NCBI GenBank assembly: GCA_913043225.1
Contig: CAJWLU010000017.1
Location: forward strand, 1-64,000
DNA length: 64,000 nucleotides
Direction of reading: 5' to 3'
From: an uncultured Acidobacteriota bacterium
GTDB lineage: Bacteria > Acidobacteriota > Vicinamibacteria > Vicinamibacterales > UBA8438
Shown here: positions 1 to 64,000 of the stretch, piece by piece
Numbering within the stretch: the stretch's first letter is position 1
Layout of the letters: the number at the start of each line of letters is the position of its first letter
Notes under the pieces: model-generated
Database searches by the model: none
The model's input: the letters and a program-made list of their open reading frames with translations, nothing else
What the model was told of the DNA's origin: nothing
Position numbers and translations under genes: made by a program

Positions 1-137
1 CTTCCGTTCGGCAGCTTTGCCCACCCTTCGACGATCGCATACGGGTTCGTGGAGTTCTGCGCCGCCGTTTCCTGCGGCACTAAAGCCGCGAGTACGAGCA
101 GAGCCGCGACGGATACGGTTAGGTTACGAACAGACAT
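1..137 (-). CDS. Partial (5' end) secreted protein, likely NHL-repeat/PAL-like beta-propeller
   Basis: Manual translation from ATG at 137: MSVRNLTVSVAALLVLAALVPQETAAQNSTNPYAIVEGWAKLPNG. Signal peptide, then an NPY..VEGW..LP.G start typical of NHL proteins. GAGGT RBS upstream. Runs off the window edge. Confidence 0.6.
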   Translation of the reverse strand, partial: MSVRNLTVSVAALLVLAALVPQETAAQNSTNPYAIVEGWAKLPNG

Positions 138-303
138 GAAGCACCTCAAGAGACGTTGAGTGGACCTACCTACACCGAGGCCGCTAGCGTATAACTCTCC
201 GGGTTCACCAAGCAAGGAGTTGGACCGCGCACGTCTTCAAGGACGTCCTATTCGACACCCCGAGTGGATTCCGGCGTCGAAGCCGCCGATCAGACGACGA
301 TTG

Positions 304-765
304 CTATCCCCTGCGGTTCAGGCTGTAGGGTAACCCGCCGCCGCCCCACGCCAGCGCCGTCAAACCCGCCACCACCGGGAGTCCGTAGCCGTTGGTCAGA
401 TACGCGGCCTGGAACAGTACTCCCATCGCGAAGTGGAAGTTGAGGACCATCAACAGCGAGACTAGCGCCGCCAGCCGGACCCCGAGTCCCAGCATGAGTG
501 CCGTCCCGCACGCCAGTTCACCCAGGAGCACCAGCCGGGCAAACAGCGGGGCGCCCGGGATGGCGATGGTCTCGAGATACCACTGGCTCACCGCCGGGGC
601 GTACTCGTGCCATCCCCAGAGTTCGTCGGTGAGCGAAGCGCTGCTAGCCAGCCAGGCCGTCTTGCTCCAGCCCATCGCGAACATGAAGATACCGAGCAGC
701 ACCGACAGGACCCGAAGTCCGGCGGCCGGCGCAGGCGGGGGCGCTTCGGAGTTTGTCGCGCTCAT
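304..765 (-). CDS. DoxX/DoxD-like membrane protein
   Basis: About four TM segments; GELACGTALMLGLGVRLAA matches the DoxX E..G..L..G...R.AA pattern. Confidence 0.75.
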   Translation of the reverse strand: MSATNSEAPPPAPAAGLRVLSVLLGIFMFAMGWSKTAWLASSASLTDELWGWHEYAPAVSQWYLETIAIPGAPLFARLVLLGELACGTALMLGLGVRLAALVSLLMVLNFHFAMGVLFQAAYLTNGYGLPVVAGLTALAWGGGGLPYSLNRRG

Positions 766-1008
766 CGGTCGGCCTTCCGCCTCACCGTTGAGCCACCGGT
801 AGCTAGCCGCGAAAGCGTTGATGCGGGGTTGCAGCCGCTGGCGTCAAGCCTTCCTCCAACTCGGCGCTGAAGTACGGGTCGTCTTGGCTGATTGACTCGC
901 AACTCGTCTACCATCGGCTCACTATATGCCCATCTCTTACGGCATTGGGACGGGCGCTCCGGTCATGCCACCAAAGCGCTGTAAATGCTGCGATTTCTGG
1001 TGCGTCTG

Positions 1009-1027
1009 ATGACGATATACTCGTCAT
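1009..1027. promoter_or_regulatory. Palindrome ATGACGA-TATAC-TCGTCAT overlapping a TATACT -10-like box
   Basis: Perfect 7-bp inverted repeat about 60 nt upstream of the PQQ dehydrogenase start. Confidence 0.4.
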
Positions 1028-1085
1028 TCCGATGCCTTGCTCGGGTCCGGTTGGGCGCCCGAGGTGGATCAAGGAGAGACCGACC

Positions 1086-3095
1086 GTGAACGAGATGACA
1101 TACAGACGTCCGACATCGACGGCGTGGCTGATCGTTACGTTGCTGTTCCTGGCGGCGCCGGCGTCGGCCCAGGACGACGGCGGTTGGACCCACTGGGGTG
1201 CCGATGCATCGAGCAGCCGCTATGCGCCATTCGATCAGATCAACGCCGAGAACTTCGAGGATCTCGAGGTGGCGTGGGTCTGGCGTGGCGACAATTTCGG
1301 CCCGCGCGTCTACGACAACATGCGCGGCACCCCGATCTATGCCGGTGGTAAGTTGCTGGGCGTGGCCGGCGAGCGTCGGACCGTTGTGGCCATTGATCCG
1401 GCCACCGGCGAGACCCTCTGGACCTTCCGGGAGCCACCCACCAAGCGGTGGGAAGACTCCATGCGGAAGAGCTACGGCAAGGGGGTTGCCTACGAGGAGG
1501 TTAATGGGGAAGGGCGCGTCTATGTGGTGACTCCGGGTTTCTTCATGCATGTCCTCGATTCCGACACCGGCATTCCCATCGAGAGCTTCGGCGACGGTGG
1601 CACCATCGACCTGCTCGGTGATCTTGGGTATCCGCATCACCCGACCAATGGTCTGGATCCACAGACTGGTTACATCACCAACTCGTCGCCTCCGATCGTG
1701 ACCAACGGCGTGGTGGTGGTCGGCAATAGCCACGAGCAGGGTTATCAGCAGACCCGCCGAGAGAACGTACCGGGGCACATCTTGGCCTACGACGCTGAGG
1801 ACGGCGACTTTCTGTGGAAGTTCAACGTCATCCCGCAGTCGGAGAGTGAGTTCGGGTTCGACACCTGGGAAAGCGACGCCTGGTCCTACACCGGTAACGT
1901 GTCTGCGTGGGCGCCGATGTCGGCCGACGAGGAGCTGGGGCTCGTCTACATTGCGACCGATCCCCCGACGAACGACTTTTGGGGCGGCTTCCATCCGGGC
2001 GACAATCTGTTTGCGACCACCATCCTGGCGTTGGATGCCAAGACCGGAGAGCGGCGCTGGCACTTCCAGACCGTGCATCACGACATCTGGAATTACGACA
2101 ACCCAACGGCGCCGAACCTGGTTGACATTACCGTCGACGGGCAGCGCATCCCGGCGCTGGTGCAGACTACTAAGCAGTCTTATGCGTATGTACTTAACCG
2201 GGCGACCGGCGATCCAGTGTGGCCGATCGAGGAGCGTCCAGCCCCCAGGGGACACGTGCCGGGCGAGTGGTACTCGCCGACCCAGCCGCATCCGACCAAG
2301 CCGGCGGCCTATGAGCTCCAGAATGTAACGGTCGACGAGTTGATCGACTTCACGCCGGAGTTGCGCGCGGAAGCGACGGCGATTCTCGAGCAGTACGAGT
2401 ACGGGCCGCTCTTCACGCCGCCGCTGCACCGTGGGAATGACCTTGGCAAGCGGGCCGCGATCCACTGTCCCGGTTCGAACGGCGGGACCAACATCATGGG
2501 CGGTGCTGCGGTCGACCCGGAGACCGGCATTCTGTATGTCGGCTCGACTAAGGCCTGCTCGGCGCCAATGCTGGTGCCGGGGATCAACGCCGACCAGGAC
2601 AAGGAGAACCCGATCGGCCAGACCGTGATGGATTGGGTGGCCGGTCCTGGCGGTGTCCGCGGACCCCAGGGGCTGCCGCTGTGGAAGCCACCCTACGCTC
2701 GGATCACCGCGATCGACCTGAACACGGGTGAGCATCTGTGGTGGATCCCGAACGGCGAGACTCCGGATCGGATCAAGAGCCATTCGTTGCTCGAGGGGAT
2801 CGATATTGGCAACACCGGCTCGCCGTCGCACCCGACGCAGGTGGTGACAAAGTCGTTGCTGATCTACGGAGAGGGACGCGGCGGTGGCCCTAGGATGCAC
2901 GCGCACGATAAACAGACGGGCGAGCGAATCGGCACTATCGATCTACCGGCGCCGACCAATACCGCCGTGATGACCTACATGCACGACGGTGTGCAGTACA
3001 TCGTGGCGCCGACCGGCGGCCGTTCCGGCGGACGCGGCGGCCGTGGCGGCGAGCGATTTCCCGCCTCGTTCGTAGCTCTGCGCCTACCTCTCTAG
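1086..3095 (+). CDS. PQQ-dependent dehydrogenase, quinoprotein glucose dehydrogenase-like, exported
   Basis: AAGGAG RBS before GTG 1086; signal peptide (APASA-Q); SRYAPFDQIN, W.FQTVHHDIWNYD, YSPTQPHP and KPPY.RITAIDLNTGE motifs. Confidence 0.88.
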   Translation: MNEMTYRRPTSTAWLIVTLLFLAAPASAQDDGGWTHWGADASSSRYAPFDQINAENFEDLEVAWVWRGDNFGPRVYDNMRGTPIYAGGKLLGVAGERRTVVAIDPATGETLWTFREPPTKRWEDSMRKSYGKGVAYEEVNGEGRVYVVTPGFFMHVLDSDTGIPIESFGDGGTIDLLGDLGYPHHPTNGLDPQTGYITNSSPPIVTNGVVVVGNSHEQGYQQTRRENVPGHILAYDAEDGDFLWKFNVIPQSESEFGFDTWESDAWSYTGNVSAWAPMSADEELGLVYIATDPPTNDFWGGFHPGDNLFATTILALDAKTGERRWHFQTVHHDIWNYDNPTAPNLVDITVDGQRIPALVQTTKQSYAYVLNRATGDPVWPIEERPAPRGHVPGEWYSPTQPHPTKPAAYELQNVTVDELIDFTPELRAEATAILEQYEYGPLFTPPLHRGNDLGKRAAIHCPGSNGGTNIMGGAAVDPETGILYVGSTKACSAPMLVPGINADQDKENPIGQTVMDWVAGPGGVRGPQGLPLWKPPYARITAIDLNTGEHLWWIPNGETPDRIKSHSLLEGIDIGNTGSPSHPTQVVTKSLLIYGEGRGGGPRMHAHDKQTGERIGTIDLPAPTNTAVMTYMHDGVQYIVAPTGGRSGGRGGRGGERFPASFVALRLPL

Positions 3096-3182
3096 TCTAG
3101 GCTTGGACGACCCTGCAACGGGCGGCACGCCGGTGTCTCGCGAGAACAGGTATCGTGCGGACTCGACCATCGTGGAGGCAGG

Positions 3183-4160
3183 ATGGCTCACCGAAGAACG
3201 GGTACCGTGGTCGACAAAGAGCTGCTCTCGGAGACGCTCATGCGTTTCCGGCTCATGCCGGAGGAGGGTGTGCCGTTTCCCTCTTACCGGGCTGGCCAGC
3301 ACATCGTGCTCCGGCGGGACGACTGCAAGCTGACACGGAAGACCGGCGTTGGTCAGAACGGGAAGCCGCAGTACGAGCCGGACCTCGACCCCTGGGGACG
3401 GCAGCAGCTCGGTTCGGTGACCCACGCCTACTCGGTCGCGTCGGCGCCATTCGAAACCCAGGAGCACGGGTGGCTCGAATTCCTCGTTGCCCTCGAACAG
3501 GGGTCGCACGGACTATCTGGCCGGTTGGGCGAAGCGCTGTTCAAGGTGGGGCCCGAGAGCGGTTGCGAGGTGAAGTATGCCGATCGCATCGCCGGTAGCT
3601 TCACGCTGAGCGACCGGGTGGGCGACGCCGAGAGTGTCCTGCTCGTCGGCACGGGTACGGGCGTGGCGCCCTTCGCAGCGATGGTCAAGCAGCTCCATAC
3701 CGAGGGGCGGGCTGACGACACATGTCGCTACACTTTGGTGCACACGCATCGCAGTGTGAAGGAGCTCGCCTTCCAGCGCTTGTTTTCTGAGATCGAGGCG
3801 GCGGGGCGTTTCGACTTCCTCTATCTCCCGACCATCAGCCGCCCGGCGCAGGAAGCCGAAGTGGATCCGCACATCGGGCAGGGCAGGGCGAACAACGTAG
3901 TCCGGTTGTTGTTTGGCCTGCCGACCGCCGAGGAGGAGAAGCTGACCCGCGCCAAGAGTGATGTGTCGGTCGTGGCGGCGAACTTGGCGCTCGCGCGCTT
4001 GGTGCACCCAGTGTTGCCGCGACACCTGAACGTGGACGCGCTCCGCGAGCGTCACCCCTCAGCCAAGACGGTGCTGCTCACTTGCGGCAACCCGGCGTCG
4101 ATGGCCGACCTCCGGGCCACCGCGGAGCGACGCGAGATCCGCTTCGAGATGGAAGCCTAA
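3183..4160 (+). CDS. Ferredoxin-NADP+ reductase (FNR)-like flavoprotein
   Basis: AGQH, HAYSVASAP, GTGTGVAPF and TCGNP motifs, with a C-terminal FEMEA. Confidence 0.8.
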   Translation: MAHRRTGTVVDKELLSETLMRFRLMPEEGVPFPSYRAGQHIVLRRDDCKLTRKTGVGQNGKPQYEPDLDPWGRQQLGSVTHAYSVASAPFETQEHGWLEFLVALEQGSHGLSGRLGEALFKVGPESGCEVKYADRIAGSFTLSDRVGDAESVLLVGTGTGVAPFAAMVKQLHTEGRADDTCRYTLVHTHRSVKELAFQRLFSEIEAAGRFDFLYLPTISRPAQEAEVDPHIGQGRANNVVRLLFGLPTAEEEKLTRAKSDVSVVAANLALARLVHPVLPRHLNVDALRERHPSAKTVLLTCGNPASMADLRATAERREIRFEMEA

Positions 4161-4227
4161 TAGGGGTTCCGCCTGCTCTCTCCTTGCACCTTGCCAGGCA
4201 GACGCCTCCCCAGGACCCCGAGGCTGA

Positions 4228-4668
4228 TTACTCGGTGGGAACGTCGGGGAAGTCGATGCCATCCACGATGTGAACGCCGTTGTCGAGGCTCTTGTGCACC
4301 GGGCACCGCTTGGCGACCTGAGTCAGGCGCGCCCGCTGGGCATCGGTCAGGTCTCCGCGAATCGTGACGTGGCTTTGCACCCGCTCTATAAGCCCGTCCG
4401 CACGTTGGTCGCAGTCGACGCAGTCGTCGGCATGAACGCGCTCGAACTCCAGCTGCACGTCGACTCCACCGAGCGGAATGCTCTTGTGGTCTGCATACAG
4501 CCGCAGAGTCATCGCAGTGCAGGCCGCCAGGCTCCCCAGCAGAAACTCGTAGGGGGTCGGTCCGCTGTCGGCGCCGGCGCCCGGCGGCTCGTCGCTCCGC
4601 CAGAGGAACTGTCTGGACCGAATGTCTACCCGGGTTCCCTGCTTCAATGACGCTGTGACTGTGGCCAT
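4228..4668 (-). CDS. OsmC/YhfA family protein
   Basis: GPTPYEFLLGSLAACTAMTLRLYA and KRCPVHKSL. Confidence 0.9.
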   Translation of the reverse strand: MATVTASLKQGTRVDIRSRQFLWRSDEPPGAGADSGPTPYEFLLGSLAACTAMTLRLYADHKSIPLGGVDVQLEFERVHADDCVDCDQRADGLIERVQSHVTIRGDLTDAQRARLTQVAKRCPVHKSLDNGVHIVDGIDFPDVPTE

Positions 4669-4701
4669 GCAGTTCCTCGCTGGCGTGTGCAGGGCCGTCG
4701 G

Positions 4702-5979
4702 CTAGTCCTCGATGGCCTGATAGATCAGGGCGCGGAGCTTCCCGTGGTCGTCGAGGCCGCGGGCGGGCCTGAGCTGGGTCAGATAGACCACGACCAGTTC
4801 CTCGGTCGGGTCGACCCAGTAGGTCGAGTGATAGGCGCCGCCCCACCCGTACTCCCCCTCGGAGCCAGGTGCTCCTCTGGCCCCGACGTTCTCGACCACC
4901 GAGAAACCCAACCCGAAGCCCTGGCCGGCTCGGAAGGTCTGCTCGGGAGTCAGGTGGTTCGTCGTCATCAGCTCGACGGTCTTGCGGCTGAGCAGGCGTG
5001 CGCCCTCGAACTCACCTCCGTTGAGCATCATTTGTAGGAAGCGGGTGTAGTCGGTGGCGGTTGAGAGCAGACCCGCGCCGCCAGAGAAGCTGGTACGCGG
5101 CCCGTCCACATACGCCCCTTGTCCTACCATGTGTCCCGGATCGGGAGCCCGTTCCAGGCCGTTCGGGGTTGCCGAATACACGGTCGCCAGCCGGCGCCGC
5201 TTCGCCTCGGGCAGATAGAAGTGGGTATCCTCCATGCCCAGAGGGTCAAAGATGCGTGTCTGGAGGAACTCGTCCAGCGGCATACCGCTCACTGCCTCGA
5301 TCAGCGCCCCGAGGATGTCGGTGTTGTAGCCGTACACCCAGGCTTCGCCAGGGTGGGTGTCGAAGGGTAGCGTGGCCAGCCGGTCGATGGTCGCTCTCAC
5401 AGGCTCGTCTCGGTCTGCAAAGTACCATCCCTGGATGCCGGCCTCCTCCCACTGGTCGCTCGCCGGTCCGTTGCCGTAGCTCACGCCCGAAGTATGGGTC
5501 AGCAGTTGCCGAATCGTGATCGGTCCCCGTGCTTCGACCACGTCGTATCCGCCAGTGTCGCGCCGCTGAGCGACGGTGGTGCGCTCGAACGCAGGCAGAT
5601 AACGGCCAACCGGGTCGGAAATCAGCAGCTTACCGTCTTCTTGCAGCAGCATGACGCCCGTGCTGACGAGCGCCTTGGTCTGCGACGCGATCCGGAAGAT
5701 GGCGTCGGTGTGCATCGGTGCTCCCGACTCGAGGTCTCGCTGCCCGAACGCGTGGTGGTAGGCCACCCGGCCCTTGCGCGCGACGATGACCACGGATCCG
5801 GCCAGGGCACCATCGTCCACATATGCCTGCATCGCCTCGGTTAAGCGGTTGAGGCGCGTCTCGGACAGGCCCACCGCCTCGGGAGCCGCTGTCGGTAGGT
5901 CTTCGGCGGAGTGTGCGGGTATGACGAACAGCGAGAGCGCGAGCGTTGCCAGCAGCGGTCGTGCAAGAGGTGTAATCAT
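4702..5979 (-). CDS. Serine hydrolase, beta-lactamase class C-like family, exported
   Basis: FRIASQTK (SxxK), LLTHTSG, W.YG and YGWGGA; signal peptide. Confidence 0.9.
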
Positions 5980-6121
5980 GGGGTCCCTCTGGGAGGTAGA
6001 TGTGTCCCCGGGACACTATCAGATCGGCAGGAGGCCGACAATTCTATCAGTCGGTGGCGGCGGAGCGCCGCCAGGGCGTCTTGTAAATGACTGCTTGGAA
6101 AGGGGTTGTTGACCTGGAAAA

Positions 6122-6415
6122 CTAGCGGTCCACCCGAAGGCCGAGGTTGAAGTTAGCACCAGAGAGACTGCGGCACAGGTCGTTCTTGCCGCGCACCACT
6201 CGGTAGCCGGTTCCCCGTAACAAGACGCCGATATGCGGTCCGGCCACGAAGAACTTCTCGTGGTAGCTACTAAAACTTAGGCCGTGATCGAACCCGCGAC
6301 CGTCGCCGAAGCGTCAGAATCCGCCGCGCCGGTGTGAGGTCTCATAGGAAAGGACCATCGAAGCTGCCGAACCGCGCGCTATCAGAAGCGTCGCCACCAA
6401 GACCCCTCCGGCCAT
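6122..6415 (-). pseudogene. Decayed remnant of an outer-membrane beta-barrel-like gene
   Basis: Manual translation from ATG 6415 to TAG 6122 with an in-frame TGA at 6314-6316. The C-terminal FFVAGPHIGV...GTGYRVV...LSGANFNLGLRVDR reads as amphipathic barrel strands, but the reading frame is too short for a barrel. Confidence 0.5.
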
Positions 6416-6432
6416 AACGTTGCAACGCTGCC

Positions 6433-7326
6433 TCACCGAATGTCTCCCAGCCGCGGCAGGCTGATGTTGACATTCGTAACTTCGTTGTCCAACAGCTGGA
6501 CCGTCGTGACATAGCCTTCATGGCCCTCGCGCTGGATCTCTAACTGGTGCGGGCCGGCGGGTAGGTCGAGCTCCAGTCGGGCGCTCCTCGGCGTGCGCCA
6601 TTCCTCTCCGTCGACGAGGATCAGCGCATCATCCGGTTGCACCCGGATGATCAGCGTACCTAGGCCCGTGGCCGCAGTCTCTCGGGCTGGCAGCCTCCCC
6701 CGGGGCGGCGCTCCCCTCGGCGGCGGCATCGGCGCGCGGTCCTGCGGTGGAGCGAGAGTGTCCTGTGGGTCCAGTGGGTCGGGCGGCTCTGGTGGAGGCG
6801 TCGTCGTCTCGCCGGGGCCCAGGGGCTCCATGTCTTGCGTGATGCGATAGGTCGTGCCGATCGGCAGGTAGATCTGTTCCTGGATGTTGCGGTAGCCTTC
6901 GAGCCTCAGCTCGATGTCGTGCTCACCCGGCGGCAAGTGCAGCCGTTGGAAGAAGCCGTCGTAGCTGTCGACCACTCCAGCATAGTAGCCGTCGACATAC
7001 ACCTCGGTTTCCTCCGGCTCCACGTCGATGCGAAGCGAGGCGCGCTCCTCGTAGAAACCGTAGTACGGCAGCTGTCCCCAGTACGGGTAGTAGCCCCAGG
7101 GGTGGCTGTAGTAGCCATAACGTGGCCCATACCAGCCGACGCTGCGCCGGCCGCCGCGACCACCGGTCGGACGGCCTGCCTGTCCGGGTGACCGAGGGAC
7201 GGCGCGAGACGTCGAAGGCCCTGGATCCCGTCGACGTTGCTGTGCGTCGACTGAGACCGGCAACACGAGTAGCGCAAGGGCCCCGACCAGCGAGACCCAC
7301 ACCGAACTGCGTTTCGAAACAGGCAC
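6433..7326 (-). CDS. PEGA domain-containing secreted protein
   Basis: Signal peptide, Tyr/Gly-rich segment, two PEGA-like repeats (V.PEETEVYVDG, VQPDDALILVDG) and a Pro-rich linker. Confidence 0.85.
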   Translation of the reverse strand: MPVSKRSSVWVSLVGALALLVLPVSVDAQQRRRDPGPSTSRAVPRSPGQAGRPTGGRGGRRSVGWYGPRYGYYSHPWGYYPYWGQLPYYGFYEERASLRIDVEPEETEVYVDGYYAGVVDSYDGFFQRLHLPPGEHDIELRLEGYRNIQEQIYLPIGTTYRITQDMEPLGPGETTTPPPEPPDPLDPQDTLAPPQDRAPMPPPRGAPPRGRLPARETAATGLGTLIIRVQPDDALILVDGEEWRTPRSARLELDLPAGPHQLEIQREGHEGYVTTVQLLDNEVTNVNISLPRLGDIR

Positions 7327-7369
7327 CGAGCGTCCTCCCGCAGGCGCGACAGTGGGCTACCCGTTGTAC

Positions 7370-7385
7370 AGCAAACGCCGTTCCA
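7370..7385 (-). promoter_or_regulatory. Sigma-54 (-24/-12) promoter candidate
   Basis: Minus strand reads TGGAAC-GGCGT-TTGCT (GG-N10-GC), 43 nt upstream of the PEGA gene. Confidence 0.6.
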
Positions 7386-7588
7386 CCCTCAGAGTTTTAG
7401 GTGGCGGCGGCCAGATTTTAATGGCTAGGGGGACGGTAACCTTCAAGGGCCGTAGGAGACCACCAATTGTCCCCTCAATGGTAACGGACTGTCACCTGGG
7501 AGGCACACTACAGGTCAGCCGCGCAATGGCCCAGAGCGCCTGCCGCTACACCCTGTTTTTAAGGGTCAGCTTCAAGGAGATTCAGGTT

Positions 7589-8614
7589 CTAGCTCGGACG
7601 GAGGCCTCGTTGCTGCCGGGCGAATGCCCGAAGGTCGGCGACTTGGTCGAACTCGTCCACAATCTCGTGGCCGAGGATCTCCTCGAGGACGTCCTCCAGG
7701 GTCACGATCCCGCTGATTGAACCATATTCGTCGGTAACTACCATCAGGTGCTGACGCTGCTCAAGGAACGTCCGCAGGAGCTGATCGAGCTTGGCGCTTT
7801 CGACCACGAAGTGGACGGGTCGCAGGAGCTGCTCGAGCGGCGTGTCGAACTCGTCCTTGGCGGCGGCTCGGAGAATGTCGCGTCGATGGATGAGGCCGAC
7901 GATGTCGTCCGGATCCTCGTCCCAGACTGGGATCCGGCTGTGGGACAGGAGCCCCTCGTCACCTGCGGCTTCCGCTAGCTGTCTGGCGACCGGTAGGGTG
8001 AAGAGTACCGGCCGGGGGGTCATGATCTCGCCGGCGGTGCGTCCTTCCAGTGCGAGGACGTTACTGATTACCTCTGCCTCGTGCGGTTGCAGGTCGCCTG
8101 AGCGGAGGCCCTGCCGCACCATCAGGAGCAGCTCTTCATCCGAGACGCGTTCGGCCTTATGCCTCGAGGCTACCAGGCGAGTGATACCTCGGCTTAGCCA
8201 GATGATCGGCCCGAACAGCATCACCAGTCCCGCGAGCGGACGCGCGATGGGGCCGGCGAGCTGGCGCGCATAGACCACGCCGGCGGTTTTTGGCACGATC
8301 TCCGAGAACAACAAAATGACCAGCGTAAAGAGCGCCGAGAAGTAGCCGATCGCGACCGAATCAAGAACCCGTGCCGCGATCGCCCCGGCGAGCGCCGCGC
8401 CGCCGGTGTTCGCGACCGTGTTCAACGAAAGAATGGCCGCGATGGGCCGGTCCACGTGAGAGCGGAGGCGTCGCAGGGCCGCGCCACTTGGTCGGCCCTC
8501 CCGTTCCAGGATGTCGATTTGCGACAGGGGGACCGAGTAGAGCACCGCCTCGAACAACGAGCAGGCACCCGAGGTGATTACCACGAGCCCCACGACCAGT
8601 ACCAGTTCGAGCAT
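7589..8614 (-). CDS. CNNM/DUF21-CBS (hemolysin/CorC-like) membrane protein
   Basis: CSLFEAVLYS, AAILSLNT, SEIVPKT, IMTPR, HSRIP and DEYG..GIVTLEDVLEEILG. Start reassigned to ATG 8614. Confidence 0.9.
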   Translation of the reverse strand: MLELVLVVGLVVITSGACSLFEAVLYSVPLSQIDILEREGRPSGAALRRLRSHVDRPIAAILSLNTVANTGGAALAGAIAARVLDSVAIGYFSALFTLVILLFSEIVPKTAGVVYARQLAGPIARPLAGLVMLFGPIIWLSRGITRLVASRHKAERVSDEELLLMVRQGLRSGDLQPHEAEVISNVLALEGRTAGEIMTPRPVLFTLPVARQLAEAAGDEGLLSHSRIPVWDEDPDDIVGLIHRRDILRAAAKDEFDTPLEQLLRPVHFVVESAKLDQLLRTFLEQRQHLMVVTDEYGSISGIVTLEDVLEEILGHEIVDEFDQVADLRAFARQQRGLRPS

Positions 8615-8702
8615 GACGCTATGGTCCGGCCTTGGCGAGACGGATGCAACCCGCCAAAGCTCACCGTGCCCGAAGGCGCAGTGAGCGAAGGCGGGTTGCC
8701 AG

Positions 8703-9635
8703 CTATCTCGGGTTCTCCAGGAACCGCAGCAGCTCGCTGTTAGTCCCCAGGATGAAGAACGTGTCCGGATCCATAGTGCGCTCGTAGGTCTCGAGCGACT
8801 TGGTGAACGCGTAGAAGCCGGCGTCGCTGCCGTAGGCCTCGGCATAGACCTGCGTGGCTTCGGCGTCGGCGGTTCCCCGGATCTCCTCAGCGGTCCGGAA
8901 TGCCGCGGACTGAATCTGGGCGAGGTCGCGCTCCCGCTCACCCTGGATTCGGGCTGATTCGCCGCGGCCCTCCGACCGGAACTCCTCGGCGATCCGCTGG
9001 CGTTCGGCGATCATCCGGGCGAACACGTCCTGTTGCACATCGGCGATGTAGTTGATCCGCTTGAACTGCAGATCCAGCAGCTCGATGCCCAGCTCGGCCA
9101 CGGCGGAGCCGGCGGCCTCGAGGATCTCCCCGGTAATCTGCTGACGTCCGGTGGCGATCGCTTCCAGCACCTCGGCCTCCTCGTCTCCGGTTCTGTTGCT
9201 GTTTTCCGGCTGCCGATTGGTGCTACGGACGATCTCGATCAGGTCGTGCCTGGCGACCGCGTTTCGGGTTTCGCCATCAAGGATGTCGTCCAGCCGCGAC
9301 TGTGCTCCGCGCTCGTCCCGGAGACGCTGGAAGAACAGCAGCGGGTCGGTGATCCGCCAGCGGGCGTAGGTATCCACCCAGATGAATCGGCGGTCCCGGG
9401 TCGGGACCTGGTTCGGGAATCCGTCCCACTCAAGGAACCGCTTCTCGAACATGTTCGCACGCTGGATGAACGGTAGCTTGAAGTGTAGCCCGGGCTCGAT
9501 GACCGGCTCGCCGACCGGTTCTCCGAACTGAGTGATGATGGCCTGATTGACCTCACTCACCGTATAGACGGAGCTCCCGATCAGAAACAGCCCGATGAGG
9601 AGCCCAACGACGACGAATGGTTGACTGGTATTCAT
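8703..9635 (-). CDS. hflC: Protease modulator HflC
   Basis: PGLHFKLPF, RMIAERQRIAEEFRSEG and FYAFTKSLETY; 4-nt overlap with hflK. Confidence 0.93.
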   Translation of the reverse strand: MNTSQPFVVVGLLIGLFLIGSSVYTVSEVNQAIITQFGEPVGEPVIEPGLHFKLPFIQRANMFEKRFLEWDGFPNQVPTRDRRFIWVDTYARWRITDPLLFFQRLRDERGAQSRLDDILDGETRNAVARHDLIEIVRSTNRQPENSNRTGDEEAEVLEAIATGRQQITGEILEAAGSAVAELGIELLDLQFKRINYIADVQQDVFARMIAERQRIAEEFRSEGRGESARIQGERERDLAQIQSAAFRTAEEIRGTADAEATQVYAEAYGSDAGFYAFTKSLETYERTMDPDTFFILGTNSELLRFLENPR

Positions 9636-10669
9636 TGGTCACCTCCTGCTGCCTGCGGCGAGACACCGGTGAGCGGAGCCACCGCGGCGCGGGCGCCTCC
9701 GTCCAGGGAGAGCAACGGCAGTACCCCGGTGGCCCCCTCGGCAACGAACACCTTGCGTCCGACTGAGGGCAAGATCCGTTGCATCGTCTCGAGATATAGC
9801 CGGCGCCGGGTCACGTCCGGCGCCTGCCGGTAGGCGGCTTCGATCGCCGAGAACCGGGCGGCCTCGCCCTCGGCCCGGTTGATCCGGTCCACGGCGTAGC
9901 CGTCTGCTTGCAGTACGGTCTGCTCAGCCTCTCCGCGGGCTCGCGGGATGACAGAGTTGTACTCGGCCAGCGCCTCGTTGATCAGGCGGTCGCGCTGCTG
10001 TTGCGCCTGGCTGACCTCGTCCCACGACGGCTTGACCGGGTCGGGCGGGTTTACGTCCTGGAGGACTACCTGGTCGATAGTGATGCCCATCTGATACTGA
10101 TCCGCCAACGTCTGAAGACGATCTTCGACCGCGCCTTCGATGTCCTGGCGTCCGACCGTGACCACTTCCGTGACGGTGCGGTCACCGACGGTCTCGCGCA
10201 TGACCGCTTCATTCATCGCCCGGAAGGTGTCGTCGAGATTCCGCACCTGGAACAGGAACTTGTAGGGATCGGCAACACGGTATTGCACGATCCACTCGAC
10301 GACGGCAACGTTGAGGTCGCCGGTCAGCATGACCGACTCGTCGGCGAGTTGCCGCTCCTGGGCTGCATAATCGGTGCGCACCCCGGCGTCCATCGTCCGG
10401 AAGCCGAACTCATGCTTCAGCTGCCGCTGGACCGGCACCCGCATGACCTCCTCCACGACCGGAATCTTGGCGTGCAGGCCGGGATCGCTGGTCCGGACGT
10501 AGCGGCCAAACCGCAGCACGACGCCTACCTCCTCGGGCTGCACCTGATACAGAGCGCCGGCCACCGCCGCGAGGCCCACCAGGGCAAGGACGCCGCCGAC
10601 CATCACGCGCCAGGGGATCTTCGGCACCCTGAGCTTGTTCACGTCGACCACGCGAAATTTGTCATCCAT
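9632..10669 (-). CDS. hflK: FtsH protease activity modulator HflK
   Basis: GVVLRFG, MLTGDLN, QDVNPP and APDVTRRRLYLETM. Confidence 0.93.
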   Translation of the reverse strand: MDDKFRVVDVNKLRVPKIPWRVMVGGVLALVGLAAVAGALYQVQPEEVGVVLRFGRYVRTSDPGLHAKIPVVEEVMRVPVQRQLKHEFGFRTMDAGVRTDYAAQERQLADESVMLTGDLNVAVVEWIVQYRVADPYKFLFQVRNLDDTFRAMNEAVMRETVGDRTVTEVVTVGRQDIEGAVEDRLQTLADQYQMGITIDQVVLQDVNPPDPVKPSWDEVSQAQQQRDRLINEALAEYNSVIPRARGEAEQTVLQADGYAVDRINRAEGEAARFSAIEAAYRQAPDVTRRRLYLETMQRILPSVGRKVFVAEGATGVLPLLSLDGGARAAVAPLTGVSPQAAGGDQ

Positions 10670-11034
10670 GACTGCTCCTCGAAAATGCCCCGAGTCGATC
10701 TCGACCCGCGACCGCTGGTTGCTTGTTCCACTCTACCTCGGAGCTTGGAAGGGGTGAAGCTACCGTGGTCGTTAAGGTGTGTTCTCTCCGGTGCTACGTC
10801 GGACCGCCAGAGAAGATTCGATCGTATCCAGGCGCCGAGACGGGGAGAGTAGCGGAGAGTCCGCGCTGTCGGGAGGTGCTAACGCTTGGTGAACGATTCC
10901 CTGTCGCGAATGGTTTCAGGGGCGCGGTCGGCCTGCTGCAACGGCTGGGGCATTCGGGTGTAAGTGCGCTGACGTCATATAGTCGAGTGAGGTCTTCACC
11001 GGAGAGCGTGACTTCGCCCGAGACGGGCAGTAGC

Positions 11035-11736
11035 TCAGCGCTCGGCCCACTGGGCCTTAACCCACTCTCCGCCCCGGGTGAGCGGACCGGGGCTCATGCG
11101 GAAGTGGCCCACGCCATCGAGCGGCAGGAACTCCACCGTCTGATTCCGCGTCCCCATCTCCTCAGCCAGCTGTGCTGCCGGTTCGAACGGCACAACCTCG
11201 TCGTCGCGAGCGTGAATGATGAACACCGGCATGTCGCCGACCTGCTCGGCCGCGTCGCTGTTCGCTCGCGCCGCCATCGGAATGGCCGCCGTGAAGAGGT
11301 CCGGGTGTCGGCTGGCCATGTACCAGGTGCCGGCTCCGCCCATGCTGAACCCCGTCACCAAGATCTGTTTCCGGTCGACCGCGTAGTTCGCGAGTACCCA
11401 GTCGAGCAAGGCCATTACACCCTTCTCGCTGTTCTCGTTCGTCCAGCGTTGGTCGGGTACGTCGGGAGCCACGATGATGGCGCCCCAGTCCTGGAGACCG
11501 GGCGCTGCCATGCTGCGGAGGAATTGCATGCCGTAGCCGGGACCTGGGGAGCCGCCCGGGTGGAGCGCTAGGATCAGCGGCACCTCCGCCGACTCGTCGT
11601 AGTCACGCGGTACCCAGAAGCCGTAGGTGACTTCACCGACGCCCTCGATGTCCATCATCCGATTGTGCAGGCCCGCGCCGGGTGGCGCCTGGAGCAGGGT
11701 ACCGAGTAGGGCGGTCGTTAGCAGCCAGCGCATCAC
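11035..11736 (-). CDS. Secreted alpha/beta hydrolase (esterase/peptidase)
   Basis: GFSMGG nucleophile elbow, H..DDEVVP and GVGH. Confidence 0.85.
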   Translation of the reverse strand: MMRWLLTTALLGTLLQAPPGAGLHNRMMDIEGVGEVTYGFWVPRDYDESAEVPLILALHPGGSPGPGYGMQFLRSMAAPGLQDWGAIIVAPDVPDQRWTNENSEKGVMALLDWVLANYAVDRKQILVTGFSMGGAGTWYMASRHPDLFTAAIPMAARANSDAAEQVGDMPVFIIHARDDEVVPFEPAAQLAEEMGTRNQTVEFLPLDGVGHFRMSPGPLTRGGEWVKAQWAER

Positions 11737-11802
11737 ACGATCTCCTCAGTTTTTGGGTTGCCGCCGCTAGGGCCGATGAGCGGTCATTATAATCGTTGGG
11801 AG

Positions 11803-13377
11803 ATGTCGGTCCGCACTCGCTTCGCCCCCAGTCCCACGGGTTATCTCCATATCGGCGGCGTTCGCACGGCGCTGTTTAACTGGTTGTTCGCTCGCCACCA
11901 TGGAGGCCAGTTCCTGCTCCGTATCGACGATACCGATGCCGATCGCAATGTCGCCGAGGCGCTGCAGCCGATCCTCGACGGGTTCCGCTGGCTCGGGCTT
12001 CAGTGGGACGAAGGCCCGGAGGTCGATGGACCCCATGCGCCCTACTACCAGTCGCGCCGAGGCGAGCGTTACCAGCAGGCGGTGGCGCGGTTACTCGAGA
12101 CAGGCGCCGCGTATCGTGACTACGCTACGGCGGAGGAGGTGCAGGCTGAGCGGGAGCAGGCGCAACAGGAAAAGCGTCGCTTTCTCTACAGCCGGCGCTG
12201 GATGGCCGGGACCGACGTGCAGGCTGCCGCATTCGAGGCCGAGGGGCGCCGCGCGGTCGTCCGGCTGAAGATGCCGCGCGGCGGCGTTTGCCAGTTCGAT
12301 GATCTGATCCGGGGGCCGGTGGAGTTCGAGTGGGCCCTAGAGCAGGACCATGTCGTGCAGCGGGCCGACGGCTCACCGCTGTATCACCTGGCCAGCTCCG
12401 TCGACGACCACGACTTCGAGATCACTCACGTCATCCGGGCCGTCGAGCATTTGTCGAACACGCCCAGGCAGATCTTTATCACCGAGGCGCTGGGCTACAC
12501 CCTGCCCCGGTTCGCACATCTGCCCTACGTTGCCGCGCCAGGAAGCAAGGAAAAGCTCAGTAAGCGGAAGCTCGACAAGTATCTCCAACATCACGAGTTC
12601 AAGAGGCTCCATGAGCAGGGCGCGGCGATCGCGACCGCTCTCGGGCTCGACGTTCGTCCCGAGACCTTCAGTCCGGTCGTCGTCGATTTCTACCGCCAAG
12701 TAGGGTACGACCCAGAGACGCTGGTCAACTACTTGCTCCTCCTGGGCTGGTCGCTCGATGACCACACCGAGACCTTCACGCGCGACGAGATGGTGCGGTC
12801 CTTCACGCTGGAGCGGGTGAATCGGGCCGAGGCGAGTTTCGACCCGCAGAAGCTGCTGGCGTTTCAGGAACGGCGGATGCAGGCGCTCGGCGTGGATCAG
12901 CGGGTCGATCGGGTGCTGCCGTTTCTCGAACAGGCGGGCTTGGTCTCCACCCCGGTCTGCGATACCGCGCGTGCCCGAACGCGAAGCGTAGTGGCGGCGG
13001 CTGGCGACCGACTGAAGGTTGCCGGTGACATCCTGGACTATCCGGAGTTCTTCCTGGACGATAACACCTTTGAATACGACCAGAAGGCGTTCGCCAAACG
13101 GCTAGGCAAAGAGGGAGCGGTGCCGCGGTTGGCACGGTTTCGGGATCGTCTTCGTGAGCTGCCGACATTTGGCGCAGCCGATCTGGAGCAGGCGCTCCAC
13201 GCGTTCGTCGAGGCCGAGGGCATCAAGATCGGTCAGATCATCCACGCGGTGCGGGTGGCGGTCACCGGCAAGGCGGTCGGTTTCGGGCTCTTCGAGGGAC
13301 TAGCCATCCTGGGGCGGGAAGCTTGCCTCCGGCGGATCGACCGGGCGCTCACCCAGACGAGCGCGACCGAGTCCTAG
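11803..13377 (+). CDS. gltX: Glutamate--tRNA ligase
   Basis: RTRFAPSPTGYLHIGG, ITHVIRA.EH and KLSKR; C-terminal anticodon-binding domain. Start at ATG 11803. Confidence 0.96.
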   Translation: MSVRTRFAPSPTGYLHIGGVRTALFNWLFARHHGGQFLLRIDDTDADRNVAEALQPILDGFRWLGLQWDEGPEVDGPHAPYYQSRRGERYQQAVARLLETGAAYRDYATAEEVQAEREQAQQEKRRFLYSRRWMAGTDVQAAAFEAEGRRAVVRLKMPRGGVCQFDDLIRGPVEFEWALEQDHVVQRADGSPLYHLASSVDDHDFEITHVIRAVEHLSNTPRQIFITEALGYTLPRFAHLPYVAAPGSKEKLSKRKLDKYLQHHEFKRLHEQGAAIATALGLDVRPETFSPVVVDFYRQVGYDPETLVNYLLLLGWSLDDHTETFTRDEMVRSFTLERVNRAEASFDPQKLLAFQERRMQALGVDQRVDRVLPFLEQAGLVSTPVCDTARARTRSVVAAAGDRLKVAGDILDYPEFFLDDNTFEYDQKAFAKRLGKEGAVPRLARFRDRLRELPTFGAADLEQALHAFVEAEGIKIGQIIHAVRVAVTGKAVGFGLFEGLAILGREACLRRIDRALTQTSATES

Positions 13378-13386
13378 GTACGATTC

Positions 13387-15120
13387 ATGAGTAACGAGAG
13401 AACACCTGAGACCGAATCTCCTGAGGCGCCGTCCGCCAGCGGGCTGGACTTCATCCGGCAGATCGTCGTCGAGGACCAGCAGAGCGGGAAGCACGACGGC
13501 CGGGTGCAAACCCGGTTCCCTCCAGAGCCGAACGGCTACCTGCACATCGGTCACGCCAAATCGATCTGCCTCAACTTCGGCCTGGCGGTCGAACATGGTG
13601 GGCTCTGCAACCTCCGGATGGACGATACGAACCCGACCACCGAGAGCGAGGAGTATGCCCGCGCCATCGAAGAGGACGTGAGATGGCTAGGCTTCGACTG
13701 GAGCGATCGGTTCTACTACGCTTCGGACTACTTTGAGCAGCTGCACGAGTACGCGCTGCAGCTCATCCGCGAGGGGAAGGCATATGTGTGTGACCTTCGC
13801 GGCAAGGAGGTCAGCGAGTATCGGGGACTCTGGAACGAGCCAGGACGGGACAGTCCCTACCGCAATCGGTCGATCGAGGAGAACCTAGACCTGTTCACAC
13901 GCATGCGGGTGGGCGAGTTCGAAGACGGCTCGCGCACCCTGCGGGCGAAGATCGACATGGCATCGCCGAACATGAACCTCCGCGACCCGGCGATTTATCG
14001 GATCCGCCGGGTGCCGCACTACCGGAGCGGCGACGACTGGTGCATCTACCCGATGTACGACTTCACCCATCCCCTATCTGATGCGTTGGAGGACATTACC
14101 CACTCGCTTTGCACACTCGAATTCGAGGATCACCGACCGCTCTACGACTGGTTTCTTGAACACGTCGACGTGCCGTCTCGTCCTCGCCAGATCGAGTTCG
14201 CGCGACTGAACCTCAGCTACACGGTCTTGAGCAAACGCAAGCTCCTAGAGCTGGTCGGGGAGGGGCATGTGTCGGGCTGGGACGATCCACGGATGCCGAC
14301 GCTGGTAGGATTCCGCCGCCGCGGTTACACGCCGGAGGCGATCCGAGACTTTTGCGACCGGATCGGTATCGCCAAGGCGAACAGCATCGTGTCCATCGCG
14401 CAGCTGCAGGATGCGGTGCGGCAGGATCTCAACCAGCGTGCGCCTCGTGTGATGGGCGTGCTCAGGCCTCTGAAGGTGGTGATCGAGAACTACCCGGAAG
14501 GACAGGTCGAAGAGGTCGAGGCGGTCAACAACCCAGAGGATGAGTCGGCTGGCACTCGGCCTCTGCCGTTCTCACGCGAGCTGTATGTCGAACGCACTGA
14601 CTTTCGTGAGGACCCGCCGAAAAAGTACTTCCGGTTGGCCCCGGAGCGAGAGGTGCGACTGCGCTACGCCTACTTCATCACCTGCCGCGAGGTCATCAAG
14701 GACCCGGAGACGGGAGAGGTGGTCGAGCTTCGGTGCACGTACGACCCTGAGACCCGAGGTGGGTACGCGCCTGACGGTCGCAAGGTGCGCGGCACGATTC
14801 ACTGGGTGTCGGCATCTCATGCAGTGGAGGCCGAGGTGAGGCTCTACGACCACCTGTTCTCGAAGATTAATCCCGAGGATGTGAATGAGGGAGGCAGTTA
14901 CAGAGACGCACTGAACCCCGAGTCACTTGAGACCTTGGCCGGATGCCGGGTGGAGCCGAGCTTCGCCCGAGCACAGCCCGGGCATCGGGTGCAGTTCGAG
15001 CGTCAGGGGTACTTCTGTGTGGATACTGACACGAGCGCCGACCGGCTCGTCGTGAACCGCACCGTCACCTTGCGCGACACTTGGGCCAAGATCGAGAAAG
15101 CGGAAGAACGGTCGAAGTAA
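13387..15120 (+). CDS. glnS: Glutamine--tRNA ligase
   Basis: [47 protein letters not shown] and QFERQGYF. Confidence 0.97.
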
Positions 15121-15831
15121 TTACTGCTCCGCATTCGTGGTTTTCGGAGCCTCTTCGGACAGCAACGTCTGCCAGGTGCTGACGGCGTCGGCGCTATGCG
15201 GGATCGCCGGCTCCTCTTCCAGCACGAGCTGTCCAGAACCGTACGGATACCCGTAGAAACGCTCGTTCGCGTTCCGGTCGGCCGTGATCGTCGACCCCTT
15301 CAACGTAATGCCGGCGAACAGGCCGCGGGTCCGCGAGTAGCTCAGGATCTCGGCCCGGAGATGTAGGTCGGTCGTTGCCTCAGCGTCCCGGCCGATCGGA
15401 CCGACCACGGCCGACGCATCTCCACCGAACTTGAACTCGTTCTGGAGCAGTTTCTCCAGTCCCAGACGGTTCATGATCACGAGTACGAGATCTACGGACT
15501 GCCCGCCAATCTGGAGACCGAAGCTTCCGCCGGTCAGGCTCAGGAATGCCGGTTGCGACCAGCTTCCATCGGGGGTACGGGCACTGATCACGCCCTTGCC
15601 ACGATGACCGCCGAAGATGAAGCCGGCTTTCACGGTATTCGGGATGATGGCTATCGCTTCGGCGCGCTCGAGGATGGTGCGAGGTACGGAGTTGTCCGGA
15701 GCATCCATGATCTCCAAGAAGACGGTGGTAGCGGACTCGAGCCGTTCCAGTTCGTCCTGTTGGGCGCCGGCGAGACCGGTTCCAAGGTGTAGAACTAACA
15801 ACATGATCGAGACGCGGAAAGAAGTAGACAT
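15121..15831 (-). CDS. Lipid-binding SYLF/Ysc84 domain protein, exported
   Basis: KAGFIFGG..GKG, GGSFGLQIG and SYSRTRGLFAG. Confidence 0.92.
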   Translation of the reverse strand: MSTSFRVSIMLLVLHLGTGLAGAQQDELERLESATTVFLEIMDAPDNSVPRTILERAEAIAIIPNTVKAGFIFGGHRGKGVISARTPDGSWSQPAFLSLTGGSFGLQIGGQSVDLVLVIMNRLGLEKLLQNEFKFGGDASAVVGPIGRDAEATTDLHLRAEILSYSRTRGLFAGITLKGSTITADRNANERFYGYPYGSGQLVLEEEPAIPHSADAVSTWQTLLSEEAPKTTNAEQ

Positions 15832-16125
15832 GAGGACCTTCTTGTAGGGGTGTGGCGCTGGCAGGTCGCTTCAACCCAGTATAGGTCGGGCGGTCCCGAA
15901 GGAATAGACGACGTCGGTCCACCGGCGGTTTAATCCGGTAACGAGAACGCAACGTAGGCGTCGCTCGATGGGGTGCCGAGTTTCCCGTCTCCGGCCGCGA
16001 CGAGAACCGTTCTGCGGAAGAAAGCTGCCTTAAGCCGGTGGCGATCATACCGCGAGGCCTCAAGTACAATCGGCGGCCAGGCAGCCAATCGCGGTGCCCA
16101 TTGTGAGCCAAGGAGTCGTGTCCAG

Positions 16126-17160
16126 ATGTCAGCCACCAACCGCCAGATTCTCTTGAACGCCCATCCGGTCGGGTTCCCGGTCGAGACCGACCTCAAGGTT
16201 GTGGACACCCCGGTCCCAGAGCCTGGTGGGGGAGAGATCCTCGTCCGCACCATCTACCTCTCACTCGATCCCTACATGCGAGGTCGGATGAACCCGGGCC
16301 CCTCCTACGCGAAGGGCGTCGATCTGGGTGAGGTGATGGGGGCGCAGACCGTCGGGCAGGTCGTGACCTCGCGACACCCCAAGTTCTCCGAAGGAGACAT
16401 CGTGCTTTCGTTCGGCGGGTGGCAGCAGTACTCGGTCTCCGACGGCAAGGGGGTTCAGACGCTCGACCCGGGTCTCGCTCCTATCTCCACCGCTGTGGGG
16501 GTCTTGGGTATGCCGGGCATGACCGCCTACGTCGGGCTCCTCGACGTCGGGGAACTGAAGGAAGGCGACAACGTCGTGGTGTCGGCTGCGTCAGGTGCGG
16601 TCGGCGCGGTCGTCGGACAGATCGCCCGTATCAAAGGGTGTCGCGTCGTCGGGGTTGCGGGGGCGAAGAAGAAGTGCGATTACGTAACCGGCGAGCTTGG
16701 TTTCGACGCCTGCGTCAGCCACTACAGCGAGACCTTCCCGCAAGACCTCAACGCGGCGTGCCCCGAGGGCATCGACGTGTACTTCGAAAATGTCGGGGGT
16801 AAGGTGTTCGATGCGGTCGTGCCGTTGCTGAATGACTTCGCCCGGGTGCCGGTGTGCGGGCGGATCGCTAACTACAACATGACCGAGCCGCCGCCGGGGC
16901 CGAATGAGGTCCCCCGCCTGATGGGCATGATTCTCGTTCGGCGTCTGATGATCCGAGGGTTCATCGTGTATGACCGGGCGCATCGTCAGGCCGACTTCCT
17001 GCGCGACGTCGGCGGCTGGATCCGATCGGGCGAGCTCAAGTATCGCGAAGACATCGTCGACGGGATCGAGAATGCTATCGGCGCGTTTCAAGGACTCCTG
17101 CGCGGCGAGAACTTTGGCAAGCTCCTGATCCGGGTCTCGGACGATCCCACCCAACCATAG
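16126..17160 (+). CDS. NADP-dependent oxidoreductase (CurA/YncB, PTGR family)
   Basis: YLSLDPYMRGRM, LGMPGMTAY, VSAASGAVG, YFENVGG and GENFGKL. Start at ATG 16126. Confidence 0.92.
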   Translation: MSATNRQILLNAHPVGFPVETDLKVVDTPVPEPGGGEILVRTIYLSLDPYMRGRMNPGPSYAKGVDLGEVMGAQTVGQVVTSRHPKFSEGDIVLSFGGWQQYSVSDGKGVQTLDPGLAPISTAVGVLGMPGMTAYVGLLDVGELKEGDNVVVSAASGAVGAVVGQIARIKGCRVVGVAGAKKKCDYVTGELGFDACVSHYSETFPQDLNAACPEGIDVYFENVGGKVFDAVVPLLNDFARVPVCGRIANYNMTEPPPGPNEVPRLMGMILVRRLMIRGFIVYDRAHRQADFLRDVGGWIRSGELKYREDIVDGIENAIGAFQGLLRGENFGKLLIRVSDDPTQP

Positions 17161-17165
17161 ACCAC

Positions 17166-18533
17166 ATGGGGTCTCGCGAAATCTCACGGTTTCCGAATGC
17201 GCTGGTCCTGATCTTTGGTCTGATCGTCGCTGCCCAGCTGGCAACCTACCTGCTGCCGGCCGGGGTCTTCGAGCGCGATGGGCGACAGGTCATAGAAGGC
17301 ACTTACCGCACGGTGGAGGTGGCTCCGCTACCGGCCTTCACTTTCCTGACTGCGATTCCCACCGGGTTGGCCGAGGCGGCCGACATTATCTTCTTTGTCC
17401 TGATTGTGGGCGGCGTCTTCGGCGTGCTCCGAGCTACCGGTGCCGTCGACGCGCTCATTGGCCTCGCAATCCGGCGTCTGGGAGACAGGCCGACGTTGCT
17501 GATCGGAGGCATGGTCACGTTGTTCGCGTTCGGCTCATCGACCGTCGGCATGGCCGAAGAGTACATGCCGTTCGTGCCCCTCCTGGTCACCATGTGTCTG
17601 GCGCTGCGGATGGACGCGGTGGTCGGGCTGGGCATCATCTACGTGGGTGCCGCGGTCGGGTACGGCTGCGCCGCGTTCAATCCCTTCACGGTCCTGATCG
17701 CCCAGAGTATCGCCGGCGTGGAGCTGACCTCGGGTCAGGGGGTACGGTGGCTAGCGCTGGCGGCATGCCTGGTGGTCGGTGTGCATCACCTGCTGCGCTA
17801 CGCGCGCCGGGTGCAGGCCGATCCCGAGCAGAGTCTGGTGCGCGACGTCTCGTATGCGCAGGGGTTCGAGTTGCCCGACGACGTCGAGTTGACCCGTGCC
17901 CGGCTCCTGGTGGTGCTCGTCTTCTCCGCCGGAGTGCTGCTCTTCGTCTACGGCGTCGTCTCGCACGGGTGGTATCTGACCGAGCTTACGGCCGTCTTCT
18001 TAGGTCTGGCCCTGCTGGTGGCGGTCGTGGCCAGACTGACACCCAACCGGGTGGCGTCCGCGTTCGCGTTAGGTACGGCCGAGTTGACCTCGACGGCCCT
18101 GATTATCGGGTTTGCCAGGACGATCCAGGTCGTGTTGACCGAGGGGCAGGTCATCGACACGGTGATCAACGCCCTCGCCAACCCGCTTCAGGGCTCCCCG
18201 GGTGGCGTGGCCGCTGTCGGAATGCTCGCTGTGCAAGCCCTGTGCAACGTGTTCATTCCGTCCGGCTCGGGACAGGCCTACGTCACGATGCCATTGATGG
18301 CGCCCATCGCCGATCTGACCGGCGTGAGCCGGCAGACGGCCGTGCTCGCCTACCAGTTCGGTGACGGCTTCACCAACATGGTGGTGCCCACCAACGCGCT
18401 TTTGATGGGAATGCTGGCGCTGGCCCGGATTCCGTATCCGCAGTGGGTGCGGTTTGTTGCTCCGCTGCTGGTCAAGCTATTCGCGGTGGCCGTGATGGCG
18501 CTCTTGATTGCGGCAGGTATGGGCTACGCTTGA
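17166..18533 (+). CDS. YfcC family transporter
   Basis: Multi-TM; GMAEE, NPFTV.IAQ.IAG, PSGSGQA and AYQFGDGFTN. Confidence 0.9.
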   Translation: MGSREISRFPNALVLIFGLIVAAQLATYLLPAGVFERDGRQVIEGTYRTVEVAPLPAFTFLTAIPTGLAEAADIIFFVLIVGGVFGVLRATGAVDALIGLAIRRLGDRPTLLIGGMVTLFAFGSSTVGMAEEYMPFVPLLVTMCLALRMDAVVGLGIIYVGAAVGYGCAAFNPFTVLIAQSIAGVELTSGQGVRWLALAACLVVGVHHLLRYARRVQADPEQSLVRDVSYAQGFELPDDVELTRARLLVVLVFSAGVLLFVYGVVSHGWYLTELTAVFLGLALLVAVVARLTPNRVASAFALGTAELTSTALIIGFARTIQVVLTEGQVIDTVINALANPLQGSPGGVAAVGMLAVQALCNVFIPSGSGQAYVTMPLMAPIADLTGVSRQTAVLAYQFGDGFTNMVVPTNALLMGMLALARIPYPQWVRFVAPLLVKLFAVAVMALLIAAGMGYA

Positions 18534-18714
18534 GTGGTGTTCTGTTCGCGGATCGGTTCTCCGTCTTCGATGACTGTCCACGAATCGCCATCGTTCCGAC
18601 AGATCTCGGCCCTGTAGACATCGCCTGGTGCCGTCGCAGAGGTTCGACCACTTGCGCCTTCGCGCTGCGGGTCCGGGCCCATTACAATGCGGGGTGAGAC
18701 GTGAGGGAGAGCGA

Positions 18715-19545
18715 GTGAGGACGCGACTAATCTTCGGCGGGCTCGCGCTCGTGGCCATCGGGCTGGCCGCGTGCGGCGGTGCGGTGAGCGAGACAGGTGG
18801 CGGTGACGGCGGGCCCGCGCCGGTCTTTGATGAGTCATCGCGACCGCCGACTATCCAGCTGGTGGCCGATCCCGTCACCATGCCCTCGCTGACGATGCAG
18901 GATCTCGATGGCCGGCTCATCACCACCGAGGACCTCAAGGGTAAGGTCACCATCGTCAATTTCTGGGCCACTTGGTGCGGCCCGTGCCGGGCGGAGATTC
19001 CGGACTTGATCAAGTTGCAGGACCGCTACCCTGACCAACTGCTGGTCATTGGGGTCTCGACCGATGAGGGTGGCGTGGCCATCGTCGAGGACTTCGCGAC
19101 GGAGTACGGGATCAACTATCCGGTGGTCATGGCCACGCCTGAGCTCCGCCGCGCCTTCCCCGGGGTGAGGGCACTGCCGACCTCGTTTGTCGTCGACCCC
19201 GACGGACGGGTCGTCCAGACTCACGTCGGCCTTATCAACCCTGGCATCTTCGAGCAGGAGACCCGTTTCCTCACAGCCCTGGATACGAGGATCACGGTCG
19301 ATCTGGTCGAAGAAGACCATCTCGGCCGTCTCGTCGATGCGGCCCACGCCACTGAGATTCCGGGGCTCGATCTGAGCGGGCTGACGGCGAAGCAGCGGGA
19401 AACCTCGCTTCAGCGCCTGAACGAGGACATGTGCAACTGCGGGTGTGGCCTGACGCTGGCGCAGTGTCGCATCAACGATCCCTCTTGTGGCTTCAGCCTC
19501 CCGCTGGCCGAAGAATTGGTCGAGTCGATCGTCAACGCGAACTAG
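18715..19545 (+). CDS. TlpA/ResA-type thioredoxin lipoprotein with a C-terminal Cys-rich domain
   Basis: Lipobox LAAC; NFWATWCGPCRAEIP and LPTSF; C-terminal CNCGC...QC......C. GTG start 18715 after a GAGGGAG RBS. Confidence 0.88.
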   Translation: MRTRLIFGGLALVAIGLAACGGAVSETGGGDGGPAPVFDESSRPPTIQLVADPVTMPSLTMQDLDGRLITTEDLKGKVTIVNFWATWCGPCRAEIPDLIKLQDRYPDQLLVIGVSTDEGGVAIVEDFATEYGINYPVVMATPELRRAFPGVRALPTSFVVDPDGRVVQTHVGLINPGIFEQETRFLTALDTRITVDLVEEDHLGRLVDAAHATEIPGLDLSGLTAKQRETSLQRLNEDMCNCGCGLTLAQCRINDPSCGFSLPLAEELVESIVNAN

Positions 19546-19675
19546 TGCTTTCGTGGGGCCTCGCCCCAAAGGGTAGTCCCAGTCCTTCCCGTGGGACTGC
19601 TAAACAGTTCCGCCGGGCAACTGCGGAACTGTCCCCACCTGTGGCACTGCCTGGGCCTGCCATCTTTGGGCGGGC

Positions 19676-22600
19676 TTAGGTTCTGGCGGGTGCCGGTTCC
19701 TTGGTCAACGGAGGTTCGACCGGCGATGGCGCCGGCTCGGTCGTAGGCTCACCGCCAAATAGCCGCCGCACTCCCTGGGTGATGTCGTCCAGGATCAGAT
19801 AGGAAGAGGGTACCAGAATCAGCGTGATGAAGGTGGCGAAGACCACGCCGAAGGCGAGTGACACTGCCATCGGGATGAGGAACTGCGCCCCGAAACTATC
19901 CTCGAACATCAACGGCATTAACCCGACGAACGTGGTCAGCGAAGTGAGTAGAATCGGTCGGACACGGCCTTCACCCGCTTCCTTGAGTGCCGTGATCAGG
20001 TCGCCGAGCCGAGCCCGTCGACGGTTGATGGAGTCGACCATCACCAGGCTGTCGTTGACCACCACCCCGGTCAGTGCGACCAATCCGAACATCGACATCA
20101 TCGTCACGTCGAGGTCGAGGAGAATGTGCCCCCAGACGGCTCCGACGAGTCCGAACGGGATCGCGCTCATGATGATGAGCGGCTGTGCGTAGGACCGCAG
20201 CGGAATGGCGAGCAACGCAAAGATCATCAGTAGCGCCAACCCGAACCCTTGCTGGAGCCCGCCAACCGCATCACGCTGCTCCGCCTGCGCGCCTTCGAAC
20301 GAGTAGCTGACGCCGGGGAACCCCGCGAGCACGTCCGGTAAAATGTTCGCCTCGAGGTCGGTGATGACTGTCTGCGCGGAGGTGACGCTTGCGTCGACGG
20401 CGGCTGTGACGTTGATCGCCCGCTGTCGGTCCACGCGCGTGATGGTCGCGAAGCCCCGTCCCGGCTCAACGATCGCCACCTGCCGGAACGGTACCTCGCC
20501 GCCGTCTGGCGTGCGAATCCGCATGTTGTCGAGGTCGCCCAGCGACCGTCGCTCGTGCTCGGGGTAGCGCACCATCACCCGGACATCGTCCCGACCACGC
20601 TGGATCCGCTGGGCTTCTTCGCCGTAGAACGCCTGGCGCACCTGTCGCCCGAGGTCCTGCAGCGTCAGGCCGATCGTCTCGGCGGCGGGCCGGATCCCGA
20701 GCTTCATCTCCTGCTTGCCCCGCTGGAACGAGTCGGAGATCTCGAAGACGCCAGCATAGCTCCCGAGCGACTCCTGTACCATATCTGCCGCCGCGCGAAG
20801 CTCGTCGATGTCGCTTCCGGTGAGCTGTACGTCGACGTCGTCACCCGGGGTCATCGCCGTGGTCGTGAACTTGACCTCCGATGCCTCCGGAATCAGCCCG
20901 GTGAGTTCCCTCCAGCGGTTGCCCATGGCCTCGCTGTTCATCGACCGGTCTTCCGATCGGGCTAGTTCGACCGTGACCTCGCCCAGGTTCGACGAGGCGC
21001 GGTCGAGGATCGCGCCGAAGGGACTGCCTCCCTGCGCCGCCATCGGTTGGTCGCCAATCGAGGAGTACACGTGCCGGAACGGGTCGGCTCCGTCGCGCGC
21101 GATCATCTCCTTGCGCAGCCGGTTGGCGCCGTCTTCGAGCCGTGCGATCGCTCGGGAGGTGCCAGAGGCCGGTGTTCCCTGCGGCATGGTGATCGAGGCC
21201 GATACGAAGTCAGCTTCGATGTTTGGGAAGAAGTGGAAGCTTGCCCACCCGCCGAGCACCATGCCGATGGTAAGGATCAGGCTGGCCGCACCTAGTGCTG
21301 CCGTGGCGTAGCGCCAACGAAGCGCCACGTCCAGCGCCGGCCGATACACCTCGCGGATGACCCACCGGAGTCCGCCGGTGAACAGCCCTTGGAACCGCTT
21401 CCAGAGACTCGGCGCACTCGGCTTCTTTGGCACTTTGGACAGGTGCGCCGGGAGAATCTGCAGCGATTCGACCAGTGAGAACAGGAGACACGGAATCACC
21501 ACTAGGGGGATGACCCGAAAGACCTTCCCCATCATTCCGGGCACGAGCATCAGCGGCACGAAGGCCGCGACACTGGTCAGCACGGCGAAGATCACGGGCG
21601 TCGCGATTTCCTGTGCGCCTTCGATCGAGCCACGCAGGCCCTCCCCGTGACGTTCTTGATGCGTGTAGATGTTCTCGCCAACGATAATCGCGTCGTCCAC
21701 GACGATGCCCAGTACCAGGATGAAGGCGAACAGGGAGATCTCGTTGATCGACACCTCGAGACCCGGCATCAACCAGAGGGCGCCAAAGAACGATATTGGG
21801 ATACCGAGACTCGTCCACAGTGCGAGGCGCAGTTCAAGGAACAGGGTCAGCACCAGGAACACCAGAACGAACCCGGTAGCACCGTTGCGGAGCAGCAGCG
21901 TCAGGCGGTCGTCGAGGATCTGGGCTTGGTCCTGCCAGGTGGTCAGCGAGATGCCCGCGGGCAGCCAGGCCGAGGAGTCGTCGACGTAGCCCTTGACGAC
22001 CTGGGAGATTTTCAGCGCGCTCTGTTCGCCAGTGCGGAAGACCGACACCAGGACCGATGGCTCGACATCGAATCGAGCCATCTGGTCCGTCTCGGCGAAG
22101 CCGTCGACGACAGTCGCCACCTCGCCCAGATGGAGTCGACTCCCATCCGGGTGCGTCCACACAACCAGATCCTCGTACTCATTTCCGCGGTAGGCCTGGC
22201 CGATGGTGCGAAGCAGAATCTCGCCCCCCTCGGTGCGCACTGATCCACCGGGCAGATCAAGCGAAGAGCGGCGTACGGCGTTGGCGACCTGGTCGAACGA
22301 CAGGCCGTGGCGTCGCAGCGCGGCCTCGGAGACCTCGATCGAGATCTCATAGGGCCGGGCGTTGACCAGATCGACCTGGGTGATGTCCGGAAACGCTGAA
22401 AGGTCATCTCGGACGCGTTCGGCGACCGTCTTCAGAGTGAGTTCATCGGTCGGGCCGACGACAGCGACGTCGATTACCCGCTGTCTCGATGTCATCTCTC
22501 GGACGACCGGCTTCTCGGTCTCCACCGGGAAGGTGTCGATCGCGTCAACGTTGCTCTTGACGTCGTCAACGACCTTCCGCGCGTCAGCACCCAGCTCGAG

Positions 22601-22885
22601 CTCGATCATCACCATGCCCTGGCCTTCGGACGCACTGGAGCGGATCCGCTTGATGCCGTCGATGCCCTGGATCGCTTCTTCGATCCGGATGTTGACCGCT
22701 GCTTCGACCTCTTCGGGCGCAGCTCCGAGATACGGCACCTCGATGGTGATCATGTCGAGCGAGAATTCCGGGAACACCTCCTGCTTGACGGTGAAGGCGG
22801 AGATCGCCCCGCTGACGATGACGAACACCATTAGCAGGTTTGCGGCGACGGTGTTGCGGGCGAACCAGTCGATGACCCGGTTCAT
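19676..22885 (-). CDS. RND efflux permease (AcrB/MdtB-like)
   Basis: 1069 aa; LGIVVDDAIIVGENI, GVVVNDSLV and RVRPILLTSLTT. Confidence 0.95.
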   Translation of the reverse strand: MNRVIDWFARNTVAANLLMVFVIVSGAISAFTVKQEVFPEFSLDMITIEVPYLGAAPEEVEAAVNIRIEEAIQGIDGIKRIRSSASEGQGMVMIELELGADARKVVDDVKSNVDAIDTFPVETEKPVVREMTSRQRVIDVAVVGPTDELTLKTVAERVRDDLSAFPDITQVDLVNARPYEISIEVSEAALRRHGLSFDQVANAVRRSSLDLPGGSVRTEGGEILLRTIGQAYRGNEYEDLVVWTHPDGSRLHLGEVATVVDGFAETDQMARFDVEPSVLVSVFRTGEQSALKISQVVKGYVDDSSAWLPAGISLTTWQDQAQILDDRLTLLLRNGATGFVLVFLVLTLFLELRLALWTSLGIPISFFGALWLMPGLEVSINEISLFAFILVLGIVVDDAIIVGENIYTHQERHGEGLRGSIEGAQEIATPVIFAVLTSVAAFVPLMLVPGMMGKVFRVIPLVVIPCLLFSLVESLQILPAHLSKVPKKPSAPSLWKRFQGLFTGGLRWVIREVYRPALDVALRWRYATAALGAASLILTIGMVLGGWASFHFFPNIEADFVSASITMPQGTPASGTSRAIARLEDGANRLRKEMIARDGADPFRHVYSSIGDQPMAAQGGSPFGAILDRASSNLGEVTVELARSEDRSMNSEAMGNRWRELTGLIPEASEVKFTTTAMTPGDDVDVQLTGSDIDELRAAADMVQESLGSYAGVFEISDSFQRGKQEMKLGIRPAAETIGLTLQDLGRQVRQAFYGEEAQRIQRGRDDVRVMVRYPEHERRSLGDLDNMRIRTPDGGEVPFRQVAIVEPGRGFATITRVDRQRAINVTAAVDASVTSAQTVITDLEANILPDVLAGFPGVSYSFEGAQAEQRDAVGGLQQGFGLALLMIFALLAIPLRSYAQPLIIMSAIPFGLVGAVWGHILLDLDVTMMSMFGLVALTGVVVNDSLVMVDSINRRRARLGDLITALKEAGEGRVRPILLTSLTTFVGLMPLMFEDSFGAQFLIPMAVSLAFGVVFATFITLILVPSSYLILDDITQGVRRLFGGEPTTEPAPSPVEPPLTKEPAPART

Positions 22886-25362
22886 GGGCGCCTCTGGGCG
22901 GCCGCGTCGGCTAACTGCGTGGCCTGGGTTTCGACGGCGTCTCGCAAGGTACTGACGACCTCATGCAGTAGTTCGGGAAGCTGGTCGACCGGACCGTCGA
23001 CCTTGACCGTCTCGAGGAATGCGCCGCTGGCCACGTCGAGCAGGCGTGCGGTCAGTCGCAGCTGACCGGCCACCTGCTGGAAGCCGCCGCCGACCAACCA
23101 AAGAGCCTGACGGGAGGCGGCTGCGGGCAGCGCTTTCGCGTCGTCGGTCTGGTCGTCGAGCGGCACCATCACCACCGCCGTGAGCTCGATGAGCCCACCA
23201 GCTACGGCCGCGGTGACTGCTTGTTGAATCCTGGCGTCGCCCGGATTCCTGGAGAGGTTGGCGAACTGCGCTACTGCGACGCGCGGGCGGCGATCCCTGG
23301 CCACGCGCTCAGTCGGTGGGTCCGCCGCCGCGGATGGGTCGCCCAAGTTGAGCTGGGTCCGGAGTCGAGCCACCAGGCTGTCGGTGAGCGACTCGATGTC
23401 ATCCGCTGAGCCATCCAGCTTGATCGAGTCCTGGAGCGTGCCGTCGGAGACGGCCAGTAACCGGCCAGTCACGCGCAGCTGATTGCCGATCCGTTGGAAA
23501 CCGCCACCAATCAGCCATCTGGCGTTGCGCCCGGCCGCAGCGTCGAGTGCCGTTGCCTCGCTGTTGGCCGCCAGTGAGACGATGTCAAGGCCGACCGTGT
23601 CGAAGGCCGTGCGCAGCACGCCGTCGATCGCATCCGTGATGGCGTCGTCGGCCGGATTTCGGGAGAGGTTGGCGAATGGCAGCACCGCGACGCGAGGTCG
23701 ACTGGTACGAGGTGTCGACGAGACATCCGGCGCGGGCGCACCAGCCGGAGCTTGGGCCCGGGACGGTGGTTCCGCCGCGGGCGCCGGTGGCTCAGGTGCC
23801 GCGGGTACGGCTGGAGGTGAGGGTGTCTCGGTAGGTGGTGTCCTCCGCTCACCGGTCGGCCCTCGCCGGCCAGCCGGCCGTCCGGCACGTTCTAGCCGTC
23901 TTGGCCCGCGCCGAGCTGGCGGCGCTTCCGAGACCTCCGTGGCTGGTGGGCTTGCCGCTTCAGCGTCACCCTCGGTGTTCTGTAGCGCCGAGATCTTGTT
24001 GCGAATCGCTGCGATCTGCTCCTCGCGGCTCATCGACGGGTCTAGTACCAGACGGTCCGGGGGAGGTTGGCGAGCGGCGGCTAGAGCCGGCCGCTCCGCC
24101 TGGGGTTCGGGTGCCGATGGTGTTGCAGCGGCGGCCGGGGGTGTGGGTTGAGTGGCGGGAGTTCCCTCGGCGGTCGCCATCGCGTCCCCGTTGTCTCCGA
24201 GCACGCGGACGGCCATACCGTCGGTGACCGTGTCGAGTGCCGAGATGCACACGACTTCGCCCTCGGCGAGACCGCTGCTAATTAGCACACTGTCGGTGGT
24301 TGAGCGCAGCACTTCGACGTCACGGAAACGGAGGCGGCCTCCGTCTTCGACCACCAGCACCTGGTTCCGGCCTCTCAGCGCCGCCCACGGCAGTTCGACC
24401 ACGTTATCGGCTCGGCGTCCAGTGATTTCCGCCTCCACAAACATTCCTGCCGCCAGCGGTGGCCGTGATGGATCGTCGCTGGCACCATACGGGTCGGCGA
24501 CTTCCGCGACCACATGGACCATGCGGCTGACTGGATCGATCTCGCTCTCGGTCCGGACGATCCGACCCTGCCAGGTGTGGCGGCGGCCGGCGAAGTCGGT
24601 CACCAGCGTGACCCGGGGGCCGGTCTGCTGCTGGTTGCCCCGATAGGACATCGGCACGTCGACATAGGCCAGCTCCTCATCCGGCAGCGGGAGCCGGATC
24701 TCAGCGGAGTCCACGGCATAGATGCGTCCGACGGTGTTGCCTTTGTTGACGAACTGTCCGACGTCGACATCCTTGCTCTGCACGCGTCCGGCGTATGGTG
24801 CCTTGACTTCCGACCGCTCGAGGTCGCGTTCGGCACGTTCGAGCGCTGCCTCCGCCGCGGCAACGGCGGCGCGCGCGTCCTCGACCTGGGGCTGCCGAAG
24901 GGTCAGGGCGGTGGCGTTGCCGCGTCCGATCTCCTCCCATTCGCGGCGGGCGACCTCTGCCTCCGCTTCCTCCTGGGCGAGACGCAGCTTCGCTTGTGCG
25001 AGCTGCGACCGTCCGCTGATGACCGCCTGCTGATAGTCGTAGGGATCGATCTTGAGCAGCACGTCACCTTCTTCGAAGAAGCCGCCGACGGCGAACGATG
25101 GTGAGACCTCGATGACGCTGCCCGAGATCTCGGGAACCAGCTGACTGCTAGTCCGCGGCTGGACGGTGCCCTGGCTGCTGACGGTCAGGTCGACAGACGA
25201 CATCTCGACGCGCTGTACTCGCACGCTGGGCGGCTCGATCACGGGAGTGCGGGTTTCGACCGGTGGTCGGTTGATGTACATCACGTAGGCGGCGCCAACG
25301 GCGCCCGCCAGGACGACCAGCGGAAGAAGGACCTTCAGGGGACGAATGAAGACTTGTGACAT
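22882..25362 (-). CDS. RND periplasmic adaptor (MFP) with a long C-terminal extension carrying two TolB-N-like domains
   Basis: HlyD-type N-terminal half (VPEISG, VKAPYAG, IDPVSR, GMFVEAEI), then a Pro/Ala linker and two VAV..FANLSRNP repeats. Confidence 0.88.
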   Translation of the reverse strand: MSQVFIRPLKVLLPLVVLAGAVGAAYVMYINRPPVETRTPVIEPPSVRVQRVEMSSVDLTVSSQGTVQPRTSSQLVPEISGSVIEVSPSFAVGGFFEEGDVLLKIDPYDYQQAVISGRSQLAQAKLRLAQEEAEAEVARREWEEIGRGNATALTLRQPQVEDARAAVAAAEAALERAERDLERSEVKAPYAGRVQSKDVDVGQFVNKGNTVGRIYAVDSAEIRLPLPDEELAYVDVPMSYRGNQQQTGPRVTLVTDFAGRRHTWQGRIVRTESEIDPVSRMVHVVAEVADPYGASDDPSRPPLAAGMFVEAEITGRRADNVVELPWAALRGRNQVLVVEDGGRLRFRDVEVLRSTTDSVLISSGLAEGEVVCISALDTVTDGMAVRVLGDNGDAMATAEGTPATQPTPPAAAATPSAPEPQAERPALAAARQPPPDRLVLDPSMSREEQIAAIRNKISALQNTEGDAEAASPPATEVSEAPPARRGPRRLERAGRPAGRRGPTGERRTPPTETPSPPAVPAAPEPPAPAAEPPSRAQAPAGAPAPDVSSTPRTSRPRVAVLPFANLSRNPADDAITDAIDGVLRTAFDTVGLDIVSLAANSEATALDAAAGRNARWLIGGGFQRIGNQLRVTGRLLAVSDGTLQDSIKLDGSADDIESLTDSLVARLRTQLNLGDPSAAADPPTERVARDRRPRVAVAQFANLSRNPGDARIQQAVTAAVAGGLIELTAVVMVPLDDQTDDAKALPAAASRQALWLVGGGFQQVAGQLRLTARLLDVASGAFLETVKVDGPVDQLPELLHEVVSTLRDAVETQATQLADAAAQRRP

Positions 25363-25380
25363 TGGTTGACGCTCGCTTCG

Positions 25381-26802
25381 TTACTGTTCGGTGCTGGTGG
25401 CCGATTCCTGGTCGAACCCCCCACCCAGAGCCAGATACAGATCAACACGGTTTTCGAGGCGCTGACGACGCGCCGCGATCAGGTCGCCTTCGGCCTGCAG
25501 GGCCAGCCGCTGCGATTCAAGGACGGTGATGTAGTCATCGAGACCGGTGCGATACCGATCGTCGGCTAGGGCCTCGGCTGCCCGCGACTGTTCGGCCGAG
25601 GTGGCGAGGAATCGCTGGCGCCCGGTCAGAAACTCCTCGGCCGCGAGCGCGGTTTCGACTTCGGAGAATGCCAGCAGCGCGGTGTTGGCGTAGACGGCAA
25701 GTTCCTCTGCCGTTCTCGCTTCGGCGCGATCGACGCCGGCTCTAAGACGGCCACCCTGGAACAGCGGTTGCACGATGTTGCCAAGCAGGCTCCATACCCC
25801 GAAGTTGCCGTTGATCAGCTCCTGCAGCGCGCTGGTGGCCGTACCGGCGTTACTGGTTAGCGAGATGCGCGGGTAGAGCTCGCCACGCGCGACCTGCCAG
25901 CGCTGGCGGGCAGAGGTGATGCGGCGCTCGGCGGCGACGAGATCCGGGCGACGCGATACTAGGTCGGCTGGAAGCCCTCCGGGAATGGTGGCTGGCGCGT
26001 CGGGGAGGTTCTCGGGCGCATCGAGGTCGCCGCTGGCATAGCGGCCCATCAACACCTCGACCTGCCGGATCGCCGCGTCGAGCTGCTGACGGCGCTGTTC
26101 GCGTAAGGCTTCAGCGTTCGCCAGGTTCGAGAGGGCCAGTCGGACATCGAGCGAGGGGCGGAGGCCTTGTTCGAATCGGTCGCGCACCTGTTCGGACGAC
26201 GTGCGGAAACTGTCGACGGAGGCTTCCGCCAGCCGGAGCTGTTGACTGGCCTCAGCGATGGTGAACCAGGCCTTGGTAGTCTGTCCGGCCAGCGACAGCT
26301 GGGCGGCGCGTAAGTCGGCCGCCCGGGACTGGAGATCCGCCAGAGCCGCGCGAGCGCCGGCTCGCAGTCGTCCCCACAGATCCGGTTCCCAGGCGACGTC
26401 CAGCGAAACGCCGTAGTTGGAGAAGATCGTGCTCAGCACCTGATCTTCGGCGCCCGGAATCGGAAAGCCGATGAAGTTCTGCTTACGCTTCGAGCCGTTA
26501 AGGCCCACCTGGGCCGTTGGCAGCAGGTCGGCGCCTGCGATACGAGAGTCCGCGGCCGCCTGGTCGAGGCGGGCAGCGGCGGCCTGCAGGTCGTAGTTGT
26601 TGCTCAGCGCGCTGGCAATGACGGCGTCCAGACCTGGATCGCCGAAGTCGGTCCACCAGTCGAGTTTGGGTAAGCCGTTGGTGCTGGCATCGGTGGTCCA
26701 GGCCGCCGGCGTTTCCACCTGGAGCGCGGGCGGCTCCACCGGCGGGGCCGAGGCACAGCCCACCGTCACGAGCATCGTGGTCACCAGGAGCGGCCGCGTC
26801 AT
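25381..26802 (-). CDS. Outer-membrane efflux lipoprotein (NodT/OprM family)
   Basis: Lipobox VGC; WW.DFGDP.L, AL.NNYDL, WE.DLWG, RRPD..AAE and LYLALGGG. Confidence 0.95.
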   Translation of the reverse strand: MTRPLLVTTMLVTVGCASAPPVEPPALQVETPAAWTTDASTNGLPKLDWWTDFGDPGLDAVIASALSNNYDLQAAAARLDQAAADSRIAGADLLPTAQVGLNGSKRKQNFIGFPIPGAEDQVLSTIFSNYGVSLDVAWEPDLWGRLRAGARAALADLQSRAADLRAAQLSLAGQTTKAWFTIAEASQQLRLAEASVDSFRTSSEQVRDRFEQGLRPSLDVRLALSNLANAEALREQRRQQLDAAIRQVEVLMGRYASGDLDAPENLPDAPATIPGGLPADLVSRRPDLVAAERRITSARQRWQVARGELYPRISLTSNAGTATSALQELINGNFGVWSLLGNIVQPLFQGGRLRAGVDRAEARTAEELAVYANTALLAFSEVETALAAEEFLTGRQRFLATSAEQSRAAEALADDRYRTGLDDYITVLESQRLALQAEGDLIAARRQRLENRVDLYLALGGGFDQESATSTEQ

Positions 26803-27464
26803 CGCGCCCCTCCAGCTGGCATCGCCACCGGCTTCGGCGCGGGGGCGCTCATCCCGTCGGCGGCGAACTGGACCAGCGCTTCGAGAATCTCGCCGGGTTC
26901 CCGCCGTGCCCTTGGGTCGGTGCCGATAATCGAGGCAGCCCAGGTCATGGTGTGCGCCATCGAGCCGACGAGGAACAGCATGCGCCAGTGCACGTCGCCC
27001 GCCGGCACCCCGGGGAGGCTGCGCTGGAAGGCGGTGGAGTACCGCGCGAACACGGCGTCGAACTGCCGGATGAACTTGGCTCGCAGGTCCTGGTCGACCT
27101 CGGCATGAATCCGGCCGACCAGCTTCAGGATCTTCGGTTCGCTCTTGCCCAGCGACCAGCGCTCGAACATCGGGGCGAGAAACGCCCTAACGAGAGCTTC
27201 GACGCTGACCGCACTGCCGCCTGCTTTCCGCTCCAGTTCGTCCAGGCGCTCGAGTCGGTCCCGGTTGATCGGGGCGGCCGTCCGCTCGACGACGGCAATG
27301 AGCAGCGCCTCCTTGGAGCCGAAGTGGTAGTTGACGGCTGCCAGGTTCACGTCGGCCTCGTTCGTGATGTCGCGCATTGAAGTGGCCGGAAAACCGTAGT
27401 CGGCAAATAGTTGCTCGGCTGCGTCGAGGATCCGGTGCTTGGTGTCTGTTGCCATGGAGCTCAT
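26799..27464 (-). CDS. TetR family regulator, PsrA-like
   Basis: RILDAAEQLFA..GF and VNLAAVNYHFGSKE; C-terminal WRMLFLVGSMA. Confidence 0.9.
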   Translation of the reverse strand: MSSMATDTKHRILDAAEQLFADYGFPATSMRDITNEADVNLAAVNYHFGSKEALLIAVVERTAAPINRDRLERLDELERKAGGSAVSVEALVRAFLAPMFERWSLGKSEPKILKLVGRIHAEVDQDLRAKFIRQFDAVFARYSTAFQRSLPGVPAGDVHWRMLFLVGSMAHTMTWAASIIGTDPRARREPGEILEALVQFAADGMSAPAPKPVAMPAGGAR

Positions 27465-27488
27465 CGGAAAACGGAGGGAACGATAAAA

Positions 27489-27518
27489 TTGAAACGATCA
27501 TTTGAATCATACGTTTAA
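27489..27518. promoter_or_regulatory. Tandem PsrA-type operator
   Basis: TTGAAACGATCATTTGAATCATACGTTTAA: two overlapping near-palindromes resembling the PsrA box (AAAC-N4-GTTT), directly upstream of the TetR gene. Confidence 0.7.
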
Positions 27519-27583
27519 TAGCGGGAGAAGTTCAATTCCTGATGCTCAGGCCTATGAGCCAGGGGGAGGAACAGGCGGATCGA

Positions 27584-28255
27584 TCAGTTGCCGACGTCGT
27601 ACAGGGTCTGGATCCGTCGCACGTCGTTGGCCGACAGTCCCGAATGTGTCGCGATCTGGTCGAGCGAGTCCAGCCGCTGGCGATAGCGTTCGAAGAAGAC
27701 CGAGGCTTGGTCTACGGTGTCGAAGTCGACCATGATGTCACGCTGATTGTCTGAGTGAGACAGGCCTAGCGCGTGGCCCAGTTCGTGGAGGCAGGTCAGG
27801 TAGACAACTGTGGCCCTGAAGACCGAATCCTCTGCCGCGCGCCGGTCAACTTCGGCACCGAAGCCGCTCGTTCTGGGGTGGATCCGCAGCACGGCGCCAC
27901 GCCGGCCGTTCACCAGCACCGGCCGCATATCACCGAACCGTCCGGTCTCGCCGCCGGTCCACTCGATGGTCACCTGAGCGTCCTCGGGCGGTCCTGCGCG
28001 AAACTCCAGCTGTCCCTGTAGCGCGCGTTGCCAGGCGCCCGCCGCCCAGTGGGCCAACTGGGCATCCCCCGGTTGGTAGCCGATGTCCGGGGCGCCGGCC
28101 TGGATCGAGAGCATGAGCGGATGGTCCGTCGAGAGCCGATCCAGGGTGGGAACGGTGGCCGATCGGATGGCGAGGAGCGCGGTAACCATGCCCACCACTC
28201 CCAGGCCGACCGCCGCTCGCTCGAATTTGGTCCACCTTGACGTTGAGACCATCAT
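27584..28255 (-). CDS. Matrixin-like (metzincin) metalloprotease
   Basis: HELGHALGLSHS zinc motif with a DIM Met-turn; N-terminal TM segment. Confidence 0.85.
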   Translation of the reverse strand: MMVSTSRWTKFERAAVGLGVVGMVTALLAIRSATVPTLDRLSTDHPLMLSIQAGAPDIGYQPGDAQLAHWAAGAWQRALQGQLEFRAGPPEDAQVTIEWTGGETGRFGDMRPVLVNGRRGAVLRIHPRTSGFGAEVDRRAAEDSVFRATVVYLTCLHELGHALGLSHSDNQRDIMVDFDTVDQASVFFERYRQRLDSLDQIATHSGLSANDVRRIQTLYDVGN

Positions 28256-28389
28256 CGCATCCTACCTTCAAGAATCAGTTGAAACCTCCCGGCGACCCCG
28301 GTATTCTTCCCGCCTAGTACCCATCCGCTGAAGGTGGGGCGGCGCCGTTTGCGCGGCCGTGGCTGGCTGATCGACGTACGGGGGAGCAT

Positions 28390-29211
28390 ATGGAACTGTT
28401 TCAAACAGGCACCGATCCGTGGGGGCAGGAGATTCTGATCCGCATCTCTTGGTCACTCCTGACCATCTCCTTCTGGGCGGGTATCGCGTTCGTGCTCTTC
28501 CACGCGGTCTACTCGGTGGTCTGGAAGCCGAAGCTGGCTGTCGAGGGCGGCGACGTGTCCGGAGCGGTGGCCGAAGGGATTCCGGAAAAGATTGTGCGCC
28601 ACACGGGCGCGGCCCGCATGTTTCACTGGGTGATGGCAGCATCCATGCTGGTGTTGCTCGCCACCGGGTTCCTGCCGATCGTCGGGTTGGAGTTCGCGTG
28701 GCTCAACATCCACTGGATAGCCGGCCTGATTCTGATTCTGTGCATCCTCTACCACATCGTCCACGCTTCGTTCTTCCTGGACTTCTGGTCGATCTGGATC
28801 CTGCCGGCCGACCTGAAGGAGGCGATCCAGCGGACCAAGCGGCAGATGGGTCAGTCGGCCGACGTTGGCAAGCACGGGAAGTACCCGCTTGACCACAAGC
28901 TGTATCACCTCGCAGTGTCGATCTTCGGGCTGCTTGTGTCGATTACCGGCCTGCTGATGATGCTTCGTATCGACACGCCCATCATCCCTCGCAACGACGC
29001 GTTCTTCAGTGAAGGCGACTGGGGGGTCTTGTACTCGATTCACGGGTTTGCGGCGATCTTGTTCGTGGCGCTGACGATCACGCACATCTATTTTGCCGTG
29101 CGGCCAGACAAGCTGTGGATCACCAAGTCGATGATCTTCGGTTGGGTGAGCCGTTCCGACTATCTGTCGCACTTTGACCCCAGCAAATGGAAGATCGACT
29201 CGAAGAGCTAG
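28390..29211 (+). CDS. Di-heme cytochrome b (FdnI/HyaC-like)
   Basis: R.FHWVMA, IHWIAG, GKY...HKLYH, IHG and HIYFA...SMIFGWV. Confidence 0.85.
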   Translation: MELFQTGTDPWGQEILIRISWSLLTISFWAGIAFVLFHAVYSVVWKPKLAVEGGDVSGAVAEGIPEKIVRHTGAARMFHWVMAASMLVLLATGFLPIVGLEFAWLNIHWIAGLILILCILYHIVHASFFLDFWSIWILPADLKEAIQRTKRQMGQSADVGKHGKYPLDHKLYHLAVSIFGLLVSITGLLMMLRIDTPIIPRNDAFFSEGDWGVLYSIHGFAAILFVALTITHIYFAVRPDKLWITKSMIFGWVSRSDYLSHFDPSKWKIDSKS

Positions 29212-29251
29212 CCGGGGGACGGCGGATCACGGCTCGGGCTGGGACAGGCGT

Positions 29252-29719
29252 GTGACGGACTCATCGACATCGGCGCTGCGCGCGCGGATCAACGCTATCG
29301 AAGGGAGCTACGAGCTCTTCCTGGGGTACGCGGCCAAAGGCTCGCGCGGTGGCCCGGGCAGCGGCGACGGCAGTGTGCGTACCGCCATCGAGCAGATGGA
29401 CCGGTCGCTCGAGGGCCTCGGAGAGTTTTTAGCCGCGACGGTGCGGGAGCGTGGGCTCGAACCGCTGGCTGCCTACGACGGGTTCATCACGGTCCTCAGT
29501 CAAGACGCTCTGCAGTCTCGCGCCGCGCTTCAGCTCGTGGCTGCGCAAGAGACCATCAGCAGTGCGGTCATCGACAACCTGAACGGGTCGATCCATCTCC
29601 GCGCCATCCTCACCGATCTGTTTCTCATCGATGAGATCCTCCGGCCGCGCGCCTCGGAAGGGATCCCGGCGGCCGCGCTGGCTAACGAAAAACCTCCGCC
29701 TCCGGACAAGACGTCCTGA
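29252..29719 (+). CDS. Hypothetical helical protein
   Basis: Coding-like reading frame; IEGSYELFLGYAA...ISSAVIDNLNGSIHLRAILTDLFLIDE. GTG start assumed. Confidence 0.7.
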   Translation: MTDSSTSALRARINAIEGSYELFLGYAAKGSRGGPGSGDGSVRTAIEQMDRSLEGLGEFLAATVRERGLEPLAAYDGFITVLSQDALQSRAALQLVAAQETISSAVIDNLNGSIHLRAILTDLFLIDEILRPRASEGIPAAALANEKPPPPDKTS

Positions 29720-29802
29720 GCGCGTTGTGACCGCAGTGACGGCGGTCACACACCCCGCGATCGGCGCCGACGGTCTGCGCCGACGACCGTACGGAGTTGC
29801 GC

Positions 29803-31323
29803 ATGGCCTCCCCATCGGACGGGTTGTTCCCCCTCGACGCTCACAATCGAGCGCTGCTCGCCAATGTCCACCCCGCGGACTGGGTGAACCCGATCCCGGC
29901 CGAGCGCTACCACCTCGTGGTGGTGGGAGCCGGGACCGCCGGCCTCATCGCTGCTTCGTTTGCTGCCGGTGCGGGGGCTAGGGTGGCCTTGGTCGAGCGG
30001 GAACTGATGGGAGGCGACTGTCTCAACGTGGGATGCGTACCGTCGAAGAGTGTCCTGCGCTCGTCGCGTTACTTCGCCGAGCAGAGGGATGCCGCCGCGC
30101 TGGGGTGGACGGGGGGGCAGGCGAGCCCGGATTTCGAGGCGGTCATGGAGCGGATGCGCCGGATCCGGGCGCGTATCAGTCCCCATGATTCGGCCGTTCG
30201 CTACCGGGACGAGAAGGGGGTCGACGTCTTTCTCGGCGAGGGGAGTTTCACCGGAGAGACGACGCTCGAGGTTGCCGGCGCGACGCTCCGGTTCAGGCGA
30301 GCCGTCGTGGCCAGCGGCGCTCGGGCGGCGCGCCTGCCGATTCCGGGGCTCGACGACGCCGGGTATCTGACCAACGCCACTGTCTTCAACCTAACCGAAT
30401 GCCCCGAGCGGCTCGCCGTGATCGGGGGCGGACCGATCGGGGCCGAGCTGGCTCAGGCATTTCAGCGGCTCGGGGCCAGCGTGACCCTTCTCGAGATGAG
30501 GCCGCGACTGCTCCCGCGGGAGGATCCGGACGCTGTAGCCATCGTCCAGGCGGAGCTGGAGCGGGATGGAGTCCGGCTCGTCATGGGCGCGACTATTGAA
30601 CGGGTCGATCGGGAGGGGGAGGAGCGGCGAATCCGTCTGGTAACCGACCAGGGCGACGAGGTGGTCGCGGTCGACCGCATCCTGGTCGCGGCTGGCAGGC
30701 GTCCGAACACCGACGGGCTGGGGCTTGGGCTGGCAGGCGTCAACCATGACCATCGCGGTATCACGGTGGACGATACTCTCCAGACCTCCAATCCCAGGAT
30801 CTATGCCGCCGGTGACGTCTGCATGGCCTGGCAGTTCACGCATGCGGCCGAGGACGCGGCGAGAATCGCGGTCCAGAACGCGTTATTTCCGGGGCGTCGC
30901 CGCCTGAGCACGCTGACTATGCCGTGGTGTACCTATACCGATCCGGAGGTCGCCCATGTCGGGCTCTCCGCCGAGCAGGCGGAGGCACAGGGGGTGTCGG
31001 TGGAGACCTACACCCAGCCCTGGCCGGCGGTCGACCGAGCGCTCACCGACGGCGATGATGAGGGCTTCGTCCGGATTCACACCAGACGCGGCACCGACGA
31101 GATCCTCGGGGCGACGATCGTGGCGCGACATGCGGGGGAGATGATCAGCGAGGTTACCCTGGCGATGGTCGCTAAACTCGGGTTGTCGACGTTGTCCACC
31201 GTGATCCATCCGTACCCGACGCAGGCGGATGCCATCCGCCGGACGGCCCTCCAGTACAGCGTCAGCCGGGTCACGCCGATGGTGAAGCGGTTGCTCGGAT
31301 TCTGGTTCCGTTTGACACGGTAG
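29803..31323 (+). CDS. Class I pyridine nucleotide-disulfide oxidoreductase (MerA/Lpd-like, not true MerA)
   Basis: GAGTAG, GGDCLNVGCVPSK, GGGPIG and HPYPT; no C-terminal CC pair. Confidence 0.9.
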   Translation: MASPSDGLFPLDAHNRALLANVHPADWVNPIPAERYHLVVVGAGTAGLIAASFAAGAGARVALVERELMGGDCLNVGCVPSKSVLRSSRYFAEQRDAAALGWTGGQASPDFEAVMERMRRIRARISPHDSAVRYRDEKGVDVFLGEGSFTGETTLEVAGATLRFRRAVVASGARAARLPIPGLDDAGYLTNATVFNLTECPERLAVIGGGPIGAELAQAFQRLGASVTLLEMRPRLLPREDPDAVAIVQAELERDGVRLVMGATIERVDREGEERRIRLVTDQGDEVVAVDRILVAAGRRPNTDGLGLGLAGVNHDHRGITVDDTLQTSNPRIYAAGDVCMAWQFTHAAEDAARIAVQNALFPGRRRLSTLTMPWCTYTDPEVAHVGLSAEQAEAQGVSVETYTQPWPAVDRALTDGDDEGFVRIHTRRGTDEILGATIVARHAGEMISEVTLAMVAKLGLSTLSTVIHPYPTQADAIRRTALQYSVSRVTPMVKRLLGFWFRLTR

Positions 31324-31334
31324 CCGAACTTGGT

Positions 31335-31802
31335 ATGAGCGGTCTTGGTCCGATCGTCCTGCGGCTCGTCGTCGGCGCCGTGTGTATCGCGCATGGGCTG
31401 ATCAGATTCGTTCCGGCGCCGCCCGGCGCCGCCGAGGCGACCGCCGCGCTGCTGGCTGGGCTCGGTGTTGGGCGACCCGAGCTCGTGGCGATGACCCTGG
31501 GCGGGCTTGAAGTGGCGGGTGGGGCCCTCCTGATGGTGGGGGCATTCACGAGATGGGTCACGCCGATACTGGTGCTGGCCACCGCGGCCATGGCCTGGCA
31601 GGTACGCGTCCCTCACGGGCTCTTCTTGAACTGGGCGCTCGAGCCGGGTGTCGCCCACGGGTACGAGTTCGACCTGCTGCTGGGCGGAGCGCTCCTGAGT
31701 CTCTGGTTGACCGGGCCAGGCGGCCTCTCGTTCGATCGAGCGCGTCGCCGGGGTGGCGGCTCGGGCGAGGCGGCCGAACGCGCGCGGCTCCAGCGGCGGT
31801 AG
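31335..31802 (+). CDS. DoxX family protein
   Basis: LRLVVG...AHG, LEVAGG.LL.VG..TR, GYEF.L and TGPG..S.D. Confidence 0.9.
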   Translation: MSGLGPIVLRLVVGAVCIAHGLIRFVPAPPGAAEATAALLAGLGVGRPELVAMTLGGLEVAGGALLMVGAFTRWVTPILVLATAAMAWQVRVPHGLFLNWALEPGVAHGYEFDLLLGGALLSLWLTGPGGLSFDRARRRGGGSGEAAERARLQRR

Positions 31803-31841
31803 GCTTTGGCTGTTCCCCCGGCCGTTATCGGCCGGACAAGG

Positions 31842-32696
31842 TCAGGCCTGGTCGCCGTCCGCCAGTTCGATGATTCGCGCCAGCGTCTGCGCGGCCTGAC
31901 CGACCGGCAGGTTGCTCACGTAGACGTGTTGAGCGCCCATTTCCCTGAGACAGCGGATGGTCCTGGCGCAGATCAGCTCGGGGCTCGCGCCGCCCTCGAA
32001 CTCTCGGATTAGCTCCTCGGTCGGCACCGCCAGGAAGTTGCTTAGGACCTTCAGTGTCTGGGGGTTCGCGCTGCGGTAGTAGAAGACGCCAAATACACCC
32101 GGAGGTTGCAGCTGCGCCCGTTGCGCCTCAGCCAGAAACCGCTCTACCGGAACTGGATCGTGGTGAGAGACGATCTGCGTCAGATAGAAGTCGGCCGTGG
32201 CCGTGGCGGCGGTCAGATAGCCGATCTGGGTCGAGGCATCCCGGGCCGGGTTCGCCCATCCCCCGAGCAGCAGCTCCGGCTGGCGCGATCGGATCTCCGC
32301 ACGGAGCTGCCAGCCGTGCTCGACGCACCGTGGTGGACCCACATGCTGGTCGCCACCCAAGACCACCAGGGCTTGGAAGCCGAGCGCGTGGGCGCGGTCC
32401 GCATAGCTCAGGCAGTACTCGAGTGGGTGTTTTGTGGTCAGGAACGGCACGACCCGGTCGCGCGGCGCTTGCGTCCCGAGGTTGACCTCGAGGTGTCTGA
32501 GGCTGTCTTCCTCCTGCTGGCCGACCGCGCTGTCGGTGAGGAAGACGAAGGTCTCTTGGCGAGCCAGTCTGCGAACCCCATGGTAGGTGTCGATCCAGGC
32601 GTCGATGCCGGAGGCGGCGTCGAGCTGGATACGGGGCGGACGCAGCTCCGCGGCGATAATGGTCTGGTCGCGTTCGAACGTGTGACGGAGGGACAC
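31842..32696 (-). CDS. Methylenetetrahydrofolate reductase-like flavoprotein (divergent)
   Basis: ELRPPR, LTD, LVVLGGD, ANP and ADFYLTQ correspond to MetF motifs. Confidence 0.7.
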   Translation of the reverse strand: MSLRHTFERDQTIIAAELRPPRIQLDAASGIDAWIDTYHGVRRLARQETFVFLTDSAVGQQEEDSLRHLEVNLGTQAPRDRVVPFLTTKHPLEYCLSYADRAHALGFQALVVLGGDQHVGPPRCVEHGWQLRAEIRSRQPELLLGGWANPARDASTQIGYLTAATATADFYLTQIVSHHDPVPVERFLAEAQRAQLQPPGVFGVFYYRSANPQTLKVLSNFLAVPTEELIREFEGGASPELICARTIRCLREMGAQHVYVSNLPVGQAAQTLARIIELADGDQA

Positions 32697-32715
32697 GGGC
32701 GGCGAGGGCGTGCTT

Positions 32716-34986
32716 CTAGCGAGGGCCCGACGACCCGGCGGGCACCGTACCGGACGGTTCCAGGTGCTCGAGGATGAACTCGAGCATGCGATGTCGCAGA
32801 TGCGTGTTCTGTGCAGGATCAGTGATGCCGTGCCGCGAGCGCGGGTAGAGCATCAGATCGAACTGCTTGCCGGCCTTCTGGAGTTCATACGTGAACTGTA
32901 GGGTGTTCTGCAGATGGACATTGTCGTCCATGGTGCCGTGGATCAGCAGGAGGGCGCCGGACAGGTCGGCCGCGGCGAAGCGTGGCGAGCTCTTCCGATA
33001 GCCCTCCGGGTTATTTTGCGGCATCCGCATGAACCGTTCGGTGTAGATCGTGTCGTAGTCCCGCCAGTCGCTCACCGTGCCTCCGGCGATGCCCATGACG
33101 AAACTTTCGCTGTGGGTGAGCGCGTAGCTGGTCATGAACCCGCCGTAGCTCCAGCCTTCGATGCCGATCCTGGCGCCGTCTACCCACGGTTGTTGCTTGA
33201 GCCAGGAGATGCCGTCCTCGATGTCTCGAAGCTCGAGCTCACCGAAGTTCTGGTAGACCGGCCAGGTGGAGACAGCGCCTTTGCCGCTAGCGGTCCGGTT
33301 GTCCAGCACCCAAACCACGGTTCCCCGCTGCGCGAGCAGCTGGTAGAACATCATGGTGCTCCCGCCCCAGCTGTTGCGGACCTGCTGGGCGTGCGGACCG
33401 GCGTAGGTGTGCTGGAAGACCGGATAGCGTCGTGTCGGGTCGAAGTCTGGCGGCTTGAGGAGCATTGCTTCCATCACGAAGCCATCTCGACTTTCGATCT
33501 GGAGAAACTCTGGCGTCGACAAGCGGTATCTAGAGAGCGAGCCGACTTGGTTCTCGGAAACTACCCGGATCTCGGTGCCGTTGGCCTGATGAACCCGGAC
33601 CTGGGGAGGGGTGTGGATGTCGCTCCACGTGTCGATATAGCGCGTGAAGGAGGGGTTGAAGTTGGCGCGATGGGTCCCGTTGCGCTCGGAGAGCCGCGTC
33701 AACCCCGATCCATCCAGCCGAACCCGGTAGACGTCGCCTCCGATCGGGCTCCGTTCGGTGCCTGAGAAATAGATCCAACCGCCAGACTCGTCCACCCCGT
33801 GGAGGGTGCGCAGCTCCCACTCGCCATCGGTCACCTGACCGGTCGGCGTTCCGTCGCTCTCGTAGTGATAGAGGTGTTTCCAGCCTGACCGCTCGCTCAG
33901 CCAGAGGAAGCTCCCGTCTTCCAGCCAGGTCGGGTCGCCGTGCACGTCGACCCAGGCCGGTGTGGTTTCCTGAAAGAGCCGGATCGAATCACCCGTTACC
34001 GGGTCGGCGAGGTTCAAATCGAGCCAGGTCTGTTCGCGGTTTTGGGTCTGGAAGACCACCGCGTCGCCGTCAGGGGTCCAGTCGACCGAGACGATTAGGA
34101 GGTCGGTCGGCGTGTATCGGCCCAGATCGGCCCAGACGGTCTCGCCACCCACGGCCGGTACCACGCCCAGGCGGACCAGCGGGTTTAGATCGCCCGCTTT
34201 TGGGTAGTCGGTGGTCTCCAACTCGAGCCGGTAGGGAAGGTGGTCGACCACCGTGAACTCCTTGACCGGGCTTTCGTCGGTCTGGAGGTAGGCGACATGG
34301 GCCGAGTCCGGGCTCCACCAGTAGCCCTTGAAGTTGCCGCGACCGTAGATCTCTTCCTGGTAGACCCAGTCGAGCTCGCCGTTCAGGAGATCGTCCGTCC
34401 CGTTCTCCGTCAGTGCCCACTCTCGATGGGCGCCGACATCGACCACGACCAGGTCGTGGTTCCTAACAAACGCCACCAGCTGTCCGTCCGGGCTGAATGA
34501 GGGCATCGACTCAAGCGCGGGGTCCCGCGTCAACCGACTGATCCCTCCGTCCTGGTCGACTGGGCGCCGCAGTAGGTAGAGATCGCTCCCGACCTCGAAT
34601 ACCGCCGCGGAGTGGTCGTGGTTCCAGGTGTAGCGTCCCCGCTGGGCGATCGCCCGAGCTGCATCGGCATCCAGTCCCGGCAACTCGGCCAGGGCCTGTT
34701 CGAGCGCGGTGGCGTCCACCCACGGTTGCCGGCTTCCGCTGTCGGCGTTGACGGCCAGCAACGCTGTCCGACCGGCGGGGTCACGCTCTCGCAGGAGGAA
34801 CTCGCGGTCGGTCAGCCAGGTCAGGTCGGAGGGGACCCGGCCTGAGAAGTCGACCCGGGCATCGGGGTGATAGATCTCGTCAATCGTCAGCACCCGATCC
34901 TGCGCGCCGGCCGGTGCAGCCATCGCCAGACAGCCGGCGAAGACCAGCGTACGAAGGCTCTCTCGAACGGGCTTGACCGGGGTCAT
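32716..34986 (-). CDS. S9B dipeptidyl peptidase IV family, exported
   Basis: DWVYQEE, YPKAG, GWSYGG, HGTMDDNVH and YP..RH. Start reassigned to ATG 34986. Confidence 0.93.
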   Translation of the reverse strand: MTPVKPVRESLRTLVFAGCLAMAAPAGAQDRVLTIDEIYHPDARVDFSGRVPSDLTWLTDREFLLRERDPAGRTALLAVNADSGSRQPWVDATALEQALAELPGLDADAARAIAQRGRYTWNHDHSAAVFEVGSDLYLLRRPVDQDGGISRLTRDPALESMPSFSPDGQLVAFVRNHDLVVVDVGAHREWALTENGTDDLLNGELDWVYQEEIYGRGNFKGYWWSPDSAHVAYLQTDESPVKEFTVVDHLPYRLELETTDYPKAGDLNPLVRLGVVPAVGGETVWADLGRYTPTDLLIVSVDWTPDGDAVVFQTQNREQTWLDLNLADPVTGDSIRLFQETTPAWVDVHGDPTWLEDGSFLWLSERSGWKHLYHYESDGTPTGQVTDGEWELRTLHGVDESGGWIYFSGTERSPIGGDVYRVRLDGSGLTRLSERNGTHRANFNPSFTRYIDTWSDIHTPPQVRVHQANGTEIRVVSENQVGSLSRYRLSTPEFLQIESRDGFVMEAMLLKPPDFDPTRRYPVFQHTYAGPHAQQVRNSWGGSTMMFYQLLAQRGTVVWVLDNRTASGKGAVSTWPVYQNFGELELRDIEDGISWLKQQPWVDGARIGIEGWSYGGFMTSYALTHSESFVMGIAGGTVSDWRDYDTIYTERFMRMPQNNPEGYRKSSPRFAAADLSGALLLIHGTMDDNVHLQNTLQFTYELQKAGKQFDLMLYPRSRHGITDPAQNTHLRHRMLEFILEHLEPSGTVPAGSSGPR

Positions 34987-35097
34987 AGGCAGCTCCCTGG
35001 ACCGCGTGGCAGAGGTAAAATTATGCAGGCGGTCTTGCGACTCTGTGAAACAGCTTAGCAAATCACTAACGGGGGTGACCGCCGAATCCTGGAGGGT

Positions 35098-37095
35098 GTG
35101 ATGCGGACGCTGAGAGTGACGATGGCGATGGCGTGCGGGGCCATGATGAGCGAGGGGGCAGTTTCGGCCCAGGAGGCGGCCGAGCGGCCCTACCTGCTCG
35201 AGCGTGTCGGTGAAGCGGCAATCGTGCAGCTGTATGCCGACGGCTTCGAGGGTTTGTCGCTCCGGGAGAAGACCCTGATCTGGCACCTGTCCAGGGCCGC
35301 ACTCGCTGGCCGCGACATTTACTACGACCAGCGCTACGAGCACAACCTCGAGATGCGAGAGGTACTCGAAGAGATCTTGACGCACCCGCAGGGGGTCGAC
35401 CCGGACACGCTCGAGGCGATCCACATCTACACCAAGCTCTTCTGGCTCAACACGGGGCCCTACAACAACCTCACCGCCAGGAAGTTTGTCCTCGAGGTGT
35501 CGCCCGAGGCGTTTGCAGCTGCGGCCGAGGCGGCAGCCACCGCTGGCGCACGTTTCCCGACGCGGGACCTCGAGATGCTGTCGGACATGCTCGGTCGGAT
35601 GGGGCCGCTGTTCTTTGACCCGGATTTGGATCCGATCGTGACCAACAAGACGCCTGGGCCGGGGCAGGACATCCTGTTGTCGAGCGCGAACAACCTCTAC
35701 AAAGGGGTGTCGATGGCCGACCTCGACGGCTTTGAAGAGGAGTTCCCCCTGACGTCGCGGCTGGTCAAGCGAGCTGGTCAGCTGTTCGAAGAGGTCTACC
35801 GGGTCGGCGGCCGCTACAGTGACGAGATCTCGGAGATCATCCGGCATCTCGAAGCGGCTATTCCGTTCGCCAGCGAGGCGATGGCCAAGGCGCTGCGGGC
35901 GAATGTCGCCTACTATCGCACTGGCGCTCCGGTCGACCAGCGGGCCTACGACATCGCCTGGGTCGAGGACCAGGCGTCGTCGGTCGACACTATCAACGGC
36001 TTCACCGAGGTGTACATGGATGCGCGGGGCGCCAAAGGCGCCTGGGAAGCGCTGGTGTTCTACGTCAACCCCGAGAAGACCGGCGCCATCAAGGCGCTAG
36101 CCGCCAACGCCCAGTGGTTCGAAGATCGGATGCCCTGGGACCCGAAGTACCGCAAACCGAGCGTGACCGGGATTACCGCCAATGCTATCGATGTGGTCAT
36201 TGAGACCGGCGACTCAGGCCCGATTACGCCGATCGGCATCAACCTGCCGAACGACCAGATCGTGCGTGAGCAGTACGGTAGCAAGTCGGTGTCACTCTCC
36301 AACGTAACGGAGGCCTATGATCTCAGTCGGCCCGCCAACTACCGTCAGGAGTTCGCTTGGACCGAGGAGGAGGCGGAGCGGTCAGGGCGCTGGGGCGGCT
36401 TGGCCGGAGAGATGACCACCAACATGCACGAGGTCATCGGTCATGCCTCTGGGCAGCTGTCGGAGCGTCTGGGCGGGAATGCGCAGGCGGACCTCAAAGA
36501 GCAGTACTCGGCGCTCGAGGAGGCTCGTGCCGATCTGGTGGGGCTTTACTTCCTGCCAGACCCGAAGCTGGTCGAGCTGGGTCTGTTGCCGGCGGACGCG
36601 CACGAAGAGATCGTGATAGCCGAATACGAGAGCTATACGAGAAACGCCTTAGTGCAACTGCGGCGGGTCCGCGAGGGGGCGCAGATCGAACAAGACCACA
36701 TGCGGAACCGTCAGATGATCGTCCACTGGCTCATGGAGAACACTGCCGCTATCGAACGTCGCGAACGGGACGGTAGAACCTACTATGTCATGGTCGACTG
36801 GCGAGCGTTCCGGAATGGGGCGGCGACACTACTGGCCGAGATCCAGCGGATCAAGTCGGAGGGGGATTACGAGGCGGCGCGCGATCTGTTCGAGACCCAC
36901 GGCATCCACTTCGATCCGGCGCTGCGGGACGAAGTGGTGGCCCGAGTGGAATCGGTGGGGCTGCCGTCCTACTCCGGGTTCGTGCAGCCGAAGCTGGAGG
37001 CGGAGTTCGATGCATCGGGCGCCATTACCGACGTCGCGATTTCGTATCCACAGGACTTCACTGCGCAGATGCTGGAATACTCGGGCAAGCGCTAG
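35098..37095 (+). CDS. Peptidase M49 (dipeptidyl peptidase III) family, exported
   Basis: GINLPN, GSKSV.L.N, HEVIGH and EEARAD. Confidence 0.92.
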   Translation: MMRTLRVTMAMACGAMMSEGAVSAQEAAERPYLLERVGEAAIVQLYADGFEGLSLREKTLIWHLSRAALAGRDIYYDQRYEHNLEMREVLEEILTHPQGVDPDTLEAIHIYTKLFWLNTGPYNNLTARKFVLEVSPEAFAAAAEAAATAGARFPTRDLEMLSDMLGRMGPLFFDPDLDPIVTNKTPGPGQDILLSSANNLYKGVSMADLDGFEEEFPLTSRLVKRAGQLFEEVYRVGGRYSDEISEIIRHLEAAIPFASEAMAKALRANVAYYRTGAPVDQRAYDIAWVEDQASSVDTINGFTEVYMDARGAKGAWEALVFYVNPEKTGAIKALAANAQWFEDRMPWDPKYRKPSVTGITANAIDVVIETGDSGPITPIGINLPNDQIVREQYGSKSVSLSNVTEAYDLSRPANYRQEFAWTEEEAERSGRWGGLAGEMTTNMHEVIGHASGQLSERLGGNAQADLKEQYSALEEARADLVGLYFLPDPKLVELGLLPADAHEEIVIAEYESYTRNALVQLRRVREGAQIEQDHMRNRQMIVHWLMENTAAIERRERDGRTYYVMVDWRAFRNGAATLLAEIQRIKSEGDYEAARDLFETHGIHFDPALRDEVVARVESVGLPSYSGFVQPKLEAEFDASGAITDVAISYPQDFTAQMLEYSGKR

Positions 37096-37137
37096 CGGAC
37101 CCAATAGAACGACGCGCCCATCCGTCTGTGAGGCTGT

Positions 37138-37830
37138 GTGCAGGTAGACATCCTGGCCTTCGGGCCGCACCCCGATGACATCGAGATCGGCGCCGGCGCC
37201 ACCATTGCGAAGGCGGTGCGTCAGGGCCAGGCCGTGGGGCTATGCGATCTGACTCGAGGTGAGCTTGGCAGCAACGGTACCGTCGAGGAACGGCTGGCCG
37301 AAGCTGGTGCCGCGGCGGAGACGCTTGGTGCCACGTGGCGCGAGAACCTCGGATGGCCCGATGGGGCGATAGGCGGTGACGACCAGCTCCGTGACGCGGT
37401 GGAGCTCCTCCGCCGGAGTCGGCCGGCAACCGTGTTGATTCCGTACTGGGACGATCGCCATCCCGACCACGTGGCCGCCAGCCGTCTGCTGGCGAGCGCG
37501 GTCTTTAAGGCGAGGTTGCGGCGCTTCGGCGCACCTGGCGAGGCGTGGAGTCCTGACTGGGTCTGCCACTATTACATCAACAATGCCGGGACGCCGTCGT
37601 TCGTCGTTGACGTGTCAGCCGACTACGACAGCAAGCGGCGCGCACTCGACTGCCACCGCAGCCAGTTTGTGCCTCAGGACGCGGACGCCGTCGCGACGCG
37701 TCTCACGGCATCATCGTTTCGTCGTCTCATCGAGAGCCGAGACGCAGGGTTTGGCGCGGCCATCGGGGTCGAGTGGGCGGAGGGGTTCGTCGTACGCGAA
37801 CCGTTGCAGCGGGCAGGCGTGATGAAATGA
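37138..37830 (+). CDS. bshB1: Bacillithiol biosynthesis deacetylase BshB1
   Basis: DILAFGPHPDDIE, DLTRGELGSNGT, RHPDH and SQF; adjacent to bshA. Confidence 0.88.
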   Translation: MQVDILAFGPHPDDIEIGAGATIAKAVRQGQAVGLCDLTRGELGSNGTVEERLAEAGAAAETLGATWRENLGWPDGAIGGDDQLRDAVELLRRSRPATVLIPYWDDRHPDHVAASRLLASAVFKARLRRFGAPGEAWSPDWVCHYYINNAGTPSFVVDVSADYDSKRRALDCHRSQFVPQDADAVATRLTASSFRRLIESRDAGFGAAIGVEWAEGFVVREPLQRAGVMK

Positions 37831-37852
37831 GGGCTGCGCGCGTCGAGGGGTC

Positions 37853-39016
37853 ATGAACGTCGGAATTGTCTGTTACGCGTCAGTAGGCGGCAGCGGCATT
37901 GTGGCCGCCGAGCTGGCCAAGGCGCTGGCCGACCGCGGTCATCAGGTCAGGCTGATCAGCACCGAGCTGCCGTTCCGTGTGCCGGATTATCACGTCGGGC
38001 TGGCGTTCCATGCGGTGCAGACGCCTGGCTACCCGCTGTTCCGCGAGCCGCAGTATCTGCTCTCGCTCGCCAATAAGATCGTCCAGGTTAGTCGAGACTA
38101 CGACCTCGACATCATCCACGCCCACTACGCCATTCCGCATGCTGCAGCCGCGTATCTAGCTCGACAGATTCTGGCCAACAATCCCGCGTCTAAGGTGCCG
38201 CGGGTCGTCACCACCCTGCATGGCACTGACGTCACGTTGATCGGGAGCGACAGCTCCTACTCGGAAACCGCCGCATTTTGCATCGACCAGTCGGATGGCG
38301 TGACCGCAGTCTCGCGAAGCTTGCGCGACGATACCTACCGGCAGCTTCCGGTCCGCGCCAAGATCCGGGTCATCCCCAATTTTCTCGACTGCCAGATCCA
38401 CCGGCGTATCGAGGATCCCGCGCTACGGGCCAGACTGACGGGGGGCGATGCCCAGGTTCGGCTGGTGGTGCACGTGTCGAACTTTCGCGCGGTGAAGCGC
38501 CCGGAGGCGGTCATAGAGATCTTCGCGCGCATCCGAGCGGAGGTGCCGGCACGCCTGCTGCTGGTTGGCGACGGACCGGATCTTGACCGCGCGGGCCGGT
38601 GCGCCCGGACGCTCGGCGTGAGTGACGCGGTGGAGCAGCTGGGCGAGCAGGAGCAGGTCGTCCCGTTGCTCTCGGTCTCCGACCTCTTTCTGTTGCCTTC
38701 CGAACAGGAGAGCTTCGGCCTGGCTGCTCTCGAGGCGATGGCGTGTCAGGTCCCGGTCGTGGCGTCACGGGTCGGCGGCCTTCCGGAAGTAATCGACCAC
38801 GGGGTCACCGGGTTTCTGCACGACCCGGACGACTTGGAGGCGATGTCCGCGAGCGGGGCCGCGATTCTGCAGGATCCGGCGCGTCATCGGCAGATGTCGG
38901 AGGCGGCGCTCGCCTCGGTCTTGGAGCGGTTCTGCGTTAATGCCGTTGTGCCAGACTACGAGTCGTTCTATCGCGAGATCATTGACCGCCAGCCGGCGCT
39001 CGCCGAGCAGGCATGA
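37853..39016 (+). CDS. bshA: N-acetyl-alpha-D-glucosaminyl L-malate synthase BshA
   Basis: GIVCY.SVGGSG, HAHYAIPHA, TTLHGTD, HVSNFR.VKR and ESFGLAALEAM. Confidence 0.95.
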   Translation: MNVGIVCYASVGGSGIVAAELAKALADRGHQVRLISTELPFRVPDYHVGLAFHAVQTPGYPLFREPQYLLSLANKIVQVSRDYDLDIIHAHYAIPHAAAAYLARQILANNPASKVPRVVTTLHGTDVTLIGSDSSYSETAAFCIDQSDGVTAVSRSLRDDTYRQLPVRAKIRVIPNFLDCQIHRRIEDPALRARLTGGDAQVRLVVHVSNFRAVKRPEAVIEIFARIRAEVPARLLLVGDGPDLDRAGRCARTLGVSDAVEQLGEQEQVVPLLSVSDLFLLPSEQESFGLAALEAMACQVPVVASRVGGLPEVIDHGVTGFLHDPDDLEAMSASGAAILQDPARHRQMSEAALASVLERFCVNAVVPDYESFYREIIDRQPALAEQA

Positions 39017-39040
39017 GGCCGGGGGTATACTCGAAACATC

Positions 39041-41701
39041 ATGAAGAAAGCGGGTTGGATCGTCACCGCCGGGGTGTCCTGCGCCTTCGGAGTCTCTGCG
39101 CTACTGGTGCAGCTAGAGGCCCAGCCGGCCGAGCGGGCGCATGGCCACACCGAACTGGGGCTGGTGCTGCGCCAGGTTAACACCACCGGTACGTTTATGA
39201 TGGCCACCGCCCACCCGGATGACGAGAACAACGGTCTCCTAGCGTTGCTCGCCAAAGGGTGGGGGATAAGGACCGCGCTGGTGACCGCGACCCGGGGCGA
39301 TGGTGGTCAGAACGAGATCGGCCCCGAGCTGTTCGATGCGTTGGCCGCGCTTCGCACCGAGGAGCTGTTGGCGGCACATCGGCTGGACGGGGCGGAGCAG
39401 TACTTCACACGGGCGGTCGACTTCGGCTACTCGTTCAGCCGGGATGAGACTTTCCGACGCTGGGGCCGCGACGAGATCCTCGGCGATTACGTACGGATGA
39501 TCCGGACGCTTCGGCCTCACGTCATTGCTGGGATGAGTCCCGACGGCGACGGCGGTGGACAGCACCATCAGGCGTCGGCCGTGCTCGCCCGCGAGGCGTA
39601 TCTGGCGGCGGGAGATCCTAACCGTTTTTCCGAGCAGATCGCCGAGGGGCTTCGTCCGTGGCAGGCCCAGAAGTTCTATTTCAGCGCAGGTTTTGGCTTC
39701 GGCGGCCGCGGAGGACGTGGTAGCCGTCGGGGCGTGCCGAGTGACGGCCCGCGGATGACGACCGTCGAGATCGGGGAGTTCGATTCGCTCCTTGGCCGGA
39801 CGTACGCCGAGATCGGCAGCCAAGCACGAAGCATGCACAAGTGCCAGGGTATGTCTCCCCTGGTGAGGCTGCCGGGACCGGCGTCGTCGCGCTACCGTCT
39901 CGCAGAGACAACTATTCCGGGTCAGGCCGACATTCCAGAACGTACGCTCTTCGACGGGGTGGATACCTCGATCGAAGGCCTGGCGGACCTTGACGACGAA
40001 GAGCCGCCAGCCTCCCTCGTCGACGGGTTGGCGACGCTGTCTCAGCATGGCCAGTCGGCGCTCGAGGCGTTCGAGCGAGGTGACCGTAACCAGACCAGGA
40101 CGGCGGTGCTGGCTGGGCTGAGCGCGGCGCGCAACCTGCGGAGTGGGCTGGCCGCCATGGGGCTGTCCGACAACTCGTTCTACGAGCTGGACTTCAGGCT
40201 GGCGCAGAAGGCGGCCCAGTACGAGCAGGCGGCTCTGCTAGTTCACGACCTCCAGCTTGAAGCGCTGGCCAACGATGGGGTCGTGGTGCCAGCACAGGCG
40301 CTCGAGGTCGAACTGCAGGTGGCCAACTTCGGTCAGCACGCGGTGGCCGTCCGCCACATCGGTTTCACTGGGCTGACCACCGAGCCCCAGGTCTGCGGGG
40401 CTGACGTCGTCGCAGCCGGAGCGGTGTATCGCTGCGAGGCGTCGATGTCGGTGCCGACCACTGCCGCGGTGAGCGACGTGCACTGGGAGCGGCTGGCCGA
40501 CGCCGACCGCTATCGGTTCGACGAGGATGTCCAGTTCGGACTGCCATTCCGGCCAACCCCGTTCCGGGCCAGCTTTGAGCTGGACTTCGCGTCCAGCCGG
40601 ATCGTGATCGAACGACCCATCCACTTCCGCCACGGCACGGACATTTTCGCCGGTGAAAAACGGATGGAGCTCCAGGTGGTGCCACGCTTCGCTGTGGAGG
40701 TGACGCCGGATATCGCGATCATTCCACGTGGCGCCCCGGCGGCTCGAGAGGTCAGAGCGACCGTACGTCACGGCGGCGAGGGTCCAGCGACCGGTCAGGT
40801 GTCACTTTCTCTCCCGGCTGGGTGGTCGTCGTCGCCGGGTCAGGCGGCGGTGGCGTTCTCGCGGGAGGACGAGAGTCAGACCGTCCGCTTTAGCGTGCAG
40901 CCGCCAGCGAGTGTGAGGACCGGCGAGTTCGACATCGGCGCCATCGTGACTGAGGATGGAGTGCGGTTCGAACGGGGGTACCAGGTTGTTGAGTATCCCC
41001 ACATCGGCCGCCGTCACCTCGTGCACGGGTCCACGACTCGGATGCAGGTGATCGACGTGGAACTCGACCCTGGCTTGCTCGTGGGTTACGTGGATGGGGT
41101 CGGGGACGAGGTGCCACCCGCGATCGAGCAGCTCGGAGCGTCGCTGGAGTACATCTCCGACGACCAGCTGGCGTATCACGACCTGGCTCGCTTCGATGTC
41201 ATCGTGACCGGCGTCAGGGCCTATGAACGAAACGCCGCGCTCCGGGCGTACAACGATCGGCTGCTCGACTACGTCGAGGGCGGAGGAACGCTGATCGTCC
41301 AGTACAACAAGTTCGAATTCAACGAGGCGCAGTACGGCCCATACCCCGCCAGGGTGAGTCGTAACCGGGTCACCGACGAGTTGGCCCCCGTCTCCGTTGC
41401 GACCCCCGACCATCAGGTCTTCGGCTCTCCGAACCGGATCTCGGACGCCACCTGGGATGGCTGGGTGCAGGAGCGTGGTCTGTACTTCCTTGGCGACAAG
41501 GACCCCGCCTACCGGGATCTGGTCGAGCTGACCGATTCGTTCCCCTCGAATCCCGGCGTCAAGCAGGGCGCACTGGTGGAGGCAACCTACGGGGAGGGTC
41601 GCTGGATCTACGTCGGCCTCGGTTTGTGGCGCCAACTCCCGGCCGGCACCCCCGGCGCCTACCAGCTGCTCGCCAACCTGATCAGCTTAGGTAGTAATTA
41701 G
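39041..41701 (+). CDS. Exported PIG-L/LmbE family deacetylase with NEW3-like and C-terminal GATase-like domains
   Basis: AHPDDE, TRGDGGQN.IG, RAVDFGYS, SMHKCQG and W.GWVQERGLYF. Confidence 0.88.
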   Translation: MKKAGWIVTAGVSCAFGVSALLVQLEAQPAERAHGHTELGLVLRQVNTTGTFMMATAHPDDENNGLLALLAKGWGIRTALVTATRGDGGQNEIGPELFDALAALRTEELLAAHRLDGAEQYFTRAVDFGYSFSRDETFRRWGRDEILGDYVRMIRTLRPHVIAGMSPDGDGGGQHHQASAVLAREAYLAAGDPNRFSEQIAEGLRPWQAQKFYFSAGFGFGGRGGRGSRRGVPSDGPRMTTVEIGEFDSLLGRTYAEIGSQARSMHKCQGMSPLVRLPGPASSRYRLAETTIPGQADIPERTLFDGVDTSIEGLADLDDEEPPASLVDGLATLSQHGQSALEAFERGDRNQTRTAVLAGLSAARNLRSGLAAMGLSDNSFYELDFRLAQKAAQYEQAALLVHDLQLEALANDGVVVPAQALEVELQVANFGQHAVAVRHIGFTGLTTEPQVCGADVVAAGAVYRCEASMSVPTTAAVSDVHWERLADADRYRFDEDVQFGLPFRPTPFRASFELDFASSRIVIERPIHFRHGTDIFAGEKRMELQVVPRFAVEVTPDIAIIPRGAPAAREVRATVRHGGEGPATGQVSLSLPAGWSSSPGQAAVAFSREDESQTVRFSVQPPASVRTGEFDIGAIVTEDGVRFERGYQVVEYPHIGRRHLVHGSTTRMQVIDVELDPGLLVGYVDGVGDEVPPAIEQLGASLEYISDDQLAYHDLARFDVIVTGVRAYERNAALRAYNDRLLDYVEGGGTLIVQYNKFEFNEAQYGPYPARVSRNRVTDELAPVSVATPDHQVFGSPNRISDATWDGWVQERGLYFLGDKDPAYRDLVELTDSFPSNPGVKQGALVEATYGEGRWIYVGLGLWRQLPAGTPGAYQLLANLISLGSN

Positions 41702-41744
41702 GGAACCAGGCTAAATTGGTCAGCGGGTTCCCTTATCTAACCTA

Positions 41745-42026
41745 ATGAAGATCGCCGTAGACTCGGCAATCGCGCATCTGGCGCGGCGCACAGGTGCCGA
41801 TCACGGAGCCGGTGGTCTGATGATGGCGATGAGGGGAGCGGTGTCCGGAGGCCTCTATGGCACGGCCGCCCTGTTCGATGACACCCCGGACAATCCCGAC
41901 CTCGAGAACAGCGCCCGCGACGTGCGTCACGAGATCGACTTCCGGGCTGTGTATGTGCGTGTGATCGACGACTGGCTCGGAGCCAACTTTCGCAGCCCCA
42001 CCGTCGACTTCGTCCGAACTGGCTAG
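41745..42026 (+). pseudogene. 3' remnant of a DUF1501 family gene
   Basis: G.DHGAGG...G.VSGGLYG...DFRAVY..VIDDWLG matches the DUF1501 C-terminus; the rest of the protein is absent. Confidence 0.7.
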
Positions 42027-42901
42027 TTCACCTGTCCAAGCAGATAGATGTCGCCGGTGGGAGCGGGCATCCCGCCGTCCGGCTCGACGGTGACCGCCAT
42101 GGTGACCGGGAGCGGGATCGTGTCCGGTACCTCGACCAGCGTGGTTACGCTTCCGGCCGCATCTGGCTCGACGAGTGCGGCGCTGGCCGGGCCGTCGGGC
42201 AGCACGAACCATAGCTGATAGACGTCGCCCGCTGCCAGGGCCGGCACGTCTGAGGCCAGGAAGACCATCCGCCGGTCGGAGTCCCACAGCACCCGAGCAC
42301 GCGCCCTGGGAGCAATCGGTTGCCCGTCCAACTCAAGACGTTCGACATCGGCGCCCGCGAGGATGTTCAGCACGACGTTCCGTTCGTTAGCTTGGGTCCG
42401 GGCCTGGGCCAGCGAGGTATTCGCCCGCACGGTCAGCGCGTTGGCGGCATCGACCGTGGCTCGTAGATCCGTCACCCGCCGGTCGAGCTCGGCCACATAC
42501 CAACCGATGGCGCCGGCGGCTGCCAGTAGCAGCGTTGCGGCCAGCCAGAAAAGCGTGCCGGCTCCGCTTCTGGCCGGTTCTTCGACGTGGACCGTTGGCG
42601 CCTCCGGTTCCTCGACCGCGGTGAGCATGTCGTCCATGGTCTCGCGGTTGGGCACGAGCGGGGACTCTGTTTCTCCGGTGACCGACTGCAGCACGCGAAC
42701 CCGCAAAGCCTCCGGTGGCTCGACCGGGGGGGCGGCGTGAGCGAGCCCGTGGCTGACGGGGAGCAGCGCCGTCACCTCGTCGACGCAGGTTCGGCAGATC
42801 TCGAGGTGGGACTCGAAGACGGTCCGCTCCCTCGCGTTGAGGGCCCCCATCGCATACAGCGCCGCCAGACCCTCGTACTGTTCGTGCTGCGGGTCGCTCA
42901 T
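42023..42901 (-). CDS. Anti-sigma factor, RskA-like, with a zinc-finger (HxxxCxxC) N-terminus
   Basis: HLEICRTC, PPEALR, a TM segment, YQLW and AVTVEP.GG...PTG; ATGA overlap with the sigma gene. Confidence 0.9.
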   Translation of the reverse strand: MSDPQHEQYEGLAALYAMGALNARERTVFESHLEICRTCVDEVTALLPVSHGLAHAAPPVEPPEALRVRVLQSVTGETESPLVPNRETMDDMLTAVEEPEAPTVHVEEPARSGAGTLFWLAATLLLAAAGAIGWYVAELDRRVTDLRATVDAANALTVRANTSLAQARTQANERNVVLNILAGADVERLELDGQPIAPRARARVLWDSDRRMVFLASDVPALAAGDVYQLWFVLPDGPASAALVEPDAAGSVTTLVEVPDTIPLPVTMAVTVEPDGGMPAPTGDIYLLGQVN

Positions 42902-43503
42902 TCGGTCAACGTCTCGCGAAGGCGGTGAAGCCCGGTTCGTATCCGCGTCTTGATGGTGCCCGGCGGTTGCTCCAGCCGCGCGGCGATCTCCGTCTGGGTC
43001 AGTCCTTCGCAATACGCGAGTTCGATCGCCATCCGCTGAAGATAGGGCAACGTGGTCAGCGCCTGCCTGAGGCGCGTGGCCGATTCGGCCAAGACCACCA
43101 GATGGTCGACCGCCAGCGCCGTGTCGGGCAGCTCGACCAGTGCCCGTTCGGTGGCCGTGGGCGCGGTGTTCGGTCGTGTCTGCCTGGTTCTTAGCCGGTC
43201 GATGGCGCGGCTACGGGTGATGGTCAGGAGCCAGGCGGACACCGGGTCTCGGTCCGCGTCATAGCGCCGCGCCTGTGACCAGGCCTGGGCGAACACCGCC
43301 TCTACGACGTCTTCGGCATCGCCCTGATCTTCGAGCACGCGCAGCGCCAGCCCAAAGACGGCTCGAGCATGCCGATCGAAGATGGCGGCCAGTGCCGAAG
43401 CGTCCCCTTCGGCCAAACGCTGCATCGTCTCGCGATCGCGCACGCGTTCCGCCGGCGAGGAGGCGCCGTTGCCGGCATCGTCGATCAGGGCTCCGAGCAG
43501 CAT
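42898..43503 (-). CDS. ECF sigma-70 factor, SigK-like
   Basis: DAEDVV, WLLTITRSRAID, LAY.EGLTQTEIA and GTIKTRIR. Confidence 0.92.
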   Translation of the reverse strand: MLLGALIDDAGNGASSPAERVRDRETMQRLAEGDASALAAIFDRHARAVFGLALRVLEDQGDAEDVVEAVFAQAWSQARRYDADRDPVSAWLLTITRSRAIDRLRTRQTRPNTAPTATERALVELPDTALAVDHLVVLAESATRLRQALTTLPYLQRMAIELAYCEGLTQTEIAARLEQPPGTIKTRIRTGLHRLRETLTE

Positions 43504-43717
43504 GGAAGGTCTCGATCCGGACCCTGCCGGCCCCTGCTGGAGGCTGGCGCCGGCAGGGTGGTTTCGAGAAGAAGATGTTACTCCGAACCTGGAACCGCGG
43601 TGGGGCCAGGCGGCCAGCGGCGCGGTGGTGACGTAACTTATGGACGGGTCCGGCGGTCAAAGCCGAGGAGGACCGTTGCTGGCGCCTTCTTGGTACGGGA
43701 AGATCCTGGAGGTCGCT

Positions 43718-44088
43718 ATGCGGAGGAGGGGATAGTTGGCGGCGGGGTGCTCGGAGAGTCCGACTACGCCGAGTGAGATCCAGACGACGGATCAGGCCCA
43801 ACGCAACCGATTGTGACCATTACCAGCCAGGGCGTCGATCCCAGCACCATGTAGATCCGCGTCGGCGAGCGCGTGCTGTTCGCGAAGAACGATAGCGTGG
43901 CGCACGAGATGTCGTCCGACGATCATCCCCCTTATCTGGACTGTCCGGCCATGAATCAGGTCGGTTACCTGGAGCTTGGGCAGTGCCGGGAAACCGGGAA
44001 CTTCGTGACGGCACGCACTTGCACGTATCATGAACACATCGATGCGTTGAACTAGAGCCTGCTTGGCTCGACCGTCATCGTGGAGTGA
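43718..44088 (+). pseudogene. Decayed cupredoxin-like lipoprotein gene
   Basis: GGAGGT RBS, then MRRRG*LAAGCSESPTTPS, a frameshift, and PIVTITSQGVDPSTM*IRVGERVLF.KND..AHEMSSD.HP...DCP...TCTYHEH...N*SLLGSTVIVE. Stops at 43733, 43852 and 44053. Confidence 0.75.
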
Positions 44089-44096
44089 TCGGATCA

Positions 44097-44915
44097 ATGA
44101 GAATGCTGAGCATCGCGCGGCGGGTCGTGATCGGACTTGCTCTGGTGTGCGGGCTGGGCCTGGCGGGCACGCGCGTCGCCACGGTCGAGCAGCCTACGGG
44201 AGATCTGTCGATGGTGAAGGCGATGACCTTCGACGTATTCGGCACCGTCGTGGACTGGCGGTCCTCCATTATTCGGGAGGGTGAAGCGCTTCAAGCTCGA
44301 ACCGGCATTGAGGCCGATTGGGCGGCGTTTGCCGACGCGTGGCGTGGGGGCTATGGCCCGGCCATGCGCAGGGTGACGAGCGGCGAGCTCTCGTGGACGA
44401 AGATCGACGTGCTACACCGGATGATTCTCGATGACCTGATTCCCGAGTACGGATTGACCTCGCTCGACGAGGAGGCGCGTGACCACCTGAACCGAGTCTG
44501 GCACCGCCTGACGCCGTGGTCCGATTCGGTGTCCGGCCTGACCCGGCTCAAGACCCGCTATACGCTGGCGACGTTGTCCAACGGGAACGTGGCGCTGCTG
44601 GTCAACATGGCCAAGAACGCGGGCCTTCCGTGGGATGCGGTTCTGTCGGCGGAACTGGCCCAGAACTACAAGCCGCAGCCAGAGGTCTATCTGAAGGCGG
44701 CAGACCTGCTTGGACTCGAACCAGGAGAGGTCATGATGGTGGCCGCCCACAAGGGTGATCTGCGAGCCGCCGCGGCGGTCGGGCTAAAGACCGGCTATGT
44801 GCCCCGTCCCATGGAGTACGGCCCCGACCGAGAGATCGACACCACCTCAGACCCCGAGTTCGACGTGGTGGCGACCGACTTCAACGACCTTGCCGACAAG
44901 CTCGGCATCCGGTAA
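44097..44915 (+). CDS. Haloacid dehalogenase type II (HAD) with an N-terminal signal-like segment
   Basis: FDVFGTVVDW, WHRL.PW.D, LSNGN, YKP and MVAAH..DL.AA. Confidence 0.9.
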   Translation: MRMLSIARRVVIGLALVCGLGLAGTRVATVEQPTGDLSMVKAMTFDVFGTVVDWRSSIIREGEALQARTGIEADWAAFADAWRGGYGPAMRRVTSGELSWTKIDVLHRMILDDLIPEYGLTSLDEEARDHLNRVWHRLTPWSDSVSGLTRLKTRYTLATLSNGNVALLVNMAKNAGLPWDAVLSAELAQNYKPQPEVYLKAADLLGLEPGEVMMVAAHKGDLRAAAAVGLKTGYVPRPMEYGPDREIDTTSDPEFDVVATDFNDLADKLGIR

Positions 44916-44948
44916 TCCGCCCACCCGCCGGGCAAGCGAGCATTCCGA

Positions 44949-46277
44949 CTACTCGAGCCACTCCCGCACCTGATCGAGCACGTCCGCGATGGCGGCCCGT
45001 TGCCTGCGGAGGCTGGCCCGTGCCCGGAGTGGCGTTTGGCGACTGGCAAGAAAGGCTCGGATCAGCCGCCATGCCGACGTCTGTTGCTCGAACGCCATCA
45101 GCCCGGCGAAGGCGAGCAGGGGAAGTGTCACTCCTACCCCGAGCCCCCAGCCCGGCCCACAGAGGCTACCGGCCACCCCGGCGAGGACGCCAATCCAGAC
45201 GCCGTAGACCACCACGCCGCCGCCGACTTGCCAGGTGGCGCGACTCTGCAGGTCGGGCGCCCATCGACTGAAGATCCAAGTTAGCCAGTAGGCCGGTGCG
45301 AAACAGACCACGCTCACCAGCGCGAGCGGAAGGAGCACGGCCGCTCGGAGGCCTTCTCTGGCCAGGAACTTTGCCACCTCGGGCGGCGGCATCCGTCGGT
45401 CGAGATCGTTGTCCCTGAGACCGAAGGCGCGTCGCTGTTCGTCGTAGAGCCGGAGGTCTTCGAGGACCGATTCGTAGCGTGCGGGGTCTTCCTCACGCAG
45501 TCGGTCAATGCCTTGCGCGATCAGCTGGCGTCGGCGCACTTTCTCCGCCGGGTCGCGGGAGACTCCGCGCGCCGACGCATAGAGCCGGTCGATTCTGGCT
45601 ACCAGCGGGAGATCGCCTCGGGGGTTGGCTTCAACCAGCAGCCGGCGCATCTGGTCGGCGATCCTGTCGGTGAGCTCTCGCGCCGCTTCTTGCGGCTCGT
45701 CCCGGAAACGTTCTACCAGGTCGGTTCCATCGAACGCGGGGCCGAACAGGGCCACCAGCCGCGATCGGAAGAGCGGGAGCCGGTCGAAGTTGAGGCCCAC
45801 CGGAACGATCGCCACCGGATGCCCGGCCGCGGTGCTGGTCAACACCATTCGAGCCGCCCCGGTGCGCAGTGACTCCAGACGGCCGCTGACGTGGCTGATC
45901 CCTTCTGGGAACAGGCAGATCGCCTCGCCGGCCGCCAGCGCTTGCTGGACCGACGCGAACGTCTCCACGTTCCTGGAGGTGTCGCCCCCAGAGTCGATCT
46001 TCCGGTAGACCGGAATCGCACCCGAACGCCGGATCAGCGGGCTCAGCACCTGTCCCTGAAACAGCGTTGACTTGGCGAGAAACCTGACCGTACGTCCTGC
46101 AGTGGCTTGAATCAGCGACGGATCAAGGAGGGCATTGGGGTGGTTGGCCACTAGCACTAGAGCGCCATCGGGAAGTTCGGGACCGACCCGCGTGACGCGG
46201 TAGTAGACCCGGACCGCGAAACCGGCCAGACGCCATAGGAGCCGGCTGCCGGCCGGGGGAGGGGCTGACGCGCTCAT
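44949..46277 (-). CDS. Phospholipid/glycerol acyltransferase
   Basis: NHPNALLD (HX4D), FLAK, FPEG.S and VPVGL; C-terminal TM segments. Confidence 0.9.
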   Translation of the reverse strand: MSASAPPPAGSRLLWRLAGFAVRVYYRVTRVGPELPDGALVLVANHPNALLDPSLIQATAGRTVRFLAKSTLFQGQVLSPLIRRSGAIPVYRKIDSGGDTSRNVETFASVQQALAAGEAICLFPEGISHVSGRLESLRTGAARMVLTSTAAGHPVAIVPVGLNFDRLPLFRSRLVALFGPAFDGTDLVERFRDEPQEAARELTDRIADQMRRLLVEANPRGDLPLVARIDRLYASARGVSRDPAEKVRRRQLIAQGIDRLREEDPARYESVLEDLRLYDEQRRAFGLRDNDLDRRMPPPEVAKFLAREGLRAAVLLPLALVSVVCFAPAYWLTWIFSRWAPDLQSRATWQVGGGVVVYGVWIGVLAGVAGSLCGPGWGLGVGVTLPLLAFAGLMAFEQQTSAWRLIRAFLASRQTPLRARASLRRQRAAIADVLDQVREWLE

Positions 46278-46312
46278 GGCGTGTGCCCGTCATCTTACTG
46301 GACGGCGATACC

Positions 46313-47062
46313 CTAGCCGCTTCGTCGCGCCTTGAACCGTAACCGCACGTAGTCCACGACCCAGACGCCGTTCGTGTTCTTCAGCCCTGGTTCGAGCTGC
46401 GCCTTGACCTCCTCGACGACGGCCGCACGTTCGTCCTCCGGGACGGCGTCGAGGAACCGCTGGGCAAAGATCCACAGCCAATGCGAGAGGTCACCTGGCA
46501 GCGGCGTCGGTCGTGGGAACCGCTGAATAGATTCGACAGAGAACCCGCCAACCTCGAGTCGCCGCTGATATTCCGCCTCGGTCGGAAAGTACCACGGGTC
46601 TGCAGCCGCCGGGTTCACGCCTCGGGCAGTCAGGGCGGTGCTGAGCGCTTCACGGATCGACAGGACACAGCCGGCGCCCCCCATCTCGGCCACGAATCGG
46701 CCACCGGGTCGCAGGGCTCGCCGGACCCCGGCGATGACCCTGTCCGCCTCCGAGACCCAGTGCAACGCGGCATTGCTGAAGACGGCGTCGAACTCACCGT
46801 CGAAGGTGAGCTCGCGGAAGTCGGTGATCCGGGCATCGAGACCGCGCTCGAGCGCCGCCCAGACTTGTTCGGGGCTGCTGTCCACCGCGACGACGAGACA
46901 GCCGGCCCGGCGCAGTCGCTCGGTGAGCGACCCGTCGCCGCAGCCGAGGTCGAGCATGCGCTCACCGGCAAGTGGTTCCAGCAGATCCACGACCGGCGCA
47001 CCCAGGTCAGAGACGAAGCGCGCGTGCTGGTCGTAGGCGTCCGGATCCCACCGCTGGGTCAT
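46313..47062 (-). CDS. Class I SAM-dependent methyltransferase (Tam-like)
   Basis: LDLGCGDG, FDAVFSNAALHW and DYVRLR; start ATG 47062 overlaps the hisA stop. Confidence 0.9.
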   Translation of the reverse strand: MTQRWDPDAYDQHARFVSDLGAPVVDLLEPLAGERMLDLGCGDGSLTERLRRAGCLVVAVDSSPEQVWAALERGLDARITDFRELTFDGEFDAVFSNAALHWVSEADRVIAGVRRALRPGGRFVAEMGGAGCVLSIREALSTALTARGVNPAAADPWYFPTEAEYQRRLEVGGFSVESIQRFPRPTPLPGDLSHWLWIFAQRFLDAVPEDERAAVVEEVKAQLEPGLKNTNGVWVVDYVRLRFKARRSG

Positions 47063-47760
47063 GAGTCGGATCGCGGCGAGAGCTCGTCGAGTGCGAGCGT
47101 GCCGGTGTAGATGGCCATGCCAACGACCGCGTCGATGCCGGCCCGGTCCAGCGACTCGATCTCTTCCCTGGTGGTGATACCGCCGGCCGCCGTGAGGGGA
47201 CGCTCGGTCGCCGCGGCGACCTCCTCGATGGCCGACATGTCGGTGCCCTGCATCAGCCCCTCCCGGTCGACGTGGGTATAGAGAAACTCGCCGCAGTACG
47301 GTTCGAGCTGGCGCACCGCTTCGACGGGGGTGACCTCGACCGGTTCCCGCCACCCTCGGATCACCACCTTTCCCGCCTTGCTGTCCACTGCGGCAATGAC
47401 CCGTTCGGGCCCCACGGCCTCGGCGAGCAACTGGGCGAAATCGAGGTTCGGGTGGCCGTCCCGGAACAGTGAAGAGCTCACGATGATGGCCCGGGCTCCG
47501 TAGTCGACGACCTCGCGGGCGCGCTCTATCGACCGGATCCCTCCCCCGACGCGGCACGGCAGTAGCGGCGCGACGTGACGCACCAGCTCGTCGTTGGTCC
47601 CGGAGCCGATCGCTGCGTCCAGATCGATCAGCTGGACCTTCGGAAACCTAGAGAACCTGTCGATCCATTCCTCCAGGTCGTCGCTGGCCAAAGCCAGCCG
47701 CTCACCCTGGACCAGCTGGACCACCTGGCCACCCTTGAGGTCGATTGAGGGAATAAGCAT
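47059..47760 (-). CDS. hisA: ProFAR isomerase HisA
   Basis: IPSIDL..G.VVQL.QG, IDLDAA, VGGGIR, T.VDREG.M.G and AAGG. Start at 47760. Confidence 0.88.
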   Translation of the reverse strand: MLIPSIDLKGGQVVQLVQGERLALASDDLEEWIDRFSRFPKVQLIDLDAAIGSGTNDELVRHVAPLLPCRVGGGIRSIERAREVVDYGARAIIVSSSLFRDGHPNLDFAQLLAEAVGPERVIAAVDSKAGKVVIRGWREPVEVTPVEAVRQLEPYCGEFLYTHVDREGLMQGTDMSAIEEVAAATERPLTAAGGITTREEIESLDRAGIDAVVGMAIYTGTLALDELSPRSDS

Positions 47761-47764
47761 CGTG

Positions 47765-48529
47765 CTAGCCAGTCTCCAGCCGCACCGGGATCTGGTGCTG
47801 GTACAGGTGGGCCTTGAGGTCCTCGACGGCGTGTTCGGCGTAGTGGAAAATCGATGCCGCCAGGGCCGCGTCCGCTCGACCGGCCCGGAAGACGTCGACG
47901 AAGTGATCGAAGGTCCCGGCGCCGCCCGACGCAATGACCGGGATCGGCACCGCCTCGGAGACGGCCGCCGTCAGTTCACAGTCGAAGCCGGACTTCGTGC
48001 CGTCGCGGTCGATCGAGGTGAGCAGGATCTCACCGGCTCCCCGGTCCGCCGCCTCTCGCGCCCATTCGACCGCGTCCCGTTCGGTGCCCTCTTGACCGCT
48101 ACGGACGTAGATCTTGAACCGGTCGTCCTCGCGCTTCGCGTCGATGGCCACGATCACGGCTTGGCTGCCGTATCGCCGCGCCAGCGTGGTGATCAGCTCG
48201 GGCTGTCTGAGCGCGGCTGTATTGATTCCCACCTTGTCGGCGCCCGCCTCGATGGCGGCCTCTGCGTGCTCCTCGCCCCGGATGCCGCCGCCGACACAGA
48301 GTGGGAGGAAAATCTCTCCCGCCACGGCTCGGATGGTTTCGGCCAGTGCCTTCCGACCCTCGATCGTCGCGGTGACGTCGAGGATCACCACCTCGTCGAT
48401 TCCTTCCCGGTTGTATCGCCTGGCAAGGGTCGCGGGGTCACCAGCTCGACGGAGGTCTTCGAAGTTGATGCCTTTGACGACCGAGCCGTCCCGAACGTCC
48501 AGGCAGGCGATGATCCGCTTGGATAGCAT
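47765..48529 (-). CDS. hisF: Imidazole glycerol phosphate synthase cyclase subunit
   Basis: [29 protein letters not shown] and ALAASIFH. Start at 48529. Confidence 0.96.
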
Positions 48530-48543
48530 GAGGTGGTATTTCT

Positions 48544-49197
48544 CTAGCCTTCCACCCGACGGAGGAAGTTCCCCAGGATCCGGAGTCCGACGTCGGACGA
48601 CTTTTCCGGGTGGAACTGGACCCCGCCGACCTGTCCACGTTCGACCGCGGCGGCGAAGTCGACGCCGTAACGCGTGGAGCCAACGCAGTCGTCGGTCACC
48701 GGCGCGGCAAACGAGTGGGTGAAGTACACCTGATCGCCTTCGTTTACCCCGTCGAGGAGCCAGGATGCCCGCGTCAGGCGGAGGGAGTTCCATCCGACGT
48801 GGGGCACCTTGAGGCGACCCCGTCCGTCGACCCCGCTGCCCTCGGCGACGTCCGGGTCGTCGGCCGCGACCGCTTCAGGTAGCTGCTGGCAGAGGCCCGC
48901 CATCACCGCGAGCCCCTCGTGGTCTGGCGCCTCGGCGCTGCCGTCGAACAACCACTGCATGCCGACGCAGATCCCGAGTAGCGGGTGTTCCTGAGACACC
49001 TGCTCGAGGATTGCCGTTCGCCATTCGGGTCCGAGCGCGCCCGTCACCTCGAAGTTACCGACTCCGGGCACGATGATGCCTCGAGCCCCGGTCAGTTCGC
49101 CGGGTGAGGTCGGGGTGCTGAAGCGAACGCCCAGATGGCCCAACGCCTTGCGCACCGACGTCAGATTCCCCGCGCCGTAGTCGATCAGAGCGATCAT
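48544..49197 (-). CDS. hisH: Imidazole glycerol phosphate synthase glutaminase subunit
   Basis: IDYGAGN, PGVG, GICVGMQ, VPHVGWN and QFHPEKS. Start at 49197. Confidence 0.96.
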   Translation of the reverse strand: MIALIDYGAGNLTSVRKALGHLGVRFSTPTSPGELTGARGIIVPGVGNFEVTGALGPEWRTAILEQVSQEHPLLGICVGMQWLFDGSAEAPDHEGLAVMAGLCQQLPEAVAADDPDVAEGSGVDGRGRLKVPHVGWNSLRLTRASWLLDGVNEGDQVYFTHSFAAPVTDDCVGSTRYGVDFAAAVERGQVGGVQFHPEKSSDVGLRILGNFLRRVEG

Positions 49198-49210
49198 CGG
49201 GGGCCTACTC

Positions 49211-49798
49211 TCAGAGCAGTCCCTTCGTGCTCGGAAGCTGTTTCGCCATGCGTGGGTCCTTGTCACAGGCTACCCGCAACGCGCGCCCGAACGCCTTGAA
49301 CAGCGCCTCCACCTGGTGGTGGCTCGAACGCCCGTAGAGCACCTTAACGTGGACGTTGGCCAGCGCGCCCTGAGCGAAGCCCTCGAAGAAGTCCTGAATC
49401 AGCTCGGACTGCAGGTCTCCGACCCGGTGGATCCGCAACCGAAGATCGACCACTGCGTGTGGCCGGCCGCTGAGATCGATGGCGGCGACACCGAGCGTCT
49501 CGTCCATCGGCATCACGAAGTAGCCGGCGCGGTTGATGCCGCGGCGAGATCCAATTGCCTTCGAAACCGCTTCTCCCAGCGCGATGCCGACGTCCTCGAC
49601 GGTGTGGTGCTGGTCGACGTCCAGATCGCCATCCGCCTCGATCCGGAGGTCAAAGGCTCCGTGCTTGGCCATCAGCTCGAGCATGTGGTCAAAGAACCGG
49701 ATGCCGGTCCGGATCTGATAGGTGCCCCGTCCCTCGATACCAAGCCGGATCGAGATCTGGGTCTCAGCCGTGTGACGTTCGATACGGGCACGTCGCAT
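49211..49798 (-). CDS. hisB: Imidazoleglycerol-phosphate dehydratase (monofunctional)
   Basis: [29 protein letters not shown] and PSTKG.L. Confidence 0.96.
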
Positions 49799-49802
49799 GG
49801 CG

Positions 49803-51059
49803 TCAGGCCTTGTCCTTCCTGTTGCGAGACAGCCGCACCCGCACGGACTCGGCGTGAGCGTGTAGTCCCTCGGCTTCCGCCAGCGGCAAGATGGTGGGGG
49901 CGAGTCCAGCCAACCCCGTCTGTGTCAGGCGCTGCACGCTGTGGACATGCACGAAGTCCGATGCGCTCAGACCCCCGCGCGAACGGGCGGCGCCCCCGGT
50001 TGGCAGCACGTGGTTCGAGCCGGTGGCGTAGTCGCCGGCCGCCTGTGCACCATAGTGGCCGACAAAGACAGTGCCGGCCTTGGTGGTCCGTCGTGCCACC
50101 GACTCACGGTCGCAGACGAGGTGCTCGGGCGCGATCTCGTTAGCTAGCTCCACGGCGGCGTCGATCGACGGCGTGACCACGATGACGCCGTTGGCCCTGA
50201 TCGAGGCCCGCGCCGGTCCGTCGGCGGGGAGCCGCTCCGCCACCGCCGTGGCGATCCGGTTGGCGAGGCCCTCATCCGGAGTGACGACAATGGCCCGCGC
50301 GTCCGGGTCGTGTTCGGCCTGGGCCACGAGATCGGCGGCGATCCAGGTCGGGTTGCCGCCGGTGGCGATGATCACGATCTCGGTGGGCCCGGCATAGAAA
50401 TCGATAGGGCAGGTCGCCGCGACTTGTGCCTTGGCCGCCGCCACGTACGCATTGCCCGGACCGACGATCTTGTCCACCTTCGGGATGGTTGCCGTGCCAT
50501 ACGCCAGCGCGGCAACTGCGTGTGCGCCGCCGAGACGGTAGAGCCTAGTGGCGCCGGCAATGGCGGCAGCGGCGAGCACGGTCGCATCGGGGTGGGGGCA
50601 GGTGACGATCACCTCTCGCACACCGGCCACCCGGGCCGGGACTGCGGTCATCAGGAGCGATGACGGCAGCGGGTATCGCCCGGCCGGGACGTAGCAGCCC
50701 ACGCGGTCGAGGGGGGTCACCACCTGTTCGATGTTGACGCCGGGGCGGACTTCGGTGCGCCACCCCCGCGGGATCTGCCGTCGCGCCACTCGCCTGATGT
50801 TCGCTGCCGCGCTGCGAAGCGCTCGCTTCAGGTCCGGATCGAGACCGCGGAGTCCCTCCTCGATCTCCTCCTGGGTCACTTCCACTGGACCGGAGAGCTG
50901 GTCGAACTTGCGCGCGTAGCGCAGGAGCGCCGCGTCGCCGGATTGGCGCACCGCCGCCACGATCGTGGCCACCCGGCGGGTTATGGTCGGGTCCGTGTCC
51001 AGCTGCCGGTCCACCAACCGCGCCACGGCGCGTCGTCGAGACGAGGGGAGGATGCGCAT
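49803..51059 (-). CDS. hisD: Histidinol dehydrogenase
   Basis: [24 protein letters not shown] and [11 protein letters not shown]. Confidence 0.96.
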
Positions 51060-51061
51060 GG

Positions 51062-51952
51062 TCAGAGCACGATCTTGTTCAGCGGGTATTCCACGATTCC
51101 CTGGGCTCGGGCCGCTTTGAGTTTCGGAATCAGTTCACGCACGGACGATTCCTCGATGATCGTCGTGACCGAGACCCACTGGTCGTCGCTGAGCGCCGCT
51201 ATGGTGGGGCGTTGCAGCGCCGGCAGCAGGCCGACCACCGCTTCGAGGTCGTTCCGCGGGACATTGAGCATAAGGCCGACCCGTCCCTGGGCCTCGATAG
51301 CGGCGCGCAGGAGCAGGGCGATGTTCTCGAGCTTGGTCCGTGTCCACTCGTCCTCGAGGGCCGCCTGATTGGCGATGAGCTGAGGATTCGACTCGATGAC
51401 CGTGTCGATGATCCGTAGTCTGTTGGCTCGTAGCGTCGAGCCAGTCTCGGTGGCTTCCACGATGCCGTCGGCCAGCCGTGGAGGCTTAACTTCGGTGGCG
51501 CCCCAGGAGAACTCGACCTTCACGGGAATGTCGAGCCGTGTGAAGTACGCCTGTGTTACCTGTACCAATTCAGTGGCGATCGTCCCGCCGGCGAAGTCCT
51601 TCGGGCTCTTGAACTTCGAATCCTCTGGGGCGGCCAGCACCCAGCGGACCTTGCGGAAGCTCTGTTTCGAGTAGACCAGGTCAGCGATATCCACGACGGT
51701 GTCGCCGGTGCTGGCGTGATGTTCTGCGATCCAGTCTTGCCCGGTGAGTCCGGCGTCGAGCGCGTTGTCTGCGACGTAGCGCGCCATTTCCTGGGCCCGG
51801 ATTAGCGTGCACTCGATCTCGGGGTCGTCGATGGTCGGAAAGTATGACCGCGAGCTCGTGTAGATGTTGAATCCGGCCTGTGCGAACAGCTGAATGGTCG
51901 ACTCCTGCAGGGAGCCTTTGGGGATACCGAGTCGTAGGATCTTGTCAGCCAT
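51062..51952 (-). CDS. hisG: ATP phosphoribosyltransferase (long form)
   Basis: [22 protein letters not shown] and [10 protein letters not shown]-terminal regulatory domain. Confidence 0.95.
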
Positions 51953-51958
51953 CGTCGT

Positions 51959-52279
51959 TTAGTCCTCAGTGCCAAGTTCACGGTAGAAACAGGTGCGTTC
52001 GCCCGTGTGACAGACGTTGCCCTCGCCGTTTCGGGTGACCTTCACGAGCAGCGTGTCGTCGTCACAGTCCACCAGCAGCTGCTGTACGGCAAGGGTGTTG
52101 CCGGAGGTCTCACCCTTCATCCAGAGCTTGTTCCGGGTCCGGCTGAAGAAGGTGGCGAAGCCCGTCTCCCGGGTACGGTCGAGAGCCTCTTGGTTCATGA
52201 AGCCGACCATCAGTACTTCCTCGCTGGTGGCGTCCTGGATCACCGCCGGTATCAGGCCGTCTAGTTTCGAAAAGTCCAT
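51959..52279 (-). CDS. hisI: Phosphoribosyl-AMP cyclohydrolase
   Basis: FSRTR..LW.KGETSG, DCDDD and CHTG..TCF. Confidence 0.96.
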   Translation of the reverse strand: MDFSKLDGLIPAVIQDATSEEVLMVGFMNQEALDRTRETGFATFFSRTRNKLWMKGETSGNTLAVQQLLVDCDDDTLLVKVTRNGEGNVCHTGERTCFYRELGTED

Positions 52280-52318
52280 CGTCTGTCCTCAGCTGTCGCC
52301 CCGCTGGCCGCGTTCACC

Positions 52319-52351
52319 AAAAAAAAGCCCCGCCGAACAGGTCGGCGGGGC
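52319..52351 (-). terminator. his attenuator intrinsic terminator
   Basis: Minus strand: GCCCCGCCGA-CCTGT-TCGGCGGGGC (10-bp stem) followed by eight T. Confidence 0.92.
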
Positions 52352-52388
52352 GGGGACTGTGTCGTGTGTCTGTTCGAGACGTGCTACA

Positions 52389-52463
52389 TCACACGCAGAG
52401 CCACCGGCCCGCCGATAGGGCGGGATGATGCACGTGATGATGGCGGCCAAGCTTGCACGTCAT
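52389..52463 (-). CDS. hisL: Histidine operon leader peptide MTCKLGRHHHVHHPALSAGRWLCV
   Basis: 24-aa ORF with five His in six codons, lying between the promoter and the terminator upstream of hisI. Confidence 0.88.
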   Translation of the reverse strand: MTCKLGRHHHVHHPALSAGRWLCV

Positions 52464-52472
52464 GAGCTTCGT

Positions 52473-52501
52473 ACCGTACTTCAGGCGCGTACCCCTGTCA
52501 A
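52473..52501 (-). promoter_or_regulatory. Sigma-70 promoter of the his operon
   Basis: TTGACA (52501-52496), 17-nt spacer, TACGGT (52478-52473). Confidence 0.8.
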
Positions 52502-52742
52502 ATCGGGTGCGCGAAGTCTCACACCGGCTCTTGCCAGCGCAGGGCGCCGCCGACGGTCCTCATCTCGCGCGGGCGTGTCCGACGGTCGGAGTTCCCAAGG
52601 CCAGCGGACGGTTGCTCCGAGTCACTGGACGCCACAACCCCGTCCACCGACGGGATACAGGATAGGGGTTGGTTGTTACGACGCCTCAACGAGACGGTGT
52701 CGGGTCGGTCAATTCGACGTGTCGTCGGTGTGACGAGGGGTG

Positions 52743-55451
52743 TCAGAACCTTAGGCGAACCCCGGCGAAGCCGCTCCGAGGCGCGGCAGGACCGACGAAT
52801 CTCGGGTCCTCGGCGTTGGGGACCTCTTCGAGCTCGACCTCGAGTTCGGCGAGGGCGCCGAAGGTCTCGTACTCGGCGTCGAACAGGTTGTCGACGCGGA
52901 CAAACAGCTCGACTTCTGGAGTCAGACGGTAGGCAGAGCGCAGGTTAATCGCGCCGTAGCCATCGAGTGGCAACTGGTCGTTGCCCTCGTCGCCCAGGAA
53001 GATACGGTTCGACGCTGCGACGGCCTCCACGGCGATGTCGAACGCCCGGGTCAGCGGGACGCCGATTCCGGCTTTCACGCTATGTCTGGGAATGCCGACC
53101 AGGCGGTCGCCAGGCTGGACGGCGAGCGCACCGTTTCCGGTCGTGGCGTCGTTCACCTCGTCGTTGCCCGGGAGCTCGAGCGGCGATTCGAAGGTCGCCT
53201 CGACGAGGCCGTACCCGAGATACCAGCCCACGCGGTTGATCTGTCCCCGCAGGTCCAGGTCGAGGCCGACGCGCTGGGTGTCGCCCGCGTTCTGGAAGTA
53301 GCCCGTACCGATCAGCTCGGGCGAGGCGATGAACAGGATGTCGTCATCGATCCGGGTGCGGTAGAACGACGCCGACCAGTCGAGGTTGCCGGGCGCCCCT
53401 GTCCACCGCCCTCGAACCCCACCTTCAATCGATCGGGCGACGGCTTGTTCGAGCGGCGGATCTGAGATGAACGCGTTCGGGACCCGGCATGGTTCCTCGG
53501 GGTCGGCGCAGCTCAGTTCTGCAGCGGTCGGGGCCCGGTTCGACTCGCTGTAGCGTCCGAACAGGCTCGCCGCGTCCGAGAGCTGGTAGACGAGACCGGC
53601 GGCCGGGTTGAACCGCGAGAAGCTATGGTCGCCGTTGAGCGATACGCCGAGCCGGTCGATGATCTCGATGCGGGCGTGATTGAATCGACCCGAGAGCGTC
53701 AGATGGGTACGAGGGGTCAGCGACATCGTGTCACTGACATAGAGACCGTAATACTGGTTCTCCGAATCGATCGACGTGTTGAACAGGTCGTCCGGCGCCT
53801 GGCCGAAGAGTCCGGCCCGCAACCCTGAGCCGGACACCGTCCGCTCATCAGTGAGGGTGCCGACTTCGCTGTTCGAGCTGAAGTCGATGTCCGCCAGGTC
53901 GGCTGACGCGCCGAGCACCAGGATGTGGTCGCTGCCACCAACCGTGCCGCGTCCGGTGGCTTGCACGGTCGCGCCGTAGCCCTTAGCTCGGGTCGACGTG
54001 CGGTTGAACGCACCGTCTCCCGCCGCGTCGTCGGTGGTGATGAAGCGGCCGGTGTTGTTGGCATCTACCAGAGGTGTGCCGGCTGTTTCGTCGTCCCCGT
54101 CCTCGTCGCCATCCGCATCCTCATCGTCAGTGCGATCCGACCAGAGCCTGAGCTCGTCATCATCGTCGTCGGCGCCCTGGCATAGCGTGTTCGCGGGAGC
54201 TCCCGCGGGGAGTAGGTCGTCGTCACACACCGAGAACTCCGCCTCGTCGCCGTTCAGTGTTTGCCGGTCCAGGTCGCGGTAGTAGGCGGTGGCCTGCACC
54301 GACCAGGCATCGGTGGCCGCCAGGTCGAAACGGCCCTGCAGGAACGCCAGCTGGTTCTCCGTGGTGTCGGGATAGGTGAATACCGCGCTGCGGTCTACCT
54401 CGAGGAGCTCGATCGGCGCCGCGCCGTTGCCGTTCATCCGGGTGTCGGCGTAGGTGAAGGTGACGCCCGCGTCCACGCGGTCCTTGCGGTAGCCCACGTC
54501 GGCGACCGCCTGAGTCACTTCCGACGGTGACTGGACACGCCAGCCCTCTTCGTCGAACCGAGTGGCTCCGACGTAGAGCGCCCACGGACCGTTGTTCACG
54601 CCGTACTCGGCCGTGCCGACGAGGCGGTCGAACGAGCCGCCGGAGATCTCGGCGGCGAAGCCGGTGAAGTCGAATCCGTTCTTCAGACTGAGTCCCAAGG
54701 CGCCCCCCAGCGCGTTCAGCCCGTAGGTGGGGTCGGCGCCCGCGCTGAGCTGGGTCTGGCTAACGGCGAACTGCGGCATTAGGTCGAACTGGACGGTGTC
54801 GCCAAACGGTTCGTTGATCCGGACACCGTTCTGGTAGACCGCAATCCCCTGCGGGAGGCCGAGGAGCGGAGAGGCCGTGAAGCCCCTGAAGCGGAGCGTG
54901 GGCTGGAAGAGGTTCGTCGTGGCGCCCTCGATCGAGACCGACCCGAGCCGTTCTCCGAGCGCGTCGGCAAACGACGCGGCCCCGCGGCCTCGTAACTCGG
55001 CCGCACCGAGTACCAAGACCGTAGCTGGAATGAGGTCTCGATCGATCTCGGTGCCCAGCAAGGGCGTAAACCCAACCACCTCGACCCGTTCGGTGAGACG
55101 CGCCAGACCCAGTTCGGCATCCAGGTTCACTGCGAAGCCGTTCTGGACCGAGACCCCGAGCTCTCGGATGGCCTGAAACCCTTCCAGGCTGAACCGCACG
55201 TCGTAGGATCCTGGTGGGAGGCTGTCTAACTGGTAGCGGCCGCTCGCATCCGTGGTGGCCATGATCGGTGCGGCCCGAGCCGCTGAGGTCGCCGCAACGG
55301 TCACTCCTGGGAGCGCCTCACCCTGCGAGTCGCGGACCTCTCCTTGCAGCGTGCTGGTTTGGGCCCTTGCGGGAACCGCCATCGCGAGGATCAGACAGAG
55401 GGCCGTGAGTAGTGGAAGGAGCGTCGTCGACCTTGAACGGAGATAAGCCAT
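52743..55451 (-). CDS. TonB-dependent receptor with an N-terminal carboxypeptidase-regulatory-like domain (LutH/LanA-like subfamily)
   Basis: Signal peptide; plug RGFTASPLLGLPQGIAVYQNGVRINEPFGD and GLNALGGA; NRAPT.AEL.CADP..PC; VDNLFD; C-terminal Phe. Confidence 0.9.
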   Translation of the reverse strand: MAYLRSRSTTLLPLLTALCLILAMAVPARAQTSTLQGEVRDSQGEALPGVTVAATSAARAAPIMATTDASGRYQLDSLPPGSYDVRFSLEGFQAIRELGVSVQNGFAVNLDAELGLARLTERVEVVGFTPLLGTEIDRDLIPATVLVLGAAELRGRGAASFADALGERLGSVSIEGATTNLFQPTLRFRGFTASPLLGLPQGIAVYQNGVRINEPFGDTVQFDLMPQFAVSQTQLSAGADPTYGLNALGGALGLSLKNGFDFTGFAAEISGGSFDRLVGTAEYGVNNGPWALYVGATRFDEEGWRVQSPSEVTQAVADVGYRKDRVDAGVTFTYADTRMNGNGAAPIELLEVDRSAVFTYPDTTENQLAFLQGRFDLAATDAWSVQATAYYRDLDRQTLNGDEAEFSVCDDDLLPAGAPANTLCQGADDDDDELRLWSDRTDDEDADGDEDGDDETAGTPLVDANNTGRFITTDDAAGDGAFNRTSTRAKGYGATVQATGRGTVGGSDHILVLGASADLADIDFSSNSEVGTLTDERTVSGSGLRAGLFGQAPDDLFNTSIDSENQYYGLYVSDTMSLTPRTHLTLSGRFNHARIEIIDRLGVSLNGDHSFSRFNPAAGLVYQLSDAASLFGRYSESNRAPTAAELSCADPEEPCRVPNAFISDPPLEQAVARSIEGGVRGRWTGAPGNLDWSASFYRTRIDDDILFIASPELIGTGYFQNAGDTQRVGLDLDLRGQINRVGWYLGYGLVEATFESPLELPGNDEVNDATTGNGALAVQPGDRLVGIPRHSVKAGIGVPLTRAFDIAVEAVAASNRIFLGDEGNDQLPLDGYGAINLRSAYRLTPEVELFVRVDNLFDAEYETFGALAELEVELEEVPNAEDPRFVGPAAPRSGFAGVRLRF

Positions 55452-55613
55452 GACCTCTACAGACGGTATTCGGTTGGTGAAGATTCAGTTAATCCTAGCT
55501 GACTCGATCGGCCTACCGATTCGTGTCGGGCTGTGGCCTGCAAGCGCCACTTCCAGAAGGACGTACCGCTTCGTAACTACTCGCTAAGGACGGTGAAATT
55601 ATCCGGAGTCGGG

Positions 55614-56894
55614 TCACTGGACCTCAAACTCTATGCGGACGATATCGGCCGCGGCCAGCTCCTCGACTTCTGACGCTTCGCCGGCGGTTGCCTCGTCCAC
55701 CCGCTCTAGTAGATCGATTTCGAAGGCTTCGTTCATTCTGTTTCCGGCAAGATCCTCGAGCGTCGTACCTGCAATCAGCGCGTAGCGACCAGCCTGCCAC
55801 GGCGTATTCGGAGTCAGCGTCCACCGAGTTTCCCAGCTTCCGGTCTCCACCCGACCAAGCACTGCCTCACCATCCTGAAACTCGACGCCGATGGTCCTGA
55901 GCATGAGGGCGTGATCGAGTGGTTCGGGAAACGAGACAACCAGGCGCTCGGTTGAACCGGCTGAGGGCACCCGTAGCCGCCAGGTGTCGCTGTCGAGGGG
56001 CGTCGTATCTGCTGCACCTATCTTGAACGGTTTCTCGAACGGCGCCTGCAGTGGATTGCCTTCGGCGTCTGGCCAGGCCGGGTCGACGACGAGTGTGTAG
56101 GTCTGGCCCGCGTCCAGAGCTTGGCCGAGTCGCTCGTTTGTACCCAAGCCCTGCTTGATCCGCCCAGGGTCGAAGAAGACAGTGTAGCGACGGTGATCTG
56201 GGTCCCAGAACTCTAGGCCGAGCGGCAGGAACGGATCTTCGACCGGTTGCCCGCGATTGTCCCGGAGGCTTAGATACTCCAGGCCATCGACGTCGCTCAT
56301 CGGAGCCGAGAAGTGAAGATAGAGCCGGAGCTGGTTCTCGGGAATCTGGTCGCCGCTCGGGTAGACCCGCTCGACGATGGTTGTGGGCTCCACGGGTGGC
56401 CTGGGCAGCGAGACCACGTCGACGACCGGCGCCGGCTGTTTCGGCGCCGGCTCGCGGCCGGGTAGATGTGCTACGTCAAAGCGCACGGCGTACTCCCGAC
56501 CGGGATCGAACGGGAACATGGGCGTGAACCGGACTCGATCGTCCTCGACCGTGTAGCTGCCGAGCACCGGGGGCAAGTCACTGGCATCCGCCTTGTCCGG
56601 CGGCACCACCGTGACTCGCAGCAGCTGACTCCAGACATCGTCGCTCAGGCGGGCGTCACCGAGTGCACCCAGCTCGGCGGGTGAGAGACCCAGCAACTCG
56701 ACGCCTGCCGAGTCGCCTGACCCAGCCAGCTGGATCTCAACCGGGGGCAGCGGTGGCGGGCCGTCGCTGCCGCATCCGGTGGCCAGCACCCACCCCAGCC
56801 CGCACGCCGTGATGGCAACGTGGCGGGCCTGATCGCGGAGCGGGTGATGGCGCACCGCGGGTGCGCTGGCCCTGAGCTTTCCGGATCTTGCCAT
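55614..56894 (-). CDS. Hypothetical lipoprotein with Ig-like (Big_5-like) repeats
   Basis: Lipobox ATGC; VYPSGDQIPENQLRLYLHFSAPM, FDPGRIKQG, FPEPLD and LEDLAGN. Confidence 0.7.
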   Translation of the reverse strand: MARSGKLRASAPAVRHHPLRDQARHVAITACGLGWVLATGCGSDGPPPLPPVEIQLAGSGDSAGVELLGLSPAELGALGDARLSDDVWSQLLRVTVVPPDKADASDLPPVLGSYTVEDDRVRFTPMFPFDPGREYAVRFDVAHLPGREPAPKQPAPVVDVVSLPRPPVEPTTIVERVYPSGDQIPENQLRLYLHFSAPMSDVDGLEYLSLRDNRGQPVEDPFLPLGLEFWDPDHRRYTVFFDPGRIKQGLGTNERLGQALDAGQTYTLVVDPAWPDAEGNPLQAPFEKPFKIGAADTTPLDSDTWRLRVPSAGSTERLVVSFPEPLDHALMLRTIGVEFQDGEAVLGRVETGSWETRWTLTPNTPWQAGRYALIAGTTLEDLAGNRMNEAFEIDLLERVDEATAGEASEVEELAAADIVRIEFEVQ

Positions 56895-56916
56895 GTGATA
56901 GCGAAGAACGCGCCCG

Positions 56917-58014
56917 TCAGGGCAGCTGGACAGCGGTCAGGTCTGCGCGCCCTGTGTCGTCTCGTGCGATGACCAGCGCGCGGGTGTCATCCAGCAGGTC
57001 GAGCTGCTCGACGCCGGTCAATCCGTCGACCGTCTCGAACGTCACGCCAGCCGTGCCGCCGCCTGGCACCGGCTCGGTGAGCCCCGGTTGTCCCCCGAAG
57101 CCCGCGGTCGGGATTTTCATGACCCCGCGGCTGGTGTTCGACATCAGTAGATAGTCCTGGCCGTCCTTCTCGTACACCACCATGTCGATCGGCCGGTTGC
57201 GGTTGCCGAGCTCGGCAATGGTGGTGCCGGTAATTTTCGCGCCCGGCTCGAGGTCCGAGACCGCGAACTTGACCAGTGGCGTGCAGAGATAGCCGGCAAT
57301 CAGGTTCTGTTCCCCGTCGAGCTCGTAGGGCACGAAGGTGTACACCGGCGAGTGGGTTTCGTAGCGGCCGTGCGCGGCGTGCCAGATCTCGACGCTAGTA
57401 CCGGCGTTGGCCGTCGTGAACGGATAGTTTACCGACCGGAGCTTCGAGGCGAACTCCTCGTTCGACAGTCCGGCGATGAACAGCTGGCCGTCGACATACG
57501 CCATGTCGGTGACCGACGAGGCGCGCGGGTTCCGTCGAGCCGCCGGGTCAGCCGCCGGTACGTTGGGGAGGCTGATCTCGGTGAAGCTGAGCTGGTTGAT
57601 CTTGATCACTTCGACCGCGCTCGCGCCGTCTACCCGGAGCAGTACCGGGGTCGCTCCGGCGCCCCGACCCCGGGACACCGAGATGAACGCGTTCCGCGAC
57701 GTCGGGCTGATGGCGAGGTCGTGAATCCGGATCTCGCTCGCGTCTGTTCCCAGACGCGCCGCGATATAACGGTCGATGCCCTCGATCTCGCTGGTGCCGG
57801 GGGTCGCGCCGGCCACGGCGTCGCCGAGCTCGAGCGCGACGATCCTGGCTCCGGCATTGTCGGCGATGAACAACACGTCGTCCGGCCCGAAGGCGAGCGG
57901 ACCGCCCCCTATCAGAGAGGGGCCCTCGGCGGCTGTGAGATTCGGGGGTGGTGCGACCAGCACGACACCCACGGCGACGAGGACCGCAAGTGCGGAGATC
58001 GGGCGAAGCGGCAT
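56917..58014 (-). CDS. Hypothetical exported protein, probable beta-propeller
   Basis: GGGAG RBS before ATG 58014; signal peptide; blade-like LAFGPDDVLFIAD, DLAISP, DMAYVDGQLFIAG and DMVVYE. Confidence 0.7.
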   Translation of the reverse strand: MPLRPISALAVLVAVGVVLVAPPPNLTAAEGPSLIGGGPLAFGPDDVLFIADNAGARIVALELGDAVAGATPGTSEIEGIDRYIAARLGTDASEIRIHDLAISPTSRNAFISVSRGRGAGATPVLLRVDGASAVEVIKINQLSFTEISLPNVPAADPAARRNPRASSVTDMAYVDGQLFIAGLSNEEFASKLRSVNYPFTTANAGTSVEIWHAAHGRYETHSPVYTFVPYELDGEQNLIAGYLCTPLVKFAVSDLEPGAKITGTTIAELGNRNRPIDMVVYEKDGQDYLLMSNTSRGVMKIPTAGFGGQPGLTEPVPGGGTAGVTFETVDGLTGVEQLDLLDDTRALVIARDDTGRADLTAVQLP

Positions 58015-58126
58015 GTCGACGGCTCCCAGGTTCTGACGGAGATGTCCCGGCCGGCTGACGAAAGTGGGCGCCATCCTAACACGACGGTCGGTTTGCGCCC
58101 GGCACCCGCCGACGCTCGGCTGGCCG

Positions 58127-59959
58127 CTACTCTAGCCCGAAGGCCAGGAGCACGTTGCCGCCCATCATGCCAAAGGTAGAGTAGCCGGAGACGACGAATA
58201 CCATCCCGTCGACGACGGTGGGGCCGGGACCGTTGATCGCGCCACCCTTCGCCTCCACGCCGTTAACGGTCTGGAACGACCGTCCGGTATCGACGTCCCA
58301 GATGATCCGGCCGTCCTCGACGTCGTGAGCACGCAGGTGCCCATCTAGACTGCCGGCGAACGCGACGCCGGGAATCACGGTCGCGGCGGCGGGTTGCGCG
58401 GTGTGGCAGCCTTCCCGCCCGCCACAGGTGTCCTGCACCGGCGGCGCATGCCAGACCACCGCACCATCGTCTACGCGGACCGCGGTGACCCCGCCGGCCT
58501 CGCCCGGCGGGCGCTCCAGGGCATCCGAGAGGGAGAGATACACCTGCTCACCGTCGGTGGCGAAGCCCCACTCGATTCCGCCCAGCAGTCCGCCTTCGGA
58601 GACCCGCGTGCTCCACACCAGCGAGCCATCTTCGGGTCGCATGGCATGAAGCACCCCGGACTTCTGTCCTGCCAAAACGAGCCCGTTTCCCGACGCGTCA
58701 GTGACGAGGGCCGGCGAGCTGCCGTAGTCGACGTCCGGTCCGTCGGACTCTGGACAGTTGGCGCGAGCGATCGGGTTGTCGGACGAGCAGCCGAGATTGA
58801 ACGCGTCGCCCTCAGTCGTCTGGGTGACCCATCGCACCTCACCGGTGTCCATGGCCAGGGCTACGATCGCATCGCTTTCCGGCGCTGGTGGATCGGAATA
58901 GGCGTCGCCGGTCGCTACGTAGAGCAGGCCGCGATCCGGATCGAGAGTTGGCGCAGACCAGATCGCGGCGCCGGAGGGGCCGTAGTTCTGGGCTCCGATG
59001 GCATTGGTGACCGTCGGCTGAGGTTCCTGCTCCACGACGTAGGTCTTCCACCGACGTTCGCCGTTTGCTGCGTCTAGGGCGACCACGCTTCCGCGGAAGG
59101 TGCAGCACTCGTAGCGCGGATCCGCAGCCGAGACCTCCTCTAGTGAGGACACCGGAACGTAGAGCGTGCCGTCGTGCAGGGTGGGTGCGCCCGTGAGCAC
59201 AGCGGCAGGGTGATCCTCTATCCTCGCCGACCAGCGCAACTCACCAGTGGCCACGTCTACCGCATGGGTTGAGGCCAGCGAATCGCCGAAGTAGGCGGTG
59301 AAGCCGCCCTCGGCGTGCGGACCCACTGAAACGGCGGTACGCACCCCACCGGGCGCCTCGTGGGTCCAGTAGACGCACCCGGTGTCGGCATCGAGCGCAT
59401 AGACCAACCCGGTGCGAGTGCCCACCAACACCCGGCCATCGACGATCGTGGGCTGGCTGCCGGCGGCCGACACGTTGGGGAAGCCGAAGGCCCATTTAAG
59501 TGTCAGATGTTCGACGTCACTAGCAGTCAGGCCGGCGGCGTCGGCGGTCTGGAAGCGACGGTTCTCGAGGCCCGCGCCCCATCCATTCCAGGTCGCTCGA
59601 GAGAGATCCAGTCGTGGCGGTTCGTCGACGCAGTAGGCGGATGCGGGAAACTCGGGCGTCGCATCGGTCAAGGTGCCGGGCGGGTCGCCAGCCAAGAACT
59701 CGGCCACCGCCCGGCGTTCTGCTGCCGTCAGCAGTGCGCCGAACTGCCGCATGACCCCGTTCGTGATGGCCAGGGCGATGTCGCTTGCCTCTCGCTCGGC
59801 CAGCGCATCGCGCGTCGGCATCCGCGGCAGCGTATCGCTATGGCACCGCTCGCAGTGGGCGGCATAGACGTCCGCGCCGTCGGGGGCTTGTTGCGCCCAG
59901 GCCGATGTGCCAGAGAGTAAGAGCCAGAAGCCAAGGGACAGGCACGCGGCGTTTCGCAT
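58127..59959 (-). CDS. Quinohemoprotein: N-terminal cytochrome c plus PQQ beta-propeller (PVA dehydrogenase-like)
   Basis: Signal peptide, CERCH heme motif, LKWAF, YECCTFRG, SGAAIWS.P and GQKSG. Start at ATG 59959. Confidence 0.9.
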   Translation of the reverse strand: MRNAACLSLGFWLLLSGTSAWAQQAPDGADVYAAHCERCHSDTLPRMPTRDALAEREASDIALAITNGVMRQFGALLTAAERRAVAEFLAGDPPGTLTDATPEFPASAYCVDEPPRLDLSRATWNGWGAGLENRRFQTADAAGLTASDVEHLTLKWAFGFPNVSAAGSQPTIVDGRVLVGTRTGLVYALDADTGCVYWTHEAPGGVRTAVSVGPHAEGGFTAYFGDSLASTHAVDVATGELRWSARIEDHPAAVLTGAPTLHDGTLYVPVSSLEEVSAADPRYECCTFRGSVVALDAANGERRWKTYVVEQEPQPTVTNAIGAQNYGPSGAAIWSAPTLDPDRGLLYVATGDAYSDPPAPESDAIVALAMDTGEVRWVTQTTEGDAFNLGCSSDNPIARANCPESDGPDVDYGSSPALVTDASGNGLVLAGQKSGVLHAMRPEDGSLVWSTRVSEGGLLGGIEWGFATDGEQVYLSLSDALERPPGEAGGVTAVRVDDGAVVWHAPPVQDTCGGREGCHTAQPAAATVIPGVAFAGSLDGHLRAHDVEDGRIIWDVDTGRSFQTVNGVEAKGGAINGPGPTVVDGMVFVVSGYSTFGMMGGNVLLAFGLE

Positions 59960-60011
59960 CGATATACCTCGTTCGCAGTTCGGTCTACACTGGGGTTCTA
60001 GGAGTGTGCCC

Positions 60012-60527
60012 ATGAGGAACGGCATTTTTGCACGGATCTACGCCCGCCGACCCGTGATTGTTCACCGGCTCTGTGCGCTGGCTCTGATTGTTATCGGGAG
60101 CCTCGCGGTGGCCAGTTCGGCGAGTGCTCAGGACGCGGACCGTGAACACGAGGCGGCGGCGCGGACGGCGCTCGAGGAGTACTTCCGGGCGTGGAACGCC
60201 GGCGACAACGATGCCGTTGCCGCCGTCAGCAACTTCCCGCGGCTCAGCTTGGGCCAGAACGGCCAGGTCGTGGTGCGAGAGACGCCCGAAGATATCGTCA
60301 CCGACTTCGAGGCGCTGCGACAGACCGGCTGGGATCACTCGACCCTCGACTTGGCCGAAGCGGTGCAGGTAGCAGCCGATAAGGTGCATTTTCGCATCGT
60401 CTTCAGTCGGCACACCGCCGGTGGCAGTCCCTATTCGACGGTGCCAGCCCTCTACGTCGTGACGAACCAGAACGGGCACTGGGGACTGCAACTCCAGTCG
60501 ATCCTGCCCGCGACGTTCACCCGGTAG
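60012..60527 (+). CDS. Exported NTF2/SnoaL-like protein
   Basis: Signal peptide (ASA-Q); YFRAWNAGD, GWDHS, DKVH and VT.QNGHWG. Start uncertain. Confidence 0.65.
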   Translation: MRNGIFARIYARRPVIVHRLCALALIVIGSLAVASSASAQDADREHEAAARTALEEYFRAWNAGDNDAVAAVSNFPRLSLGQNGQVVVRETPEDIVTDFEALRQTGWDHSTLDLAEAVQVAADKVHFRIVFSRHTAGGSPYSTVPALYVVTNQNGHWGLQLQSILPATFTR

Positions 60528-60545
60528 ACGCTATCGAGTCGGCAT

Positions 60546-60983
60546 TTAGCCACCGCGCCCGGCCGGTAGCTCCCTGGCGACCATGACCTCGGTGGCCTTG
60601 ACCAGCGCGGTGGCTTCATCGCCGCGCTTGAGGCCCAGTTCGTCGAGGGCATCACGGGTGATGACCGCAGTTAGGGTCTGGTCGCCGATGCGCAGTCGCA
60701 CCTGCGCCACGAGCCCTTCGCGTCGCACTTCGTCCACCACCCCGCGTAATCGATTCCTGCCGCTGACGAGCATCATGACGCCGCCCGGTCGCTCACGCCG
60801 CGCGCGTCGTCTGGTCGGACGCCCCGACTTGGCCTGCAGCCGCTCCACTTCGGACTCGGTGATCCGGTGATGTCCGCCCTCGGTCAGGGTGGTGCGGACA
60901 CTGCCGCTGTAGATCCATTGCTTCAGTGTCGAGTAGCCGACGCCAAGCCGGTCCGCGGCCTGGCGAACGGTCAGGCGAGCCAT
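60546..60983 (-). CDS. Molybdate-responsive regulator: excisionase/MerR-like HTH plus TOBE (Mop) domain
   Basis: LTVRQAA..LGV...TLKQWI and T.GGHHRI; SGRNRLRG and A.VKATEV; divergent from modA. Confidence 0.9.
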   Translation of the reverse strand: MARLTVRQAADRLGVGYSTLKQWIYSGSVRTTLTEGGHHRITESEVERLQAKSGRPTRRRARRERPGGVMMLVSGRNRLRGVVDEVRREGLVAQVRLRIGDQTLTAVITRDALDELGLKRGDEATALVKATEVMVARELPAGRGG

Positions 60984-61030
60984 TGGTCCTCACCTCGAAG
61001 ACGGGAGTGTAGGGAAGTCTGCATAGGTCT

Positions 61031-61078
61031 ATAATCAACTAAAATCATTTTGATAATCGATTCTAATCATACTAAATT
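61031..61078. promoter_or_regulatory. AT-rich divergent promoter region with phased AATC repeats
   Basis: AATC at 61033, 61043, 61055 and 61065; AATT at 61075. Confidence 0.55.
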
Positions 61079-61087
61079 GGTCTGTTA

Positions 61088-61867
61088 ATGAGGTTTAAAT
61101 GGCTCGCCGCCATCGTAGGCTTGACCCTGAGCGGGTGCCAGGGAGTGGACGAGGCGGACGTCGGAGCCGAGGGGCCCCTCGTGGTGTCCGTAGCCGCTAG
61201 TCTAACGTCGGTCATGGAGCCGCTCGCGGCCTCCTACCGTCTGTCGGGCGGGGCGCTGGTCGAGCTCAACTTCGCCGCATCCAGTGTCCTGGCTGCTCAG
61301 ATCGTCAATGGTGCGCCGGTGGACCTGTTCATTAGCGCCGACCGATTCCAGATGGAGCGGGTTGTCGCTGCCGGTCGGGTTGCCGATCCAGGTCCAGTCG
61401 ATCTGTTGTCGAACCGTCTGGCATTCGTCGCACCGGCCGGGAGCACGCTGGCGGTCGCCGCTCCGGCAGACCTCCTTGAGGTCGCCGCGGCGCGGATCGC
61501 CATCGCCGATCCGTCCGCCGTGCCGGCGGGCGTGTATGCGCGCGCCTATCTCAAGACGGAGGGGTTGTGGAACCTCCTCGCGCCCCGACTCTTTCCCACC
61601 CAGAATGTTCGGGCCGCGCTGGCTACGGTCGAGGCTGGCGACGCCGACGTCGGCATCGTGTATGACACCGATGCCCGGTCGACCTCGCGGGTGACCACGC
61701 TTTTCGTGGTCCCTGCGTCTAGGGGGCCCCAGATCACCTATCCGGCAGCGGTGCTGACCGACTCGGCGATGGTCGCTGACGCACGTCGTTTCCTGGACTA
61801 TTTGTCCGGCGAGGCCGGCCGTCGGGTATTCGAGGCGGCCGGGTTCGGCCTGACGGAGCGTCACTGA
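61088..61867 (+). CDS. modA: Molybdate ABC transporter substrate-binding lipoprotein
   Basis: Lipobox LSGC; AASL, FAASS.LA.QI..GAP.D.FISA, VPAG.YA, NVRAAL and GIVY.TD. Confidence 0.93.
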   Translation: MRFKWLAAIVGLTLSGCQGVDEADVGAEGPLVVSVAASLTSVMEPLAASYRLSGGALVELNFAASSVLAAQIVNGAPVDLFISADRFQMERVVAAGRVADPGPVDLLSNRLAFVAPAGSTLAVAAPADLLEVAAARIAIADPSAVPAGVYARAYLKTEGLWNLLAPRLFPTQNVRAALATVEAGDADVGIVYDTDARSTSRVTTLFVVPASRGPQITYPAAVLTDSAMVADARRFLDYLSGEAGRRVFEAAGFGLTERH

Positions 61868-61868
61868 G

Positions 61869-62543
61869 ATGTCCGGGGATTTGCTCCTGATCTCGGCTCG
61901 CACGGTCGGCCTTGCCGCGCTGGCCACCGCCCTCATGCTGCCCCCTGGGATCGCGTTGGCCTGGCTGCTGGCGCGACGGCGATTCCCTGGGCAGGCCCTG
62001 GTTGAGACCCTCGTTTCGCTGCCACTAGTGCTGCCTCCGGTGGCCACGGGTTTGGTGTTGCTGCAGTTGCTGGGTCGACGTGGGCCGCTCGGGTCGCTGC
62101 TTTCCGATTTTGGCGTGGAGGTGCTGTTCACCTGGAAGGCGGTGGTAGTCGCGATGGCCGTGATGGGGCTGCCGCTCTTGGTCCGGTCGGCCCGGGCCGG
62201 CTTCGAGCAGATCGACCGTCGCTACGAGCAGATCGCCGCCACGCTAGGCGCACCGCCCCTCCGGGTGTTCTTGAGCGTGAGCCTGCCGCTTTGCCGACGG
62301 GGCGTGCTCGCCGGCGCACTGCTTGGCTTCTCCCGCGCGTTGGGTGAGTTCGGCGCCACCATTCTGGTGGCCGGTTCGCTCCCGAGTACCAGAACGATCG
62401 CGGTTGGCATCTACAACGCAACCGTCATCGGCGATGACGCGACTGCGTTCAGCCTGCTGTTGGTATCGGCCGGACTGGCCTTCGGCGCCTTGTTTCTTGC
62501 CAATCGCTTCACCACCCAGAGCACCCCCGTCGGACCTTCTTGA
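61869..62543 (+). CDS. modB: Molybdate ABC transporter permease
   Basis: LPLVLPPVATG..LL and FSRALGEFGAT. Confidence 0.94.
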   Translation: MSGDLLLISARTVGLAALATALMLPPGIALAWLLARRRFPGQALVETLVSLPLVLPPVATGLVLLQLLGRRGPLGSLLSDFGVEVLFTWKAVVVAMAVMGLPLLVRSARAGFEQIDRRYEQIAATLGAPPLRVFLSVSLPLCRRGVLAGALLGFSRALGEFGATILVAGSLPSTRTIAVGIYNATVIGDDATAFSLLLVSAGLAFGALFLANRFTTQSTPVGPS

Positions 62544-62557
62544 AGGACGGTTCACTG

Positions 62558-63208
62558 ATGTCGTCGACCATCACGCTCGACTTCGTCCTGCGCCAGGGTG
62601 CCTTTTCGCTCGAAGTGCGAGAGCGTTTGGAGGCAAGGGTGGTGGCGCTGTTCGGGCCGTCGGGGGCTGGCAAGACGACCGTGCTGGAGTCGATCGCCGG
62701 GTTGCGGCGGCCCGACGAAGGCGTGATTGAGATCGGCTCTGATCGACTGGTCGACACCTCGATCGGGCTGGCGCTGCCGCCGCACCAGCGGAGGGTCGGC
62801 TACGTCCCGCAGGATCTCGCCCTGTTTCCGCATTTGGACGTGCGTCGCAACATCCTTTTTTCCGCCGTCGACGGGGCTGGTCCAGACTTCGACGCCGTCG
62901 TGGCGCTGCTGGAGATCGGCGAGATGCTCGTGCGAGAGGTGGGTGAGCTGTCTGGCGGCGAGCGCCAGCGGGTGGCGTTGGCCCGGGCGCTGGTGGCTGC
63001 CCCCGCGCTGCTTCTGTTGGACGAGCCGCTGGCCGCGCTCGATCGGCCCCTGCGCGAGCGGGTGTTGCCGTATCTGATCCGGATCCGAGATGAGTTCTCG
63101 ATCCCGATGATCTACGTGTCGCACGACCCCGTTGAGGTGAACGCCATCGCCGACTGGGTCCTGGTGCTCGACCAGGGGCGTGTCGTGCGCCGTGGCCCCA
63201 CTGCCTGA
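62558..63208 (+). CDS. modC: Molybdate ABC transporter ATPase (short, no TOBE domain)
   Basis: GPSGAGKT, GYVPQD..LFPH, LSGGERQR, LLDEP and YVSHD. Confidence 0.9.
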   Translation: MSSTITLDFVLRQGAFSLEVRERLEARVVALFGPSGAGKTTVLESIAGLRRPDEGVIEIGSDRLVDTSIGLALPPHQRRVGYVPQDLALFPHLDVRRNILFSAVDGAGPDFDAVVALLEIGEMLVREVGELSGGERQRVALARALVAAPALLLLDEPLAALDRPLRERVLPYLIRIRDEFSIPMIYVSHDPVEVNAIADWVLVLDQGRVVRRGPTA

Positions 63209-63218
63209 CGAAGCACGA

Positions 63219-63983
63219 CTACACGATTGCCCGAACCATCAGGTAGAGCAATGAAGGTGCCAGCAGGCAGCCCATGCCGGTGTAGAAGGTCGCGGTCATG
63301 GCGCCATATGGGACGAGTTTGGGATCGGTGGCAGCCAGGCCGCCAGCGACGCCACTCGTAGTGCCCATAAGACCGCCGTAGATCAACGCCGAGTGCGGGT
63401 TGTTGAGCCCGATTCGGCCGGCGACGAAGGGGGTGCCGATCATGACCAGCACCGACTTGGTTAGCCCGGCCGCGACGCTGAGCGCGATCACGTCGCTGCC
63501 CGCGCCCAGCGCGGTGCCGGTTACCGGTCCTACGATGTAGGTGGCCGCGCCAGCACCAATCGTCGTCAGTTCGATCGCGTCGGTGTAGCCGAAGGCTAAG
63601 GCGACGATAACGCCAATTACGAACGACAGCGCCACGCCAATTACGATCGAGAACGCGCCGATAACGCCAGCGCTCTTCAGCGCTCGGATATCGGCGCCGA
63701 AGGCGGTGGCCACGATGGCGAAGTCGCGGAACATGGCTCCGCCCATCAGACCCACGCCAGCCAGCAGCGGGAAGTCTGAGAGACCGCGGCTGCCGCCGGT
63801 AGCGACACCGCCGTACCAGGCGAGGACCAGACCCAGGGCGATGGCGATCGCCGAGCCATGCACCTTCCCCCGGGTTAGGTTGCCGGAGACCCAATAGGAC
63901 ACCCAGACCAGACCGCCGACGAACATGAAGGCGGTGATCAGCCCGTTCGTTTCCAGGACACGCTGCAGGGTCTCAAGAATCAT
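63219..63983 (-). CDS. madM: Malonate transporter subunit MadM
   Basis: HGSAIAI.LGL, GLMGGAMFRDFAIVATAFG, GGLMGTTSGV and LVPYGAMTATFYTG. Confidence 0.92.
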   Translation of the reverse strand: MILETLQRVLETNGLITAFMFVGGLVWVSYWVSGNLTRGKVHGSAIAIALGLVLAWYGGVATGGSRGLSDFPLLAGVGLMGGAMFRDFAIVATAFGADIRALKSAGVIGAFSIVIGVALSFVIGVIVALAFGYTDAIELTTIGAGAATYIVGPVTGTALGAGSDVIALSVAAGLTKSVLVMIGTPFVAGRIGLNNPHSALIYGGLMGTTSGVAGGLAATDPKLVPYGAMTATFYTGMGCLLAPSLLYLMVRAIV

Positions 63984-64000
63984 CGCGAGGCTCCCGCCCG

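What the first reader, a model, noticed from the sequence alone, without database searches (positions are those of the whole stretch)
52319..52501. Complete ribosome-mediated histidine attenuator missed by the ORF track
Seen on the minus strand: a TTGACA-17-TACGGT promoter, then the leader MTCKLGRHHHVHHPALSAGRWLCV. Right after the His codons is hairpin 1:2 (CCCGCC-CTATC-GGCGGG). Segment 2 (TCGGCGGG) is also complementary to CCCGCCGA in the left arm of the 10-bp terminator stem plus eight U. Established: this is the logic of enterobacterial his attenuation, where stalling on His codons masks segment 1 and frees the 2:3 antiterminator. Inference: it is functional here. I know of no characterised his attenuator in this probable Acidobacteriota lineage, and the sequence does not resemble E. 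coli hisL beyond the His run.
Basis: partly seen in the sequence, partly recalled or inferred. Interest (0 to 1): 0.85.

Follow-up and report, generated by a model that had tools for sequence, protein, structure and literature searches.

The report
Near-leaderless histidine attenuator of Acidobacteria
A 24-codon mini-gene with five histidine codons and a stop hairpin sits in front of the histidine-synthesis operon of this bacterium and of nearly all relatives checked, and it likely lets transcription continue only when histidine runs short; the switch type is textbook, but this version has an unrelated sequence and probably almost no untranslated leader.

Summary
Confirmed. On the minus strand lie a TTGACA-17-TACGGT promoter-like site, a 24-codon ORF with five His codons (52463-52389) and a 10-bp terminator plus U8, ahead of hisI-G-D-B-H-F-A. 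A His-rich leader precedes hisI in 46 of 50 and 75 of 78 loci from relatives; the named records are mostly Vicinamibacterales. That gives 112 distinct leaders.

Two refinements, both predicted:
(1) The protector is a 21-bp hairpin that includes the His codons, and the antiterminator is a long nested rod.
(2) The start codon lies 6-11 nt after the -10 box in 100 of 109 leaders. Only 6 of 112 have an SD-like word, against 53 of 112 for hisI, so initiation is probably near-leaderless.

In the window the terminator loses at equilibrium mainly with a ribosome on His12-13. In most relatives antitermination must be kinetic: only 27 of 110 flip at equilibrium. Covariation is modest and function is untested. 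There is no match to Rfam His_leader. The mechanism is textbook, His leaders are known in many phyla, and the scan found this element before in another genome (e1-3653770).

The parts
52473..52501 (-). Predicted sigma70-type promoter: -35 TTGACA (52501-52496), 17-nt spacer, -10 TACGGT (52478-52473)
   Evidence: Sequence. A -35/TAnnnT pair was found in 109 of 112 leaders with a loose -35 score. Not called by the consensus scan. No TSS data.
52389..52463 (-). Leader ORF (hisL-like), 24 codons, His at codons 8, 9, 10, 12, 13; starts 9 nt after the -10 box with no SD
   Evidence: Homologues are 20-38 aa with 2-12 His. Translation not shown.
52387..52439 (-). Predicted long protector hairpin: His9-His13 codons plus segment 1 (52439-52419) paired with segment 2 (52413-52408), 52404-52401 and 52397-52387
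   Evidence: MFE of the transcript up to the stop region. The seg3 core pairs with the His tract in 60 of 93 homologues.
52408..52424 (-).
   Evidence: 77.9% of cells paired on 30 sequences; covariation not above shuffles.
52342..52415 (-). Predicted antiterminator rod: 52415-52408 paired with 52349-52342, enclosing inner helices from 52406-52386 to 52373-52351
   Evidence: -38.3 kcal/mol, MFE with the ribosome masked on His codons. 82.5% paired on 30 sequences. Swap test.
52319..52351 (-). Intrinsic terminator: 10-bp stem, 5-nt loop, U8
   Evidence: 8 consensus pairs nearly unbroken in 24 sequences, 2 with double changes.
51959..52279 (-). hisI (phosphoribosyl-AMP cyclohydrolase), first gene of the operon; its SD-like GAGGA at 52290-52286 lies outside the hairpins
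   Evidence: NF000768 above cut-off; sequence.
47059..51952 (-). Rest of the operon: hisG (long form), hisD, hisB, hisH, hisF, hisA-like
   Evidence: NCBIfam: hisG, hisD, hisB, hisH, hisF above cut-off; hisA best match below cut-off.

Best explanation
This is a His-rich leader ORF with a terminator before the his operon that likely works as a ribosome-mediated transcription attenuator sensing charged tRNA-His. Shown: the parts, their order and their conservation. Inferred mechanism: RNA polymerase starts about 0-4 nt before the AUG and a ribosome initiates without an SD. With plenty of histidine the ribosome runs past the His codons and covers segment 2 and the stop-codon region, so the terminator folds and transcription ends near 52320. 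With little histidine the ribosome pauses on the His codons and blocks the long protector. Segment 2 then captures the terminator's 5' arm as a nested rod before the 3' arm is made, and polymerase reads into hisI-G-D-B-H-F-A. With no translation, the protector is predicted to form first and lead to termination.
For: Conservation: 46 of 50 hisI loci (the window's own locus is one of them) and 75 of 78. Window folding: with His12 or His13 in the A site the full-length MFE is the antiterminator (-43.3); past codon 16, or with no ribosome, the terminator forms. The dip in terminator probability stays within codons 10-14 for masks of 8-16 nt. In 45 homologues cut before the 3' arm, mean sequestration of the 5' arm is 0.72-0.78 at the six codons before the last His and about 0.4 from four codons past it. 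In 110 full-length homologues, mean terminator probability is 1.0 at six to nine codons past the last His. Segment 2 pairs with its own arm better than with swapped arms (-16.0 vs -15.35; 1 of 5000 permutations; 101 leaders) and better than shuffled in 90 of 101. The His tract pairs with its own seg3 better than with swapped ones (-10.94 vs -10.18; 1 of 5000; 93 leaders). No HisR/YerC-type repressor was found in the genome, and the window has no Rfam hit, T-box included.
Against: No expression, 3'-end or ribosome data. At equilibrium only 27 of 110 full-length homologues lose the terminator at any His codon, so the switch must be kinetic in most. Before the 3' arm exists, the arm is also sequestered with no ribosome in 33 of 45 (0.98 in the window), so termination of untranslated RNA depends on kinetic trapping. 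Barrier estimates vary with the endpoints chosen: 23.5 vs 4.2 kcal/mol, or 11.5 vs 7.3 (loop). Antiterminator covariation is weak (5 double-change cells, reached by 12 of 500 shuffles), and kinship inflates the swap tests. The inner helix is weak across homologues (mean z -0.46; 33 of 98 below -1). Three genomes of one genus lack the leader (L021, L037, L043).
Confidence: 0.9

Rival explanations
1. The element senses His codons but controls translation of hisI, or Rho-dependent termination, rather than the intrinsic terminator.
For: Leaderless Cys sORFs in mycobacteria act by RBS sequestration (10.1101/834739, abstract). A few homologues lack a canonical U tract (L035, L140, L166).
Against: The hisI SD lies about 30 nt beyond the U tract and outside the predicted helices. 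A terminator-like hairpin was found in 110 of 112 leaders. The stop-to-hisI distance varies from 67 to 278 nt.
Confidence: 0.04
2. The ORF is not translated, and the RNA is switched by a protein, an uncharged tRNA or a metabolite; the CAY repeats are kept only for pairing.
For: No SD. The His tract is predicted to base-pair, so RNA structure could explain part of its conservation.
Against: Start codon, frame and stop are kept while the sequence diverges. CAT and CAC are both used (323 and 383) and almost only in frame. No T-box or riboswitch hit.
Confidence: 0.04
3. A stand-alone small RNA or small His-rich (metal-binding) peptide gene with a constitutive terminator, merely adjacent to the his operon.
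For: It has its own promoter and terminator. The peptide has no NCBIfam hit.
Against: It sits directly before the first his gene wherever it was found. The peptide sequence is not conserved beyond His. The same genome uses matching Cys-rich and Trp-rich leaders before cys and aro-trp operons.
Confidence: 0.02

Closest known systems
Salmonella/E. coli his operon attenuator (hisL; Rfam His_leader RF00514)
   Same: His-codon leader, protector hairpin that includes His codons, antiterminator, intrinsic terminator; untranslated RNA defaults to termination (PMC4046918, passages).
   Different: No match to RF00514. 24 aa with interrupted His runs vs 16 aa with 7 consecutive His. Predicted nested antiterminator rod vs two hairpins B:C and D:E. 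First gene hisI, not hisG. Probably near-leaderless.
Non-enterobacterial His leader-peptide attenuators (B. cereus group, Peptostreptococcaceae, Erysipelotrichales; Bacteroides, Gramella, Myxococcus)
   Same: Lineage-specific His leaders with a terminator; the Firmicutes ones are not detected by RF00514 (PMC9413887 passages; PMC2965389 passages and supplement rows).
   Different: Different phylum. Sequence relationship to these was not tested.
Attenuators translated without an RBS in Actinobacteria (mycobacterial polycysteine leaderless sORFs; C. glutamicum ilvBNC leader)
   Same: Amino-acid-sensing uORF at the 5' end of the mRNA with no SD (10.1101/834739 abstract; the ilvBNC paper seen only as a reference title in PMC4046766).
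   Different: Other amino acids. The mycobacterial case acts on RBS access. Here the spacing peaks at 9-10 nt after the -10 box, implying a 2-4 nt leader rather than none.

Membership tests
Classical leader-peptide transcription attenuator | Short uORF rich in codons for the operon's end product | tested here: met
   5 His in 24 codons; 112 homologous leaders
Classical leader-peptide transcription attenuator | Intrinsic terminator between leader and first gene | tested here: met
Classical leader-peptide transcription attenuator | Mutually exclusive antiterminator available only when the ribosome sits on the control codons | tested here: met
   Met in folding models for the window. In relatives mostly only as a kinetic intermediate. 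Covariation modest.
Classical leader-peptide transcription attenuator | Downstream genes are the cognate biosynthetic operon | tested here: met
   hisI-G-D-B-H-F-A
Classical leader-peptide transcription attenuator | Leader is translated and read-through responds to amino-acid limitation | not testable with these tools
   Only assembled RNA contigs were available
Rfam His_leader RF00514 | Covariance-model match | tested here: not met
   No hit at gathering, none to E 10 in 52200-52800, none in the genome; E. coli control passes
T-box or riboswitch | Rfam match in the leader | tested here: not met
Leaderless sORF attenuator | Start codon at or within a few nt of the TSS, no SD | tested here: inconclusive
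   Spacing 6-11 nt after -10 in 100 of 109; SD-like word in 6 of 112 vs 53 of 112 for hisI. TSS not mapped.

The most novel reading that the evidence does not exclude
An independently evolved, order-wide and possibly phylum-wide His attenuator family. Its sensor ORF is loaded on a 0-4 nt leader without an SD, so the operon would also report the efficiency of leaderless initiation. The non-His codon inside the His run (H-A-H or H-V-H) would be selected to pair with the stop-codon region: the GCACG seg3 variant goes with a CGTGC tract in 6 of 13 leaders, against 11 of 73 for the two common variants. In another family of the phylum the same kind of unit has been doubled into tandem attenuators.
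Probability: 0.3. Interest if true: 0.55.

Novelty: new member of a known kind. Interest (0 to 1): 0.35.

Why it matters
It gives a ready-to-curate RNA family and an unannotated small ORF for an abundant, mostly uncultured order, and it shows how these bacteria probably regulate histidine synthesis. It also offers a natural case for asking how a ribosome that initiates on a 0-4 nt leader without an SD couples to RNA polymerase in time to set an attenuator. The mechanism itself is long known, so this extends the map rather than changing it.

Tried and rejected
RNA runs: 11 RNA runs hold part of the stretch and 7 different ones were laid, all as assembled contigs. Contigs cover the leader in X1, X2, X3, X6 and X7. 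Two from one study span 52306/52307 to 52456/52461, but they are about read length and run 12-13 nt past the U tract. Other contigs cover the DNA upstream of the promoter (X1, X6). They show no start, end, strand or level, so they were not used as evidence.

RNAalifold on the MAFFT alignment found only the terminator. The first covariance structure for hairpin 1:2 showed no covariation above shuffles. The table of seg3 partners searched too narrow a window and was not used.

Two Leu/Ile-rich short ORFs after promoters on contig C3 were checked as possible attenuators and rejected: no terminator, and they overlap palindromes. A loose promoter-anchored scan found no other near-leaderless attenuator in this genome; the Trp leader has a longer 5' UTR. 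Rfam sub-threshold hits (anti-hemB, Spot 42, Trp_leader) all overlap the terminator and were treated as chance.

Literature searches found no description of this element. Subscription papers are not searched. The comparative attenuation surveys of Vitreschak/Gelfand and Lyubetsky and colleagues are recalled, not seen, and may cover Acidobacteria.

Full report
Observation. Downstream lies hisI-G-D-B-H-F-A; hisC is on another contig. Of 24,216 short ATG ORFs in the genome, 5 have at least five His in nine codons, and only this one is followed by a terminator-like tail. Against: the consensus scan did not call the promoter, and the region as a whole folds no better than shuffles.

Conservation. 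hisI was found in 53 of 61 related genomes, and 50 loci were examined. 46 carry a His-rich leader (one has only two His). The four without are three genomes of one genus and one locus where another gene takes the leader's place. A second set of 80 loci, named mostly as Vicinamibacterales or Acidobacteriota, gave 75 of 78, with 2 dropped for too little upstream DNA. Of the three misses, two have a His run one base out of frame with the nearest ATG and one has a repeat array. After removing 9 duplicates, 112 distinct leaders remain: 20-38 aa, mostly 5-8 His. A covariance model hit 12 of 151 phylum-wide genomes, 10 within the order. Upstream of hisG outside the order, a His-rich short ORF plus terminator-like tail was seen in 15 of 50 loci (one off-target hit discounted), and 7 more had His-rich short ORFs that missed that filter. 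His leaders are therefore widespread in the phylum, but homology across classes is not shown.

Near-leaderless start. The first in-frame ATG/GTG lies 6-11 nt after the -10 hexamer in 100 of 109 leaders with a promoter-like site, peaking at 9-10 nt. The script only accepted starts 5 or more nt after the box. An SD-like word precedes 6 of 112 leaders and 53 of 112 hisI genes. In this genome a TAnnnT box lies 6-9 nt before the ATG in 106 of 1644 crudely predicted operon heads, against 3-7 per position at 0-5 nt and 7-15 at 12-32 nt. Short-leader genes thus form a visible minority here. This fits 13.3% leaderless genes reported for three Acidobacteria (PMC3160421, passages). A 0-4 nt 5' UTR is inferred; the TSS is not mapped.

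Structures. The untranslated transcript up to the stop codon is predicted to fold into a 21-bp protector: His9-His13 codons plus segment 1, paired with segment 2 and the UGCGUGUGAUG stop region. The same pairing appears in 60 of 93 homologues, and tracts pair with their own seg3 better than with swapped ones. With the His codons masked, segment 2 pairs with the terminator's 5' arm as a rod of -38.3 kcal/mol that encloses an inner helix. In the full-length window RNA this rod is the MFE only with His12-13 in the A site. Stalls at His8-10 give the rod only before the 3' arm exists, and positions past codon 16 give the terminator. Across 45 homologues (L035 dropped, no canonical terminator), 5'-arm sequestration falls from about 0.75 to about 0.4 once the ribosome is four codons past the last His. 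Limits: only 27 of 110 homologues flip at equilibrium; free RNA also sequesters the arm in 33 of 45 truncated folds; barrier estimates depend on the endpoints; antiterminator covariation is weak, and hairpin 1:2 shows none above shuffles; kin are not independent. Where the arm changes to CCGCTG, segment 2 either changes to CAG or keeps a G-U pair in most cases.

Mechanism. The best reading (0.9) is classical ribosome-mediated transcription attenuation by charged tRNA-His, decided co-transcriptionally. Parts and conservation are shown; translation, stalling, folding order and termination are inferred. Translational control, a non-translated RNA switch and a stand-alone small gene are each unlikely. 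No HisR/YerC-type repressor was found in the 96%-complete genome.

Comparison. It works like Salmonella hisL (PMC4046918, passages) but is not a member of RF00514. Lineage-specific His leaders are known in Firmicutes (PMC9413887, passages). They are also listed for Bacteroides, Gramella and Myxococcus, and the same supplement lists an unannotated terminator 7 nt before the phosphoribosyl-AMP cyclohydrolase gene of Solibacter usitatus (PMC2965389, passages and supplement rows). Attenuators translated without an RBS are known in Actinobacteria (10.1101/834739, abstract and outline; PMC4046766, passages). PMC4833913 (passages and supplement search) counts leader genes in Acidobacteria but names no his leader there. 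Nine searches found no description of this element; closed-access surveys could not be checked. An earlier agent of this scan reported the same element in another genome (e1-3653770). That note is not independent support.

Verdict. A real, conserved and very likely functional attenuator, a new member of a known kind with an uncatalogued sequence family and a probable near-leaderless start. Interest 0.35.

Noticed in passing
L062 (G076), L176 (G130), L178 (G152), L179 (G174), L175 (G119); about 450 nt upstream of hisG: Two complete His-leader plus terminator units in tandem ahead of hisG, in five genomes of two genera of another Acidobacteriota family (f36). In the four genus-g57 genomes leader 1 is 26 aa with an SD-like word and leader 2 is about 43 aa. 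Of the three other f36 loci fetched, two showed one unit and one showed none. The scan has noted tandem His attenuators in other phyla.
   Followed up: partly
G000 C2, minus strand, about 190613-190800: Five consecutive Cys codons in a short frame with a terminator, ahead of a CysH-like gene and what looks like a sulfate-assimilation operon (gene identity judged by eye). Already noted by the scan as e1-8492114.
   Followed up: partly
G000 C19, plus strand, about 22920-23140: Trp/Tyr-containing leader with promoter and terminator ahead of what looks like an aroD/E-trpE-trpG-trpD operon (identity judged by eye). Already noted by the scan as e1-9902229.
   Followed up: partly
L059 (G179:C50:19643-19754): Look-alike unit with a Phe-rich leader and a very similar terminator ahead of a chorismate mutase/prephenate dehydratase-like gene, in a genome outside the order.
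   Followed up: no
L021, L037, L043 (genus g8); L024; L122: Loss of the leader. Genus g8 lacks the His-rich ORF; L037 and L043 keep a hairpin with a weak U tail. In L024 an upstream gene replaces the leader but half the terminator remains. In L122 a tandem repeat array lies before hisI.
   Followed up: no
L142, L169: His run, terminator and (in L169) promoter are intact, but the ATG is one base out of frame with the His codons; possibly assembly indels.
   Followed up: no
G000 his genes: The operon lacks hisE and hisC. hisC is on C11. The only PF01503 matches are two weak partial hits in one 282-aa frame on C38, more like a MazG-type protein (recalled), so a canonical hisE was not found with this query.
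   Followed up: partly
G000 C3 at 197382 (+) and 193193 (-): Palindromes resembling iron-repressor (Fur-type, recalled) boxes directly after two promoters.
   Followed up: no
window 52416: The only variant listed inside the leader in RNA contigs of X6 and X7 falls in the loop of hairpin 1:2 and is synonymous; contig depth is low.
   Followed up: no
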